DNA of 54,950 nt from Clostridiales bacterium (GTDB taxonomy: Bacteria; Bacillota; Clostridia; Caldicoprobacterales; UBA3941). The stretch covers positions 1 to 54,950 of the forward strand of contig JAAYSJ010000089.1 of NCBI GenBank assembly GCA_012518395.1, read 5' to 3'. The notes under the pieces were generated by a model that did not search any database, was not told the origin of the DNA, and worked only from the letters and a program-made list of their open reading frames with translations. Of this stretch, positions 1 to 54,950 are shown piece by piece (position 1 is the first letter of the stretch; every line of letters starts with the position of its first letter). The position numbers and the translations under genes were made by a program.

Positions 1-63
1 ATGATTTAGGTGTCAAAAGCCCTAGTCATATTTTAAATTTGTACCTTGAAAACTTAACACAAA
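1..63. repeat. Left terminal inverted repeat of the IS (bipartite)
   Basis: Direct comparison with the reverse complement of 1794-1864. Two well-matched blocks are separated by a divergent spacer. Confidence 0.8.
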
Positions 64-130
64 TCCCACAAATCCGCCAATTCATAGTATAATATAGGTA
101 GACTACAGTTGGATTGGAAGGTAAATTACA

Positions 131-1732
131 ATGTCTTTTGTCAAAAATAGTAGTAGCCAGATATCATTTGATGATAGTACCTTATCTCTAACCGCAAGGG
201 AGAGAAAGTTTCTTAATAAATCCTGGGCAAAGGCTTTTGCAGATAACATATTCCCGGCGATAAAAGAAGAAGATTTTGCTGTTTTATATAGCGATAAGGC
301 TTCGAGACCTAATACCCCGGTTAATATCATTATCAGCACACTTATCCTAAAAGAACTCTTGGGGCTGACGGATGACGAGATCATGGAATCTTTAATGTTT
401 GACATAAGGCTTCAGTATGCACTTCATACGACCAGTTTCAAAGAGCAGCCATTAAGTGATAGAACACTTAGTCGTTTTCGTGAAAGATGCCTTACTTACG
501 AAGCCATGACAGGGATAGATCTTGTTAAAAACTGCATTACCGGACTTTCCACTCAGATCGCTGATATTATGGGTATTAATACTGGATTAAAGCGGATGGA
601 CAGTATGATGGTGGCTTCCAACATTAAAAGGCTTTCCCGCCTGGAATTATTGTATACGTGTGTAGCAAACCTTGTAAAGCTCCTTCATAAAAATGAAGAT
701 GATATACCATCCGGCATGGCGCATTATTATGAGCCTGATGACTTAAATAAAGTTATCTATCACACGAGAAGTATGGATGTCAGTGAAAAGACGAAACAAG
801 TTCTTTGCGATGCATACCTCCTTGTAAAGAAATGTGCCGGCGACTATGATGAAAGTAGTGAATATCAGCTTCTGGTACGGGTCATTGGCGAGCAGACTAT
901 AGAAGATGAGAATGGTTCCTTGGCACTTAAGGATAAAAACGACGAAACTATGGATTCTAAAATCCTTCAAAATCCTGCTGACCCGGATGCAACTTATCGT
1001 TTTAAATCAGGTAAGCATCATCGTGGCTATGTTGCAAACTTTACTGAAGATGTAGGCGAAAAAGCGAGTGTTATAACTGATTATGATTATCAGCCTAATA
1101 CCCACAGTGACAGCCAGTTTCTTAAGGATACTGTCGAGGCATTGGGAGAACAAGAAGAAACAGTTACATTAGTAGCCGACGGTGCTTATGGGGGAGAAGA
1201 AAATATAGCCCTGGCAAAGGATAAAAACATAGACCTTGTCACTACCAACTTTCAGGGGAAAAAGCCTGAAGATATATTCGCAGACTTTGAATTTAGTCCT
1301 GATGGCAAAAAGGTCCTAAAATGTGCCGGAGGGCAGGTGCCAGCCACCAATAGTTACAACCCCAAGACAGAACAGTGCCGCATTACCCTGAATAAGGCAA
1401 AATGTAACAGCTGCCCTTACAAGGAACAGTGTAAGCCGAAGTTTCATAAGACTAAGACATCCAAAGTATTATCATGGAAGACCGTATCAAGGGCCAAGCA
1501 ACTTCGTTATATGAAAACATCGGAGTTTATGGAGCTGGCAAAGATCCGAAATGGTATAGAATCGCTCCCATCAATACTTAGAAGAAAATATAGGGTAGAT
1601 GAGATGCCGGTAAGAGGGAAGTTAAAGACCAAACTGTTTTTCGGATTCAAAGTAGCAGCTTTAAACTTTAAGAAACTGCTTGATTACCTAAGCTGTATGG
1701 ATAATTATGCCCTGGAACCGGAATTTTGCTAA
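131..1732 (+). CDS. IS1182/IS5-type DDE transposase
   Basis: 533-aa ORF. The N-terminus resembles the InsH-type transposase N-domain (ASRPNTPVNIIISTLILKELLGLTDDEI...LSDRTLSRFRERC). The central region is DDE-like (LVADGAYGGEEN). The C-terminus has the Cys pair CNSCPYKEQC typical of IS1182-family proteins. The ORF is flanked by the inverted repeats. Confidence 0.9.
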   Translation: MSFVKNSSSQISFDDSTLSLTARERKFLNKSWAKAFADNIFPAIKEEDFAVLYSDKASRPNTPVNIIISTLILKELLGLTDDEIMESLMFDIRLQYALHTTSFKEQPLSDRTLSRFRERCLTYEAMTGIDLVKNCITGLSTQIADIMGINTGLKRMDSMMVASNIKRLSRLELLYTCVANLVKLLHKNEDDIPSGMAHYYEPDDLNKVIYHTRSMDVSEKTKQVLCDAYLLVKKCAGDYDESSEYQLLVRVIGEQTIEDENGSLALKDKNDETMDSKILQNPADPDATYRFKSGKHHRGYVANFTEDVGEKASVITDYDYQPNTHSDSQFLKDTVEALGEQEETVTLVADGAYGGEENIALAKDKNIDLVTTNFQGKKPEDIFADFEFSPDGKKVLKCAGGQVPATNSYNPKTEQCRITLNKAKCNSCPYKEQCKPKFHKTKTSKVLSWKTVSRAKQLRYMKTSEFMELAKIRNGIESLPSILRRKYRVDEMPVRGKLKTKLFFGFKVAALNFKKLLDYLSCMDNYALEPEFC

Positions 1733-1793
1733 GTATGCGCGTAAGATCTCTGTCTTCATGAAGCAAAAACTCCATTTCGGGACAAAAATATGG

Positions 1794-1864
1794 TTTGTGT
1801 CAAATTTTCAAGGTACAAATAAAAATATTATCTATGAGCAAGTGTCTTTTGACACTCTAATCAT
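1794..1864. repeat. Right terminal inverted repeat of the IS
   Basis: Reverse complement matches bases 1-63, as described for the left repeat. Confidence 0.8.
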
Positions 1865-1872
1865 GTTATAAT
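1864..1872 (+). promoter_or_regulatory. Candidate extended -10 promoter element (TGTTATAAT) at the IS/chromosome junction
   Basis: TG at 1864-1865 and TATAAT at 1867-1872 match TGnTATAAT. The motif lies 38 nt upstream of the PBP ATG at 1911. The T at 1864 is the last base of the IS inverted repeat. Confidence 0.4.
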
Positions 1873-1910
1873 GTAATTAAAATTTGCCCTATGTAAATTG
1901 GAGGAAAGTC

Positions 1911-4900
1911 ATGAAGAAATGGAAAGGTATAATGGGTAGGGTACAAAAAGTTATATCCAAGGTAGGCCGTTCCATAAAAGATGGTAAACAGAACTTAACC
2001 ACATGGTGGAAAGCATCCATAGAAAAGTGGAAAAGCTGGTTAGTTAGCAAAAAAGAGCCTGCATCCGAATCAGGCCATCCAATAAAGACCCAAATACAAA
2101 ACGTAAACAGGTGGTGGAAGGACTCCATGAAAAGTTGGAAAGGCTGGTTAGCTAGTCTAAAGAGACCTAAATCCAGGCCAAAAGATTCTTCAAAAGTTCA
2201 AGACGATAAAGATATACAAGAAGATAGTGAGGAAAAGGGCTCAAAATTCTTTCTCAGAAAGAAAAGACAGCCAAATTTCTTTATTTCTGTTTTAGTTACA
2301 ACCATAAGACTTTTTTTAATACTATTCATACTCATTGGTTTCGCCAGCTTTGGTGCAGTAGCAGGAATAGGCAAGGCATATCTGGATTCTACTCCCGAAC
2401 TTGATGTGGTTCGTATTGAAGACCAGAATGAAACTACTTTCATTTACGATAAATTTGGTAATCTTATCACTGAATACTATGGTTTTGAAAATCGTATTTG
2501 GGCACCTATTGATGAAATCCCTGATAATTTAAGGAAGGCTTTTATCGCTATTGAAGATGCCCGTTTTGAGAGCCATAACGGTATTGATGCTAAGCGTGTA
2601 TTCGGCTCACTAATACATAATTTAAGCAGCGATACTACCCAGGGTGCCAGTACCATCACCCAGCAGCTCATCAAGAATACAATTTTGACTCAGGAAGTAA
2701 CTTATAAGAGAAAAATCCAAGAAATGTATCTCGCTGTTCAGCTTGAAAAAAAATATTCCAAGGATCAAATTTTAGAAGCGTATCTTAATACAATTTGGCT
2801 AGGTGGTTCTAACTACGGTGTCAAAGCTGCTGCAAAGGATTACTTTGGCAAAGAACTTAGGGAATTAACCCTTCAAGAATGTGCCATGCTAGCAGGTATT
2901 ACCCGCAACCCATGGGGATATGATCCTAGAGCCAATACTTATACCAGGGATACGCCGGAAAAATCTTACGATAGAACCAATCTGGTATTGCAGCGGATGT
3001 ATGAAAGCAATTTTATAAATGAAGATCAATACAAAGAGGCTATGATAGAGGAATCACGCTACAATTCCCGACCAATAACTATTAAAGAAAAACCCTCAAG
3101 TAATGATTATCCTATGAAATATTTTCTGGAATATGTAATAGATGATGTCCGAGAAAGGATAATGGTGCTTAACAACTGGGAGGGCGATGAAGGATGGCGG
3201 AAAGCTGACCAGTACATCTATTCCGGAGGTCTTCATATATACACTACCCTTGATCCAAAGATTCAGCAGGCTGTTGAAGAAGAGGTGTATGAATATAAAA
3301 GCCTACCTAAATTCGAAAAATCCATATACAACAAGAGTGAAAGCGGTGTTGACCAGCCCCAAGCGGCAGTAGTGGTTATAGAACAGAATACAGGTGAGCT
3401 CCAAGCTATCGTAGGAGGCAAACAGCCTCCTACCGGGAAACGCCAGTTTAACCGGGCTTTTAACCCAAAGGCTCAACTGCCCATCGGGTCTACAATAAAA
3501 CCGTTGGCTGTGTATGCGCCCTTTATAGAGGCAGGATATCCTGGCGGAATAATTATAGAAAATATCCCCGCTGCCATAGACGGATGGAAACACGGGGAAT
3601 TACCTTATCCAAGAAACTACGGTGACAGCAAATATGATGGGCCTACCGATGTAAGGAAAGGTATCTTTAAATCCTTAAACGTGGTAGCTGCCAGAATACT
3701 CTTAGATCGAATAGGGACTTCATATTCTGTAGAAAAAATGAAGGAACTAGGTTTCAACCCTAAGCATATTCCTGAGGAACCAGCCGCCCTCTCACTTGGA
3801 GCCCATGGTAATATCATGATGGAGGTTGCCGGTGCTTACGCAGCCCTCGCCAATAAAGGGGTCTATAGGGAGCCCGTTTCCTTTACCAAAGTCATAGATA
3901 AAGATGGTAATGAAATACTCAATACCCTAAAGAACCAGATTACCCGTCAAGTTTTCAAAGAGAGCACTGCGTTTATTCTGACAGATTGGATGCAAGATGT
4001 AGTAAACGGAGGAACCGCAACGGTACATATTAGGAATGATAATGGGCAAGCAATCCCCGTTGCAGGGAAAACAGGAACCAATAGTCAATTTAGAGGAGTG
4101 TATTTTGCTGGTTATACGCCATACTATACTGCCACCTTATGGATTGGCCATGATGATTTTCAGCCTCCCTTTGTCAAGGGGACAACTGGTGGAAAATTTG
4201 CGGCGCCATTATGGGAAAAAATTATGAATAGAATCCACGCTAATCTTGAAAACAAGGATTTTTATGATGAAGTGCCTGAGGATGTGGTCAGGGTTACAGT
4301 CTGCGGTGTATCAGGTAAATTACCTAACGGAGAGCTTTGTGCCAGGGATTCAAGTGGCCATGGTTTAGTTACGGAATGGTTCCCGAAAAATGCTGTGCCG
4401 AAACCTGATGATATTTGTAACATGCATGTGGAAATAGAAGCATGTCCCTATTCAGGAAAGTATCCTACCCCTTATTGTCCTGAGGAAGGAAGAGAAAAAT
4501 CAGCTATCATTCTTCTTCCCAAAGATTCACCATACCGATTGTTATCAGATTCAGAACTGGCCAAATATCTACCAGGCGCAGTAAAGGATTTGGATAAGCT
4601 GGGCAAGCTGGATTATAAGGATCCCAATGATAGACCTTACTTCTGTAACCTTCACACTAAGGAATGGTATGAGGGTGAACAGCTCCGTGAAGAAATGATA
4701 ATAGAAGCCTCACAGCTAATCGCGAACGTCAAATCCAATATGGCCAATCCAACTTATGCGCCAAAGCTGGATAAAAAGCGAAGCGATAAGCTAAATAAAT
4801 CTATTGGCAAACTCGAAGAAGCACTGAAGGAGGGAATTATTGAAATCCCTGATAAATCTTCAAAGGAGCACAAACATATTGATAAATTGCCAGTGTTTGA

Positions 4901-5063
4901 TGGGGTTAAAGTGCAAGAAGAAATGGATCATCTTTCAAAGATCAATAAAGAAATCTTCAAGGAAATAGAAAAAGAGCTTGAAAATGACAAACCCAATAAT
5001 CCGTCTGAACCACCTGTAAACGGAGAAGATCCACCAGACAACGGAAATGGGGATGATGATTAA
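1911..5063 (+). CDS. Class A penicillin-binding protein (bifunctional glycosyltransferase/transpeptidase) with N- and C-terminal extensions
   Basis: GT51 motifs are present (AFIAIEDARFESHNGID, GASTITQQL, RKIQEMYLA). Transpeptidase motifs are present (STIKP, KTGT). The preferred start is the ATG at 1911, 6 nt after GGAGG (1900-1904), rather than the TTG at 1884 used in the ORF track. Confidence 0.93.
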   Translation: MKKWKGIMGRVQKVISKVGRSIKDGKQNLTTWWKASIEKWKSWLVSKKEPASESGHPIKTQIQNVNRWWKDSMKSWKGWLASLKRPKSRPKDSSKVQDDKDIQEDSEEKGSKFFLRKKRQPNFFISVLVTTIRLFLILFILIGFASFGAVAGIGKAYLDSTPELDVVRIEDQNETTFIYDKFGNLITEYYGFENRIWAPIDEIPDNLRKAFIAIEDARFESHNGIDAKRVFGSLIHNLSSDTTQGASTITQQLIKNTILTQEVTYKRKIQEMYLAVQLEKKYSKDQILEAYLNTIWLGGSNYGVKAAAKDYFGKELRELTLQECAMLAGITRNPWGYDPRANTYTRDTPEKSYDRTNLVLQRMYESNFINEDQYKEAMIEESRYNSRPITIKEKPSSNDYPMKYFLEYVIDDVRERIMVLNNWEGDEGWRKADQYIYSGGLHIYTTLDPKIQQAVEEEVYEYKSLPKFEKSIYNKSESGVDQPQAAVVVIEQNTGELQAIVGGKQPPTGKRQFNRAFNPKAQLPIGSTIKPLAVYAPFIEAGYPGGIIIENIPAAIDGWKHGELPYPRNYGDSKYDGPTDVRKGIFKSLNVVAARILLDRIGTSYSVEKMKELGFNPKHIPEEPAALSLGAHGNIMMEVAGAYAALANKGVYREPVSFTKVIDKDGNEILNTLKNQITRQVFKESTAFILTDWMQDVVNGGTATVHIRNDNGQAIPVAGKTGTNSQFRGVYFAGYTPYYTATLWIGHDDFQPPFVKGTTGGKFAAPLWEKIMNRIHANLENKDFYDEVPEDVVRVTVCGVSGKLPNGELCARDSSGHGLVTEWFPKNAVPKPDDICNMHVEIEACPYSGKYPTPYCPEEGREKSAIILLPKDSPYRLLSDSELAKYLPGAVKDLDKLGKLDYKDPNDRPYFCNLHTKEWYEGEQLREEMIIEASQLIANVKSNMANPTYAPKLDKKRSDKLNKSIGKLEEALKEGIIEIPDKSSKEHKHIDKLPVFDGVKVQEEMDHLSKINKEIFKEIEKELENDKPNNPSEPPVNGEDPPDNGNGDDD

Positions 5064-5102
5064 AGCAAGTAGAATAAAAAGTTTTGATGTTACATCTAAA
5101 TT

Positions 5103-5129
5103 AAAAGGGACAGACATTGTATCCCTTTT
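5103..5129. terminator. Hairpin between convergent genes, a probable bidirectional intrinsic terminator
   Basis: AAAAGGGA (5103-5110) pairs with TCCCTTTT (5122-5129) around an 11-nt loop. It sits between the PBP stop (5063) and the spoVAE stop (5133). Confidence 0.6.
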
Positions 5130-5132
5130 GAT

Positions 5133-5489
5133 TTAGCTTTTTTCTTTAGGATTGAATAGAACTGCCGCCAAATAACCAAATACAATTGCTGCCGTGATTC
5201 CGCCAGCAGTTGCCATAACGCCCCCGGTAAAGGCTCCAAAAGCCCCAGATTCTTTTACACCTTTTATGGCGCCCTTGGCTAATGAATATCCAAATCCTAA
5301 TAGTGGAACCGTTGCCCCAGCTCCCCCGAATTCTACGATAGGTTCATATATACCTAATGCAGTGAGAATTACTCCTGCGGTTACAAAGCTTACCAGTATT
5401 CTTGCAGGTGTCAGATTAGTCCTATCTAAAAGGATCTGCCCTATAACACAGATTACTCCTCCAGTTATAAACGCTTTTAAATAGTCTAT
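5133..5489 (-). CDS. spoVAE: Stage V sporulation protein AE (SpoVAEB-like), not present in the supplied ORF track
   Basis: The minus-strand frame reads (I)(I)DYLKAFITGGVICVIGQILLDRTNLTPARILVSFVTAGVILTALGIYEPIVEFGGAGATVPLLGFGYSLAKGAIKGVKESGAFGAFTGGVMATAGGITAAIVFGYLAAVLFNPKEKS*. This is the typical SpoVAE sequence and sits in the expected position after spoVAD. There is no ATG, GTG or TTG start. The candidates are ATA (5487-5489) or ATT (5490-5492), about 7 nt after GAGGGG. Confidence 0.8.
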   Translation of the reverse strand: MDYLKAFITGGVICVIGQILLDRTNLTPARILVSFVTAGVILTALGIYEPIVEFGGAGATVPLLGFGYSLAKGAIKGVKESGAFGAFTGGVMATAGGITAAIVFGYLAAVLFNPKEKS

Positions 5490-5492
5490 AAT

Positions 5493-6512
5493 TCATCCCC
5501 TCTTTTCTATTGATACAGCATGTGCGATACCGGGTATGGAGTCACCTTGTTGGACGCTTATGGTACTGTGCATTGCGCCAGTAGAAGCTATGAGGATGCG
5601 ATTGAATTCCCCATCCTCCATTTTTTTTAGCAAATAGCCGGCTAATACCGTCGCAGAAGATGCACATCCACTGGCTCCAGCATGAACATCCTGGTCTTCG
5701 CTAAAGATCTCGCACCCGCAATCAATAAACCGACTTTCAATGTCATACCCATCTTTCTTTAATAGATCGATGGTGATTTGTCGCCCATATTTCCCCAGAT
5801 CTCCTGAAACGATGAGATCATAATCTACGGGTCCTCTCCCCGTATCCTCAAAATGTGCCCTAAAAGTATCTGCTGCCGCGGGAGCCATAGCGGCTCCCAT
5901 ATGATTTGCATCCTTTACCCCAAAATCGATGACCCGGCCTGTAGTCACATGAGTAATAACAGGTCCTACTCCTTCAGAAGAGAGCAGTACCCCTCCTGAT
6001 CCAGTTATGGTCCATTGGGCAGTAGGAGGCCTTTGTACCCCCATTTCCAAAGGGAAACGAAATTGTCTTTCTGCAGTACAAAAATGGCTGGAGGTCACAC
6101 ACAGAACATGATCGGCATAGCCACCATCCACCATAACAGCACCTAATGACATCGTTTGAGTCATGGAAGAACAGGCGCCATAAAGACCGTAATAGGGAAT
6201 TCCCAAGCTTTTAGCTGCAAAGGTAGGGGTTATTATCTGGTCTAACAGATCTCCACCAAACAGATAATTTATATCATGGGGTTCCTTTTGGGCTTTTTTC
6301 AAAATGAGTTCGGCAGTCTCAATATACATTCTTCTTTCGGCCTTTTCCCAACTCTTTTCACCCCAAAGGTCATCTTCCAATATTTTGTCAAAATATCCTG
6401 CTAAAGGACCTTCTCCTTCTTTTTTGCCTACTATAGAAGCTCTGGAAGTTATCTTGGGTGGATTTTGATTCATAGCTATTGTTTGCCCACCCAACCTGCT
6501 TTTTGCTTTCAT
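5493..6512 (-). CDS. spoVAD: Stage V sporulation protein AD
   Basis: 339 aa with a thiolase-like fold typical of SpoVAD (GKKEGEGPLAGYFD, YGACSS). It lies between spoVAC and spoVAE. Confidence 0.92.
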   Translation of the reverse strand: MKAKSRLGGQTIAMNQNPPKITSRASIVGKKEGEGPLAGYFDKILEDDLWGEKSWEKAERRMYIETAELILKKAQKEPHDINYLFGGDLLDQIITPTFAAKSLGIPYYGLYGACSSMTQTMSLGAVMVDGGYADHVLCVTSSHFCTAERQFRFPLEMGVQRPPTAQWTITGSGGVLLSSEGVGPVITHVTTGRVIDFGVKDANHMGAAMAPAAADTFRAHFEDTGRGPVDYDLIVSGDLGKYGRQITIDLLKKDGYDIESRFIDCGCEIFSEDQDVHAGASGCASSATVLAGYLLKKMEDGEFNRILIASTGAMHSTISVQQGDSIPGIAHAVSIEKRG

Positions 6513-6521
6513 CTTAGCTCC

Positions 6522-6986
6522 TTATCTAACGAAAAAATAGTCAATTAATCCTATTACTACGGAAGTACTAATACCATAAACTAAAACTGGTCCTGCAATG
6601 GAAAACAACTTTGCTCCTACTCCTAATACATAGCCTTCCTTTTTAAATTCCATAGCAGGTGATACGATTGAATTGGAGAATCCGGTAATTGGTACAAAAG
6701 CTCCGGCACCGCCCCATTTTCCAATTTTCTTATACAAGCCCAAACCGGTTAATACGGCAGCTATAAAGATTAAGGTTATGGAAGTAATGGTCGCTGCATC
6801 CTCTTTGTTCATATTGTAAATATTTTTAGAAATATTGCTTATTACCTGACCAATGGTACATATCAACCCGCCTGTTAAAAAGGCCTTAATGCAATTAATT
6901 ACAATATTTGATGGCGGACTTATACTGTTGACATAATCCCCATAGTCTTTGTTAGTTTTTTTGTCTTTAACACTTATAGAGTCCAC
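6522..6986 (-). CDS. spoVAC: Stage V sporulation protein AC
   Basis: Membrane protein with the motifs CIKAFLTGGLICTIGQ and GAGAFVPITGFSNS. The GTG at 6986 follows GGAGG by 7 nt and gives about 154 aa. The ATG at 7025 used in the ORF track has no ribosome-binding site. Confidence 0.88.
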   Translation of the reverse strand: MDSISVKDKKTNKDYGDYVNSISPPSNIVINCIKAFLTGGLICTIGQVISNISKNIYNMNKEDAATITSITLIFIAAVLTGLGLYKKIGKWGGAGAFVPITGFSNSIVSPAMEFKKEGYVLGVGAKLFSIAGPVLVYGISTSVVIGLIDYFFVR

Positions 6987-7289
6987 AAGAGCGCCTCCCG
7001 TTAAAAATATTTTCCTTACCAACATATATCATGCATTACTATTAGCATATGCCTTCATATTAGACCATCCATGAGGATAACTGTTTAGCTACTGTTATTA
7101 TAACGGATATTGGATATCTCATTTTTTATATTCCTATCTTCAATTAATTTTGTATCTAAGTCGTGCCTTGTCTCTTTTTCTTCCGGATTTTTACCCCCTA
7201 TTTCCAGGTTTGGTATTTGATTATACTCCATCATTTTTCCATGTACCTTTCGAATACTTATTGTCTGATTCAATATCAAGAAGTATGTC

Positions 7290-7466
7290 TCATAGAGTAC
7301 TTTGATATTTTTGTTCCTCCAGAACCAGTCTGGCTCCTTGGAATGTCTTATCCTGCTTCTTTCCACTTTTCTTTGCAAGATCCCATACGAATACTGCACT
7401 AATCAAGACGATTATTCCAATTATTATAGAACTAAAGATGACTACTCTCTTTTTTATATTTATCAT
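7290..7466 (-). CDS. Small single-pass membrane protein (58 aa), function unknown
   Basis: The ATG at 7466 lies 6 nt after GGGAGG. One hydrophobic helix is present (VVIFSSIIIGIIVLISAVFVW). The call rests only on the ribosome-binding site and hydrophobicity. Confidence 0.4.
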   Translation of the reverse strand: MINIKKRVVIFSSIIIGIIVLISAVFVWDLAKKSGKKQDKTFQGARLVLEEQKYQSTL

Positions 7467-7591
7467 GTCTATCCTCCCATTACATGATATGCCCAAACAA
7501 ATAGCGAAACCAAAGTTTTAGAACATACATAATTTGTTCATTTTGCTAAATAGTTTAATTGTATTATGTGTATTTATTGTTTTTTTATCCT

Positions 7592-7614
7592 AAAAAAACA
7601 CCTGTTAAGGTGTT
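7592..7614 (-). terminator. Intrinsic terminator after sigF
   Basis: On the minus strand, AACACC-TTAACA-GGTGTT is followed by T7. It lies 32 nt downstream of the sigF stop. Confidence 0.7.
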
Positions 7615-7645
7615 AAAATAAATGCTTATTTATAGATGGGCTCGT

Positions 7646-8410
7646 TTAAATCAAATCTCTCATCCTGAGCAGTACCCTTTTTTCTATTCTGGATACCTGC
7701 ACTTGGGATATCCCTAATTCGTTGGCAATATCACTTTGGGTTTTATCATGGAAATACCGCATGATTATTATGTATCTCTCACGCTGGGACAACTTTGATA
7801 AGACATCCTTAAGTGCGACTCTATCCACTACTTGTGACATCTGTGTATCTTCTTTTGAAACCTTATCAATTAATAATATAGGGTTATCGTCGTCTTCATA
7901 GACAACGTCGTAGATAGATGACGGAGTTCTGCTTGCTTCTAAAGCATGGATAATTTCTTCTGGTTCACAGCCTACAGCTTCTGCTATCTCTTGGATGCTG
8001 GGTTCTCTGTGCAAAATATTTTTAAGCTGCTCTTTTGCAGCCATGGATTTATTTGCCAATTCCTTTAGCGATCTGCTTACCTTAATTATTCCGTCATCTC
8101 TTAAAAACCTTTTTATTTCGCCCATAATCATGGGCACTGCATATGTAGAAAACCTAACATTGTATTGAGGATCATAGTTTTTTATAGCCTTTATCAATCC
8201 GATTACACCTATCTGGAATAGATCATCATAATCATATCCTCTGTTCAGAAACCTTTTTATAATGCTCTTTACAAGGGCAATATTTCTTGTTACCAAAATG
8301 TCCACTGCCTCTTGATCACCTTGATGAGCTTTTTCCAATAGCAGCAAAGTCTCCTTATGTGGGAGTATACCTTCATCACCTTCTTCCCAGGAGGCATACC
8401 CATTTTTCAT
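7646..8410 (-). CDS. sigF: Sporulation sigma factor F
   Basis: Sigma-70 family regions 2-4 are present (DLFQIGVIGLIKAIKNYD, YAVPMIMGEIKRFLRDDG, SQSDIANELGISQVQVSRIEKR). It is the third gene after spoIIAA-spoIIAB, with an ATGA stop/start overlap. Confidence 0.92.
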   Translation of the reverse strand: MKNGYASWEEGDEGILPHKETLLLLEKAHQGDQEAVDILVTRNIALVKSIIKRFLNRGYDYDDLFQIGVIGLIKAIKNYDPQYNVRFSTYAVPMIMGEIKRFLRDDGIIKVSRSLKELANKSMAAKEQLKNILHREPSIQEIAEAVGCEPEEIIHALEASRTPSSIYDVVYEDDDNPILLIDKVSKEDTQMSQVVDRVALKDVLSKLSQRERYIIIMRYFHDKTQSDIANELGISQVQVSRIEKRVLLRMRDLI

Positions 8411-8859
8411 TTCGTTTCCCTCTCTTTATCTACTGGGCTTCCAAAATGTTTAATCAACTTCACAATCGTCCCTTGACCAGGGGTTGAAGTCACATCTACT
8501 TCATCCATAAAAGTTTCCATTACGGTAAAGCCCATACCTGATCGTTCTAATTCAGGCTTAGACGTATATAGGGGCTGCCGGGCTTTTTCAATGTTTTCTA
8601 TCCCTTTTCCTTGATCAGAAACCCAAGCGATGAGTTTCCTTGGATAGAGGACAGCTTTTATCTCGACATAACCTAGCCCATCCTCATAGCCATGGATGAT
8701 AGAGTTAGTCACTGCTTCTGAAATTGCAGTTTTAATATCTGTGATCTCCTCAAGGGTGGGGTCATTCTGTGCAACAAAAGCTGCAACCGTTACGCGTGCA
8801 AAGGATTCGTTACTGGACCTACTTAAAAACCGTAACACCATTTCGTTAGTTTTGTCCAT
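8407..8859 (-). CDS. spoIIAB: Anti-sigma F factor (serine kinase) SpoIIAB
   Basis: HATPase_c-type motifs are present (EAVTNSIIHGY, DQGKGI, GMGFTVM). The ATG at 8859 lies directly after the spoIIAA stop. Confidence 0.92.
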   Translation of the reverse strand: MDKTNEMVLRFLSRSSNESFARVTVAAFVAQNDPTLEEITDIKTAISEAVTNSIIHGYEDGLGYVEIKAVLYPRKLIAWVSDQGKGIENIEKARQPLYTSKPELERSGMGFTVMETFMDEVDVTSTPGQGTIVKLIKHFGSPVDKERETK

Positions 8860-8860
8860 T

Positions 8861-9205
8861 TTAATTAACCCCCATATCATTTAGAGCTTCTTCCAATCCG
8901 TTATAGGCTCTGATAATCTTATATAACCCGGAAATCCTAAAAATTCTGTCAATATGGGAACTAGTATGGGTGACCCCCAGCTTCCCGCCTCTTTTTGAAA
9001 TGATTTTATATCTGCCTATTAGCATCCCGATCCCTGAACTGTCCATAAAAGTTAACCCTGTTACGTCCATTGCCATGTTTCTAATTGTGGGATCCTCTAG
9101 CCTTTTATCTATAAAATCTCTCACAACGCCTGCTGTATGATGATCCAGTTCCCCCTCTAAAGCAACAATTAATATGCCCTTCCTCTTTTTAGCTGTTACA
9201 TGCAA
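8861..9205 (-). CDS. spoIIAA: Anti-anti-sigma F factor SpoIIAA (STAS domain)
   Basis: Contains LEGELDHHTA and the phosphorylatable serine context FMDSSGIG. The TTG at 9205 is preceded by AAGGAGG at 8 nt and gives 114 aa. The longer ORF-track start has no ribosome-binding site. Confidence 0.9.
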   Translation of the reverse strand: MHVTAKKRKGILIVALEGELDHHTAGVVRDFIDKRLEDPTIRNMAMDVTGLTFMDSSGIGMLIGRYKIISKRGGKLGVTHTSSHIDRIFRISGLYKIIRAYNGLEEALNDMGVN

Positions 9206-9256
9206 GCTTATTACCTCCTTAACACGCTGAGAATTTAGCTTACCCGCATTCATTAC

Positions 9257-9286
9257 TATATTCTTCACCTATATCTATTTCCCTTC
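9257..9286 (-). promoter_or_regulatory. Candidate sigma-H-type promoter for the spoIIA operon
   Basis: The minus strand reads GAAGGGAA-12 nt-GAAGAAT, compared with the consensus RnAGGwWW-(11-12)-RnnGAAT. It lies about 50 nt upstream of the spoIIAA start. Confidence 0.4.
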
Positions 9287-9318
9287 AATGAATATTAACT
9301 AATATTGTTGGAAGTGCT

Positions 9319-9365
9319 AAAAAAAAGCTTAGATCCCCTCGACAAATGTCGAGGGGATCTAAGCT
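9319..9365 (-). terminator. Intrinsic terminator of the upstream small gene
   Basis: A perfect 18-bp stem is formed by AGCTTAGATCCCCTCGAC (9326-9343) and GTCGAGGGGATCTAAGCT (9348-9365) around a 4-nt loop. On the minus strand it is followed by T8. Confidence 0.85.
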
Positions 9366-9373
9366 TCCATCTT

Positions 9374-9595
9374 TTATATCTCAACTTCTTGAATCTCCAC
9401 CCTAATGGATTGAGTTTTATTCATATCTGCCAATATCTGTTTTTCATCAGGCCATGACCTATATTTTTTTCTTTCATCCTCTGTAAGGACTACTTTATCT
9501 ATAATCTGTCTTCCTGTCATAGTCTTGTCGCTTACGTACGTCTGCATAATGGGATTATTATCTACCACTGTCAGTATCGCATATACATATTTCAT
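9374..9595 (-). CDS. Hypothetical protein (73 aa)
   Basis: ORF with the ATG at 9595 lying 4 nt after GAGGAA, followed by a strong terminator. No recognisable motif. Confidence 0.5.
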   Translation of the reverse strand: MKYVYAILTVVDNNPIMQTYVSDKTMTGRQIIDKVVLTEDERKKYRSWPDEKQILADMNKTQSIRVEIQEVEI

Positions 9596-9706
9596 AAGAT
9601 TCCTCAAATCCCTTCCCCTATGTAATTAAAGAAGCATCTTCAGGGCTGGTCGGATGCTCCTATATAAGTTTATAATAATTCTCCCCATAATTCAATATTA
9701 TCTTAT

Positions 9707-10327
9707 CTAGATTTCCCCTATATCTATATCGTCCTCAATTTCATCCTCTTTTCCCTCCGCTAATATTTCCTCGATATCTAACCTGCTGTGCTTAGCAGTA
9801 CATAAGACTACAGCATCATAATTGTCTATTATACTTATCTCTTCCGAGATCTCCAGATCCCCTACCCTTATGCTCCGTCTATCACCTAATCTTTCCACCG
9901 AAACATTTATACAGTCAGGAATATTATCTGCCAAGCCTTCTACACAAACAGTATTCTTTTGTCGCTGTATTATAATCCCATCTCTATTGACCTTTCCACC
10001 GCCCTCAATTCTAATGGGTACTTCCGCTCTTATCTTTTGTCCGCTTTTAAGAGCCAGGGCATCTATATGGATTACTTTTCTGGTTAAAGGATCCCTTTGA
10101 ACCTCTTTCAATCTTACAGGCCATATATTATTATCCATCATTATTTCAAAGAAAGCATTCTCACCGTCTTCCCTAAGTAAACGGTTTATAGCTTTGATTT
10201 CAAATATTATAGGTATAGGGGTTATGGTTTGCCCATAAATAACCCCGGGAACGTATCCCTGTTCCCTTAATACGTTGGCTTTTGTTTTTTGGATTTTTGC
10301 CTTGGCTTCAATAGATTTGTTGTGCAT
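9707..10327 (-). CDS. ctc: 50S ribosomal protein L25 / general stress protein Ctc
   Basis: L25 N-domain (ANVLREQGYVPGVIYG, VQRDPLTRKVIHIDA) followed by the Ctc-type C-domain and an acidic tail. The start at the internal ATG (10327) fits the family length. Confidence 0.85.
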   Translation of the reverse strand: MHNKSIEAKAKIQKTKANVLREQGYVPGVIYGQTITPIPIIFEIKAINRLLREDGENAFFEIMMDNNIWPVRLKEVQRDPLTRKVIHIDALALKSGQKIRAEVPIRIEGGGKVNRDGIIIQRQKNTVCVEGLADNIPDCINVSVERLGDRRSIRVGDLEISEEISIIDNYDAVVLCTAKHSRLDIEEILAEGKEDEIEDDIDIGEI

Positions 10328-10405
10328 TATCTTTATACCTGCCTTTACTATTGTTTCTCTATTATCCCCAAGGCCTTCCAATTTTATTATGCGTTAATCA
10401 AAGTA

Positions 10406-12160
10406 TTAATTATCTGCTTTAAGCACCAGATTATCAAGCGTTTCTTCATCCAAAGTTTCTTTCTGTAGTAAAGTATTTGCTATTAAATCCAAAAGGTGTC
10501 TGTTTTCCATAAGCAAACACCTGACCTGGCCATAGAATTCGTCTAAACACTTTTTAGCCCCGTCTAAAAGTCTTTCTTGCATCTGCTCTATACCATTACG
10601 GTATAAAACATCATAGTTAAGCAAACCCCAGCCATCTGTCATTCCAAAACGTCGAACCATATCCATAAGAACCCCGGTGGCCTTCTCCAGATCGTTAGAT
10701 GCACCGGTAGTTATATTATCTTTTCCAAAGACTATTTCTTCCGCGCATCTTCCAGCAAGCAAAATTCTTATATTGTTTTCCATATCCCTTTTCTTCAAGT
10801 ACATAGAATCAGGCGGGATGTTCATGCTGAAACCCCCGGCACCTTTCGTGCTAGGTATTATAGTTACTTTAGATACACGGTTTTCAGGGGCTACCAATTT
10901 CGTTACAAGTGCATGTCCAGACTCATGATATGCTGTAATCTTCCTATCCATATCTGATAATGAGCTCCTGTCCTTTTTTTCATACCCTGCGATAACAGTG
11001 TAAAAAGCCTTCTCTATATCTGCCTGTTTAATGGTACCGTTTCCCCTTTTGGCTGCTTGAATGGCTGCCTCATTCATCAGGTTCTCAAGCTGAGCGCCAC
11101 TAAAGTAGACCGTATCGTGAGACAAACTCTTCAAGTCTACATCACTGCCTATGGGCTTATTCCGACTATGAAGCTTCAATATCATTTGCCTTGCACTTAC
11201 GTCTGGTAAGCCTATTTCTATATGCCTATCAAATCTTCCCGGTCTTAACAGAGCATCATCTAAAGTATCTAGCCTATTGGTAGCTGCTACAACTACAATC
11301 CCCTCATTTTCATTGAATCCCGACATTTCAGATAGTAGAGCATTTAAGGTTTGATCCCTCTCATCACTGCCGCCCCCATCGGATCCACCATTTCTCTTTT
11401 TTCCAAGGGCATCAATTTCATCTATGAAAATAACGCATTTACCTGCTTGCCTGGCCTTTTTAAAAAGTTCCCTTATTCTCGCAGCACCTACACCTACATA
11501 CATTTGTACAAAATCCGATCCTGTCAAAGCAAAGAAGGGAACCCCTGCTTCACCGGCAATTGCCTTAGCCAGCAGAGTTTTTCCTGTCCCCGGTGGCCCA
11601 TATAGAATAATACCCCTGGGCATTCTGGCACCATATTCTGAATATTTTTCGGGATTATTAATAAAATCAATTATTTCCTCCACGCTATTAACTGCTTCCT
11701 GATTACCAGCTATATTAGAAAAGTTCACCTTGATCGCTTCTTCTTCCTTAATGCTAGTACCCACCCTAGATGCTTTACCCTGGGCTTGAGGAAATCTTTT
11801 GGATATAATTGTAAGAGCCACAGTTAAAATGCCAGCCAAAACAATTAAACTGATCACCTGGCTTAATATTTCGGAGCTCTTTTTTTCTTCCACAGCTATA
11901 TCCATCTTTAGGAGTTCTTCCTTAAATCCTTCTTTTCTAGGATTATCGGTTATAAATTTGGTACCACCTTTAAGGTCTCCTTGGATAGTGTCACCCTGCC
12001 CTAAAAAGACTCTTTCTACCCTGCCTTTCTGTGTTTCCTCTAAAAATTGATTATATGTTAGTTCTTCGGGTACTGGTTTTCTTAAATTCCATACCATAAT
12101 TGGCAGAATTATAAGTATTACCGCCACTATTGATATGATCACCTTATACTTTCTGTCCAA
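10406..12160 (-). CDS. ftsH: ATP-dependent zinc metalloprotease FtsH
   Basis: Contains Walker A (GPPGTGKT), Walker B (IIFIDEIDA-like VIFIDEIDAL), the second region of homology, the zinc motif HESGHA and two N-terminal transmembrane segments. The TTG start lies 8 nt after AAAGGGG. Confidence 0.92.
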   Translation of the reverse strand: MDRKYKVIISIVAVILIILPIMVWNLRKPVPEELTYNQFLEETQKGRVERVFLGQGDTIQGDLKGGTKFITDNPRKEGFKEELLKMDIAVEEKKSSEILSQVISLIVLAGILTVALTIISKRFPQAQGKASRVGTSIKEEEAIKVNFSNIAGNQEAVNSVEEIIDFINNPEKYSEYGARMPRGIILYGPPGTGKTLLAKAIAGEAGVPFFALTGSDFVQMYVGVGAARIRELFKKARQAGKCVIFIDEIDALGKKRNGGSDGGGSDERDQTLNALLSEMSGFNENEGIVVVAATNRLDTLDDALLRPGRFDRHIEIGLPDVSARQMILKLHSRNKPIGSDVDLKSLSHDTVYFSGAQLENLMNEAAIQAAKRGNGTIKQADIEKAFYTVIAGYEKKDRSSLSDMDRKITAYHESGHALVTKLVAPENRVSKVTIIPSTKGAGGFSMNIPPDSMYLKKRDMENNIRILLAGRCAEEIVFGKDNITTGASNDLEKATGVLMDMVRRFGMTDGWGLLNYDVLYRNGIEQMQERLLDGAKKCLDEFYGQVRCLLMENRHLLDLIANTLLQKETLDEETLDNLVLKADN

Positions 12161-12451
12161 TTTAACAACCCCTTTACCTATTTTATGGCTTTTACGTAAG
12201 GCAAGTCCTTACGTAAATCCTTTTTATAGTTCAAATTATCCATTAACATTATCTATCTATATTTTTTGCATTAAATAACGGGTATTTTACTCTATGTCTT
12301 TATGTCTAGTTTACATAATACTATAGGCTATTATATAGCATCGGCTGGTACTTTGTCCATGGAATTGTGTGGCATGGTTTATAGATGTGATTAATGGGAA
12401 TAATATCAAAAAGCATTAACAATACTCAAATTCATTCTGGGGGGAAACTAT

Positions 12452-14971
12452 ATGAACCAGCAGGAACCCTTTGTCACAAGACGTGAGAAAAGAATTGATA
12501 AAAGAAACAATAGAAAAAAGAAGGCAATTAAAATAATATTGGCAATTCCACTTATTTCGGCTGCCATTTTCCTAACTATTATAGCCTTTTTCCTAGGTAC
12601 AGCAGTTAGTACTTGGAAAGGTCTTGACATAAACAAGCTGGAAAATATCCAGCAATCATCTTTTGTATATGATTATAGGGATGATAAGATTACAAATATA
12701 CATGGAAAGGAAAATAGAATTAAAGTTCCATTGTCTGAAATCCCCACACACGTAAAAAATGCTTTTATTGCTGTAGAGGATGTGCGCTTTTATGCACATC
12801 CCGGCTTTGATATAAAGAGGCTGGTCTCCTCCCTAATACATAATATCAAAGCAGGCGCCTATGTTCAGGGTGGTGGTACTATTACCCAGCAGATTGTCCG
12901 TAACGGTTTTTTGACCCAAAAAAAACTTCTAAGTAGAAAGATCCAAGAAATTTATCTAGCCTATCAACTAGAAAAAGAATATACAAAGGAGCAGATTCTT
13001 CAGACCTATCTGAATCTCATATATTTTGGTAAGGGTGCCTATGGTGTAGAGGCAGCTTCCAATAAATATTTTGGTAAGCCTGTGAAGAATATTAGCGTAG
13101 CCGAGGGCGCAATGCTGGCTGGAATAATAAAAAATCCTGGACATTATTCCCCTTTGATAGATAAAAAAAGTTCCATGTCAAGGAAAGACTTAGTTTTGGA
13201 TCTTATGGCTAAAAATGGATTCCTAAGCCCCGAGGAATGTGCTATAGCCAAGGAGGAAATTATAGACCTGAAAGAGACTCAATCCGAAAGTAATATTCAT
13301 AGCTTTTTTATGGATATGGTGATAAAAGAGGCAGCTGAGGTCTTACGAGTCAAGGAAGAAACCCTTTTTACTAATGGTTATAGAATATACACCACCCTGG
13401 ACAAGGATCTGCAGGAATATTCGGAAAGTATTTTTGAAAATGAAGACTTTTTCCCTACCAGCCCTGTAACAGGCGAACATTGTCAAGGTGCGCTGGTGGT
13501 ACTAGACAGTGCTACAGGCGGGATACGCGCCTTAATTGGCGGCAGGGGTCCTGCTGAGCCCATTAGAAAGGCCTTTAATCGGGCGGTACACTCTAAACGC
13601 CAGCCAGGCTCTGCCATAAAACCTTTAGTTGTTTATACCCCGGCTCTTGAAAGCTATGGCTATACCCCCGTTACCTTTATAGAAGATGCTCCCTTTACCA
13701 TAGGCAATTATTCTCCTTCAAATTATGGCGGTAAGTATAGGGGCTGGGTAACCCTCAGGGAAGCAATAGCTATGTCCATAAATGTTCCTGCAGTAAAGGT
13801 GCTATATGATATCGGAATAAATGGTGGGATAGGTTTTGCCAAAAGGCTGGGCATACCCTTCGATGAAGAAGATAGAAGTCTTTCTGTTGCTCTAGGTGGA
13901 TTCCATCGTGGAATCAGTCCTATTGAGTTAGCCAGGGCTTACTCCACCCTGGCTGATAGAGGCAAATACAAAGATTATACTACTATTAGAAGAATTGAGG
14001 ATCCAAAAGGCGTAACTGTATATAATGCGAATCATCAAAAATCCCAGAATATTTCAGTAGAGTCAACATTCATTATGAATAACATACTAAAATCCTCTAT
14101 CGACATGGAAGGAGGTACTGCTGCCCGATTGAAGTCCTTGGGCATTCCCCTTGCTGCAAAAACAGGCACAGTACAACTCCCAAATACTAAGGAATTTGAA
14201 GGCATTAAAGGAATTAAAGATACCTGGCTGGCGGTCTATAATCCTGATTATGTTTTAACTGTATGGATGGGCTTTGACGTAACCAACACAGAAAACTACC
14301 TACCATCGGAAGCTGTAGGTGGCTCCTATCCAGCTGATATTTTAAAAGAATTAATAGAACATATCTATTCTAAAAAGCCTGCCCGCGATTTTGAAAAGCC
14401 TTTGAATGTAGTGGAAGTTGAACTGGATGGCAAGGCCTTAAAAGAGCGCCATGAAGTACTTTTGGCTTCCCCGCTTACCCCAGATGACCAGATAGTTTTG
14501 GAATATTTCAAACGAGATAATGTCCCTAAGGAGGAAACAGATTATTGGATTATGCCAAATGCTCCCGTGGATTTTGGAATAACACTATCCCAGAAGGGTT
14601 TACCCCTTATATCATTTACTCCAGCCCAAAATTTTGCGGCATATGACATCTATAAGTCAGCCAACGGAAAAAACGCCATACTAGCCCATCATATTAATGC
14701 GGGAAAGTCCGACAGAATACAATGGGAAGATCCACTAGTTAAGCCTGGGGAAAGCTACAGCTATTTCATAGTAGCCACCCATCCAGAAATAATTATAGAT
14801 GGGAAACCAATCCAAAGCATTCCGACACCCACAGTAACCATTGCTATACCTGATAGATCTAATACTCCTCCCATAGAAAACCAGGAACAAGCCGGGGACG
14901 ATTCCGATGAAAATGATAATACCGAAGGGGCGGAAAAGGAAAATAATAAAATCTCAATCCAGATCCCTTAG
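12452..14971 (+). CDS. Class A penicillin-binding protein (second copy in the window)
   Basis: GT51 motifs (AFIAVEDVRFYAHPGFD, GGTITQQ, RKIQEIYLA) and transpeptidase motifs (SAIKP, KTGT) are present. The ATG lies 6 nt after GGGGGGA. Confidence 0.93.
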   Translation: MNQQEPFVTRREKRIDKRNNRKKKAIKIILAIPLISAAIFLTIIAFFLGTAVSTWKGLDINKLENIQQSSFVYDYRDDKITNIHGKENRIKVPLSEIPTHVKNAFIAVEDVRFYAHPGFDIKRLVSSLIHNIKAGAYVQGGGTITQQIVRNGFLTQKKLLSRKIQEIYLAYQLEKEYTKEQILQTYLNLIYFGKGAYGVEAASNKYFGKPVKNISVAEGAMLAGIIKNPGHYSPLIDKKSSMSRKDLVLDLMAKNGFLSPEECAIAKEEIIDLKETQSESNIHSFFMDMVIKEAAEVLRVKEETLFTNGYRIYTTLDKDLQEYSESIFENEDFFPTSPVTGEHCQGALVVLDSATGGIRALIGGRGPAEPIRKAFNRAVHSKRQPGSAIKPLVVYTPALESYGYTPVTFIEDAPFTIGNYSPSNYGGKYRGWVTLREAIAMSINVPAVKVLYDIGINGGIGFAKRLGIPFDEEDRSLSVALGGFHRGISPIELARAYSTLADRGKYKDYTTIRRIEDPKGVTVYNANHQKSQNISVESTFIMNNILKSSIDMEGGTAARLKSLGIPLAAKTGTVQLPNTKEFEGIKGIKDTWLAVYNPDYVLTVWMGFDVTNTENYLPSEAVGGSYPADILKELIEHIYSKKPARDFEKPLNVVEVELDGKALKERHEVLLASPLTPDDQIVLEYFKRDNVPKEETDYWIMPNAPVDFGITLSQKGLPLISFTPAQNFAAYDIYKSANGKNAILAHHINAGKSDRIQWEDPLVKPGESYSYFIVATHPEIIIDGKPIQSIPTPTVTIAIPDRSNTPPIENQEQAGDDSDENDNTEGAEKENNKISIQIP

Positions 14972-15081
14972 TGTTGTTCAAGACTTTCCGCCAATATCTA
15001 TGAACACCTTATCCGGGCAGAGGAATAACCGGGTCTTTTATACTCCGCCTTTTCTAAGGGCTAATAAACAAATATTGTCTG

Positions 15082-16341
15082 TTAAAACACCTCATTAACG
15101 GACTTTCTTTTTCTCTCCAGCCTTTTTTTCCTATGCCTTATTTCATTTATGCCATCCATACCATATGGCGCGTTTCTAGCTATACGCATATGAGTTAATC
15201 TCTTTATAGCCTTGTCTGTATACTTTAATGCTTTCTCATAATTTTGCTCATGGTGTTCGTAATACTTGGCTATTTCTATCAAGGGCGTAATCATAAAATT
15301 TCCGCCATGATCAACCATATACTTCCACAATTTGATGGCAGGCTTCCATTGTCCCCTTCTTTTATAAAGCATGGCAAGCCTGTTCCTGGCAGCCATCCCT
15401 GTATATGGGGTACTACCTGTTTCTATAGACTTTGTATAACAATATGATGACATTTCATCGTCCCCTTGAGCCTCAAAGGATTTCGCCATACCAAACCATT
15501 CCTGACAGTGAAGGTGACTTGTTCTATGATCCTTATACATGCACGCCAGTTTTATAAACAAAGCTACCATAGCCAAGATATCATTTGAATTGTGTTCAAT
15601 AACTATGTTCATAGCGGCCTCATCCCTATCCTGCAAATATTTGTAATAGACACCAGGAATATCTCTGCCAGGGATATCAATAGCCCTATGTTTTTCCAAT
15701 ACGTTTTTTTCCAAAGATATAAGGCTGCAGCTTTCAAGCATGGTTGACCATATCCTTCTAGCAATATGCAACAGATCTATGTGGAATTCCTTATGGTTTA
15801 TATGAGGGCTAATATGATTGATTATCATCCGGTTTTCGAGCAGGGGATAGTCATAGGATTTGCCGTTAAAACTAATTAATATCTTCCTGTTGTTTAGAGT
15901 ATTTAAGATACTATTAAGCATACTGAATTCCTCATCGAAATCCCTCATTATATGCTGCTCTATTACAAAGCAATGCTCATTAAAATAACCCAAACCAACC
16001 ATGAAGGCCAGGGTACCTGCACCTCTTGATAGACCGGTGGTTTCTGTATCCAAAAAAACCAGGTCAGTTATGTTATACCTATAGTCATCATCGTTTAATC
16101 CAAACCATTTATGTTCTACTGGATTGTTTATATGGGTCACCCTTTCAAAGGGGATATTTCCATATGAATATCCCAGGGGTACTTCTGTTCTTTTTAATAC
16201 ATGCTTCCCCCACCTAGTCTCTATTATATGCCCGCCTAAACTGCCATGGGCAGGTCTTGTCGTCTTTCCGTCAATATCTTCAACCCTGGAATGGTAATTG
16301 GAAGAAATCGTTCTTAGCCTCTCCCTTAGATTGGGAATCAT
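15082..16341 (-). CDS. mrfB: RNase H-like (DEDD) exonuclease with a TPR-like C-terminus, YprB/MrfB-like
   Basis: Contains exonuclease motif I (LVFLDTETTGL). The C-terminal part is helical-repeat-like. It lies directly downstream of a YprA-type helicase, as in the B. subtilis yprA-yprB (mrfAB) pair. Confidence 0.7.
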   Translation of the reverse strand: MIPNLRERLRTISSNYHSRVEDIDGKTTRPAHGSLGGHIIETRWGKHVLKRTEVPLGYSYGNIPFERVTHINNPVEHKWFGLNDDDYRYNITDLVFLDTETTGLSRGAGTLAFMVGLGYFNEHCFVIEQHIMRDFDEEFSMLNSILNTLNNRKILISFNGKSYDYPLLENRMIINHISPHINHKEFHIDLLHIARRIWSTMLESCSLISLEKNVLEKHRAIDIPGRDIPGVYYKYLQDRDEAAMNIVIEHNSNDILAMVALFIKLACMYKDHRTSHLHCQEWFGMAKSFEAQGDDEMSSYCYTKSIETGSTPYTGMAARNRLAMLYKRRGQWKPAIKLWKYMVDHGGNFMITPLIEIAKYYEHHEQNYEKALKYTDKAIKRLTHMRIARNAPYGMDGINEIRHRKKRLERKRKSVNEVF

Positions 16342-18601
16342 CCAATATCCCCCCTAATATCTTAAAAGCAGAGTCCTTCCCCTGCCCTTGTTCCCCGGCG
16401 GCAGGCCCTATACAAGCCGGGCAACCATCGATACACCTACAGTTTAAAATTACTTCCCTGCATCTATCAAAGATCTCATTGTAGATATGGTATACTTTAT
16501 CGCTCAGACCGATCCCTCCTGGATAGCTATCATAAATATAAAGGGTAGGTTTTCTGGTAAAGGGAGATCGGGTATGATATATAACATTTATGTCCCTGGC
16601 ATCACACATTAGGAATATTGGACAAATTTGTCCCATCAGGTTAGCTATGCCCATCAGCCCGCCCTGAATTTCGTCCTGACTAAAACCTCCCACAACATCC
16701 TCTGGAATACTGAACCAACAAGCGGAAGTATGCATTTCCATCTCAGGCAGATGAACTCTTCCCCAGCCTAAATTCTCGTGGGTATTGAACTTGATCTTCT
16801 TAAACATGGTTACCAAGGCAGTCACCATTACTTCCCCATAAGCCTTAAACAGGCCATTTTCCATGTCTTCATTGTCGAATACATCCAATACTTTGAGGTC
16901 TACTGCTAGATTCGCATCAGTATAGTAGTCCACATCCACTTTTCTTACATAGGCCTTTTTTTCTTCAAAGTCTAACCGTTCCACCTGGAATTGAATTCCC
17001 CCATGGATATATATAGCCTCTTCATGTAGAATCATAGGCGCACTAAAACTATCAACTTCACCGATTACCCTGGGTTTCGGTAATGAAATATCTATTATGA
17101 TAAAATTATCCTCTGAAGCGCTTCTAAGGCTGATGTCAGCGGCTGGGAAATTTTCTGCCATCCAATACCAACGGTTTCCAACATGCCTTATAATTCTATG
17201 CTCTTCAAGGTAAAAAAGGATTTCTGAGAGAGTCTCCACTCCAAACTGCTCACCGTCTTCAAAGGGCAATTCGAATGCTGCGCATTTTATATGACTTAAT
17301 AATATATGCAGGTTGTTAGGACTAATTAATCCACATTCCGGAGAACCTTCGAGAAAGTATTCAGGATGCTGAATAGTATACTGATCTAAAGGATTGCTGC
17401 TGGCGACCAAAATAGCTATAGAGGTACTGTTGCGCCTTCCTGCCCTTCCTGCCTGCTGCCAAGTACTGGCTATACTGCCTGGATACCCGCAAATTATAGC
17501 AGTTTCCAGCGAACCTATATCTATGCCCAGCTCTAAAGCGTTTGTGCTTACTACCCCTAAAATACTGCCTTCCCTAAGTCCCTTTTCGATCTGTCGCCTT
17601 TCAGTAGGCAAATAACCGCTTCTATATCCCCTTATACCTTTAGGATCACCCTGCTTCTTCTTAACTAATTCTCTCAAATATGTAACCAATACTTCCACTG
17701 TCAACCTGCTGCGGGCGAATATAATGGATTGAAGCCCATTTCCTATAAACTGTCCGGCAATCTTTTTAGTTTCCAGTAGAGAGCTGCGCCTGATACCTAA
17801 TTCCCTATTTACTAAAGGTGGATTATAGAAGATAAAATGTTTTCCCCCGACCGGAGCGCCATTTTCATCTATCAAAGATATAGGCTCACCGATAATCTTC
17901 TGAGCTAATTCAAGAGGATTGGCAATGGTGGCGGAACAGCAGATAAAGGTGGGATCAGAACCATAAAAATTGCATATTCTCTTTAAGCGCCTAATAACAT
18001 TTGCCATATGACTCCCAAACACACCTCTGTACGTATGCATCTCATCAATAACAACAAATTTAAGGTTTTCAAATAACTTAACCCATTTGGTATGATGGGG
18101 CATAATACCGGAATGCAGCATATCTGGATTAGTAACAACAATATGCCCTGCCTGTCTGATAGTCTTTCTGGCGTTAGTTGGGGTATCACCATCATAAGTG
18201 TAAGTCTTTATATCCGTATCCATAAGTGTTATCATTTCATGGAGTTCACTGACCTGATCCTGAGAAAGAGCCTTGGTGGGAAAGAGATACAGGCTCCTGG
18301 CATCATTGTTTTTTAATATTTCGTTTAATACCGGAAGGTTGTAGCAAAGGGTCTTACCCGAAGCTGTAGGGGTAACTATAACAACATTTTTACATTCATT
18401 TATTATGTCTAATGCCAAAGCTTGGTGGCAAAAGAGACTGTCAATACCCCTATTCCTTAAAACCCGGACTATCTTGGAACTTAAAAAACCAGGAAAAGGC
18501 GAATAAATGCCCTTTCTTGGTTCTATAATTTCCCAGTGGGTTATGTTCTTCATGAAGCCTAAATCATTTTTAATAAATTCCACCAACTGATCTATATTCA
18601 T
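16280..18601 (-). CDS. mrfA: DEAD/DEAH-box helicase with a C-terminal DUF1998/MZB four-Cys domain, YprA/MrfA-like
   Basis: Contains Walker A (TPTASGKT), motif II (VVIDEMH), motif VI (QQAGRAGRR) and a C-terminal Cys cluster (CRCIDGCPACIG). The preferred start is the ATG at 18601, after GGGGTG. Confidence 0.8.
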   Translation of the reverse strand: MNIDQLVEFIKNDLGFMKNITHWEIIEPRKGIYSPFPGFLSSKIVRVLRNRGIDSLFCHQALALDIINECKNVVIVTPTASGKTLCYNLPVLNEILKNNDARSLYLFPTKALSQDQVSELHEMITLMDTDIKTYTYDGDTPTNARKTIRQAGHIVVTNPDMLHSGIMPHHTKWVKLFENLKFVVIDEMHTYRGVFGSHMANVIRRLKRICNFYGSDPTFICCSATIANPLELAQKIIGEPISLIDENGAPVGGKHFIFYNPPLVNRELGIRRSSLLETKKIAGQFIGNGLQSIIFARSRLTVEVLVTYLRELVKKKQGDPKGIRGYRSGYLPTERRQIEKGLREGSILGVVSTNALELGIDIGSLETAIICGYPGSIASTWQQAGRAGRRNSTSIAILVASSNPLDQYTIQHPEYFLEGSPECGLISPNNLHILLSHIKCAAFELPFEDGEQFGVETLSEILFYLEEHRIIRHVGNRWYWMAENFPAADISLRSASEDNFIIIDISLPKPRVIGEVDSFSAPMILHEEAIYIHGGIQFQVERLDFEEKKAYVRKVDVDYYTDANLAVDLKVLDVFDNEDMENGLFKAYGEVMVTALVTMFKKIKFNTHENLGWGRVHLPEMEMHTSACWFSIPEDVVGGFSQDEIQGGLMGIANLMGQICPIFLMCDARDINVIYHTRSPFTRKPTLYIYDSYPGGIGLSDKVYHIYNEIFDRCREVILNCRCIDGCPACIGPAAGEQGQGKDSAFKILGGILDDSQSKGEAKNDFFQLPFQG

Positions 18602-18684
18602 AGGACACCCCTGCAAAATAGGTTTTACATACACCTATTATATAGATATTTATCAGGGATGTCTATTCTGATAAAATCCCCTTT

Positions 18685-19446
18685 CTATGATACAAACTTG
18701 TTTAAAAATGCCTGTGTCCGTCCATTTTGGGGGTTTTCGAAGAGCATCTTTGGGGGACCTTCTTCTACTATTAGACCGTCGTCCATGAAGATAATATAGT
18801 CAGCCACATTTTTGGCAAAATTCATTTCATGGGTAACGATAATCATTGTCATATTGTCATCAGCTAAGCCCCTGATTACTTTTAAAATTTCTCCTGTCAG
18901 CTCGGGATCCAAAGCCGATGTTGGTTCATCAAAAAATAGCATTCTTGGCTTTGTTGCCAGAGCGCGGGCTATAGATACTCTCTGTTGCTGCCCGCCGGAT
19001 AGTTGCCAGGGATATGCATCCACCTTATCCGATAACCCCATTTTATCCAGTAATTCCCTGCCAGTTTCCATAGCCTCATCAATTGGCTTTTTTTGTACAG
19101 TAATTATGGCATCAGTGACATTTTTTATTACGGAAAAATGGGGGAAAAGGTTAAAGTTTTGAAATACTAAGCCAAAATATCTTTGGATTTGCCTTAGCTT
19201 TTCCTTTTCCGCATAATTCGCCCTGCCGTCCGTACCCGTAGTCACAGCACTTTCGCCCATATAGAGCAATTCTCCTGAATCTATTTTTTCCAAAAAGCTT
19301 ATGCACCTTAATAGGGTGGATTTACCAGAACCGGAAGGGCCAATAATGCCTACTACTTTGCCTTCCTCCACACTAAAGGATAGATCCTTGATTACTTCAA
19401 GGCTGCCAAAATTCTTTTTTAAGTTTTTAACTTCTAAGAGTTTCAT
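18685..19446 (-). CDS. Polar amino-acid ABC transporter, ATP-binding protein
   Basis: Contains Walker A (GPSGSGKST), the signature LSGGQQQRV and Walker B (LFFDEPTSALD). GlnQ/ArtP-like. Confidence 0.92.
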   Translation of the reverse strand: MKLLEVKNLKKNFGSLEVIKDLSFSVEEGKVVGIIGPSGSGKSTLLRCISFLEKIDSGELLYMGESAVTTGTDGRANYAEKEKLRQIQRYFGLVFQNFNLFPHFSVIKNVTDAIITVQKKPIDEAMETGRELLDKMGLSDKVDAYPWQLSGGQQQRVSIARALATKPRMLFFDEPTSALDPELTGEILKVIRGLADDNMTMIIVTHEMNFAKNVADYIIFMDDGLIVEEGPPKMLFENPQNGRTQAFLNKFVS

Positions 19447-19457
19447 TGAATATCACC

Positions 19458-20108
19458 CTATCTGTAGACGCTCATTTTTTTCTCTATCCATTCCATGGTA
19501 TAGGCGACTAACAAATTGAAAATATAATAGAAAATACCCGCCGTGACAAAAGGCAGCATGGTAGTCTGGGCCGCTGAAATCGCTTTTGCTACAGTAAACA
19601 TTTCGGGATAGGAAATTGCAAAGGCTAAAGAGGTATCCTTAATCAATGTGATTACCTCATTGGTTATGGAGGGTAGAACCCTTTTAATAACCTGGGGTAG
19701 TATTATCCTCATAAAGGTTTGGGCTTTGTTATATCCTAGTACCTTTGCAGCATCATATTGTCCGCTATCTATGGATTCGATTCCACCCCTGTATATCTCC
19801 CCGAAATATGCTGCATAATTGAAAACAAACCCTATAATTACTGCTATAAACCTATAGCCCCTAGGCAGAGTAATTTTAAATATATAGTATGGGCCAAAAT
19901 AAACTACCATGAGCTGGAGAATTAATGGAGTCCCACGCATAATAGATATATATAACTTAGTAAAATTCCTTAAAAGCCAATTTTTAGACATCCGACAAAG
20001 TGCCACAATTAGACCTAACGGTAATGAAAATATTAATGTTAGCGTATATATTTTAATAGACTCTAACATTCCCTCGCTCAACTTATATACCATTATCTGC
20101 CACGCCAA
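19458..20108 (-). CDS. Polar amino-acid ABC transporter, permease
   Basis: 216-aa multi-pass membrane protein with the EAA-like loop (GQYDAAKVLGYNKAQTFMRIILPQ). Confidence 0.9.
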   Translation of the reverse strand: MAWQIMVYKLSEGMLESIKIYTLTLIFSLPLGLIVALCRMSKNWLLRNFTKLYISIMRGTPLILQLMVVYFGPYYIFKITLPRGYRFIAVIIGFVFNYAAYFGEIYRGGIESIDSGQYDAAKVLGYNKAQTFMRIILPQVIKRVLPSITNEVITLIKDTSLAFAISYPEMFTVAKAISAAQTTMLPFVTAGIFYYIFNLLVAYTMEWIEKKMSVYR

Positions 20109-20279
20109 TAGCTACTCCACCTCTACCTTTAATATCAGTTGTCTTTTTATATACCATAAGAACTTCGTGCTTTTAAATAACAATGGGATAAACTTATAAT
20201 TTAATACGTATGTTGCGAAATCATTTACCATTACCGGGCTTTTCCGCAACATACGTTATCTTATCAGATATTGTAACCC

Positions 20280-21068
20280 CTATTTGCCTATTGTAGTGAT
20301 ATCATCATCAAACCACTTTTTTGATATTTCCGCCATAGTCCCATCGGCAGCCATTTCCTCCAAGGTTTTCTGTACTTTGTCCCTTAGCTCCTCATTACCT
20401 AATAAAAAGCCTACACCATATTCTTCCGGAGCCAGAGTTTCTTCCAGTATGGTAAAAATCTCTCCTCTTTTTTCATTTTGGTATATGGCTACAACTTCGT
20501 CCATAGCAACAACATCTACACCACCAGATTCAAGATCCATCAGGGCTGCATTATAATTGGCTGCTGTAATGTATTCTCCGAAACTATCAACTAAATCCGG
20601 CAGGGCCTCAAGGGCTTTCTCTGCACTGGAATCTACTTGAACAATTACTGATTTACCTGCTAAATCATCCATGGTTTTTATACCAGAGTCTGCTTGAACT
20701 ACGAAAACCTGATTATTTTTTAGATAAGGTTCTGTCCAGGTGTAATCATCTTCCCTACCATTAATAGTAAAACCATTCCATATGCAATCAATATTCTTTG
20801 ATTCCAATTCTTTATCCTTGGCATCCCAGGCAATGGGCTGCAATTTAAGTTCCAAATTGAGTCGCTTAGCTACCTCTGCTGCCAATTCAAGATCGAAACC
20901 AGTAAATTCTCCATCATCCCCTACAAAACCCATTGGCGGAAAGTCTTGATCAAAACCAACAGTGAAAGTTTTTGAACTTCCCGTGCCACCAGTGCTACTG
21001 GAACTACAAGCCACCGCCCCCATTATCGATATAACCGCTACCAAAATAATTAACATAATTTTCTTCAC
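20280..21068 (-). CDS. Amino-acid ABC transporter substrate-binding lipoprotein
   Basis: Signal peptide with lipobox (MGAVAC) and an SBP_bac_3-like body. The GTG at 21068 lies 7 nt after AAGGAGG. Confidence 0.88.
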   Translation of the reverse strand: MKKIMLIILVAVISIMGAVACSSSSTGGTGSSKTFTVGFDQDFPPMGFVGDDGEFTGFDLELAAEVAKRLNLELKLQPIAWDAKDKELESKNIDCIWNGFTINGREDDYTWTEPYLKNNQVFVVQADSGIKTMDDLAGKSVIVQVDSSAEKALEALPDLVDSFGEYITAANYNAALMDLESGGVDVVAMDEVVAIYQNEKRGEIFTILEETLAPEEYGVGFLLGNEELRDKVQKTLEEMAADGTMAEISKKWFDDDITTIGK

Positions 21069-21280
21069 TTTATTTCCTCCTTCATACAATACAATACTAA
21101 GTAAATCTACAAACTCCCTATTTTGAACATTTACTTTTCATAGTGCATTATCATATTATTACATTACCACTTTACCACATTAAAGTCAATAGGTATTTTA
21201 AAATATTCTGAAATATTTTTCTGAGATATAATAAAACAATATATTCTGTAGAATGAATCTATAATTCTGCAAATTAGATT

Positions 21281-21317
21281 AATATCTAAATCGTATTTAA
21301 TAAACGATTTAGATATT
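21281..21317 (-). terminator. Hairpin downstream of the ligase gene (probable terminator)
   Basis: AATATCTAAATCG (21281-21293) pairs with CGATTTAGATATT (21305-21317), a 13-bp stem. The trailing sequence is AT-rich and has no clean T-run. Confidence 0.45.
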
Positions 21318-21339
21318 ATTATATTATGCTTAATTGAGA

Positions 21340-22332
21340 CTAGAAACCTCTTCTTCTGATCCAATCTGCTATATCCGCAGACATATTTAACCTTGCCCTA
21401 TCCATACCTAATTCTTCTATTGTTTTAGCCATACTATCGGGTTTGAATAAACAACCCTGTAATTTGCCCGGAATTTTTTCTATAAACTTTTCATCCATAG
21501 CATCAGAGTATACAGAGGCTTTTACTATTTTACCACGCTCTAACCCTAAACCTATCTCTATATTACCCCAAGGGAAACGGGTGCTGAATTCAATATCAAA
21601 TTTTGGTGATTCACCAAATCTCCATTCCCAAGATTGATACTTCTCATACAATTTGTTAAGTGCTTCAATATCCATTCCTTCTTCACCCATTTCCAAGCGA
21701 TCAAAATTACCATATATTTTGCTGAAAGAATGTATTATAGCATCTACCATAATTTCTATATCTAAATCTTCCTTATAATCTACAAGGTTTGTTACCCTTG
21801 ATCTAACTGACTCGATTCCTTTGGATTTGATTTTGTCCCGGGAGACCCGCAGATATCTAGTCATATTAGCTATATCTGCTGAAACAAGAATAGTGCCATG
21901 GTGAAGAGCCGATTTTGACCGATAACTGAAGGCGTTGCCGGAAAATTTTTTATCATCTACTGTCAAATCATTTCTGCCACTAAAAACCGCATTTATACCC
22001 AAATTCTTTAATGCATTTAGAATAACTTCTAATTGCTTGTGTACATCATATAACTGCCTGTCCATAATAAATGAAAAATTTAGGTTGCCTAAATCATGAA
22101 AAACAGCACCGCCACCAGAGCTTCGGCGAGCCAGCTTTCCTCCTTCGGTTTCCAATAGTTCGGATCTGCACTCCTTCCAGGCGTTCTGGTTCTTACCGAT
22201 TACTACGGTATTTTGGTTTTGCCATAAATATAGTATCGATTCGCCGGGCCTTACGTGATTTAATAGATATTCCTCCATAGCCAGATTGCGCCATGGATCA
22301 ACATTTTGGGTAATAACTATCCTTGTATCCAT
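21340..22332 (-). CDS. lplA: Lipoate-protein ligase A
   Basis: Contains LplA-family motifs (LYLWQNQNTVVIGKNQN, RRSSGGGAVFHDLGNLNFS, KFSGNA) and the C-terminal accessory domain. Confidence 0.88.
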   Translation of the reverse strand: MDTRIVITQNVDPWRNLAMEEYLLNHVRPGESILYLWQNQNTVVIGKNQNAWKECRSELLETEGGKLARRSSGGGAVFHDLGNLNFSFIMDRQLYDVHKQLEVILNALKNLGINAVFSGRNDLTVDDKKFSGNAFSYRSKSALHHGTILVSADIANMTRYLRVSRDKIKSKGIESVRSRVTNLVDYKEDLDIEIMVDAIIHSFSKIYGNFDRLEMGEEGMDIEALNKLYEKYQSWEWRFGESPKFDIEFSTRFPWGNIEIGLGLERGKIVKASVYSDAMDEKFIEKIPGKLQGCLFKPDSMAKTIEELGMDRARLNMSADIADWIRRRGF

Positions 22333-22467
22333 ATTCAAAAGAAGCTCTTTTTCATACAGCCATGAGGTGTATGGCCAAGGGCTTATCCTCCTTTATGCCA
22401 ATTATAAATTTATAACATATATATTATTACAAAAATATTTAAATATCAACAAGACTAATAATGTTTT

Positions 22468-23592
22468 TCACTTATATTCCCTGTCAAGTTTGTATATTTC
22501 CTCCATAACTTTATTTCTTTTGTTATCCATTTTGCTAAAATCCATAGCTCCTATATAATATCTTTCTGCCTTTTCATGAGCCTCGCTTGCCCTAGCGAGA
22601 AATCCCACAGCCCCCTCAATTAGATTGCGAAATCTATTTTTCGCTCTTCCAATATCTTCTACAAAATCCTTGGTTACTCCATGATCTATAAAAGTATTAA
22701 AGTCTATGTGTTCTTCTATCTGTCTGGAATCAGATAATAGAATTTCATCCCCTAAGACCTGGCTAGTATTTATTACTGCAATCTTAATATCTGGAAAGAC
22801 AAGTAAATCCAATTCCCCTACTTTCATAGGACAATGAAACTGTTCAGTAGATATCCCCATTTCCATAGCCTGCCCTGCTATCCTGCCAATAGCCTGTGAA
22901 ACCCCTGAGCCGGGATTTCCCGAAAAAGCATAAACCTTGTATTCAGGATTAATTAAATCAGCCGAGTAATTATATATACCCTTACTACTGATAGCTGATG
23001 CAAAATAATGGCCATGTGTTATCTTACCCCTATTATAACCTTCCGTTTTTTCAAAAATATTTTTCATTATCCTAACTAGAGCGACATTATATTCGGCCTT
23101 GTTGAAACCTTCTATCAGATGAAATTCCAACTCATGAAAGGCGACGCTGGCTTCCTTCAATTGGCTAAAAGCCAAATTGAATAACTTGGATGCCCTAACA
23201 TTTAGCTTCAAAACCTCATCCTTAACTTTTATTAACTTAGAGCCATCCCAAAAATCGCCTAGCCATATTATCTCATCAATTATTCCGGGACTTTTTGGTT
23301 CAACTGCATGGGGATTTGTGCCATCTAAGAGCATCACATTAACTAGGGGTATAAAAATGGCGTCCAGTGATTCAGGATCTGTTGCACAGCTATACATTAT
23401 GACATCATAGCCTTGGTTCAAAAAGTGCTTTCCTATACTAAGCATGAAGGTGGATTTGCCTGAGCCAGGACCACCTTTTATAATATAGCGCTTTTGATAG
23501 TTCACTCCATGCTGACAATCGAAAAATGAGATAAAACCTTTTGGCGTGTTCCCGCCCAGAAACATTCTTTTTACTTTCCCTTTACCACGCAT
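22468..23592 (-). CDS. Uncharacterised P-loop NTPase with a duplicated architecture
   Basis: One Walker A is GGPGSGKST. A second, degenerate P-loop-like motif, GNPGSGVS, lies about 175 aa later. The ribosome-binding site GAGGGGGA precedes the ATG. I do not recognise a characterised family. Confidence 0.6.
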   Translation of the reverse strand: MRGKGKVKRMFLGGNTPKGFISFFDCQHGVNYQKRYIIKGGPGSGKSTFMLSIGKHFLNQGYDVIMYSCATDPESLDAIFIPLVNVMLLDGTNPHAVEPKSPGIIDEIIWLGDFWDGSKLIKVKDEVLKLNVRASKLFNLAFSQLKEASVAFHELEFHLIEGFNKAEYNVALVRIMKNIFEKTEGYNRGKITHGHYFASAISSKGIYNYSADLINPEYKVYAFSGNPGSGVSQAIGRIAGQAMEMGISTEQFHCPMKVGELDLLVFPDIKIAVINTSQVLGDEILLSDSRQIEEHIDFNTFIDHGVTKDFVEDIGRAKNRFRNLIEGAVGFLARASEAHEKAERYYIGAMDFSKMDNKRNKVMEEIYKLDREYK

Positions 23593-23743
23593 ATGTAATC
23601 TTCCCCCTCAAATCAATATTCCATATCTATCATATGCAGATAGCAATAATTTAGGGAGGAAAACTGTTCCTTTAGTTTTATACATCATTATATTAACTTT
23701 TTATAGTCGCAACTACTTGATTACTATCCCCAATCCATCGTAT

Positions 23744-25855
23744 TCAGTGAGCCTGCCTTGTCAAGGTCAGAGCCCTTATTGAATTTAGAACAGCTATTAG
23801 GGTAACCCCCACATCTGCAAATACCGCACTCCACATGGTTGCTATACCCAATGATCCCAGAATTAGTACAATACCCTTAACACTTAATGCCAAAGCAATG
23901 TTTTGCCAAACTATTTTCTTAGTCATTTTTGATATTTTTATGGTCGTTGCAAGTTTATAGGGTTCATCTGTCATTAGCACTATATCTGCTGCCTCAATAG
24001 CGGCATCGGAACCAAGGCCGCCCATTGCGATACCAATATCGGCTCTTGCAAGCACTGGTGCATCGTTAATTCCATCTCCAACAAAAACCAGCTTGCCCTT
24101 TGATCCTTTTTCCTTGGCCAGGATTTCCATTCTTTCTACCTTCTCATGGGGTAACAGGCTGGTATAAGCCCTATTTAATCCCAGCATTTCCGATACTTTT
24201 TCCCCGACTTCTTTAGTATCGCCTGTGAGCATAACTAGATTTTTTATACCCATGGATTTAAGCTCTTTTATAGTCCTTATCGAATCTTCTTTGATTTCGT
24301 CGGATACTATTATATGCCCCTTATATTGACCATCAACTGCCATATAAACAATGGTACCCATGGAATCAACCTTTTTACAATCAATACCCATCTTCTTCAT
24401 CAAGGCAAAATTCCCCGCTAATATACTATGTTCCCAGGTCTGAATAGAGATTCCACTTCCTGGTATCTCTTTGTAGCTCTTAATTTGGGTCTTGTCAATT
24501 ACTCTTCCATACTCACTCAAAATGGATGTAGCGAGGGGATGAGTTGAGTGGCTCTCTGCTATGGCCGCAAAATAAAGCAATTCTTCTTCAGTTACATCCC
24601 CTTTTGGTTGAATTTCTGTAACCCTGAATACCCCCTTAGTAAGGGTGCCTGTTTTGTCAAAGACTACTGTATCTATTCCTGTCATGGCTTCAAGATAATT
24701 GCCGCCCTTTACTAAAATACCGTGTCTGGAAGCCCCACCTATCCCCCCGAAAAAGCCTAAAGGTATGGATATAACCAAGGCGCAAGGGCAAGAAATAACC
24801 AAAAACACCAAGGCATTGTAAATCCAGACCTTAAAGCTATCCCCCGTTACCAAAGGTGGCATCACAGCCATTGTCAAGGCTGCAAATACGACTAAGGGGG
24901 TATAGTACCCTGCAAAACGAGTTATAAAGCTTTCTGTTGGAGCCTTATTTTTTCCCGCATTTTCTACCAGTTCCAGTATCTTTGATAGAGTAGATTGACC
25001 AAAAGGTTTAGATACTTGTACTGTAAGTAAACCATTTATGTTAATAAATCCCCCTAAAACTTCATCACCTTCCCTTATCGTCCACGGAACAGATTCCCCT
25101 GTAAGAGAAGATGTGTCAACCGATGATTGGCCCTTCAAGATGTGGCCGTCTAAGGGTACCTTCTCCCCCGGTCTGATTATAATTGTCTCCCCAGGCTGGA
25201 CATCATCGGGGGAAACACGTACTATATCTTCCCCTTGTAAAAGATTTGCGTAATCTGGCCTTATGTCCATTAATTCAGCTATAGATTTTCTTGAACGGTT
25301 CACTGCCATATCTTCGAACAGCTCACCTATCTGATAGAACAACAATACAGCAACGCCTTCAGGATACTCGCCTATGGCAAATGCCCCAATCGTAGCTATC
25401 CCCATCAAAAAGTTTTCGTCAAATATTTTTCCCCTACTTATATTCGTTACAGCTTTCTTTAAAACGTTGTAGCCAATAATAATATAACTAAATAAAAACA
25501 GACTTAAATTTATAGGGTGGCGAAAGCTAAAGGTAACAGCAATTATAAGAAGAATGGTTCCAACTGCAACTCTAATCCACCCCTTACCCACTCCATCTTT
25601 TTTATCATCCGCATTTTCAGAATCTTCGTCCCAATCTTCCATTATACTAATGTCCGGTTCTATCTTCTTAAGTACTTTGCGAACCATGTCCATAGTATTA
25701 GATTTATCATGGTCAGACTCAACTAAAACAACACCTTTTGCAAAGTTAACATGGGCACTTTTTATGCCTTCCAACCCACCTAACTCAGTTTCTATTCCAT
25801 AAGCACATTGCGCACAATCTAAACCCTTTAATAAAAACCTATATTTTTGACCCAT
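23744..25855 (-). CDS. cadA: Heavy-metal (Cd/Zn/Co/Pb-type) translocating P1B-type ATPase
   Basis: Contains an N-terminal HMA domain with CAQC, the transmembrane CPC motif (SCPCALVIS), the phosphorylation site DKTGTLT, the HP motif and GDGINDAP. Confidence 0.9.
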   Translation of the reverse strand: MGQKYRFLLKGLDCAQCAYGIETELGGLEGIKSAHVNFAKGVVLVESDHDKSNTMDMVRKVLKKIEPDISIMEDWDEDSENADDKKDGVGKGWIRVAVGTILLIIAVTFSFRHPINLSLFLFSYIIIGYNVLKKAVTNISRGKIFDENFLMGIATIGAFAIGEYPEGVAVLLFYQIGELFEDMAVNRSRKSIAELMDIRPDYANLLQGEDIVRVSPDDVQPGETIIIRPGEKVPLDGHILKGQSSVDTSSLTGESVPWTIREGDEVLGGFININGLLTVQVSKPFGQSTLSKILELVENAGKNKAPTESFITRFAGYYTPLVVFAALTMAVMPPLVTGDSFKVWIYNALVFLVISCPCALVISIPLGFFGGIGGASRHGILVKGGNYLEAMTGIDTVVFDKTGTLTKGVFRVTEIQPKGDVTEEELLYFAAIAESHSTHPLATSILSEYGRVIDKTQIKSYKEIPGSGISIQTWEHSILAGNFALMKKMGIDCKKVDSMGTIVYMAVDGQYKGHIIVSDEIKEDSIRTIKELKSMGIKNLVMLTGDTKEVGEKVSEMLGLNRAYTSLLPHEKVERMEILAKEKGSKGKLVFVGDGINDAPVLARADIGIAMGGLGSDAAIEAADIVLMTDEPYKLATTIKISKMTKKIVWQNIALALSVKGIVLILGSLGIATMWSAVFADVGVTLIAVLNSIRALTLTRQAH

Positions 25856-25934
25856 TAAGCACCTCCATGATGTTGCATTGTGTGGGGAAGTATACCAAGA
25901 TCGCCTTTTAATACATATCTAATCCCGGGAACAA

Positions 25935-26300
25935 CTACTCGTTTACATGAGCCAATCCTTGAGCAAATACCTGGCGTATATGGTCGTCATCCAGGGAATA
26001 ATAGACGATTCGCCCATCTTTTCTGTATTTAATCAACCTTGATTGCCTAAGAACTTTTAATTGATGGGAAATGGCTGATTGGCTCATAGACAACAATGCC
26101 GCTAAATCACATACACACATTTCTGATATTGAAAGAGAATGAAGAATATTTAGACGGGTAGGATCACTAAACACCTTAAAAAATTCAGCTAAAGACATAA
26201 CGATATTATCATCCAACATCTTTTTACTTACGTGATTCACAATGTCCTCATGGATTATAGTATACCCACAGGTCTGAATATCATCTTTTCTTGCCCTCAT
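25935..26300 (-). CDS. cadC: ArsR/SmtB-family metalloregulatory repressor (CadC-like)
   Basis: Contains a winged helix-turn-helix with the CVC metal-site motif (EMCVCDLAALLSMSQSAISHQLKVL). It lies immediately upstream of the P-type ATPase. Confidence 0.85.
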   Translation of the reverse strand: MRARKDDIQTCGYTIIHEDIVNHVSKKMLDDNIVMSLAEFFKVFSDPTRLNILHSLSISEMCVCDLAALLSMSQSAISHQLKVLRQSRLIKYRKDGRIVYYSLDDDHIRQVFAQGLAHVNE

Positions 26301-26314
26301 ACCACAATTCCTCC

Positions 26315-26374
26315 ATATGAATACTTGTTCACATATTACAGTATGATTTTATCAAGGATATGTGTCTTTGTCAA
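26315..26374 (-). promoter_or_regulatory. Sigma-A promoter plus ArsR-type operator for the cadC-cadA operon
   Basis: On the minus strand, TTGACA (26369-26374) is followed by 17 nt and then TAAAAT (26346-26351). Next comes the imperfect palindrome ATATGTGAACAAGTATTCATAT (26315-26336), with half-sites TGAACA and TATTCA. It lies just upstream of the ribosome-binding site. Confidence 0.65.
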
Positions 26375-26458
26375 TTAGGACTTTTATATAAAATGGAATA
26401 AGGAAGATATGAAATTAGCGCTTAAGTAAAGCATTCAACTGGATTTTATTATGGGGGG

Positions 26459-27187
26459 TTAATCAAACTGCAAGATTCCCAGTGCCTCGTATGTTTCTTC
26501 ATCGACAAAATGTGTGTATGGGAGACCCTGATCTTTTTTGAATTTTAAAAGGGCCTGTTTCATGCCCTCCCCATAGATACCGTCTATGGAGCCGTTATAA
26601 TACTCTTTCAATTTTAACCTAACTTGGACTTCCAATACATGAGATGTCCTATCCCCCGGTGCCAGTGTTTCCGTATAGCTACCTAAGTTTTTATAAGGGC
26701 CTCCGTATACAATAACCTTTGTATTATAAGGTACCTGACTATATAAATCCTCCACGTCAGAATTATGCATACGGAAACAACCCCCTGACGCCCTTTGCCC
26801 AATGGAATAAGGTTTATTGGTACCATGAATCCCATATATGCCCCAAGGAACATCTATTCCCATCCACCTGGAACCAAATCCTGTACCCCAATTTCGTGCT
26901 TTTGATGTAATCTTCCATACCCCTATAGGGGATGGACTATTATCCTTTCCCTGGGCAACGGGATATTTATTTACCAATTCCCCGTTCTTGAATAGATAAA
27001 GCATTGATTCGTTGAGATCTATAAAAATATCGTATTCCGAAGTCTGCTCTGGGGAGATAATTGTTTCACTGGAATGGGGTCTTATTTTCTCATCGGTTCC
27101 CTCCTTGATGGTGGTAGCATAAAGTAAAGCTATAAGCAAAATATAGAAAGCTACAAATCCAAATTTTCTGATACTCTTCTTGTTCAT
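26459..27187 (-). CDS. L,D-transpeptidase (YkuD domain) with a C-terminal peptidoglycan-binding domain
   Basis: Contains an N-terminal membrane anchor, the catalytic motif HGTNKPYSIGQRASGGCFRM, and a C-terminal PG_binding_1-like repeat (LKEYYNGSIDGIYGEGMKQALLKFQ-like). Confidence 0.85.
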   Translation of the reverse strand: MNKKSIRKFGFVAFYILLIALLYATTIKEGTDEKIRPHSSETIISPEQTSEYDIFIDLNESMLYLFKNGELVNKYPVAQGKDNSPSPIGVWKITSKARNWGTGFGSRWMGIDVPWGIYGIHGTNKPYSIGQRASGGCFRMHNSDVEDLYSQVPYNTKVIVYGGPYKNLGSYTETLAPGDRTSHVLEVQVRLKLKEYYNGSIDGIYGEGMKQALLKFKKDQGLPYTHFVDEETYEALGILQFD

Positions 27188-27283
27188 GTAACCACCTCAT
27201 CCCCCTTATCATTTTATTATATTCATCTAATTAGGGCATTAGACCCTTTCCTATATTGGGTCTTATTGTTAATAAAATATCGA

Positions 27284-27487
27284 GTAGGGCTGAATAATTA
27301 GTTTATTCAGCGTCTTCTCACACCACCGTACGTACAGTTCAGTATACGGCGGTTCATTAGAAATTAATGTACCATAAGATAGCGTTCAGATAAACGCTTG
27401 AGGAATTACCCCCAAGTTTGGAGTGGTTCCCACTACCATGCCCACAGCGGACTTTCACCGCCAAGTTACCGCCCATGCCGGGCACAC
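27284..27487 (-). mobile_element. Degenerate, ORF-less class C (IIC) group II intron remnant
   Basis: On the minus strand the 5' end reads GTGTGCCCGGCATGGG, directly after the terminator T-run. A domain-V-like hairpin, CCGCCGTATACTGAACTGTACGTACGGTGG (27323-27352), carries a CGC triad and an AC bulge. A further hairpin follows at 27290-27310, then CCCTAC. There is no reverse-transcriptase ORF. The 3' boundary is uncertain. Confidence 0.7.
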
Positions 27488-27512
27488 AAAAAAGGAACAC
27501 TTAATGTGTTCC
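27488..27512 (-). terminator. Intrinsic terminator of the aldolase (sugar) operon
   Basis: On the minus strand, GGAACAC-ATTAA-GTGTTCC is followed by T6. It lies 62 nt after the aldolase stop. Confidence 0.8.
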
Positions 27513-27573
27513 CTTCCGAGCAACCTGATTATTATTAAATTCAAAACATAAAGACAACTGAAAAATAGCTTAT

Positions 27574-28476
27574 TTAAACTGAAATTCTATTAGCAGTGCC
27601 GGAGACTTCGAAAAGATCACTTATAAGCTCTCTAACTTTTTCATAGACTAATTGTCTTCCTAATTCAATACCCCCTTCAGCGGCTCCATTTTGATATGCC
27701 TGTCTTATGTCTGCCCCTACGTTTATTTTTGCTATTCCATTTTTTATAGCTTCCAGAATATATTCTTTTTCTATACCTGAACCCCCATGTAATACAAGAG
27801 GTATTCCCGTATTTTCATTAAGCTTTTTTAAGTGGTTGATATTCAGTTTAGCTGTGGGCTTTGCCTGCCCTTTGGCCGCCTCTGATAGTGCCCCATGTAT
27901 ATTACCTATAGCCACTGATAGCCAATCGCATCCCGTCTCCTTTACAAACCTAGATGCTTCTTCCACTCTGGTAAAGCCTTTACCACTTTTAAAAATTTCA
28001 TCATAAGGCGGCATAGGCCCGGATTCGTGGCCAAGTACAGCTCCCAATTCAGCTTCACATGGAAGACCTGCTTCATGGGCTAAAATACAGATTTCTTTAG
28101 TTGATCTGATGTTTTCCTCCAAAGGTAACCTGGATCCATCAACCATCAAGGACATATAACCAAGGTCAATGGCTTCTTTAATTATACTGATATAATCAAC
28201 TGTTAAATAATCCTCGTCTACAACAGGAACATGATCCAAATGAAGACGAACATGATTATCATCTTTCCAATTAAGATATTCATCACGAACTGCACGTAAA
28301 CTCTTAGATTCAAATTTCATCCATTCCGGTCTTGCCACCTGAATAAGGGCAAAGGAATTCTCATCTCTCACCGCCTCTACAACAGCTTTTACCATAGGTA
28401 GGTAGGGAATGTTAAAGGCAGGTATAACAAACCCCTCTTTGTAAGCAATGTCAATTATTTGTTTTGTATTTATCAT
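27574..28476 (-). CDS. Class II ketose-bisphosphate aldolase family protein (FbaA/GatY/KbaY-like)
   Basis: Contains F_bP_aldolase motifs (VIPAFNIPYL, HLDH, EAELG, NIHG, VLHGGSG). The ATG at 28476 lies 5 nt after AGAGGGGA. The substrate is unknown. Confidence 0.85.
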   Translation of the reverse strand: MINTKQIIDIAYKEGFVIPAFNIPYLPMVKAVVEAVRDENSFALIQVARPEWMKFESKSLRAVRDEYLNWKDDNHVRLHLDHVPVVDEDYLTVDYISIIKEAIDLGYMSLMVDGSRLPLEENIRSTKEICILAHEAGLPCEAELGAVLGHESGPMPPYDEIFKSGKGFTRVEEASRFVKETGCDWLSVAIGNIHGALSEAAKGQAKPTAKLNINHLKKLNENTGIPLVLHGGSGIEKEYILEAIKNGIAKINVGADIRQAYQNGAAEGGIELGRQLVYEKVRELISDLFEVSGTANRISV

Positions 28477-28522
28477 ATTTATCCCCTCTTTATGCTTTAA
28501 CTGCATTGTTAATGGTTCACCC

Positions 28523-29680
28523 TTAGAGATTATAGACTTTGACTATCTTTTTAACAAGCTCCATTTCATTTTGCAGCTTACAGTCAGAAATAAGAAATTC
28601 TTCTATACCTTTATTTTTAATTAAAGATTGCATCAAAACAGCTGCCTCATCCTCTTTGTTGTCATACCTAAGACCAATTACTATCCCATCTATGAGATTC
28701 AATGGTTCAATCCCCATCTGGGTGCAATATAATGCAGCTCCAACCAACCTATCATTTGCATGCAATTTTCTCAAGGGATCTTTTCCTACCCTGGCTACGG
28801 TGTCGCCGAGTGCCCTGTTAGAAAATCGGTTTAATAGATCCTCAATGTGCGATTCAATTTCTTTGTCGGGGACACCGTATTCCTTTACCAAAGCTTTCTT
28901 GGTTTCTACCATTGCTGACCTGACCTTTGCTTTCATCTCTTTATTAGCAACACACTCGTAGATATAGCGATAATTTCTTTGCCATCCATAATAAGCAAAC
29001 ATAGAATGAGCCATATTATGTATAAATAATTTCCTCTTAATATAGTAGCCAAAAGGTGAATAAGGAACCAAGTTATTAATTTCTGGAATATTACCAACAA
29101 ATGCTGCTTTATCGACAGGAAGCCTGTCGTAAGGTTCAACCCATACCCTGAGGATATTGCCTTCTCTCATCTCGTCAGTCATTATGGGCACCATTCTACC
29201 TATGGATGCCTCTATCAAACCCAATTTCTTATCAAGTATTTCTTTGTATTCCTCGCCCATCTCCTCTTCGATAAGTCCCCTTAAATAACTGCTTCCATCA
29301 ATTATATTTTCACATATTAAAATATTTAAAGGGCCGCCAGATCTGTCAAATCTCTTTCTAAGACCAGCGCATATAGGTTTAATAATCTTAGGCAGTACAT
29401 TTACTCCTACAGAAGTAGCCATAATGTCGGCCTCCGCAATCTCTTCTGCTACCAGATCCAGATCTAAACCATTAACGGCACGGACGTCTTTTACCAGCAC
29501 TTCCTCCTTTCCCTCGTTAGATACAATTTTTACAGGATAGATCCTGTCCTGGTTCAATTGATCAACGAGTTCCTTAACTACATCAACAAAACATACCTCG
29601 TAGCCTGACTCCGATAAAGTCTTACCGATAAAACCCCTACCGATATTACCGGCTCCATACATTACTGCCTTCTTCTTCAT
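28523..29680 (-). CDS. mtlD: Mannitol-1-phosphate 5-dehydrogenase family protein
   Basis: The N-terminal Rossmann motif (YGAGNIGRGFIGKTLSESGYEVCFVDV) closely resembles MtlD, and the length (385 aa) is typical. The true substrate is not established. Confidence 0.75.
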   Translation of the reverse strand: MKKKAVMYGAGNIGRGFIGKTLSESGYEVCFVDVVKELVDQLNQDRIYPVKIVSNEGKEEVLVKDVRAVNGLDLDLVAEEIAEADIMATSVGVNVLPKIIKPICAGLRKRFDRSGGPLNILICENIIDGSSYLRGLIEEEMGEEYKEILDKKLGLIEASIGRMVPIMTDEMREGNILRVWVEPYDRLPVDKAAFVGNIPEINNLVPYSPFGYYIKRKLFIHNMAHSMFAYYGWQRNYRYIYECVANKEMKAKVRSAMVETKKALVKEYGVPDKEIESHIEDLLNRFSNRALGDTVARVGKDPLRKLHANDRLVGAALYCTQMGIEPLNLIDGIVIGLRYDNKEDEAAVLMQSLIKNKGIEEFLISDCKLQNEMELVKKIVKVYNL

Positions 29681-31177
29681 TTATCTCACAGCTTTCAATA
29701 GATTATATAAAAGTTTATATTTTTCATATCGTTCGTTGTAATACTCTCTTCTTTTCCCATCAGGGTAGTAATAGTTTTTTATTTTTGATAGGGCGCTGGC
29801 TGCCTCGGAAATCGAATCATAACTCCCTGCAGCTACTCCAGCTAAAATAGCAGTACCCAGGGTTCCTGCCTCCTCAAACTCCATAGCTGCAATCTTCTTT
29901 CCTAGAATATCAGCCCTGATTTGAAGCCACTGAGGTGACCTGGATCCTCCCCCTACCGTTCTTAGCTCCCCAATGCTAATATCGTTAGCCTCGAGAACCT
30001 CAATATTGTGCTTCATCTCAAAGGTTTCGCCCTCCATACATGCCTTATAGATTGTCCCTCTCTCTGTCCCTAAAGTAAGATTGATTATTGCACCTTTGGC
30101 GTGTATGTCGGGATTTGGGGTAGACGATCCTACGAAATGGGGAAGCACAAAGAGATCAGTTGGATCCTTGGGCATCTCGTTATCTAGGATATGGTAGATT
30201 TTAAGATTATCCCTCTCGGCTATTTCTTTGTCTTTTGACGCAAAGGTATCCCTAAACCATTTGAGTAAAGACCCGCCGGTCATATTAAAAGCATAGGTCA
30301 CATAAATATCTTCAAACAAAAAGGGTACACTGGCATAGGAGGATTTCAACATGCTATTATTTATTCTTGTTCCTTTAAATACGGGGGTTATACAATCAAC
30401 AGTACCAATACCATTCACTGCCCGCCCAGGCTCAGTTACCCCTGCTCCTACGGCAGCCATTATCTGATCATGACCTCCAAGAACCAGTTTTATTCCCTTA
30501 TTTATACCCAGTTCGTCAGCCAGGCTTGGGGTGATCTCACCGACAACAGTACCTGTAGCCTTGGTTTCTGGGAATATCCTTGGATCTAGGCCTGCAGCCT
30601 CAATTATATTCTTTGACCACTCTTTAGATCCTATGTCAAAGCACATAGTCCTTGCCGCAAGTGAATAGTCGGCAATATATTGGCCCCCAAGCTTATGCAG
30701 TATATAATCACCATAAAAGAGTATTTTAGCTGTTCTTTCAATAATTGCTGGATTATTTTTATGTTGCCACATAAGTTTAGAAATAGAATACATAGGGTGG
30801 GGTGGATGCCCGGTAATATTCATTATCTCCATTGCGCCCACAATACCCACGAGATCCTCGCATTCCTTTTCCCCACGCTTATCCATATATATAGGGGTAT
30901 TGCCCAGCTCAGCACCTGCTTTATCCAGCATCACATAGGCTTCACCAAAGGATGAGGTGCATAGGGCTTTGATGTTGATGTTGCCTGCCTTTTTATTTGC
31001 CTTTTTAATAATACCCTTGACTGTTCTCCAAACTACCCTAGGGTCTAATTCAAAATGGCCATGTTCATTAGTAGTAACGTCATATTCCCCATATTCATAG
31101 GAGAGTATCCTTCCTTGCTCGTCAAAAATTGTAGCTTTTGCGCCAGTCGTGCCAATATCTAGACCAATTAGTGCCAT
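29681..31177 (-). CDS. FGGY-family carbohydrate kinase
   Basis: Contains the N-terminal motif LIGLDIGTTGAKATIF and the C-terminal FGGY signature (GGGSRSPQWLQIRADILG). The ATG at 31177 lies just after the upstream stop. Confidence 0.88.
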   Translation of the reverse strand: MALIGLDIGTTGAKATIFDEQGRILSYEYGEYDVTTNEHGHFELDPRVVWRTVKGIIKKANKKAGNINIKALCTSSFGEAYVMLDKAGAELGNTPIYMDKRGEKECEDLVGIVGAMEIMNITGHPPHPMYSISKLMWQHKNNPAIIERTAKILFYGDYILHKLGGQYIADYSLAARTMCFDIGSKEWSKNIIEAAGLDPRIFPETKATGTVVGEITPSLADELGINKGIKLVLGGHDQIMAAVGAGVTEPGRAVNGIGTVDCITPVFKGTRINNSMLKSSYASVPFLFEDIYVTYAFNMTGGSLLKWFRDTFASKDKEIAERDNLKIYHILDNEMPKDPTDLFVLPHFVGSSTPNPDIHAKGAIINLTLGTERGTIYKACMEGETFEMKHNIEVLEANDISIGELRTVGGGSRSPQWLQIRADILGKKIAAMEFEEAGTLGTAILAGVAAGSYDSISEAASALSKIKNYYYPDGKRREYYNERYEKYKLLYNLLKAVR

Positions 31178-31178
31178 A

Positions 31179-32243
31179 TCATATCCCACCAATACTTTTC
31201 AGAAATTCATCAATTTCCTTATTTCCGTCAATTACACCGATTTCAACTTCTATCTTTCTCTCTTCGTGTCCCTTCAATATAGGCAATAGCCCTTTCTCCC
31301 GCAATTCTTTTCTGGAATAGCAGAAGGTATTTGATGGCTCTAGAGCTAGTACGTAATCCAACTCATCCTCAACTTTCCAATGGTTCAGATACGGTAACAC
31401 CCTAGGATCAAATTTAATGTATACAGCCAATCCGTCCATCAATTCCCTATTAGCTATTATAGCATATGCAGCTCCTTTATTCTCATCGAAGCTATGCCAA
31501 TAATTCTTTTCATAGTTGTTATTACCGGGTTTTTCAAAGGAATAGATATCGTCAATAAATCCTTGTGAATAATCATCATAGGCATGATATTCAGCGGATG
31601 TTACATATACTTCTGAATGTTCGTCCAATAAAGGGTAGCCAAAGTTGATATGATAAAGAATAGTAAATGGGGAATCTTTGCTTTTGATATTCCGGACTCT
31701 ATCCTCAATAGTTATCACAGACTTCCCGATTTTGGAATGGATGTCCCTTAAAACTACATGCATATTTCCATACAATACGCTTTCCTCTACCCTACCAGTT
31801 ATTCTAATTTCACCGGTATCAAAGTCGGACAGATCACATACTCTAGTAGCTGGTATCGAACTATGCCTACCATGCAGCCCCAGCTCTTCACCATCGTCAA
31901 TACAGGGTGGCCCTAGATATGTTGTGCCACATGTAGTCAAAAGACCCCCAAAAAATGTTCTTAGCCATTCCGAGCCCTGGCTTTCATAGAATGCAGGATT
32001 AACTTCACCGTTGTTTGTCAGATAGACTAGATTTATGCCTTTATATGAAGCCAGGGAAATATCCATTCCTCTGTCCTTGACAACTGTATATTCAAGTCCT
32101 GAACCAGTTTTTACGTCGACAGCCCTTGTACCATAGTTATTGCCCTCAGAGAGAATATAATGCCTTGTCCCGGCTGCTTGAAAAGTATTGCCCATTCTCT
32201 TAAAAGCTTCCCGTCTTTTGGTTTCTGTGCTGAGATTAAACAT
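31179..32243 (-). CDS. Aldose-1-epimerase-like (DUF4432-type) protein
   Basis: 354 aa. The sequence style is mutarotase-like and beta-rich (GLEYTVVKDRGMDISLASYKGINLVYL). The ATG lies 6 nt after GGAGGGG. The family assignment is from memory of DUF4432 proteins. Confidence 0.55.
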   Translation of the reverse strand: MFNLSTETKRREAFKRMGNTFQAAGTRHYILSEGNNYGTRAVDVKTGSGLEYTVVKDRGMDISLASYKGINLVYLTNNGEVNPAFYESQGSEWLRTFFGGLLTTCGTTYLGPPCIDDGEELGLHGRHSSIPATRVCDLSDFDTGEIRITGRVEESVLYGNMHVVLRDIHSKIGKSVITIEDRVRNIKSKDSPFTILYHINFGYPLLDEHSEVYVTSAEYHAYDDYSQGFIDDIYSFEKPGNNNYEKNYWHSFDENKGAAYAIIANRELMDGLAVYIKFDPRVLPYLNHWKVEDELDYVLALEPSNTFCYSRKELREKGLLPILKGHEERKIEVEIGVIDGNKEIDEFLKSIGGI

Positions 32244-32474
32244 TGAACCCCTCCAATCTCATATTAATAGATTCACACCTTAAAACAAATCCTGTGGCAT
32301 ATCCTTATTTCCAACTGAAACTTCTGAGGTCTCAGATACCCCAAGTGCTGCAAGCCATGAATCAGGGGCCTAAGTTTTTGTTTCAGATCAATCATGGGAA
32401 TACACCACAGGTTCTGTTTAAAGCTTTATTGGGCTTCGCATAAAAACTCTATCTATTTAAGTATTGAATACTTT

Positions 32475-33863
32475 CTATAGAAGAGTAATCTTAAAGTCCA
32501 TGATCTCGCAAAAATCTACCATGGTATCGTATATCTCGTCCCCATAAGCTAATATTGCATATTCATTGTTCCAGTTTTGAACTAATTTTTCGATATCACC
32601 CTCAGCTTTGACAAAGGCATGGGGCCAGAAGGGGATACCACACTCCAGCTTTCTCTTCTCAACCTCATCTGCTGGTGGTTCAAAGATGCTGCATTTTGCC
32701 ATGATCATTTCAAATTCTCCATCATTTCGATAGAGTCTGCATAATACTCCAGTGCCCTCTTTAGCAACCAAATCTACTGACAGACCGCCTGCAGATCCTT
32801 CCGTAGGAATACCATGAGAAGCAAAGGAAGCTTTACCGCCACTGAATTTTCCCGCCAAGGATGGGGGAACTGTACCATCGGCAATAATCTTAATTTCATT
32901 TTTTGCTTTGTCAATATTCTGCAGATCACCATAATAGACTGGATCAGTACTTAATGCGTTAAGCAAAATCACTGTCATTAAGGAATTAAAATCTGATAGT
33001 GGCGAGGTTGGAACACGTTCCTCAAGCATCATGCTCTGTAAAAAGCATGTTGCAGAATAGTCGTCACCCAGCCCTGGAAAGGATTGAACTGTGTAAAAAT
33101 CAAATCCCATTTCTTCTTTTAGCGCTTTCATAGCCAAAAACAATCTCAAGGATCTGTCGGTTTCAGGATTATCTTCTGGAATCTCATGGAAATATTTATC
33201 CAGAGATAATCTTAATTTTTCTACATCCTCTTTATCAATGCTTTTTGCTTTATTTATAAGTAATGTGGTATCCCTGGAATCAATGTCTATTCCGAAAGTC
33301 TTGGTCCATTGGGAAGGATCCGCGACTCCGCAATTTTGGCCCATGCCCCTTCCACCGAAGGAACAGACCGTTGTAAGATTCAGCATTCTGATAAGGGCGC
33401 TGGCACGACAATAGCTGACTATCTTGTTAAGTTCACAGTCATCGTCAGCTTCACCAAAGACAAATCGATGTTTCAACCCAATTTCTTTAAGAGCGGCTGT
33501 TAATACCAACCCACCAACCGGTCTCCAGCCCTGAGAACCCGGATGAGTCCATATCACTATCGCTTTGCCTGTAGTAGCAAAGTCTCTAATGGCAGATAGC
33601 ATGTGAGCAGACCATACCCAAGTCCCGGTAAAAAGTACCACAGCATCAATAGTATCATCTTTCTTATACTTGGAAAATGCTTCTACTGCTTCATTTTTAA
33701 AAGATACTACAGTGTCATGCTCGTCCAGTTCCAGTCCCTTGCTCCTTAGGGCCAACTTTGATTTTTCGATCAAAGCATCATCGATAAAATTTTGACCCAT
33801 AGGATCCTTCAAGCCATCCTTGTGAACACCATAAACGATAAATCCTACCTTCGTTTTTATCAT
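32475..33863 (-). CDS. L-fucose/L-arabinose isomerase-family sugar isomerase (COG2407-like)
   Basis: 462 aa. The N-terminal flavodoxin-like segment (KVGFIVYGVH..., AVVLFTGTWVWS) and the overall size resemble this family. The ATG lies 5 nt after GGAGG. The specific function is unknown. Confidence 0.5.
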   Translation of the reverse strand: MIKTKVGFIVYGVHKDGLKDPMGQNFIDDALIEKSKLALRSKGLELDEHDTVVSFKNEAVEAFSKYKKDDTIDAVVLFTGTWVWSAHMLSAIRDFATTGKAIVIWTHPGSQGWRPVGGLVLTAALKEIGLKHRFVFGEADDDCELNKIVSYCRASALIRMLNLTTVCSFGGRGMGQNCGVADPSQWTKTFGIDIDSRDTTLLINKAKSIDKEDVEKLRLSLDKYFHEIPEDNPETDRSLRLFLAMKALKEEMGFDFYTVQSFPGLGDDYSATCFLQSMMLEERVPTSPLSDFNSLMTVILLNALSTDPVYYGDLQNIDKAKNEIKIIADGTVPPSLAGKFSGGKASFASHGIPTEGSAGGLSVDLVAKEGTGVLCRLYRNDGEFEMIMAKCSIFEPPADEVEKRKLECGIPFWPHAFVKAEGDIEKLVQNWNNEYAILAYGDEIYDTMVDFCEIMDFKITLL

Positions 33864-33914
33864 AGCAACCTCCTATAGTATTTTATTAAATTAACCTTTA
33901 GGTTAATTCTACTC

Positions 33915-35081
33915 TCAAGCCCAGGAACAAAAGAAGTCTTCGATGTTTTCCAGAGCAAATCTGACCGCCCCATATACATTGGCTTCACTGCCCAATTCGG
34001 AACATACAAGGTCAGGTATAAAAGGGATGTTGGATTCCATCATTTTCTTCCATTCGGGGATAAGAATCCTGCCGACATTAATCCCTATACCTCCGGAAAG
34101 AATGATCGCCTCGGGGTTTATTAAAGAAGAGATATTAATTAGTATAACTCCTAAGTATTTCTGGATCCTTGTGAGAATCTCCTCCCTTTTTCTAATAGCC
34201 CCAGGAGTATCCAAACTAAATAATTCTTTTAATGAAGAAACCCCTAGTTCAGAATTTTCTATTTCCATATCTATGGATTTGCCGGAAATCAATTGCTCTA
34301 AGGATCCTTCATCACTATATTTTTCCAGAATAAACTCCGGTGAGACTGCGGTATAGGCAATTTCACCTGCAGCACCGCTGCCGGTAAATAGATTGCGATT
34401 CAATATAAGGGCGCTACCAATTCCTATACTATAGTTTAAATATATAAAGTTCCTATAATCAGTCCCGCAACCCCTCCACATTTCAGCTATTGCCCCTAAA
34501 TTGACACTGTTTTCAATTACTACCGGACAATTGAAAATCTCTGTTAGACCTTCGGTTATATTGATGCTGCTCCAGCCAGTTGTATAGGGAATCAAGTCAA
34601 TTCTATTTGTTTTTTTGTTTAACACGCCAGGGGTACCTATACCCAGGCACATAATATCGTTAAAGTTTACTCCACTTTTTTTAATAGCTTTGTTGACGAG
34701 GTTATTTAATTGTTTGGCTATTTTTTTGTCATCACTTTTATCTTCCACTTTGTCGGATAGAGTAACAAGAGAATTTCCCAATAAATCTGATATTTTTAAC
34801 CGTATATAGGATCTGCCCAAATCTATGCCTATCACATATCCTCTCTTTGCATTAAGCTTTAACAAAGTGGACTTTCGACCCATAATATTGTTACCCTCGC
34901 CTATTTCGTGTATGTATTTGTTTTCAATGAGGTAATTAACATTGTTGGAAACAGATGGGAAGCTCAGACTAAGGTGCCTTGAAATATCAGCCCTGGAAAG
35001 GGGACCTTCGTTTCTCAATAGTTCAATGATCGTTTTTTTGTTCTCTATGCCCAAGCTTTCCGAAGTTAAAATTTTAGTCAT
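33915..35081 (-). CDS. ROK-family transcriptional regulator
   Basis: Contains an N-terminal winged helix-turn-helix (IIELLRNEGPLSRADISRHLSLSFPSVSNNV) and a ROK sugar-kinase-like body (IGIDLGRSYIR, GAAGEIAY). Confidence 0.85.
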   Translation of the reverse strand: MTKILTSESLGIENKKTIIELLRNEGPLSRADISRHLSLSFPSVSNNVNYLIENKYIHEIGEGNNIMGRKSTLLKLNAKRGYVIGIDLGRSYIRLKISDLLGNSLVTLSDKVEDKSDDKKIAKQLNNLVNKAIKKSGVNFNDIMCLGIGTPGVLNKKTNRIDLIPYTTGWSSINITEGLTEIFNCPVVIENSVNLGAIAEMWRGCGTDYRNFIYLNYSIGIGSALILNRNLFTGSGAAGEIAYTAVSPEFILEKYSDEGSLEQLISGKSIDMEIENSELGVSSLKELFSLDTPGAIRKREEILTRIQKYLGVILINISSLINPEAIILSGGIGINVGRILIPEWKKMMESNIPFIPDLVCSELGSEANVYGAVRFALENIEDFFCSWA

Positions 35082-35221
35082 TTAAACACCACTTACTTAG
35101 TTAGCCTTATTAAGTATCTTACCTATAAATTATCCATTTGTCAATAGTTATTTAAAAATCAAAGAAAGGTGAGCTAGGGTTTATTAAAATATAATTGAAT
35201 AGGGTAATCAAAAATAATATT

Positions 35222-35263
35222 AAACAGCCACTGTTCATATTTGACATGAACCAGCGGCTGTTT
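35222..35263 (-). terminator. Terminator-like hairpin after the ABC importer genes
   Basis: AAACAGCCACTGTTCAT (35222-35238) pairs with ATGAACCAGCGGCTGTTT (35246-35263), with one mismatch and one bulge. On the minus strand it is followed by an AT-rich tract containing TTTTT. Confidence 0.6.
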
Positions 35264-35276
35264 AAATCTACACTTT

Positions 35277-36197
35277 TCACATTGGGATCCTATCCTTGTC
35301 TTGCATCCGCCCAGAATAGGTTGCAAGGGCAACTACTGTCAATAAATATGGTATTATTCTGGTAATCTCACTGGGTATTCTGAATAGTTGCAGATTGTTA
35401 GACAAAGCGTCTGCGAAACCAAACAGCAAGGCAGATATCGACGACAATAGGGGATTCCCTTTGCCCATGGTTTCCGCAGCCAAGGCGATAAATCCCCTCC
35501 CCGCCACCATATCCTTTGTAAACATAGAAAGATAAGCCATGGACATAAAAGCCCCTCCGCACCCCGCAAAGATACCACCTAAAATTAATGCCGTCCTACG
35601 TATTCTATTAACGGATTTCCCTGCAGTTTCAACGGCATTGGGGGCTTCACCCGCTGCCCTAATATACACACCCAGCCTTGTCCTATCCAAAAAAATATTA
35701 ATAACAAATATGGAAACTAAGGCTATATAGGTCAATACATTCTGGTTCGAGAGTATGCCCCCCAAAATAGGAATATCCTTTAAAATGGGTATCTTTAAAT
35801 TAGGCAGTACCTTGCTTGGCAAACCCGTCGACACCCCCTTATCCCCGGTAAGCAAAAACAGGACAAAAACTGTTAGCCCGCTTGCCAAAAGGTTCAGTGC
35901 TATACCTGTCAAGATAATATCGGTTCCCAGTCTTAAATGGAAAAAGGCTAGAATCCATGAATATATAATTCCCGAGAGCACCGCTACCAACAAGCCGATC
36001 CAGGGGCTTCCTGAATAAGCGCTACCCACTACGCCCATAAGGGCACTGATGAGCATCGCACCCTCAACACTTATATTTACAACTCCTGCCCTTTCTGAGA
36101 GTAATACAGCCAAGGTAGCAAACAATATGGGTGTGGTCACGCGAATAACAGAGCTTATGAAATCAACCGTAAATATAAGATTAAATACTCTGCCCAT
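35277..36197 (-). CDS. BMP-family (nucleoside-type) ABC transporter permease
   Basis: Multi-pass membrane protein of the BPD_transp_2 type. The ATG at 36197 lies 8 nt after AAGGAGG. It overlaps the upstream permease gene. Confidence 0.85.
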   Translation of the reverse strand: MGRVFNLIFTVDFISSVIRVTTPILFATLAVLLSERAGVVNISVEGAMLISALMGVVGSAYSGSPWIGLLVAVLSGIIYSWILAFFHLRLGTDIILTGIALNLLASGLTVFVLFLLTGDKGVSTGLPSKVLPNLKIPILKDIPILGGILSNQNVLTYIALVSIFVINIFLDRTRLGVYIRAAGEAPNAVETAGKSVNRIRRTALILGGIFAGCGGAFMSMAYLSMFTKDMVAGRGFIALAAETMGKGNPLLSSISALLFGFADALSNNLQLFRIPSEITRIIPYLLTVVALATYSGRMQDKDRIPM

Positions 36198-37248
36198 GGG
36201 CAATAGCCTCCTTAACAACCATTTTATGCCTAAGCCGTCCTAGTAAGGCCGAAGCAGTTATAAGGACAATCATAATTGACTGGATTACTATTATTAATTC
36301 GTAAGGGACATCTGTCAATCTTGCCATTATACTTGATCCAATCCTGAGGTAGGACAGAAACAAGGCAGCAATTGGCACATACTGGGGCTTATTCCTTGCA
36401 AGGATAGCAATAATAACACCATCCCATCCATATCCGGGCAAGGAAGTCCACTGAAATCGCTCATACATCCCTAATAATTCCACTGAACCACCAATTCCCG
36501 CAATGGCTCCCCCAACAACTTGTGATATTACAATTGCTGAGCCAACTTTAATTCCCGAATAATGAGCAAAATTAGGGTTATTCCCTAAAACACGGATTGA
36601 ATAACCGGTTCTTGTTCTATAAATAAAAATATATATAAGAAAAATCAATATAGCAACTATAAATACACCCGTATGGATTCTGGTTTTAGGTATAAATTGT
36701 GTAAGTTTGGCGTCTGGTGGTATTTTATAAGAAGCAAGCATACCAAAGTTAGGATCCCTCAAGAAAGTATTTAAAAGGTACAAACCTAAATACAGTGCTA
36801 CATAATTTAGCATCAAGGATGAAACCATTTCATCAGCGTTGAATTTTGCTCTAAGAATTGCAGGAATGTAACACAATAACATACCTGCTAGGCCGCCACC
36901 AACAATTGCTACAAACATAAGCATGCCAGGGTGAAGGGAAAGCTTTGTTGTAATAGCGGAAGCTGTAATGGCCCCAATAAAGAAAGCACCTTCGGCACCC
37001 AAGTTAAACTGGCCACCTTGAAACATAACACAGACCGCCATACCGGTAAATGATATTGTTATCATGGTCTCAATTACTGTACCAAAATTCCTAAGGGAAC
37101 TAAGGGGTCCAAAAAGCAATGAGTTCACTGCATCAAGGGGCTGATCACTGACCATAAATATAATCATAAAAGCGATTAAAAGGGAAATAGTTATGGCAAG
37201 CGCCGTAGTAGCAATATTAAACCACCAAACTTTACTTAGTTTTCGCAT
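36181..37248 (-). CDS. BMP-family (nucleoside-type) ABC transporter permease
   Basis: Multi-pass membrane protein. The ATG at 37248 lies 6 nt after GGGAGGG. It overlaps the end of the ATPase gene. Confidence 0.85.
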   Translation of the reverse strand: MRKLSKVWWFNIATTALAITISLLIAFMIIFMVSDQPLDAVNSLLFGPLSSLRNFGTVIETMITISFTGMAVCVMFQGGQFNLGAEGAFFIGAITASAITTKLSLHPGMLMFVAIVGGGLAGMLLCYIPAILRAKFNADEMVSSLMLNYVALYLGLYLLNTFLRDPNFGMLASYKIPPDAKLTQFIPKTRIHTGVFIVAILIFLIYIFIYRTRTGYSIRVLGNNPNFAHYSGIKVGSAIVISQVVGGAIAGIGGSVELLGMYERFQWTSLPGYGWDGVIIAILARNKPQYVPIAALFLSYLRIGSSIMARLTDVPYELIIVIQSIMIVLITASALLGRLRHKMVVKEAIAHGQSI

Positions 37249-38791
37249 TATAGGCCCTCCCAATCTCCGCGTCACTTTGTTTTTTAACCCCTAGCATATA
37301 ATTACCCAGTTCTATTTCAGAGACATTTAGTACATCCTCTATGTTGGCTGTAATCTGCCCATTATATAGGACAATAATCCTGTCTGAAAGCCTTTTCAGT
37401 TCTTCAAGATCAGCAGATACCAATAAAATAGCACATCCATCATTTCTAAGCTGAATCAATTTCCTATGGATGAATTCCGCAGCCCCGATATCGATACCCC
37501 TCGTGGGCTGTTCTGCGATAATTATTTTTGCACCACTGGAAAATTCCCTTGCAACCACAACCCTTTGAATATTTCCGCCAGATAACATCCCAACCTCGGT
37601 TTTTTCTGAGGTGGCTCTTATACTATAATCAGAAATCAGGTTTTTCGCCATCTTACGGATTTTTTTTCTGTCCAATAAATTAAAATTATAAATCGATTTG
37701 TTATTAAGCATTATAGATATTAAATTGTCCTCGATACTCATATCCTTTGCTATACCAAGAGTCATTCTATCACTTGGTATATATGACATGCCCATATCCC
37801 TGAGATCCCTTATGCTTTTGCCTGTTGTAGGCTTTTCAAATAGTTGGACTTCTCCGCTATCTGGCTTTAATATACCTGTAATTATTTCAATGAGCTCATC
37901 CTGACCATTACCTTCTACGCCGGCTATGCCTACAATTTCACCTGCTCCAACGGTAAGAGAAATATCATCAACAAGCTTTTTTTTGTTTGCATCTGTCCAA
38001 ACTAAATTACTAACTGCAAGTCTGTTTTCCAGTACGGGGAATTTGTCCTTTTCTATTATACCGGAAGAACTGCTGCCGACCATCATTGAAGAGATCTCTT
38101 GTTGGGATACGTCCTCCGTATTCACAGTAGCAATCATTTCACCCCGTCGCATAACACTGATTCTATCGGATATTTCCTTTACTTCCCTTAATTTATGGGA
38201 TATAAAAATAACTGTATAGCCCTGTTCCTTTAATACTTTTAGTTGATTGAAAAGCTCCCCTGTCTCCTGGGGTGTTAGTACAGCAGTAGGTTCATCAAGT
38301 ATCAATACCTTTGCGCCCCTGTAAAGGGCTTTCAAAATCTCAACTTTTTGCTTTAATCCTACAGCCAAATCCGCTGTTATCATATCCGGATCTATCTTAA
38401 AATTAAATAATTCTGAAAGTTCTAATACCTTTTGTCGAGCTGTTTTTCTATCTATAAATATTCCCTTTACAGATTCGTATCCAAAAACAACATTCTCCAT
38501 TACTGTCAAAGATCCAACCAGCATAAAATGTTGATGTACCATCCCAATGCCCAAGGACATAGCATCCTGTGGGGAATGGAAAACCACAGGCCTGTCGTTT
38601 ATCAAAATTTCTCCGGCGTCCATTTCTTCAAGCCCGTATAATACCTTCATCAATGTGCTTTTCCCCGCACCATTTTCCCCCACTAGAGCATGGATTTCCC
38701 CTTCACGAACAGAAAAGTTAACATGTCTATTTGCATATATTCCGTTACCGTAAACCTTGGAAATTTCCTTCATCTGAATTAAATCCGGCAT
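37232..38791 (-). CDS. ABC transporter ATP-binding protein with two fused ATPase domains
   Basis: The first domain has GENGAGKST, the signature-like LKQKVEILKAL and ILDEPT. The second domain has GVEGNGQDEL, LSGGNIQRV and IIAEQPTRGID. The architecture is RbsA/NupO-like. Confidence 0.9.
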   Translation of the reverse strand: MPDLIQMKEISKVYGNGIYANRHVNFSVREGEIHALVGENGAGKSTLMKVLYGLEEMDAGEILINDRPVVFHSPQDAMSLGIGMVHQHFMLVGSLTVMENVVFGYESVKGIFIDRKTARQKVLELSELFNFKIDPDMITADLAVGLKQKVEILKALYRGAKVLILDEPTAVLTPQETGELFNQLKVLKEQGYTVIFISHKLREVKEISDRISVMRRGEMIATVNTEDVSQQEISSMMVGSSSSGIIEKDKFPVLENRLAVSNLVWTDANKKKLVDDISLTVGAGEIVGIAGVEGNGQDELIEIITGILKPDSGEVQLFEKPTTGKSIRDLRDMGMSYIPSDRMTLGIAKDMSIEDNLISIMLNNKSIYNFNLLDRKKIRKMAKNLISDYSIRATSEKTEVGMLSGGNIQRVVVAREFSSGAKIIIAEQPTRGIDIGAAEFIHRKLIQLRNDGCAILLVSADLEELKRLSDRIIVLYNGQITANIEDVLNVSEIELGNYMLGVKKQSDAEIGRAYNAKTK

Positions 38792-38867
38792 GTTGACCCC
38801 CATTTTAGGTTTAGAAGCGGCTTATGCCGCCTCTAAACCAGATCATTAATTCTGCTTAGGCTTAAGG

Positions 38868-39974
38868 TTAAGGCTGCACTGATTCTTTCATCTCTTCCAA
38901 TTCCTCTGCAGTCATGTCGAAAGCGCTTTTTACTTTAATCTCACCTTTTTCAATCTTCTCCTGCAATTCTGCTATCTTATCTATCATATCCTGGGTGACT
39001 ATTCCACGATATATCTCGTTATCCGCCAGCCCAAGGGCGTTTTCCTGTAAGCCTAATACTTCCGTTTCGCCATAAGGCAGTTTGCCCTCTAAATGCAGCT
39101 TAATAGCACGAAGTATGGTCTGATCTATATTCTTCAGTACGGAACTGACGATCCATTTTGCAGTATCAGGGTTTGATTCTTTCAGAGCCATAGCTTGGTC
39201 GGCATCAACTCCTATTGCATATGCCTCAGCGGTTTTTGCTGCATCAATCAAACCTAAACCTGCCTGGGCGGCAACGTTAAACCCAACGCTGGAACCCAAG
39301 TTAAATTGAGCTAAAGCCAATTCCTTGGCCTTTGCTGTATCATCAAAATCGCCGATATAAGATACTGCAACCTTTATATCCTCGACTGTTTCCTGGGCTC
39401 CTTGAATATAGCCAACGATGAAATCGTTAATTACGGGTATTTCCATGCCCCCAACAGCGCCGATTATTTTTTGGCCGTTACTAATAGATGAATCACTTGC
39501 AATCATAGAGGCCAGGGCCCCTGCCAGATAGCTGGCCTCGTTTTGTTTAAATATCACAGAGTAGACGTTTTTCAAGTCATGATCATCGTATTCTACCGTT
39601 GAGTCGAAAATGATGTACTTCTTATCAGGATATTGTGGGGCAACCTTTTCAAGGACTTCCTGCATCTGGTATGTACCAACGATTATTACATCATAATCTT
39701 GCTCAGATACATCAAATAGGTTCGGCTCCCACTTGGCGTTATCAAAACCCATCTCAATGACCTTAGTTTCAATACCCAATTCTTCCTTAATTAATGTCAT
39801 ACCGTTGTTGGCTGAATCATGGAAGGATTTGTCGCCTAGATTGCCATTCAAAAGACATACCACCTTTAAAGTATCACCTTTTGCACCATCGGCTTTTTGG
39901 CCGGACTTACCACAGGCAACAAGGACAAACACCATCGCAACAATCAGTATAATGGACAATAGCTTCTTATTCAC
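38868..39974 (-). CDS. BMP-family (PnrA/Med-like) substrate-binding lipoprotein
   Basis: Contains a signal peptide with lipobox (LVAC). The body is typical of basic-membrane-protein-family binding proteins. The GTG start follows AAGGAGAAGG. Confidence 0.85.
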   Translation of the reverse strand: MNKKLLSIILIVAMVFVLVACGKSGQKADGAKGDTLKVVCLLNGNLGDKSFHDSANNGMTLIKEELGIETKVIEMGFDNAKWEPNLFDVSEQDYDVIIVGTYQMQEVLEKVAPQYPDKKYIIFDSTVEYDDHDLKNVYSVIFKQNEASYLAGALASMIASDSSISNGQKIIGAVGGMEIPVINDFIVGYIQGAQETVEDIKVAVSYIGDFDDTAKAKELALAQFNLGSSVGFNVAAQAGLGLIDAAKTAEAYAIGVDADQAMALKESNPDTAKWIVSSVLKNIDQTILRAIKLHLEGKLPYGETEVLGLQENALGLADNEIYRGIVTQDMIDKIAELQEKIEKGEIKVKSAFDMTAEELEEMKESVQP

Positions 39975-40017
39975 TTTAACCTTCTCCTTTTCTTTATATT
40001 AAGGGGGTATCCCCTTC

Positions 40018-40971
40018 TTATCTTTTATAAGGCTTTTTCATATGGTCAAATATCATATTTACGAATTTATCCCTGTCAACCTTTACAGATATAAAGCAAT
40101 TGGTTTCTTTACCTGTGATGCCCCATAGATCAGCCACCGTTTCCCCCCGAGTCAATGGATCATTGACGGAAACATCAAGATAGGTCCTTTCGTACTGAAT
40201 AAGGCTGTCGTCAATCAAAACACCTACACATAAGGCATCATGGACAGGGCAGGATTTGATTCCGAAATGATCAAGGTGGGTTGAAGCAAAAAAGTCAAGA
40301 AGCTCGGCAACAATAACCGATACTTTATCACCCTGGGCTCGTAAATTTTCTATATCTTCATTATAGAACACAGCCTTCATTGAAACGTCCAGGGTATTTA
40401 AATATATATTGCACCCACTGGAAAAAACAATTTTTGCGGCCTCAGGATCAACATAAATATTAAATTCAGCTGCTGAAGTAATATTACCCGGCGTATATAC
40501 AGCGCCGCCCATGATTACTATCTTCTCAATGTTATCCTTTATATCAGGTGCTTTAATAAGTGCCATGGCTATATTCGTTAGTGGACCGGTAGGAATTAGG
40601 GTGATTTTTTCATCCGATTCTCTAAGAGTTTTTATAATGAAATCAACAGCGTGTTCCTTCTCTATAGGGGTCACCGGAGGCGGAATGTCAGGGCCTCCCA
40701 GACCGTCTTCTCCATGGATTATCGCGCCAGTCAACCTGTACAGGTTGTGCATCATGGGATGATTGCAACCTTTATAAACCGGTACATCAAAAACCTCGGC
40801 ATAATCCAACACTCTTCTGGCATTTCTTACCGTATGTTCGATTTCGCTATTACCAGCAACAGTAGTAACTCCAAGGATTTTAAGATTATCCGCACGAGAT
40901 GCAAGGAGCAGTGCAATTGCATCATCATGCCCAGGGTCACAGTCAATAATTATTTTTTTCTTATTAGACAT
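40018..40971 (-). CDS. Nucleoside hydrolase (IUNH family)
   Basis: Contains the N-terminal aspartate cluster (IIDCDPGHDDAIALLLA). The length (317 aa) is typical of RihA/B/C-type enzymes. Confidence 0.9.
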   Translation of the reverse strand: MSNKKKIIIDCDPGHDDAIALLLASRADNLKILGVTTVAGNSEIEHTVRNARRVLDYAEVFDVPVYKGCNHPMMHNLYRLTGAIIHGEDGLGGPDIPPPVTPIEKEHAVDFIIKTLRESDEKITLIPTGPLTNIAMALIKAPDIKDNIEKIVIMGGAVYTPGNITSAAEFNIYVDPEAAKIVFSSGCNIYLNTLDVSMKAVFYNEDIENLRAQGDKVSVIVAELLDFFASTHLDHFGIKSCPVHDALCVGVLIDDSLIQYERTYLDVSVNDPLTRGETVADLWGITGKETNCFISVKVDRDKFVNMIFDHMKKPYKR

Positions 40972-41037
40972 ATATTGATTCTTCCCTTTCGTTAAATATT
41001 TTTTTGAGCTTTTGCACCATGCATATTAGATGGCAAA

Positions 41038-41667
41038 TTAAAAATCGTTTATATTGTGGCTTAGAAATTTGTAGTACATTCTTTCTATTACTTCTTTCTG
41101 TTCTTTGGAGATAACTATTTTACCTTTGTATAAAGATATCAGTTCCTTTTCTTTTAATTTAATAATACACCTGTTTATGGTTCTGACACTGACCCCGCAG
41201 GTCTCGGCCAATTGCTGCCTTGTTTTTACAACAACCCCCTCATCCTCAGAATGTAATAGCCCTGCCAGCCTAATGATAGCCGGATGTTGCGAGTATTTTA
41301 TGGCCTCCATAGAAGATTCATAAAGTTTTTTTGCCAAAGCTAATGACAATTTTCTAACTATGTATATGTCCGTTTCAAACCATTTTAAGAAGGTCTTAGA
41401 CGGTATCCTTATTAAGTCACAATCTGTATATGCCCTGGCATTATAAGCAATAATATTTTCACCTATCAGTGCTTCCATTTCGCCTATCATATTGCCCTCT
41501 TTGACAAAAACAACCTTTGTCACATGATCATTTGGATTACTGCTTGAAACCTCTACCACGCCTTTGCAAATAATGAAGATATGATCTAAGGTATCACCAT
41601 AATGCATAAGGAAGCTATCTCTTCTAATCTTGGTAAAGGTTGTTGATAGCCAGATCCTGTCAGGCAT
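41038..41667 (-). CDS. Crp/Fnr-family transcriptional regulator
   Basis: Contains a cNMP-binding-like beta-roll (IFIICKGVVEV...GEMEAL) and a C-terminal helix-turn-helix (RQQLAETCGVSVRTINRCIIKLKE). Confidence 0.85.
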   Translation of the reverse strand: MPDRIWLSTTFTKIRRDSFLMHYGDTLDHIFIICKGVVEVSSSNPNDHVTKVVFVKEGNMIGEMEALIGENIIAYNARAYTDCDLIRIPSKTFLKWFETDIYIVRKLSLALAKKLYESSMEAIKYSQHPAIIRLAGLLHSEDEGVVVKTRQQLAETCGVSVRTINRCIIKLKEKELISLYKGKIVISKEQKEVIERMYYKFLSHNINDF

Positions 41668-42028
41668 ATGGTTAATTATCCCCGAAACTATAGGATATTC
41701 CCTAATAATTCTTGCTCTTTCATAAATTTCTATGATAGACCACAGCTTTCACAGAGTATTAGGTTCTTTGTAAATAAAATATGCAATAGCTTCATATACG
41801 AAAAAAATGCTTTATTACAGTTTTATAATACCACTTGCCCAGGAGCCACAAAAGGACATGTGTCATCTTTTTTATATTTGTCTAATATATATTTTGCACC
41901 AAATTTTCAGATAAGAATATATAGGTCAAAAAATACAGCAACTTCTTCAATAACAAGAAATTTTTCATCATGTGTTACCCCAATTCTTTCACATTCCCCC
42001 AATTAAATCAAGAGCATTTTGATCCTTA

Positions 42029-43222
42029 TTATTCTTCAAGGACAGACGAAATGTTCGTTTTTACCAACCCCTTGGAAAGTAGCTTTTGAAGAGCAATTAT
42101 AATAAATAAGATAAGTGCAGGATAAATCCAAAATGCACCTTTTATACTGATGTAATCCCCCACTGTCCCTATCAAAAAGGGAACAAAGGAACCGCCTACA
42201 GCTCCAGACGTCATTAAAATGCCCATTGCAGTACCTTTATTCTCTTGAAATTCCTCTGTAGTAATAGATACCATTACTGGCCAAGCTGTCGCAAATCCAA
42301 AGCCGGCGATTATAAAACAAACAAATCCAAAAATAGCGTTATTGATTACTAGTGCAGATGTGACGCTGACCAAAGTTAGAAACAGACCTGCCCTTAGAAA
42401 AGTGGATACTTTTCTGTTGGGCACACTGGCTCCTATGGCTCTTCCAATCATCATCCCCATCCAATACCCGGATAAGGCATATGTCCCCCAAACCTGGCTT
42501 TTGTATGCAATATTAAAAAATGTAGTCATCCAGAAAGCCAGCCCCCCTTCAATGCCCACATAGACTAACATAGAAATGCTTAGTATCAGCAAATTTCTGT
42601 TTCGCAGGAGTTTATAGGATAATCCTTTGTTCTCCCTTTCTACTTCAGCCTCGACAGTTCCCCCAAAGCTAAAGCTGGTAAAGGCTATAGTAATTAAAAA
42701 ATATAAGCCGATAAATAACATGAAAACATACTTCCAATTTCCAAATCGATTGATTATAAACATGGTAAAAAGCGGCCCAATAGTAGCCCCCAGCACAAAA
42801 AACACCTGAGAAATATTTATCGCCTTAATGACCTCTTTGGGGTTAACACTGGATAAAAGGGTAGAGAGGGTGCCCTCTATTACAATAGCCCCACTCCCAA
42901 TCATGAAAATCCCCACGGCTATGAATATAACCCCTCGTAATAAGCTTATCGTTAATAAACCGGTCATTACTATGCATAAAGCCACAATAATAACAATTTT
43001 ATTACCCTTTCGGTCACTTATTGCCCCGAATACTAAGGGGGCGGTAATTGACCCTATAAAATACAGGGCTATTAAAATGCCTGTGATGGAATCACTTAGG
43101 GAATATTCAGCTGCAATTATTCCAATAATATTTTGATAGCCTGAAAGAAACAATCCTATAAGACCCATAGTCAAGAACGATACAATATTGATTTTTTTAT
43201 TCACAACAACGGTCTCCCCCAT
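42029..43222 (-). CDS. MFS transporter
   Basis: About 12 predicted transmembrane segments with an MFS loop motif (GAISDRKGNK). The start may instead be the GTG at 43204, 9 nt after GGGGGAG. Confidence 0.85.
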   Translation of the reverse strand: MGETVVVNKKINIVSFLTMGLIGLFLSGYQNIIGIIAAEYSLSDSITGILIALYFIGSITAPLVFGAISDRKGNKIVIIVALCIVMTGLLTISLLRGVIFIAVGIFMIGSGAIVIEGTLSTLLSSVNPKEVIKAINISQVFFVLGATIGPLFTMFIINRFGNWKYVFMLFIGLYFLITIAFTSFSFGGTVEAEVERENKGLSYKLLRNRNLLILSISMLVYVGIEGGLAFWMTTFFNIAYKSQVWGTYALSGYWMGMMIGRAIGASVPNRKVSTFLRAGLFLTLVSVTSALVINNAIFGFVCFIIAGFGFATAWPVMVSITTEEFQENKGTAMGILMTSGAVGGSFVPFLIGTVGDYISIKGAFWIYPALILFIIIALQKLLSKGLVKTNISSVLEE

Positions 43223-43252
43223 AACGTAATAACGATGCTAATAAAAAGTTAT

Positions 43253-44419
43253 TTATAAATCAAATACCTCAACATTCTTCAATGCCCTGTCTATGAGCAC
43301 AGTACCATCTACTAGGACTTCGGCGTCCCTTACTGCCTTAACCTTAGGCTTGGTAGTTGGGTGTCTTGGCACAAATACTGTACAGCAATCTTCGTAAGGA
43401 AGTATTGATGTCTCATAGGTATTTATTTTCTCTGCTATTTCCATGATTTCAACCTTATCCAGGCCTATAAGCGGCCTGAATACTGTCATATCGACTGCAT
43501 CATTGGTTGATGCTAACCCCTCCAGGGTCTGACTTGCAACCTGTCCTATGCTTTCACCGGTGACCAAGGCTTGGGATCCTTCCCTAATGGCAATCATCTC
43601 CGCAATCTTCATCATAAAACGTCTCATTAGTATAGTTAAGAGCCCATCGGGACATTTTTCGTAAAGCTCCTGTTGTAACTCTGTAAAGGGTACAACATAC
43701 AGTCTTATGGAACCGCAATACTTAGTAAGCAGCCTACATAGATCTAATACCTTTTCCTTGGATTTATCGCTGGTATAAGGAAAGCTATGGTAATGAACAG
43801 CTGTCAATGTAACCCCGCGTTTTGCAATCATCCAACCTGCTACAGGACTATCAATTCCACCAGATAATAGTAAAGTCGCTTTACCGTTAGTACCTACAGG
43901 CATGCCTCCAGCACCCGGTATATTCTCATGGTAGGCATAAGCACATTCCCTTATCTCTAGATTGATCCTTATATCCGGATTGTGAACGTCAACCTTTAGA
44001 CCCTTAAAATTCTGCAGTACAAAGGCTCCTATCTCCCTGCTTAATTCCATGGAATTAAGGGGGAATGTCTTATCAGCCCTTCTGGATTCTATTTTGAAAG
44101 TGGGATTTTCTTTTGTAGATTTTTCCATAGCATCGACCATTACATCCTTTACCATGGCTTTGACGGAATCCATACTCTTTTCTGATTTCCAGGCAGGGTT
44201 GATCCCTACGATACCGAAAACCATAGATAGGCTGTCAAGTATTGATCCTTCTATTGCAATATTTTCTATATAAATTCTACCTTGCTCTTTATAGACCCGT
44301 GGCCTTCCATAATGCTTTAATGCACCTTTTATATTATTAACAAGCCTGTTTTCAAAAAAAGGCCTGTTAAGGCCCTTTAGGTATATTTCTCCGTATCTAA
44401 TAAGAATTAACCTATCCAT
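43253..44419 (-). CDS. thiI: tRNA 4-thiouridine(8) synthase ThiI
   Basis: Contains N-terminal ferredoxin-like and THUMP domains (LIRYGEIYLKG) and the PP-loop (LLSGGIDSPVAGW). The ATG at 44419 lies 8 nt after AGGAGG. Confidence 0.9.
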   Translation of the reverse strand: MDRLILIRYGEIYLKGLNRPFFENRLVNNIKGALKHYGRPRVYKEQGRIYIENIAIEGSILDSLSMVFGIVGINPAWKSEKSMDSVKAMVKDVMVDAMEKSTKENPTFKIESRRADKTFPLNSMELSREIGAFVLQNFKGLKVDVHNPDIRINLEIRECAYAYHENIPGAGGMPVGTNGKATLLLSGGIDSPVAGWMIAKRGVTLTAVHYHSFPYTSDKSKEKVLDLCRLLTKYCGSIRLYVVPFTELQQELYEKCPDGLLTILMRRFMMKIAEMIAIREGSQALVTGESIGQVASQTLEGLASTNDAVDMTVFRPLIGLDKVEIMEIAEKINTYETSILPYEDCCTVFVPRHPTTKPKVKAVRDAEVLVDGTVLIDRALKNVEVFDL

Positions 44420-44424
44420 AAGGC

Positions 44425-45588
44425 TCACCTCCTGGTATATTTTTTAACTTGATCTATAGCTGCTCTCAAAATACTGGGAATACAAGATAATTCTTCGAGA
44501 GTATTCAAATAGGAAAGACTTATCCGTATCGTCCCCTCAGCCACAAGTTTGTCTGCTCCTATGGCGCTTAGAACATGGCTTTTATCCGATTTTCGGGAAG
44601 AACAGGCTGATCCAGTACTTACATACACTCCATGGGTCTCAAGCACATGCATCAATGTTTCCCCTTTGATTCCAGGTATACTGAGGCTTACAATATGGGG
44701 TGCCCCCATTCCCGGCTCGGGCCCGTTAATTACAGCTTCTGGTACCGCTTTAAATATTCCTTTTACTAAAGCTGCTTTTATCTCGCTGAGTGTATCCTCT
44801 TCCTTTGCCTTTATCTCTTTTATCCAACTAACCGCCTTCCCAAGCCCCACAATACCGGGTAAGTTTTCGGTGCCGCTGCGTATCCCCCATTCTTGTCCTC
44901 CGCCCCATTGTCGGGGGTTTATAGATATTCCGTTTTTTACATAAAGTATTCCTATACCCTTAGGAGCATGAATTTTATGCCCGCTGGCGCTTAGTAAATC
45001 GATTCCCCATTCCCCGGGTTTTAAATCCAGTCTGCCGAATGACTGCACTGAATCGGTATGAAAAATTATATCAGGGTAATTCCTCTTGAGGTATAACCCT
45101 ATCTCGCCTAAAGGCTGGATTGAACCGATTTCGCTATTAACATGGCCAATACTAACCAGCACTGTGTTATCTTTTATAGCATTTTTCAATTCCTCTATAT
45201 CTATAGAGCCATTTTTATCTACTGACAAATAGGTTACGTCCCAACCTTCTCCCTGTAAATAGGCAAAGGTATTTAGTACCGAAGAATGTTCTATTTGGGT
45301 TGTTATACAATGGTTCCCAAATCTTTTCCTAGCTGATGCAGCGCCTAAAATTCCAAGATTGTTAGATTCTGTGCCGCCTGATGTAAATATTATTTCTTTA
45401 TCTTCTGCTCTAATAAACCCAGCTACAATATTTCGGGCATCCTTCATCAAACGTTCGGATTGGAGGCCTAGATGGTGGAGGGAAGAGGGATTGCCAAACT
45501 CCTCCGTTAAACATCTGAATACACCGTCTGCAACCTGGCGGGATACTTGTGTGGTTGCAGCATTATCTAAGTATATTTTTTCTATCAT
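44425..45588 (-). CDS. Cysteine desulfurase (class V aminotransferase, NifS/IscS/NifZ-like)
   Basis: Contains YLDNAATT, the PLP-lysine context (SASGHKIHAPKGIG) and the catalytic-Cys loop (SGSACSS). Pairing with thiI mirrors the B. subtilis nifZ-thiI arrangement. Confidence 0.88.
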   Translation of the reverse strand: MIEKIYLDNAATTQVSRQVADGVFRCLTEEFGNPSSLHHLGLQSERLMKDARNIVAGFIRAEDKEIIFTSGGTESNNLGILGAASARKRFGNHCITTQIEHSSVLNTFAYLQGEGWDVTYLSVDKNGSIDIEELKNAIKDNTVLVSIGHVNSEIGSIQPLGEIGLYLKRNYPDIIFHTDSVQSFGRLDLKPGEWGIDLLSASGHKIHAPKGIGILYVKNGISINPRQWGGGQEWGIRSGTENLPGIVGLGKAVSWIKEIKAKEEDTLSEIKAALVKGIFKAVPEAVINGPEPGMGAPHIVSLSIPGIKGETLMHVLETHGVYVSTGSACSSRKSDKSHVLSAIGADKLVAEGTIRISLSYLNTLEELSCIPSILRAAIDQVKKYTRR

Positions 45589-45704
45589 CTTCACTTCCTT
45601 TATAAGTAGGCTTAAGCATGTAACGAATGGATTCTATTATGAAACCTGTTAGACAATTTTTAGATCAGTTCTTACAACATCTAAATCTTAACAATATATA
45701 TTGT

Positions 45705-46241
45705 TTATTCAACCTTGACATTCCTTGGATTATAGATCCTAAACATTTGAACTAGAGCATTGCTTGGTTCAAATACTAATAAGGATTTTTTACCTTCGTG
45801 GACAAACAAGCCATAATACAGGCCTGCACCCCGATTTAAGAAATAATTAAACTTTTGTTCTATACCCTTACGGTTCAGCACATTTTGAAAACCTTCATCG
45901 CTAATAGGGGCAATTATTTCGAACTCTCTAATATCTGCAGAAAGTAACAACTTCCGTTTATTATTATTAATTATCTTTGCTATATCCAAAATCCCATTAG
46001 TAAAGGTATAATCATATTCTATGCGTTGATTATTTCTCAACGCTAAACATCCAAAAGCGATGCTACCAAATATCAAGGTAGCTATAATTGCAGGGATTGA
46101 AAAGCCCTTATTATAAATTGACATAAAATTCAATAAAGCAATAAACCCAAAGACAATTATGCCAATAAATGATAGTATATATATTAGTGTGCTAAGCCCA
46201 GCGTTAGCCCTGCTTATTGATTCTTCCCGGAAATTATCCAA
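45705..46241 (-). CDS. Hypothetical membrane protein (two transmembrane segments)
   Basis: 178-aa ORF with two N-terminal hydrophobic helices. No recognisable motif. Confidence 0.6.
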   Translation of the reverse strand: MDNFREESISRANAGLSTLIYILSFIGIIVFGFIALLNFMSIYNKGFSIPAIIATLIFGSIAFGCLALRNNQRIEYDYTFTNGILDIAKIINNNKRKLLLSADIREFEIIAPISDEGFQNVLNRKGIEQKFNYFLNRGAGLYYGLFVHEGKKSLLVFEPSNALVQMFRIYNPRNVKVE

Positions 46242-46453
46242 AATAATCAGCCCCCAGATTTTTATTCATCCAATACAAAGGTTTCCCCATATGACTTACG
46301 AACATATCCTATACTATTCTAGCATGTTTTCCTTAATAGTAAAACCCATAGGTAAAAAGCCCGACCCTGCCTAAAATGGCCAACTATTTTCATATTAAAG
46401 AAGGAATTTTGTATTAAAATGCGAATTATTACTATAGAAAGGGGAGATAGGTA

Positions 46454-48151
46454 ATGTTTTGCCCATCATGCAATAGAAGAAATCAGTTCTTTTCTAATTA
46501 TTGCTATCATTGTGGTTATAGATTAAAGGGTCCTGCCGTCCCCGATAAGACCACACTATCTGAAGCTGATGATAATCAAAGGGAGGGTCAAATCTTTAAA
46601 GGCTATAGACCTGATCAAACAGAAAAGACCCCAATGCTAATTGGGGAAGCCCTTGTGGACGCCAAAGATCTCCAGGACATAGTTGAAATTTCAGACATTA
46701 CTCAGGATGTCACAGATGGGGTCGATAAGAATCATGCTGATTCTTATCCTGATGATGAATATAGCCCCCAATGGGAAGATAGTCAATATAGTGATTTCCC
46801 CGAAGATCATTCCTTTTATCAGGATAATAAATATTTGAGTGTCGAGCCGAAAGGTAGCTTGGATTTGAATCCGCCGATGCCTTTACGCCGCTATCAAAAA
46901 AACAAAGCCCCTACAAGATCAAATATTCTTTCCAAGATAATACTAACCATATCCATTATAGTGCTTATAGGTTTAGTTGTTTTTGTTGCCAATAGGCTTT
47001 TAAGTCACAAACCAAAGGATTATACTGGTTTCGAGGGGTCTATCGTTGTATCTTCTGCAGTTGAGCAAACTATAAAGGACGGGGAGAAAGCATATCGCGT
47101 TGTTCTCCATTCAGATAATGGACAAGAAGCAGAACTATTGGGGGAAATTGCTATTTTTGATAATGGACTAGCGGAATTTCTTCTTGAAGAAACTACCTTG
47201 TATTCCCTCTTCCCCCAATTGAATAGCGACGGTCTTTACGAAGTCGTCCTTGATGTAACTATTAGAGCCTCCAACTTGCCGGATGAAATGGAAAGGATTT
47301 CTATAGTCCTACTACCACCTTATCACTATGCGTCATTCACTCTGCTTGAGCCTTCCACTTCAAGTACTGAATTTGATGGTGATAGCACAAAGGTAGTTTT
47401 TAAAATTAATCCTGACTCAACAGTCTACATCAACGACCAGGATTTTACACATTTGGTATCAGGCGATGGCAGGTTTGAAAAGAAGTTTAATCTCACGCCT
47501 CAGCAAGAAGAGCTAGTTTTAGATATCAGGGTAACCGAGCCCGGCTGTCTCGACAATATACAACAACTTATTTTAAGGAGAACAATAGTTGATGTACCCA
47601 TAGCTATAGACCAAGTTTCGCCTATTCTATCCGATGAACAATGGGTCAAGGTCACAGGCGTAACTAATCCTAAAGCAACCATTGATACAGATAGGGAAGT
47701 ATTTGAAGACCCTGTTGTAGACGATACTACGGGAGAGTTTGAAATCTATATTAAGGCCGAATATCCTGGATATACTCCATGTACAATAAAATCAAAGGCC
47801 AATGGGAAAGAATCTTCTGTCGAAATTATACTTGACCGGAAAACAGATGTCGATACGTATACTTCCACTGCCTGGAAACCAGATTATGATCAGCTTCAGG
47901 GTAATGAAAATCTTAATAGCGGCAGGCATTTTGTCTTTGTTGGGGGTATCAAAGATATCATTAAGACAGGCGAGCAAAACATTTTTACTGTCCAGCTTAC
48001 AGATTCCGGGGAAAGCGATCGCCTTTTTTATGTGGAATATTGGGGCAACTTTGATATGGAACCTGGTGAAAAAGTAAAAGTATTTGCAAATCGCTGGGGA
48101 AATAAAGAAGGGATTCCCCGTTTCTTAGCAAAATACATATATAGACCCTAG
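46454..48151 (+). CDS. Zinc-ribbon-domain membrane protein with a large extracytoplasmic domain
   Basis: Contains an N-terminal zinc ribbon (CPSCNRRNQFFSNYCYHCG), an acidic linker, one transmembrane segment (ILTISIIVLIGLVVFV) and a roughly 380-aa C-terminal domain. The ATG follows AGGGGAGA. Confidence 0.7.
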   Translation: MFCPSCNRRNQFFSNYCYHCGYRLKGPAVPDKTTLSEADDNQREGQIFKGYRPDQTEKTPMLIGEALVDAKDLQDIVEISDITQDVTDGVDKNHADSYPDDEYSPQWEDSQYSDFPEDHSFYQDNKYLSVEPKGSLDLNPPMPLRRYQKNKAPTRSNILSKIILTISIIVLIGLVVFVANRLLSHKPKDYTGFEGSIVVSSAVEQTIKDGEKAYRVVLHSDNGQEAELLGEIAIFDNGLAEFLLEETTLYSLFPQLNSDGLYEVVLDVTIRASNLPDEMERISIVLLPPYHYASFTLLEPSTSSTEFDGDSTKVVFKINPDSTVYINDQDFTHLVSGDGRFEKKFNLTPQQEELVLDIRVTEPGCLDNIQQLILRRTIVDVPIAIDQVSPILSDEQWVKVTGVTNPKATIDTDREVFEDPVVDDTTGEFEIYIKAEYPGYTPCTIKSKANGKESSVEIILDRKTDVDTYTSTAWKPDYDQLQGNENLNSGRHFVFVGGIKDIIKTGEQNIFTVQLTDSGESDRLFYVEYWGNFDMEPGEKVKVFANRWGNKEGIPRFLAKYIYRP

Positions 48152-48185
48152 GTTTAAACAAACATTAAAAATAGAGCAAAGGGAA

Positions 48186-48204
48186 AACCGGGCATAGCCC
48201 GGTT
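48186..48204. terminator. Bidirectional terminator hairpin between convergent genes
   Basis: AACCGGGC-ATA-GCCCGGTT, with A-rich sequence upstream and T-rich sequence downstream. It sits between the stops at 48151 and 48209. Confidence 0.7.
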
Positions 48205-48208
48205 ATAT

Positions 48209-49396
48209 TTAATCCTGTAATTGTTGGAGTTTTACAGGTGCGACAAATTCTTTTCCATCACGCCACACAGTAAATCTAACCAAATCACCAACCTGGAATT
48301 TATTAATCTCATCCTTTAGTTGATCAATGGTCTCCACCTTTATATCTTCCACCCCAATGATTATATCCCTAGGTATAAGACCTGCCTTATCCGCAGCACC
48401 ACCGGAAAATATTTTAACAATAGCTACTCCCTTTGGAAAACCATAATCTTTTGCTATTTCATCCGTTACCTCTTGTATTTGTATGCCCAATCCCGGTCTT
48501 TCAACTATCCCTTTTTCTATCAATTGCTCTACTATAGGCATAAAAACATTGGTGGGTATAGCGAAACCAAGACCTTCTGCAGCTGTCTTTAGGGTGTTCA
48601 TTCCTATAATCTCACCCTCCGAATTCACTAATGCTCCGCCACTATTCCCGGGATTTATAGCTGCATCTGTCTGAATCATAGTATAAGTATACTGGCCAAA
48701 GTTTATATGCCTATCCACTGCACTGACTACTCCTACTGTAACAGTGCCAGCTAAAGTATGTCCCAAGGGATTTCCTATGGCAATTGCTAGTTCGCCTTGA
48801 CGCACCTGATCTGAATCACCCAGTTTCGCTACTGTAAGGTTGCTTTCGTCTATCTTTATAACCGCCACATCAGTAGCAGTGTCCTTACCGATTAGGGTCG
48901 CCTCTACTTCTTTACCGCCCTTTAATACAACTGCTAATTCGCTAGCATCTTCGATTACATGGTTATTAGTTACAATGTATCCATCCTCACTTATAACGAT
49001 GCCAGAGCCATAACCCTCACGATCTTTAGTTGTTGTACCCCAAAATGGATCTATTTGTTCTACTGTAATCCTATTAGTGATACCTACAATAGCAGGGCCA
49101 ACCTTTTCCGATATTTCTACAACCGGATTATCTGATTTTATAAATAGATCACCCTTTGCCCCCAAAGATGGCAATGTTACAGGTTGACTTTCATTGGGAT
49201 CATTTTCTTTCATTGGCTCTTCAGACTTATCAAAATCGTTACCTGTAATATTTATTTCAGGCTTGTAGAAAGTTGGTGCAATATAATACATTCCAATGGC
49301 GCCTATTAGTAAAAACACTATAGCTATTATAGTGTATTTCCAAACTCCACTTTTTCGTTGATAAGCACTCTCATCAAATTCGTAAAAATTATCCAT
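48209..49396 (-). CDS. htrA: HtrA/DegP-family serine protease (membrane anchored, one PDZ domain)
   Basis: Contains an N-terminal transmembrane segment, the trypsin-like catalytic motifs (TNNHV, DVAVIK, GNSGGAL) and a C-terminal PDZ domain. Confidence 0.9.
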   Translation of the reverse strand: MDNFYEFDESAYQRKSGVWKYTIIAIVFLLIGAIGMYYIAPTFYKPEINITGNDFDKSEEPMKENDPNESQPVTLPSLGAKGDLFIKSDNPVVEISEKVGPAIVGITNRITVEQIDPFWGTTTKDREGYGSGIVISEDGYIVTNNHVIEDASELAVVLKGGKEVEATLIGKDTATDVAVIKIDESNLTVAKLGDSDQVRQGELAIAIGNPLGHTLAGTVTVGVVSAVDRHINFGQYTYTMIQTDAAINPGNSGGALVNSEGEIIGMNTLKTAAEGLGFAIPTNVFMPIVEQLIEKGIVERPGLGIQIQEVTDEIAKDYGFPKGVAIVKIFSGGAADKAGLIPRDIIIGVEDIKVETIDQLKDEINKFQVGDLVRFTVWRDGKEFVAPVKLQQLQD

Positions 49397-49641
49397 TATC
49401 TTTGCCTCCCTTCGCTTGTATAATATTATAAACGGATTATTTTAATAAAATATGAACTAAATGTAAACTTTGAGCAAAAAGAACCCGACCATTATGATCT
49501 ATTCCACAAAATTAACCTTTTGATTATTGATATAATATAAAAGACAAATATAAACGCATTTTACGAACCTTGAGTGAATACCGGTATTTACCATACAAAG
49601 AATTGAATTGGGTAACATATAGCCGCAAAAATAAAGATTAG

Positions 49642-51069
49642 CTATGAATGCGCCTGTAACGAAAAGATAAAAATAGTTCCTTCGCCTACAGTGCTATTTA
49701 CCCATATTTTTTCCCCATGTTCTTCTATTATTCTTTTTACTATGGAAAGACCTAAACCCGTTCCCCGTTCCCCGGCGCTTCGGGATTTGTCAATCTGATA
49801 GAACCTATCCCATATCTTTGCGATTTCTTCGCTGGGAATCCCGGGACCTTCATCCTGAATTTTTACATATACCTTTCCGCGGTTTTCCCAAGTTTTTATA
49901 ACAATTCTACCGCCAAATTTATTAAATTTGATAGCGTTATCCAATAGATTTATTATTACCTGTCTAATCCGATCTACATCAGCATTTACCAAACTTCTCT
50001 CATTTTCAAAATCAATTTTTATTTCCATCTCCTTAGCATTGATTTTGCCTTCCCGGGCTATTAAAAGTCTTCTTATTTGTTCATTTATTTCAAAAGAAGT
50101 AATATTTAGAGCAACTTGCCCCGACTCGATCTGAGATAAATCCAAAAGTTCATTTATTAATTTATTTAGTCTTTCGGTTTCCTCCAGGGCAATAGATAAG
50201 TATTTTTTCTGATCTTCCGGGTCAAAGGTATTATCTAAAATCCCTTGAATATATCCCTTAACGGATGTAAGTGGAGATCTGAGTTCGTGGGATACATTAG
50301 CTACAAAGGTTCGTCTCATACTCTCAACATTTTTTAATGATTCGGCCATTGCATTAAAACTAAGAGCCAACTGGCCGGTTTCATCGTTATTTTTTACCTG
50401 TATTCGCCTATTGTAATTGCCCTTTGCTATTTCTCTTGATACTTCATTCATTTGGCTTAAGGGTTTAGAAATTCTGCGTGAATTCCAGTATAATAGGATA
50501 GCAGAAAATACAGCTGAGAAAAGCACAGCCTTCCATATATCCCCATATAGACCGTAAAGGATCTGGTTAATCCCCTGTACAGGGGTGTGAAAGAAAATCG
50601 CTCCCTTGATCCTTTGATCCAATTTTAGCGGTAAACCTACAGTAAGCATGGGCACCGTAAATCTCTCGCCAAATTTACCTATATATCTTATCTCATTTCC
50701 TTTCAATACATTAATAATTTCGTCTTTTGTAAAAGGGGCAACTTCCTGACTGTTTGAAGCACCTGGCGTATATTGAAATTGCAATAATCCTATATCGCCA
50801 ACGACCCTTACTACCCAAATGCTAGTATTATCATATCTGGTAATTCCTTCGCTGATCAGTTTCATATAATCGTGGGAAACCCAGCCCTTGTCATAAAGAG
50901 AATAGTGCCTGTTAAGCTCCTCAGCCTCTCTTAATAGCTCCTCTTCTGTAGTTCGTATGATATGTTTTTGCAAAGCTTTGGATAAAAAAAGCCCTGCTAT
51001 AACTAAAGTTATCAGTATGATAATAAAATACGCTGCCATTAGGCGGGAGAATAGCGAACGGAACATCAC
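49642..51069 (-). CDS. Sensor histidine kinase (two transmembrane segments, HAMP, HisKA, HATPase_c)
   Basis: Contains the H-box (FVANVSHELRSPLTS), the N-box (LLDNAIKF) and the G-boxes (DEGPGI, GTGLGLSIV). Confidence 0.9.
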   Translation of the reverse strand: MMFRSLFSRLMAAYFIIILITLVIAGLFLSKALQKHIIRTTEEELLREAEELNRHYSLYDKGWVSHDYMKLISEGITRYDNTSIWVVRVVGDIGLLQFQYTPGASNSQEVAPFTKDEIINVLKGNEIRYIGKFGERFTVPMLTVGLPLKLDQRIKGAIFFHTPVQGINQILYGLYGDIWKAVLFSAVFSAILLYWNSRRISKPLSQMNEVSREIAKGNYNRRIQVKNNDETGQLALSFNAMAESLKNVESMRRTFVANVSHELRSPLTSVKGYIQGILDNTFDPEDQKKYLSIALEETERLNKLINELLDLSQIESGQVALNITSFEINEQIRRLLIAREGKINAKEMEIKIDFENERSLVNADVDRIRQVIINLLDNAIKFNKFGGRIVIKTWENRGKVYVKIQDEGPGIPSEEIAKIWDRFYQIDKSRSAGERGTGLGLSIVKRIIEEHGEKIWVNSTVGEGTIFIFSLQAHS

Positions 51070-51773
51070 TTCACCTCAAATTTGTAGCCTACGCCCCACA
51101 CAGTCTTTATAGACCAGGTGTTTTTCTCCGAGGCCAGTTTTTCCCTAAGCCTTTTTATATGAACATCAACCGTCCTGGAATCCCCAAAGAAGTCATAACC
51201 CCAAACCTGCTCCAACAGCTGTTCTCTCGTAAAAACCTTATTGGGATTAGAAGCCAGAAAATAAAGAAGTTCCAGTTCTTTTGGTGGTAAATCCAAAGTT
51301 TTTCCCATAAAAACTGCAGTATAGTCAGTAAAATTAACTGTTAAATTAGGATAGGAAATAATTTTATCTTTTTCCTGTATACCCTTAGTTCTTCTAAGCA
51401 CTGCTTTCACCCTTGCCATGAGCTCCTTGGGATCAAAAGGCTTTACTATATAATCATCAGCACCCAGTTCCAAGCCTAAAACCTTATCAAAGGTTTCCCC
51501 CTTTGCAGTCAGCATAATTATAGGAATTTCACTTAACCTTCTTATATTTTTGCATACCTCCCAGCCATCCATTCCTGGCAGCATTATATCTAATAATACT
51601 AAATTTGGGGGATTTTCTTTAAAAGCTGCCAAACCTGACAATCCATCGCTATAATATTCAGTGATATAGCCTTCCTTATCCAAATAAAGCCTTATCAATT
51701 GTCCTATATTTGGATCGTCATCTATTATCATTATCCTCAAATCTGAATTATTCATATCTATCAACGCCTTCAT
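51066..51773 (-). CDS. OmpR-family response regulator
   Basis: Contains a receiver domain (IMIIDDDPNIG...LLDIMLPGMDG...LTAKG) and a winged-helix output domain (LLEQVWGYDF...VDVHIKRLREKL). The start is uncertain, with candidate ATGs at 51773 and 51755. It overlaps the kinase gene by 4 nt. Confidence 0.88.
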   Translation of the reverse strand: MKALIDMNNSDLRIMIIDDDPNIGQLIRLYLDKEGYITEYYSDGLSGLAAFKENPPNLVLLDIMLPGMDGWEVCKNIRRLSEIPIIMLTAKGETFDKVLGLELGADDYIVKPFDPKELMARVKAVLRRTKGIQEKDKIISYPNLTVNFTDYTAVFMGKTLDLPPKELELLYFLASNPNKVFTREQLLEQVWGYDFFGDSRTVDVHIKRLREKLASEKNTWSIKTVWGVGYKFEVK

Positions 51774-51833
51774 AAAAGTTCCTATTAGGTTATAATTATA
51801 ATTAAAATGGTAGAAATTCAAAAAATTATGCCC

Positions 51834-54206
51834 TTACTTCAATTCAACAATGGTGACCCCCGATTCACCTTCACCAAATTTGCCTAATCTAAAAGATTTT
51901 ACATGGGGATGACTTTTTAAATGTTGGTGCATGCCATTCCTTAATACACCTGTTCCCTTCCCATGAATCAACACCACTTCCTTAAACCCGGCTAGAAATA
52001 CATCATCTAAGTATTTATCTGCGTTCATCAAGGCCTCGTCAAGGCTCTGACCCCTTAAATCCAATTCCATTGCTATTGACCTATTAGCCGTTGATATCTT
52101 CTTTGTCGAAACCTTTTTTAGCTGGGGTTCTTTGTCTACTCTTCTGATATTGGAAATATGAACGTTTATTTTCATAATTCCGACTTGTACCTGAACCTCG
52201 TCACCTTGGTTTGTAACCCCTAACACCAAACCCCTTTGATCCAAGTTTGATATATACACAGTTTCTCCAGGTTTTAGGTCTTTAAGAGGTTCTTCCCTAT
52301 CTTGAGGCTGGATTTTAAGGCCTTCGATAGATCTTTCAACACCGGCAATTGCGGTATGCAACTGATCTTTAAATTCTTTCACAGCCTTTTGCTGTTCAAT
52401 TTGCTGGCCTTGTTGTGCCCGTGTTTTCATTTCACGGATAATTGTATTAGCCTTTTCTTTAGCATCTAACAATATATCCCTGGCTTCCTGTCGAGCCTTA
52501 AGGAGGGTTTTTTGTTCATTCTCTCTAATTTGCTTTTCCCGTTCTGCCAACCTGCCTCTTATCTTTTGTATTTCTTCTGAATAGATTTTTGCCTTAGTCC
52601 GTTCCTCTATAGTCTCTATCCTATTCCTTTCCATATCAGATAAAACGTCTTCGAAACGGAGGCTCTCTTTGCTTATAAATCCCCTTGCACTTTCTATTAT
52701 TTCTTCTCTCAGACCTAAACGCTGTGAAATCTCAAAAGCATTGCTCTTACCAGGGATACCCATTACCAAATGATAGGTAGGCTTTAAAGTCTCTATATCA
52801 AATTCCATAGATGCGTTTACCATGCCTTCTTTAACCGTAGCAAAGACCTTAAGCTCACTATAGTGTGTAGTAGCTATTGTAAGGACATCTTTGCCTCTAA
52901 GAAAATCCAAAATAGCCATAGCTAATGCAGCACCTTCCATTGGATCCGTGCCTGCGCCTAATTCATCAAATAATACTAGGGATCTATCACTGGCTTTATT
53001 AACTATATCGGCAATATGAATCATATGGGAAGAAAAGGTGCTAAGACTTTGTTCAATACTTTGTTCATCGCCAATATCAGCATATACATCCTGAAATATG
53101 CCCATTTCACTGCCGTGATCAGCGGGTATATGAAATCCGGATTGAACCATCAATACGAATAGACCTGCTGTCTTCAGGGTTACGGTCTTGCCTCCGGTGT
53201 TAGGCCCAGTTATGACTAGGGATTTGGATCTATGACCCAGGCTTATAGTAATCGGCACCACCTTGTCTGGTTCGATTAAAGGATGACGGCCATTTTTAAT
53301 GTTAATTGCAGGAGTATCTAGGATTTTAGGACGAAGCCCATTTATAGCTAGACTGAAAGAAGCCTTGGCAAATATCATATCCAATTTTGTCAATATGTTT
53401 AAATTCTTTTGAATGTTATCGTAATGATTCTGCACTATTAAAGTTAAATCTAAAAGGATTTTTTCAATTTCCCGTTGCTCTTCCACCTTGAGACCCCTAA
53501 GCTCATTATTAGCCTCAACAACTGCCATAGGTTCAATAAATAGCGTAGCCCCACTGGAAGACTGATCATGGACCATCCCTGGAACATTACCCCTGCTTTC
53601 TTGCTTTACCGGGATAACAAATCGCCCGCTTCGGACGGTCACTAAAGGTTCCTGTAAAAACTTTTGGTATTGGGGTGAGTTTATAATACTATTTAGTTTT
53701 TCCCTGATCCTCTCATTTGTCCTTTGGATCCGCCTTCTGATGCTTGCAAGTTTGCTACTTGCATAGTCTGATACTTTGTCCTCTGTTTCTATACACCTAA
53801 AAATCTCATCCATTAAGGCTTTCTGCCTATGGATTTGTCCAGCATTATCCAATATCCTGGGAATATTATCAGCATGGGGATATTCAGCTATTTTATCTTT
53901 GAAACGGCCTGATACCTTTAATACTGCGGCTACCTTTAATAATTCCTCCGCGGTCAATACAGAACCAATCTCAGCTTTGCGAAGTACCATCCCTATGTCA
54001 GGAAAATAATCCATTGGGGAAGACCCTAGAAAGACTAGTGCCAAGCATGCCTGGGTTGTGTCATCTAACCAGCCTTCTATCTCTGTAATATGACAAGAAG
54101 GCAGGATCCCCCTAATTAAGGCTTTGCCCATATCGGAGCAGGCATAGTCTGCGATTAGTGATACAATTTTATGATATTCTAATACTCTTAGTGTTCTTTG
54201 ATCTAT
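51834..54206 (-). CDS. mutS2: Endonuclease MutS2 (MutS domains III-V plus a C-terminal Smr domain), with the N-terminus extended beyond the ORF-track ATG
   Basis: Contains Walker A (GPNTGGKT), motif DELGAGTDP, a coiled-coil linker and a C-terminal Smr domain (LDLRGQSL...IHGKGTGVLR). The 25 in-frame codons upstream of the ATG at 54131 read IDQRTLRVLEYHKIVSLIADYACSD, the conserved MutS2 N-terminus. They begin at ATA (54204-54206), 5 nt after GGAGGGG. The result is 790 aa, a typical length. Confidence 0.85.
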   Translation of the reverse strand: MDQRTLRVLEYHKIVSLIADYACSDMGKALIRGILPSCHITEIEGWLDDTTQACLALVFLGSSPMDYFPDIGMVLRKAEIGSVLTAEELLKVAAVLKVSGRFKDKIAEYPHADNIPRILDNAGQIHRQKALMDEIFRCIETEDKVSDYASSKLASIRRRIQRTNERIREKLNSIINSPQYQKFLQEPLVTVRSGRFVIPVKQESRGNVPGMVHDQSSSGATLFIEPMAVVEANNELRGLKVEEQREIEKILLDLTLIVQNHYDNIQKNLNILTKLDMIFAKASFSLAINGLRPKILDTPAINIKNGRHPLIEPDKVVPITISLGHRSKSLVITGPNTGGKTVTLKTAGLFVLMVQSGFHIPADHGSEMGIFQDVYADIGDEQSIEQSLSTFSSHMIHIADIVNKASDRSLVLFDELGAGTDPMEGAALAMAILDFLRGKDVLTIATTHYSELKVFATVKEGMVNASMEFDIETLKPTYHLVMGIPGKSNAFEISQRLGLREEIIESARGFISKESLRFEDVLSDMERNRIETIEERTKAKIYSEEIQKIRGRLAEREKQIRENEQKTLLKARQEARDILLDAKEKANTIIREMKTRAQQGQQIEQQKAVKEFKDQLHTAIAGVERSIEGLKIQPQDREEPLKDLKPGETVYISNLDQRGLVLGVTNQGDEVQVQVGIMKINVHISNIRRVDKEPQLKKVSTKKISTANRSIAMELDLRGQSLDEALMNADKYLDDVFLAGFKEVVLIHGKGTGVLRNGMHQHLKSHPHVKSFRLGKFGEGESGVTIVELK

Positions 54207-54301
54207 TGTAACCCCTCCTATAAGTCGCGCTATTATTCTAGTAATATTATTGTTTGCGCTGTTAAAATCCGCAAATAGTTTCTAAGTGTAATTTTCTGCA
54301 C

Positions 54302-54324
54302 AAAAAAAGGTGCATAGCTGCACC
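54302..54324 (-). terminator. Intrinsic terminator of the small upstream gene
   Basis: On the minus strand, GGTGCA-GCTA-TGCACC is followed by T7. Confidence 0.75.
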
Positions 54325-54344
54325 ATAGTGGTATAAGGCAAATG

Positions 54345-54581
54345 CTATTGTTCCCTCCCTTTTACATAGTTTTTAAGTTTGAGATATAAATCAATTAATT
54401 CTGCACCTATTTCAATCTCTTCACTCTTATAATTATTATCCAAGTATCTGCAAAAGTCAATATTATCCCCTGCTATCCGTGATTTTAGTATGGATCTGAG
54501 AATTGCGCATTTTTCTATATTATTCTCTATGCTTTCTATAACCTGGAAGATTTGCCTGTTTTCCACGCTTATTTCCCCCAT
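54345..54581 (-). CDS. Hypothetical protein (78 aa)
   Basis: ORF followed by a clean terminator. Predicted helical and charged. No recognisable motif. Confidence 0.5.
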   Translation of the reverse strand: MGEISVENRQIFQVIESIENNIEKCAILRSILKSRIAGDNIDFCRYLDNNYKSEEIEIGAELIDLYLKLKNYVKGREQ

Positions 54582-54950
54582 TTGTAATAGGATTAATATA
54601 TCTTTGATAATAAAAGCTTCTAATCAGTTGAACAAGATGTCCTAATAGCCCATTTATTAACATTAAGTGAGTAGGATAATCAAGAGCATGGTACTAATAT
54701 TATAAATTCAACACTAAAATTAGAAATCCTCTATTTTCTAATAATTCCCTATAAAATATCCGGAAATTGCCTTCCTTATTATTATATTCATATTATTTCC
54801 AATTATTCATTGATACGATACCGTTTACTACTAGATATATTGTTAGCCTATACCTATCCCTGAACCTTGCTATATATCTTGCATTAAATAACGATTATGC
54901 TGCTCCCATGAAAATAGAATTTTTATAAGCTGCATAATTTTCATTTTACA

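Follow-up and report, generated by a model that had tools for sequence, protein, structure and literature searches.

A probable internally deleted remnant of a class C group II intron behind the terminator of an aldolase operon

Directly behind the terminator of a sugar-alcohol operon, in a stretch of 54,950 nt that we refer to as the window (the whole of the DNA that was analysed), lies a short element that looks like a group II intron of class C (IIC) at both ends and lacks most of what such an intron has in between. A first-pass annotation, made from the sequence alone, had described it as about 200 nt long, with no reverse-transcriptase (RT) ORF and with most of domains I-IV missing, and as either an internally deleted relic or a non-autonomous mini-element. 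The description of its size and content was accurate, as the element measures 209 nt and retains only 11-12 RT codons. The locus therefore raises the question of what such an element is: the dead remainder of a complete intron, a small passenger of larger relatives, an RNA put to another use, or a fault of assembly.

The element and its target terminator

The operon upstream of the terminator lies on the minus strand and comprises genes for a DUF4432 protein, an FGGY kinase, a mannitol-type dehydrogenase and a class II fructose-bisphosphate aldolase, the ORF of which (27574-28506, minus strand; 310 aa in the window, 300 aa in the database call, P0001) closes the operon. A spacer of 61 nt separates the aldolase from the intrinsic terminator (27512-27488, minus strand), which can be read straight from the sequence as a stem GGAACAC (27512-27506), a loop ATTAA (27505-27501), a returning stem GTGTTCC (27500-27494) and a run of six T residues (27493-27488). 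A consensus terminator scan did not return this terminator, plain though the hairpin and its T6 are, because, in our reading, an extension of the stem through G-T pairs consumes the T-run. The group II 5' end follows on the same strand without a gap, at 27487, just as had been annotated, and the aldolase terminator was the DNA target of the intron insertion. The next gene downstream of the relic is of the ykuD type and encodes a YkuD L,D-transpeptidase (26459-27187); the spacer between the aldolase and this gene measures 386 nt, relic included. In the portion between the relic and ykuD (27279-27188, minus strand) we also observed a hairpin, AGACCC-AATATAGGAAA-GGGTCT, and a TATAAT-like box (GAATATAAT).

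The whole element occupies 27487-27279 on the minus strand, directly behind the T-run. Its 5' segment (27422-27487, minus strand; element nt 1-66) comprises the terminus GUGUG (27487-27483), an instance of the group II consensus GUGYG, and the first 66 nt of domain I; the 16-mer with which it starts at 27487, GTGTGCCCGGCATGGG, occurs once in the 54,950 nt (chance expectation 0.07). This segment stops short of the region covered by the Rfam model D1D4-3, which begins at nt 84 of the full-length parent described below. There follow 22 nt of filler, CCAAACTTGGGGGTAATTCCTC (27400-27421, minus strand; element nt 67-88), in the place of parent nt 67-1790, and then a 36-nt tail of the RT ORF (27364-27399, minus strand), AAG CGT TTA TCT GAA CGC TAT CTT ATG GTA CAT TAA. 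The translation of this tail, KRLSERYLMVH and a stop, aligns to the end of the parent RT (...GYKRLSERYLMIH and a stop), and the retained 3' piece opens inside the RT frame, between GY and KRLSERYLM(I/V)H-stop. The middle of the element is thus 22 nt of foreign filler and the last 36 nt of the RT frame, not a shrunken set of domains I-IV.

The deletion junction reads CCACTCCAAACTTGGGGGTAATTCCTCAAGCG. The filler and the next three bases form an imperfect 8-bp hairpin, CTTGGGGG-TAAT-TCCTCAAG (27397-27416, minus strand), which was flagged by the terminator scan; a palindromic junction of this kind might hint at how the filler was made. A search for the origin of the filler on both strands of the parent gave at best 7 exact nt, or one 11-nt match with a mismatch, which is chance level, and in the window and the other IIC loci nothing went beyond chance (window matches of up to 12 nt). 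We also considered a derivation from parent nt 67-89 (CCAAA...GGG..TCC), and found the likeness too weak to claim.

Domain V (27352-27323, minus strand; CCGCCGTATACTGAACTGTACGTACGGTGG) was placed by the alignment to the Rfam model Intron_gpII and by the predicted fold. It has a 9-bp lower helix with the CGC triad, a 2-nt AC bulge and, in the window allele, an upper helix that is reduced to 2 bp in the predicted fold by a U-U mismatch; the lower helix with its triad, the bulge, a short upper helix and the U-U mismatch had been seen at first pass, and the motif occurs once in the window (chance expectation 0.00). Domain VI and the 3' end (27279-27319, minus strand) were placed by the alignment to the parent, the fold and the end of the Rfam match, and here the earlier description required correction. 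It had ended the element at 27284, had put a 9-bp hairpin in the position of domain VI at 27290-27310, and had found no bulged adenosine. The perfect 9-bp hairpin is there, but at 27311-27289; the Rfam match and the parent alignment both carry the element on to 27279; and A27285, which had been missed because the upper hairpin alone was viewed, is unpaired in the predicted fold, above a basal GAG/CUC helix of 3 bp and 6 nt from the 3' end. The RNA would end in ...CUCGAU (...CCTACTCGAT at 27279), a boundary that is fixed by the tandem copies of the parent, in which the next GTGTG comes directly after CTCGAT. With a fold z-score of -6.8 for the domain V-VI region, domains V and VI are predicted to be still well folded.

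At the gathering threshold, Rfam had no match in the whole window. In a permissive scan of the 601 nt from 27100 to 27700, Intron_gpII, which models domains V-VI, matched 27354-27279 (minus strand) over the full length of the model with 38.5 bits (E 4.7e-6); the gathering cut-off of this family is 40 bits, which is why nothing was listed at that level. The rest of the list for 27100-27700 was noise (E of at least 0.05). The first-pass annotation had proposed a search with Intron_gpII and the group-II-D1D4 models, and it is the former, below its cut-off, that recognises the element, the latter having no match in the window.

In IIC introns, domain V is about 34 nt long, with a CGC catalytic triad and a 2-nt bulge, and the branch adenosine of domain VI lies 6-7 nt from an AY 3' end. 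The element shows the GUGYG terminus, domain V, the bulged adenosine of domain VI and an insertion behind a terminator in the direction of transcription; it has neither a complete domain I with domains II and III nor an intron-encoded RT/maturase. Insertion downstream of an intrinsic terminator is a feature of IIC introns (PMC1702495, PMC4424553), and the earlier assignment to class C by mode of insertion stands: the 7-bp, GC-containing hairpin with its T6 ends at 27488, the intron begins at 27487, and the copies of the parent are likewise placed.

The full-length parent and the alleles of the relic

A metagenome scan with the first 48 nt of the element yielded a full-length, RT-encoding parent, the search for which had been suggested at first pass, and both of its ends match those of the relic. 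It is a IIC group II intron of 1912 nt with an intact RT of 468 aa, present on metagenome contigs L131 and L133-L142 (L131 and L133 being the same contig, JGI24708J26588_10012301). By BLAST, element nt 1-66 are identical to parent nt 1-66 (66/66, E 6e-29), and element nt 89-209 agree with parent nt 1791-1912, that is, with the last 11-12 RT codons, domain V and domain VI, at 117/122 positions (95.9%, E 3.5e-51; four substitutions and a 1-nt gap). About 90% of the intron is lost in the relic, namely most of domain I, domains II-IV and the ORF.

The parent scores 155 bits with D1D4-3 (nt 84-255), 76.5 bits with D1D4-1 (nt 307-392) and 46.4 bits with Intron_gpII. Its RT ORF contains RVT_1 and GIIM domains only, with no endonuclease domain, and the closest named relatives are group II RTs of Thermoanaerobacter and Thermoanaerobacterium (78-79% identity). 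The exact parent RT (P0242) is found on at least 24 contigs. Copies of the parent are 99.9-100% identical and stand behind at least five different terminator-like flanks, each a hairpin and then TTTT(T)AT or TTTTAC, as well as in head-to-tail arrays; the parent is multi-copy and recently active. Contigs L135 and L136 have a common 5' flank before the intron, GGCTAACCCTTTGGGTTAGCC TTTTTTAT. Three samples (ERZ27280805, ERZ925066 and ERZ27280802) contain both the parent and the relic locus. The tandem arrays (L133, 1-4429; L139, 1-2039) hold at least 2.3 copies with 0-1 nt differences between copies, which suggests repeated insertion at one terminator target. For a IIB1 intron, tandem insertion has been explained as a second use of the upstream target, which stays intact, the first G of the intron taking the part of IBS3 (PMC12584367), and by analogy the same explanation may apply to the arrays of the parent.

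Six more contigs, assembled from biogas and bioreactor metagenomes, encode the aldolase protein P0001. Those that reach far enough (L123, L124 and L125) all have the same junction and the same 386-nt spacer; the relic is real and is fixed at the aldolase locus. Over 12,142 nt, L123 and the window disagree at 4 positions, and two of the four fall inside the 76-nt domain V-VI region, at 27336 and 27315. At both positions L123 carries the parental G and the window allele is changed, each change breaking a pair.

Set against the parent, all relic alleles have a C-to-U change in domain V (C-G to U-G) and lack one U of the domain VI stem (a 1-nt T deletion). The window allele alone adds a G-to-U change in domain V (U-G to U-U) and a G-to-A change in domain VI at 27315 (G-C to A-C); in domain V the sequence is ACCGAACGGU in the parent, ACUGAACGGU in L123 and ACUGAACUGU in the window. 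A fifth difference, ATA to GTA in the ORF tail (I-to-V), is shared with the intron variant L132, and is therefore a subfamily polymorphism that is not specific to the relic. The relic-specific changes all weaken pairs of domain V or VI, none of them is compensated and two are recent; with no compensated change, this is the pattern of a sequence without selection on structure. The predicted stability of the domain V-VI region falls from -37.9 kcal/mol in the parent to -32.0 in L123 and -29.3 in the window, and the Intron_gpII score from 46.4 bits in the parent to 38.5 bits in the window relic. The 5' 66 nt have no changes, versus four relic-specific changes in the 3' part; by our estimate about two would be expected in the 66 nt at the same rate, a deficit that is not significant. 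The concentration of L123-window differences in domains V-VI exceeds uniform drift, and gene conversion, a mixing of reads with full-length copies, or a local mutational bias are possible causes.

Origin of the element and competing explanations

The element is, very probably, an inactive, internally deleted remnant of a IIC group II intron retroelement, and we infer the following course of events. A full-length intron RNA of about 1.9 kb, from a family still active in the same microbial community, would have reverse-spliced directly after the T-run of the aldolase-operon terminator, the normal IIC target. About 1.72 kb (parent nt 67-1790) would then have been lost, with 22 nt of filler put in its place. 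This may have happened during cDNA copying of the inserted RNA, if the RT jumped to nt 66 when it stood close to the end of its own ORF, or through a later non-homologous deletion of DNA. As both termini abut a canonical target exactly, it was presumably a complete ribozyme that integrated, and the deletion would have taken place during cDNA synthesis or later. The presence of 22 nt of filler makes simple homologous recombination or slippage less likely, and it is equally compatible with template switching and with non-homologous repair. What was left would now be decaying neutrally in the spacer between the aldolase operon and the ykuD-type gene.

IIC introns recognise their 5' exon by 3-4 bp of EBS1-IBS1 pairing together with the terminator stem-loop, and their 3' exon through EBS3; mutation of the IBS1-EBS1 pairing abolishes correct splicing (PMC1702495). 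Judged by what has been deleted, the loss of the EBS1-bearing region predicts that the relic has neither splicing nor retromobility. The exon-binding sites, the domain I scaffold, domains II-III, the RT-binding domain IVa and the RT are all missing, so that the relic should be incapable of splicing, reverse splicing and mobilisation.

Short IIC derivatives also occur elsewhere. We scanned a genome collection with the pattern GTGTGCCCGGCATGGG-N12-GGTGARAGTCC, which gave at least 119 loci across Bacillota and other phyla, so that IIC introns with this kind of 5' end are widespread; a text search of the literature with the 16-mer from the 5' end had no result. The closest 5' ends among the genome matches listed, from Tepidanaerobacter sp. 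GT38 (L015) and a Coriobacteriia MAG (L119), agree with the element at 64/66 positions. The likeness of the element to full-length introns in these loci ends at element nt 66; in BLAST comparisons 3' similarity sets in only from about nt 113-133, and the middle matches nothing. Domain V was located in the loci with an nhmmer profile, and breakpoints were tallied for 5' ends with at least 2.2 kb downstream and for a few shorter loci that still reach domain V. Among the matches listed, about ten have domain V at 1.81-1.83 kb from the 5' end, which corresponds to full length; four have it at 0.49-0.60 kb (the ORF-less L028, L072, L075 and L116) and two at 0.17-0.22 kb (the minis L032 and L117); and about ten 5' ends are without any domain V. 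In L032, L117, L098, L016 and L018, 60-159 nt of 5' end survive and continue either into 3' pieces that vary from locus to locus or into unrelated DNA, and the 3' breakpoints of the remnants leave 11 to about 40 RT codons. The breakpoints are different in every case, so that these are independent accidents and not one mini-element family.

Several of these loci merit a record of their own. L028, L072, L075 and L116 are natural ORF-less IIC introns of about 570-680 nt, from a Bacillus MAG, Marinilactibacillus and Clostridiales/Oscillospiraceae MAGs, and in L075 (371-1005) about 40 C-terminal RT codons are still present (E 6e-7). In L098 (2227-2330), 78 nt of the 5' end are fused straight to the domain VI loop, without domain V. 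Of the intron in L016 and L018, a 5' stub (60-94 nt) is left, which runs into unrelated DNA. L015 and L130 have a common 5' flank and terminator; L130 holds a full-length intron with its RT, and L015 is intron-like for roughly the first 400 nt (by eye) and then unrelated, so that it looks like a truncated allele of an occupied site. Viral loci L001-L003 were set aside as comparators: L001 and L002 are cut short or have no Rfam-detected domain V, and L003 stops before domain V.

In unrelated Bacillota, the short derivatives (the window, L032, L117 and the ORF-less L075) join about 60-160 nt of 5' end to about 120-200 nt of 3' end, and the 3' piece always consists of domains V-VI and the last 11-40 RT codons. 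It could be argued from this recurrence that such forms are a regular by-product of retromobility, arising when the RT jumps template shortly after passing domains VI and V into its own ORF, or that the survivors still matter, for instance by acting as sponges for the RT, by donating domain V in trans or by preserving a landing pad on which the terminator target stays open to new insertions. We regard this proposal as very unlikely, and nothing in the data supports a function of the short derivatives. The first-pass annotation had further allowed for a non-autonomous mini-element. Such an element would be MITE-like, with the RT and ribozyme of full-length copies in that cell providing for its splicing and mobilisation in trans, and there is something to be said for it: both exact termini are kept, full-length parents occur in the same samples, other genomes hold very short derivatives made of a 5' end and domains V-VI (L032, L117), and bacterial introns without an ORF probably rely on related RTs in trans (PMC4424553). 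The element is, however, present in a single copy in the window, and its junction is absent from 122 IIC-bearing loci and from the viral collection, with no second copy of it among the 142 loci fetched in all; sibling mini-copies behind other terminators, for which a search had been suggested at first pass, did not appear among the matches listed from any of these sources. None of the three metagenome matches to the 5' 48-mer listed by a 5'-end pattern scan has the mini architecture, these being full-length or unrelated forms, and the other minis have different breakpoints. Moreover, the exon-binding-site region, the AGGAA motif, the D1D4 regions and the RT-binding site in domain IVa are deleted, IIC splicing is lost without IBS1-EBS1 pairing (PMC1702495), and the allelic changes break pairs without compensation. 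Of the two readings left side by side at first pass, that of a deleted relic is thus borne out by the alignments to the parent (66/66 and 117/122), and that of a mini-element, for which no second copy of the junction was found in these sources, is extremely improbable.

The element could instead be a structured RNA exapted by the host, for instance as a stabiliser of the 3' end of the aldolase operon, as a secondary terminator or as a ykuD leader. Compared with shuffled controls, the 209-nt RNA has a better fold (z-score -3.6), a terminator-like hairpin sits at the deletion junction, the element is kept in every assembly of the locus, and Toro et al. speculate that there is selection on some conserved intron remnants near transcribed regions (PMC4181065). 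Nevertheless, the fold signal is a legacy of domains V and VI, the polymorphisms within the element all abolish pairing, Intron_gpII is the only credible Rfam family, and the assemblies are 99.97-100% identical overall, which makes retention uninformative on selection. No orthologous locus was found in a second species, the next aldolase homologue being 75% identical and on short contigs, and we hold exaptation to be highly improbable. The chance that a full-length intron really stands here and that the repeat was collapsed by assemblers is close to negligible, even though contig L137 (1-2281, ERZ925726) leads from the 3' end and terminator of the aldolase, with 100% identity to window 27628-27488, into a full-length copy of the parent, and the short contigs L126-L128 end within the 66-nt 5' segment, where a repeat would be expected to break them. 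A collapse cannot make a 22-nt filler, a 1-nt deletion and private substitutions, and four assemblies of different samples arrived independently at the same junction, two of them with contig names in the SPAdes NODE style and two with names in the MEGAHIT k127/k141 style. L137 ends in a 3' flank that is not the one in the window, and L135 and L136 share a 5' flank yet have different 3' flanks, a sign either of chimeric assembly or of recombination among copies of the intron; it is the contigs crossing the full-length repeat that are unreliable. We therefore rejected L137 as proof of a full-length copy at the aldolase site. It may represent a strain in which an intact copy occupies the site and may equally be a repeat-induced mis-join; an intact copy, if real, would favour deletion in situ.

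Relation to known systems

The element is a new instance of a well-known genomic fossil, and its wider significance is small, with its parent and both breakpoints now defined. It offers a clean, mapped case of the death of a bacterial group II intron, in which the termini are kept, the interior is replaced and the catalytic hairpins are eroding stepwise, and its parent, to judge from a copy identity of 100% that extends to tandem arrays, is still proliferating in the same biogas-reactor communities. We note two practical consequences: the Rfam gathering threshold misses such remnants (38.5 versus 40 bits), and the common 66-nt 5' segment breaks or mis-joins metagenome contigs at the aldolase locus. 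Should breakpoints near the 3' end of the ORF prove to be systematic, they would be informative on template switching by IIC RTs.

Among the group II intron copies of bacteria, truncated or inactivated ones are the majority (PMC4424553), and their fragmentation is common and has been ascribed to incomplete reverse transcription or rearrangements (PMC2504315). In the RmInt1 family, internal deletions and conserved remnants are known, such as the copy in S. meliloti AK83 and the FRE652 remnant (PMC4181065). Like such truncated or fragmented introns, the relic has lost most of its sequence, is apparently non-functional and intergenic, and has intact relatives in the same population. Unlike the fragments usually described, which are truncated at the 5' or the 3' end, it keeps both exact termini and loses the middle 90%, and it has a 22-nt filler at its junction; it also belongs to class C, whereas RmInt1 is of class IIB3/D.

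As in O.i.I1, B.h.I1 and the Thermoanaerobacter/Thermoanaerobacterium introns, the insertion lies directly after a terminator on the transcribed strand, and the element shares with IIC introns the GUGUGCC(C/A)GGCAUG 5' end, the CGC triad of domain V, the GAAC loop (that of the parent) and a parent RT without an endonuclease domain. The 3-bp basal helix of domain VI and the 6-nt spacer from the bulged adenosine to the 3' end are as in O.i.I1 (PMC4748821). A remark in the first-pass annotation that both ends closely resemble the Oceanobacillus iheyensis intron can be upheld for the 5' strand of domain V, where the sequence GAACCGCCGTATACCGA carried by an O.i.I1 primer (PMC4748821) agrees with the parent at 17/17 and with the relic at 16/17 positions; at the 5' end, the relic agrees with B.h.I1 (GTGTGCCAGGCATGCGC; PMC1702495) at 15/17. 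Unlike working IIC introns, the relic has no domain I past nt 66, no domains II-IV and no RT, the loop-closing pair of its domain V is broken, and its domain VI carries a mismatch and a deletion.

A comparable loss of coding sequence is seen in copies of B.c.I7, which keep only the first 13 and the last 28 bp of the RT ORF (PMC2504315). Like ORF-less introns in general, the relic has lost its RT ORF, has a short tail of it left (36 nt) and has intact relatives present. Such introns occur in Trichodesmium and Thermosynechococcus. Their ribozyme (domains I-VI) is complete, they are open to splicing or mobilisation in trans, and several near-identical copies often exist, whereas in the relic the core is deleted and one copy is known. 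A further parallel in size is provided by the group III introns of Euglena chloroplasts, minimal group II derivatives of about 100 nt that are spliced in vivo and lack domain V. The relic resembles them in being very small, with group II-like ends and a domain VI-like hairpin. Group III introns, however, are a conserved class and interrupt genes, whereas the relic is intergenic, keeps domain V and would be the recent product of a one-off deletion.
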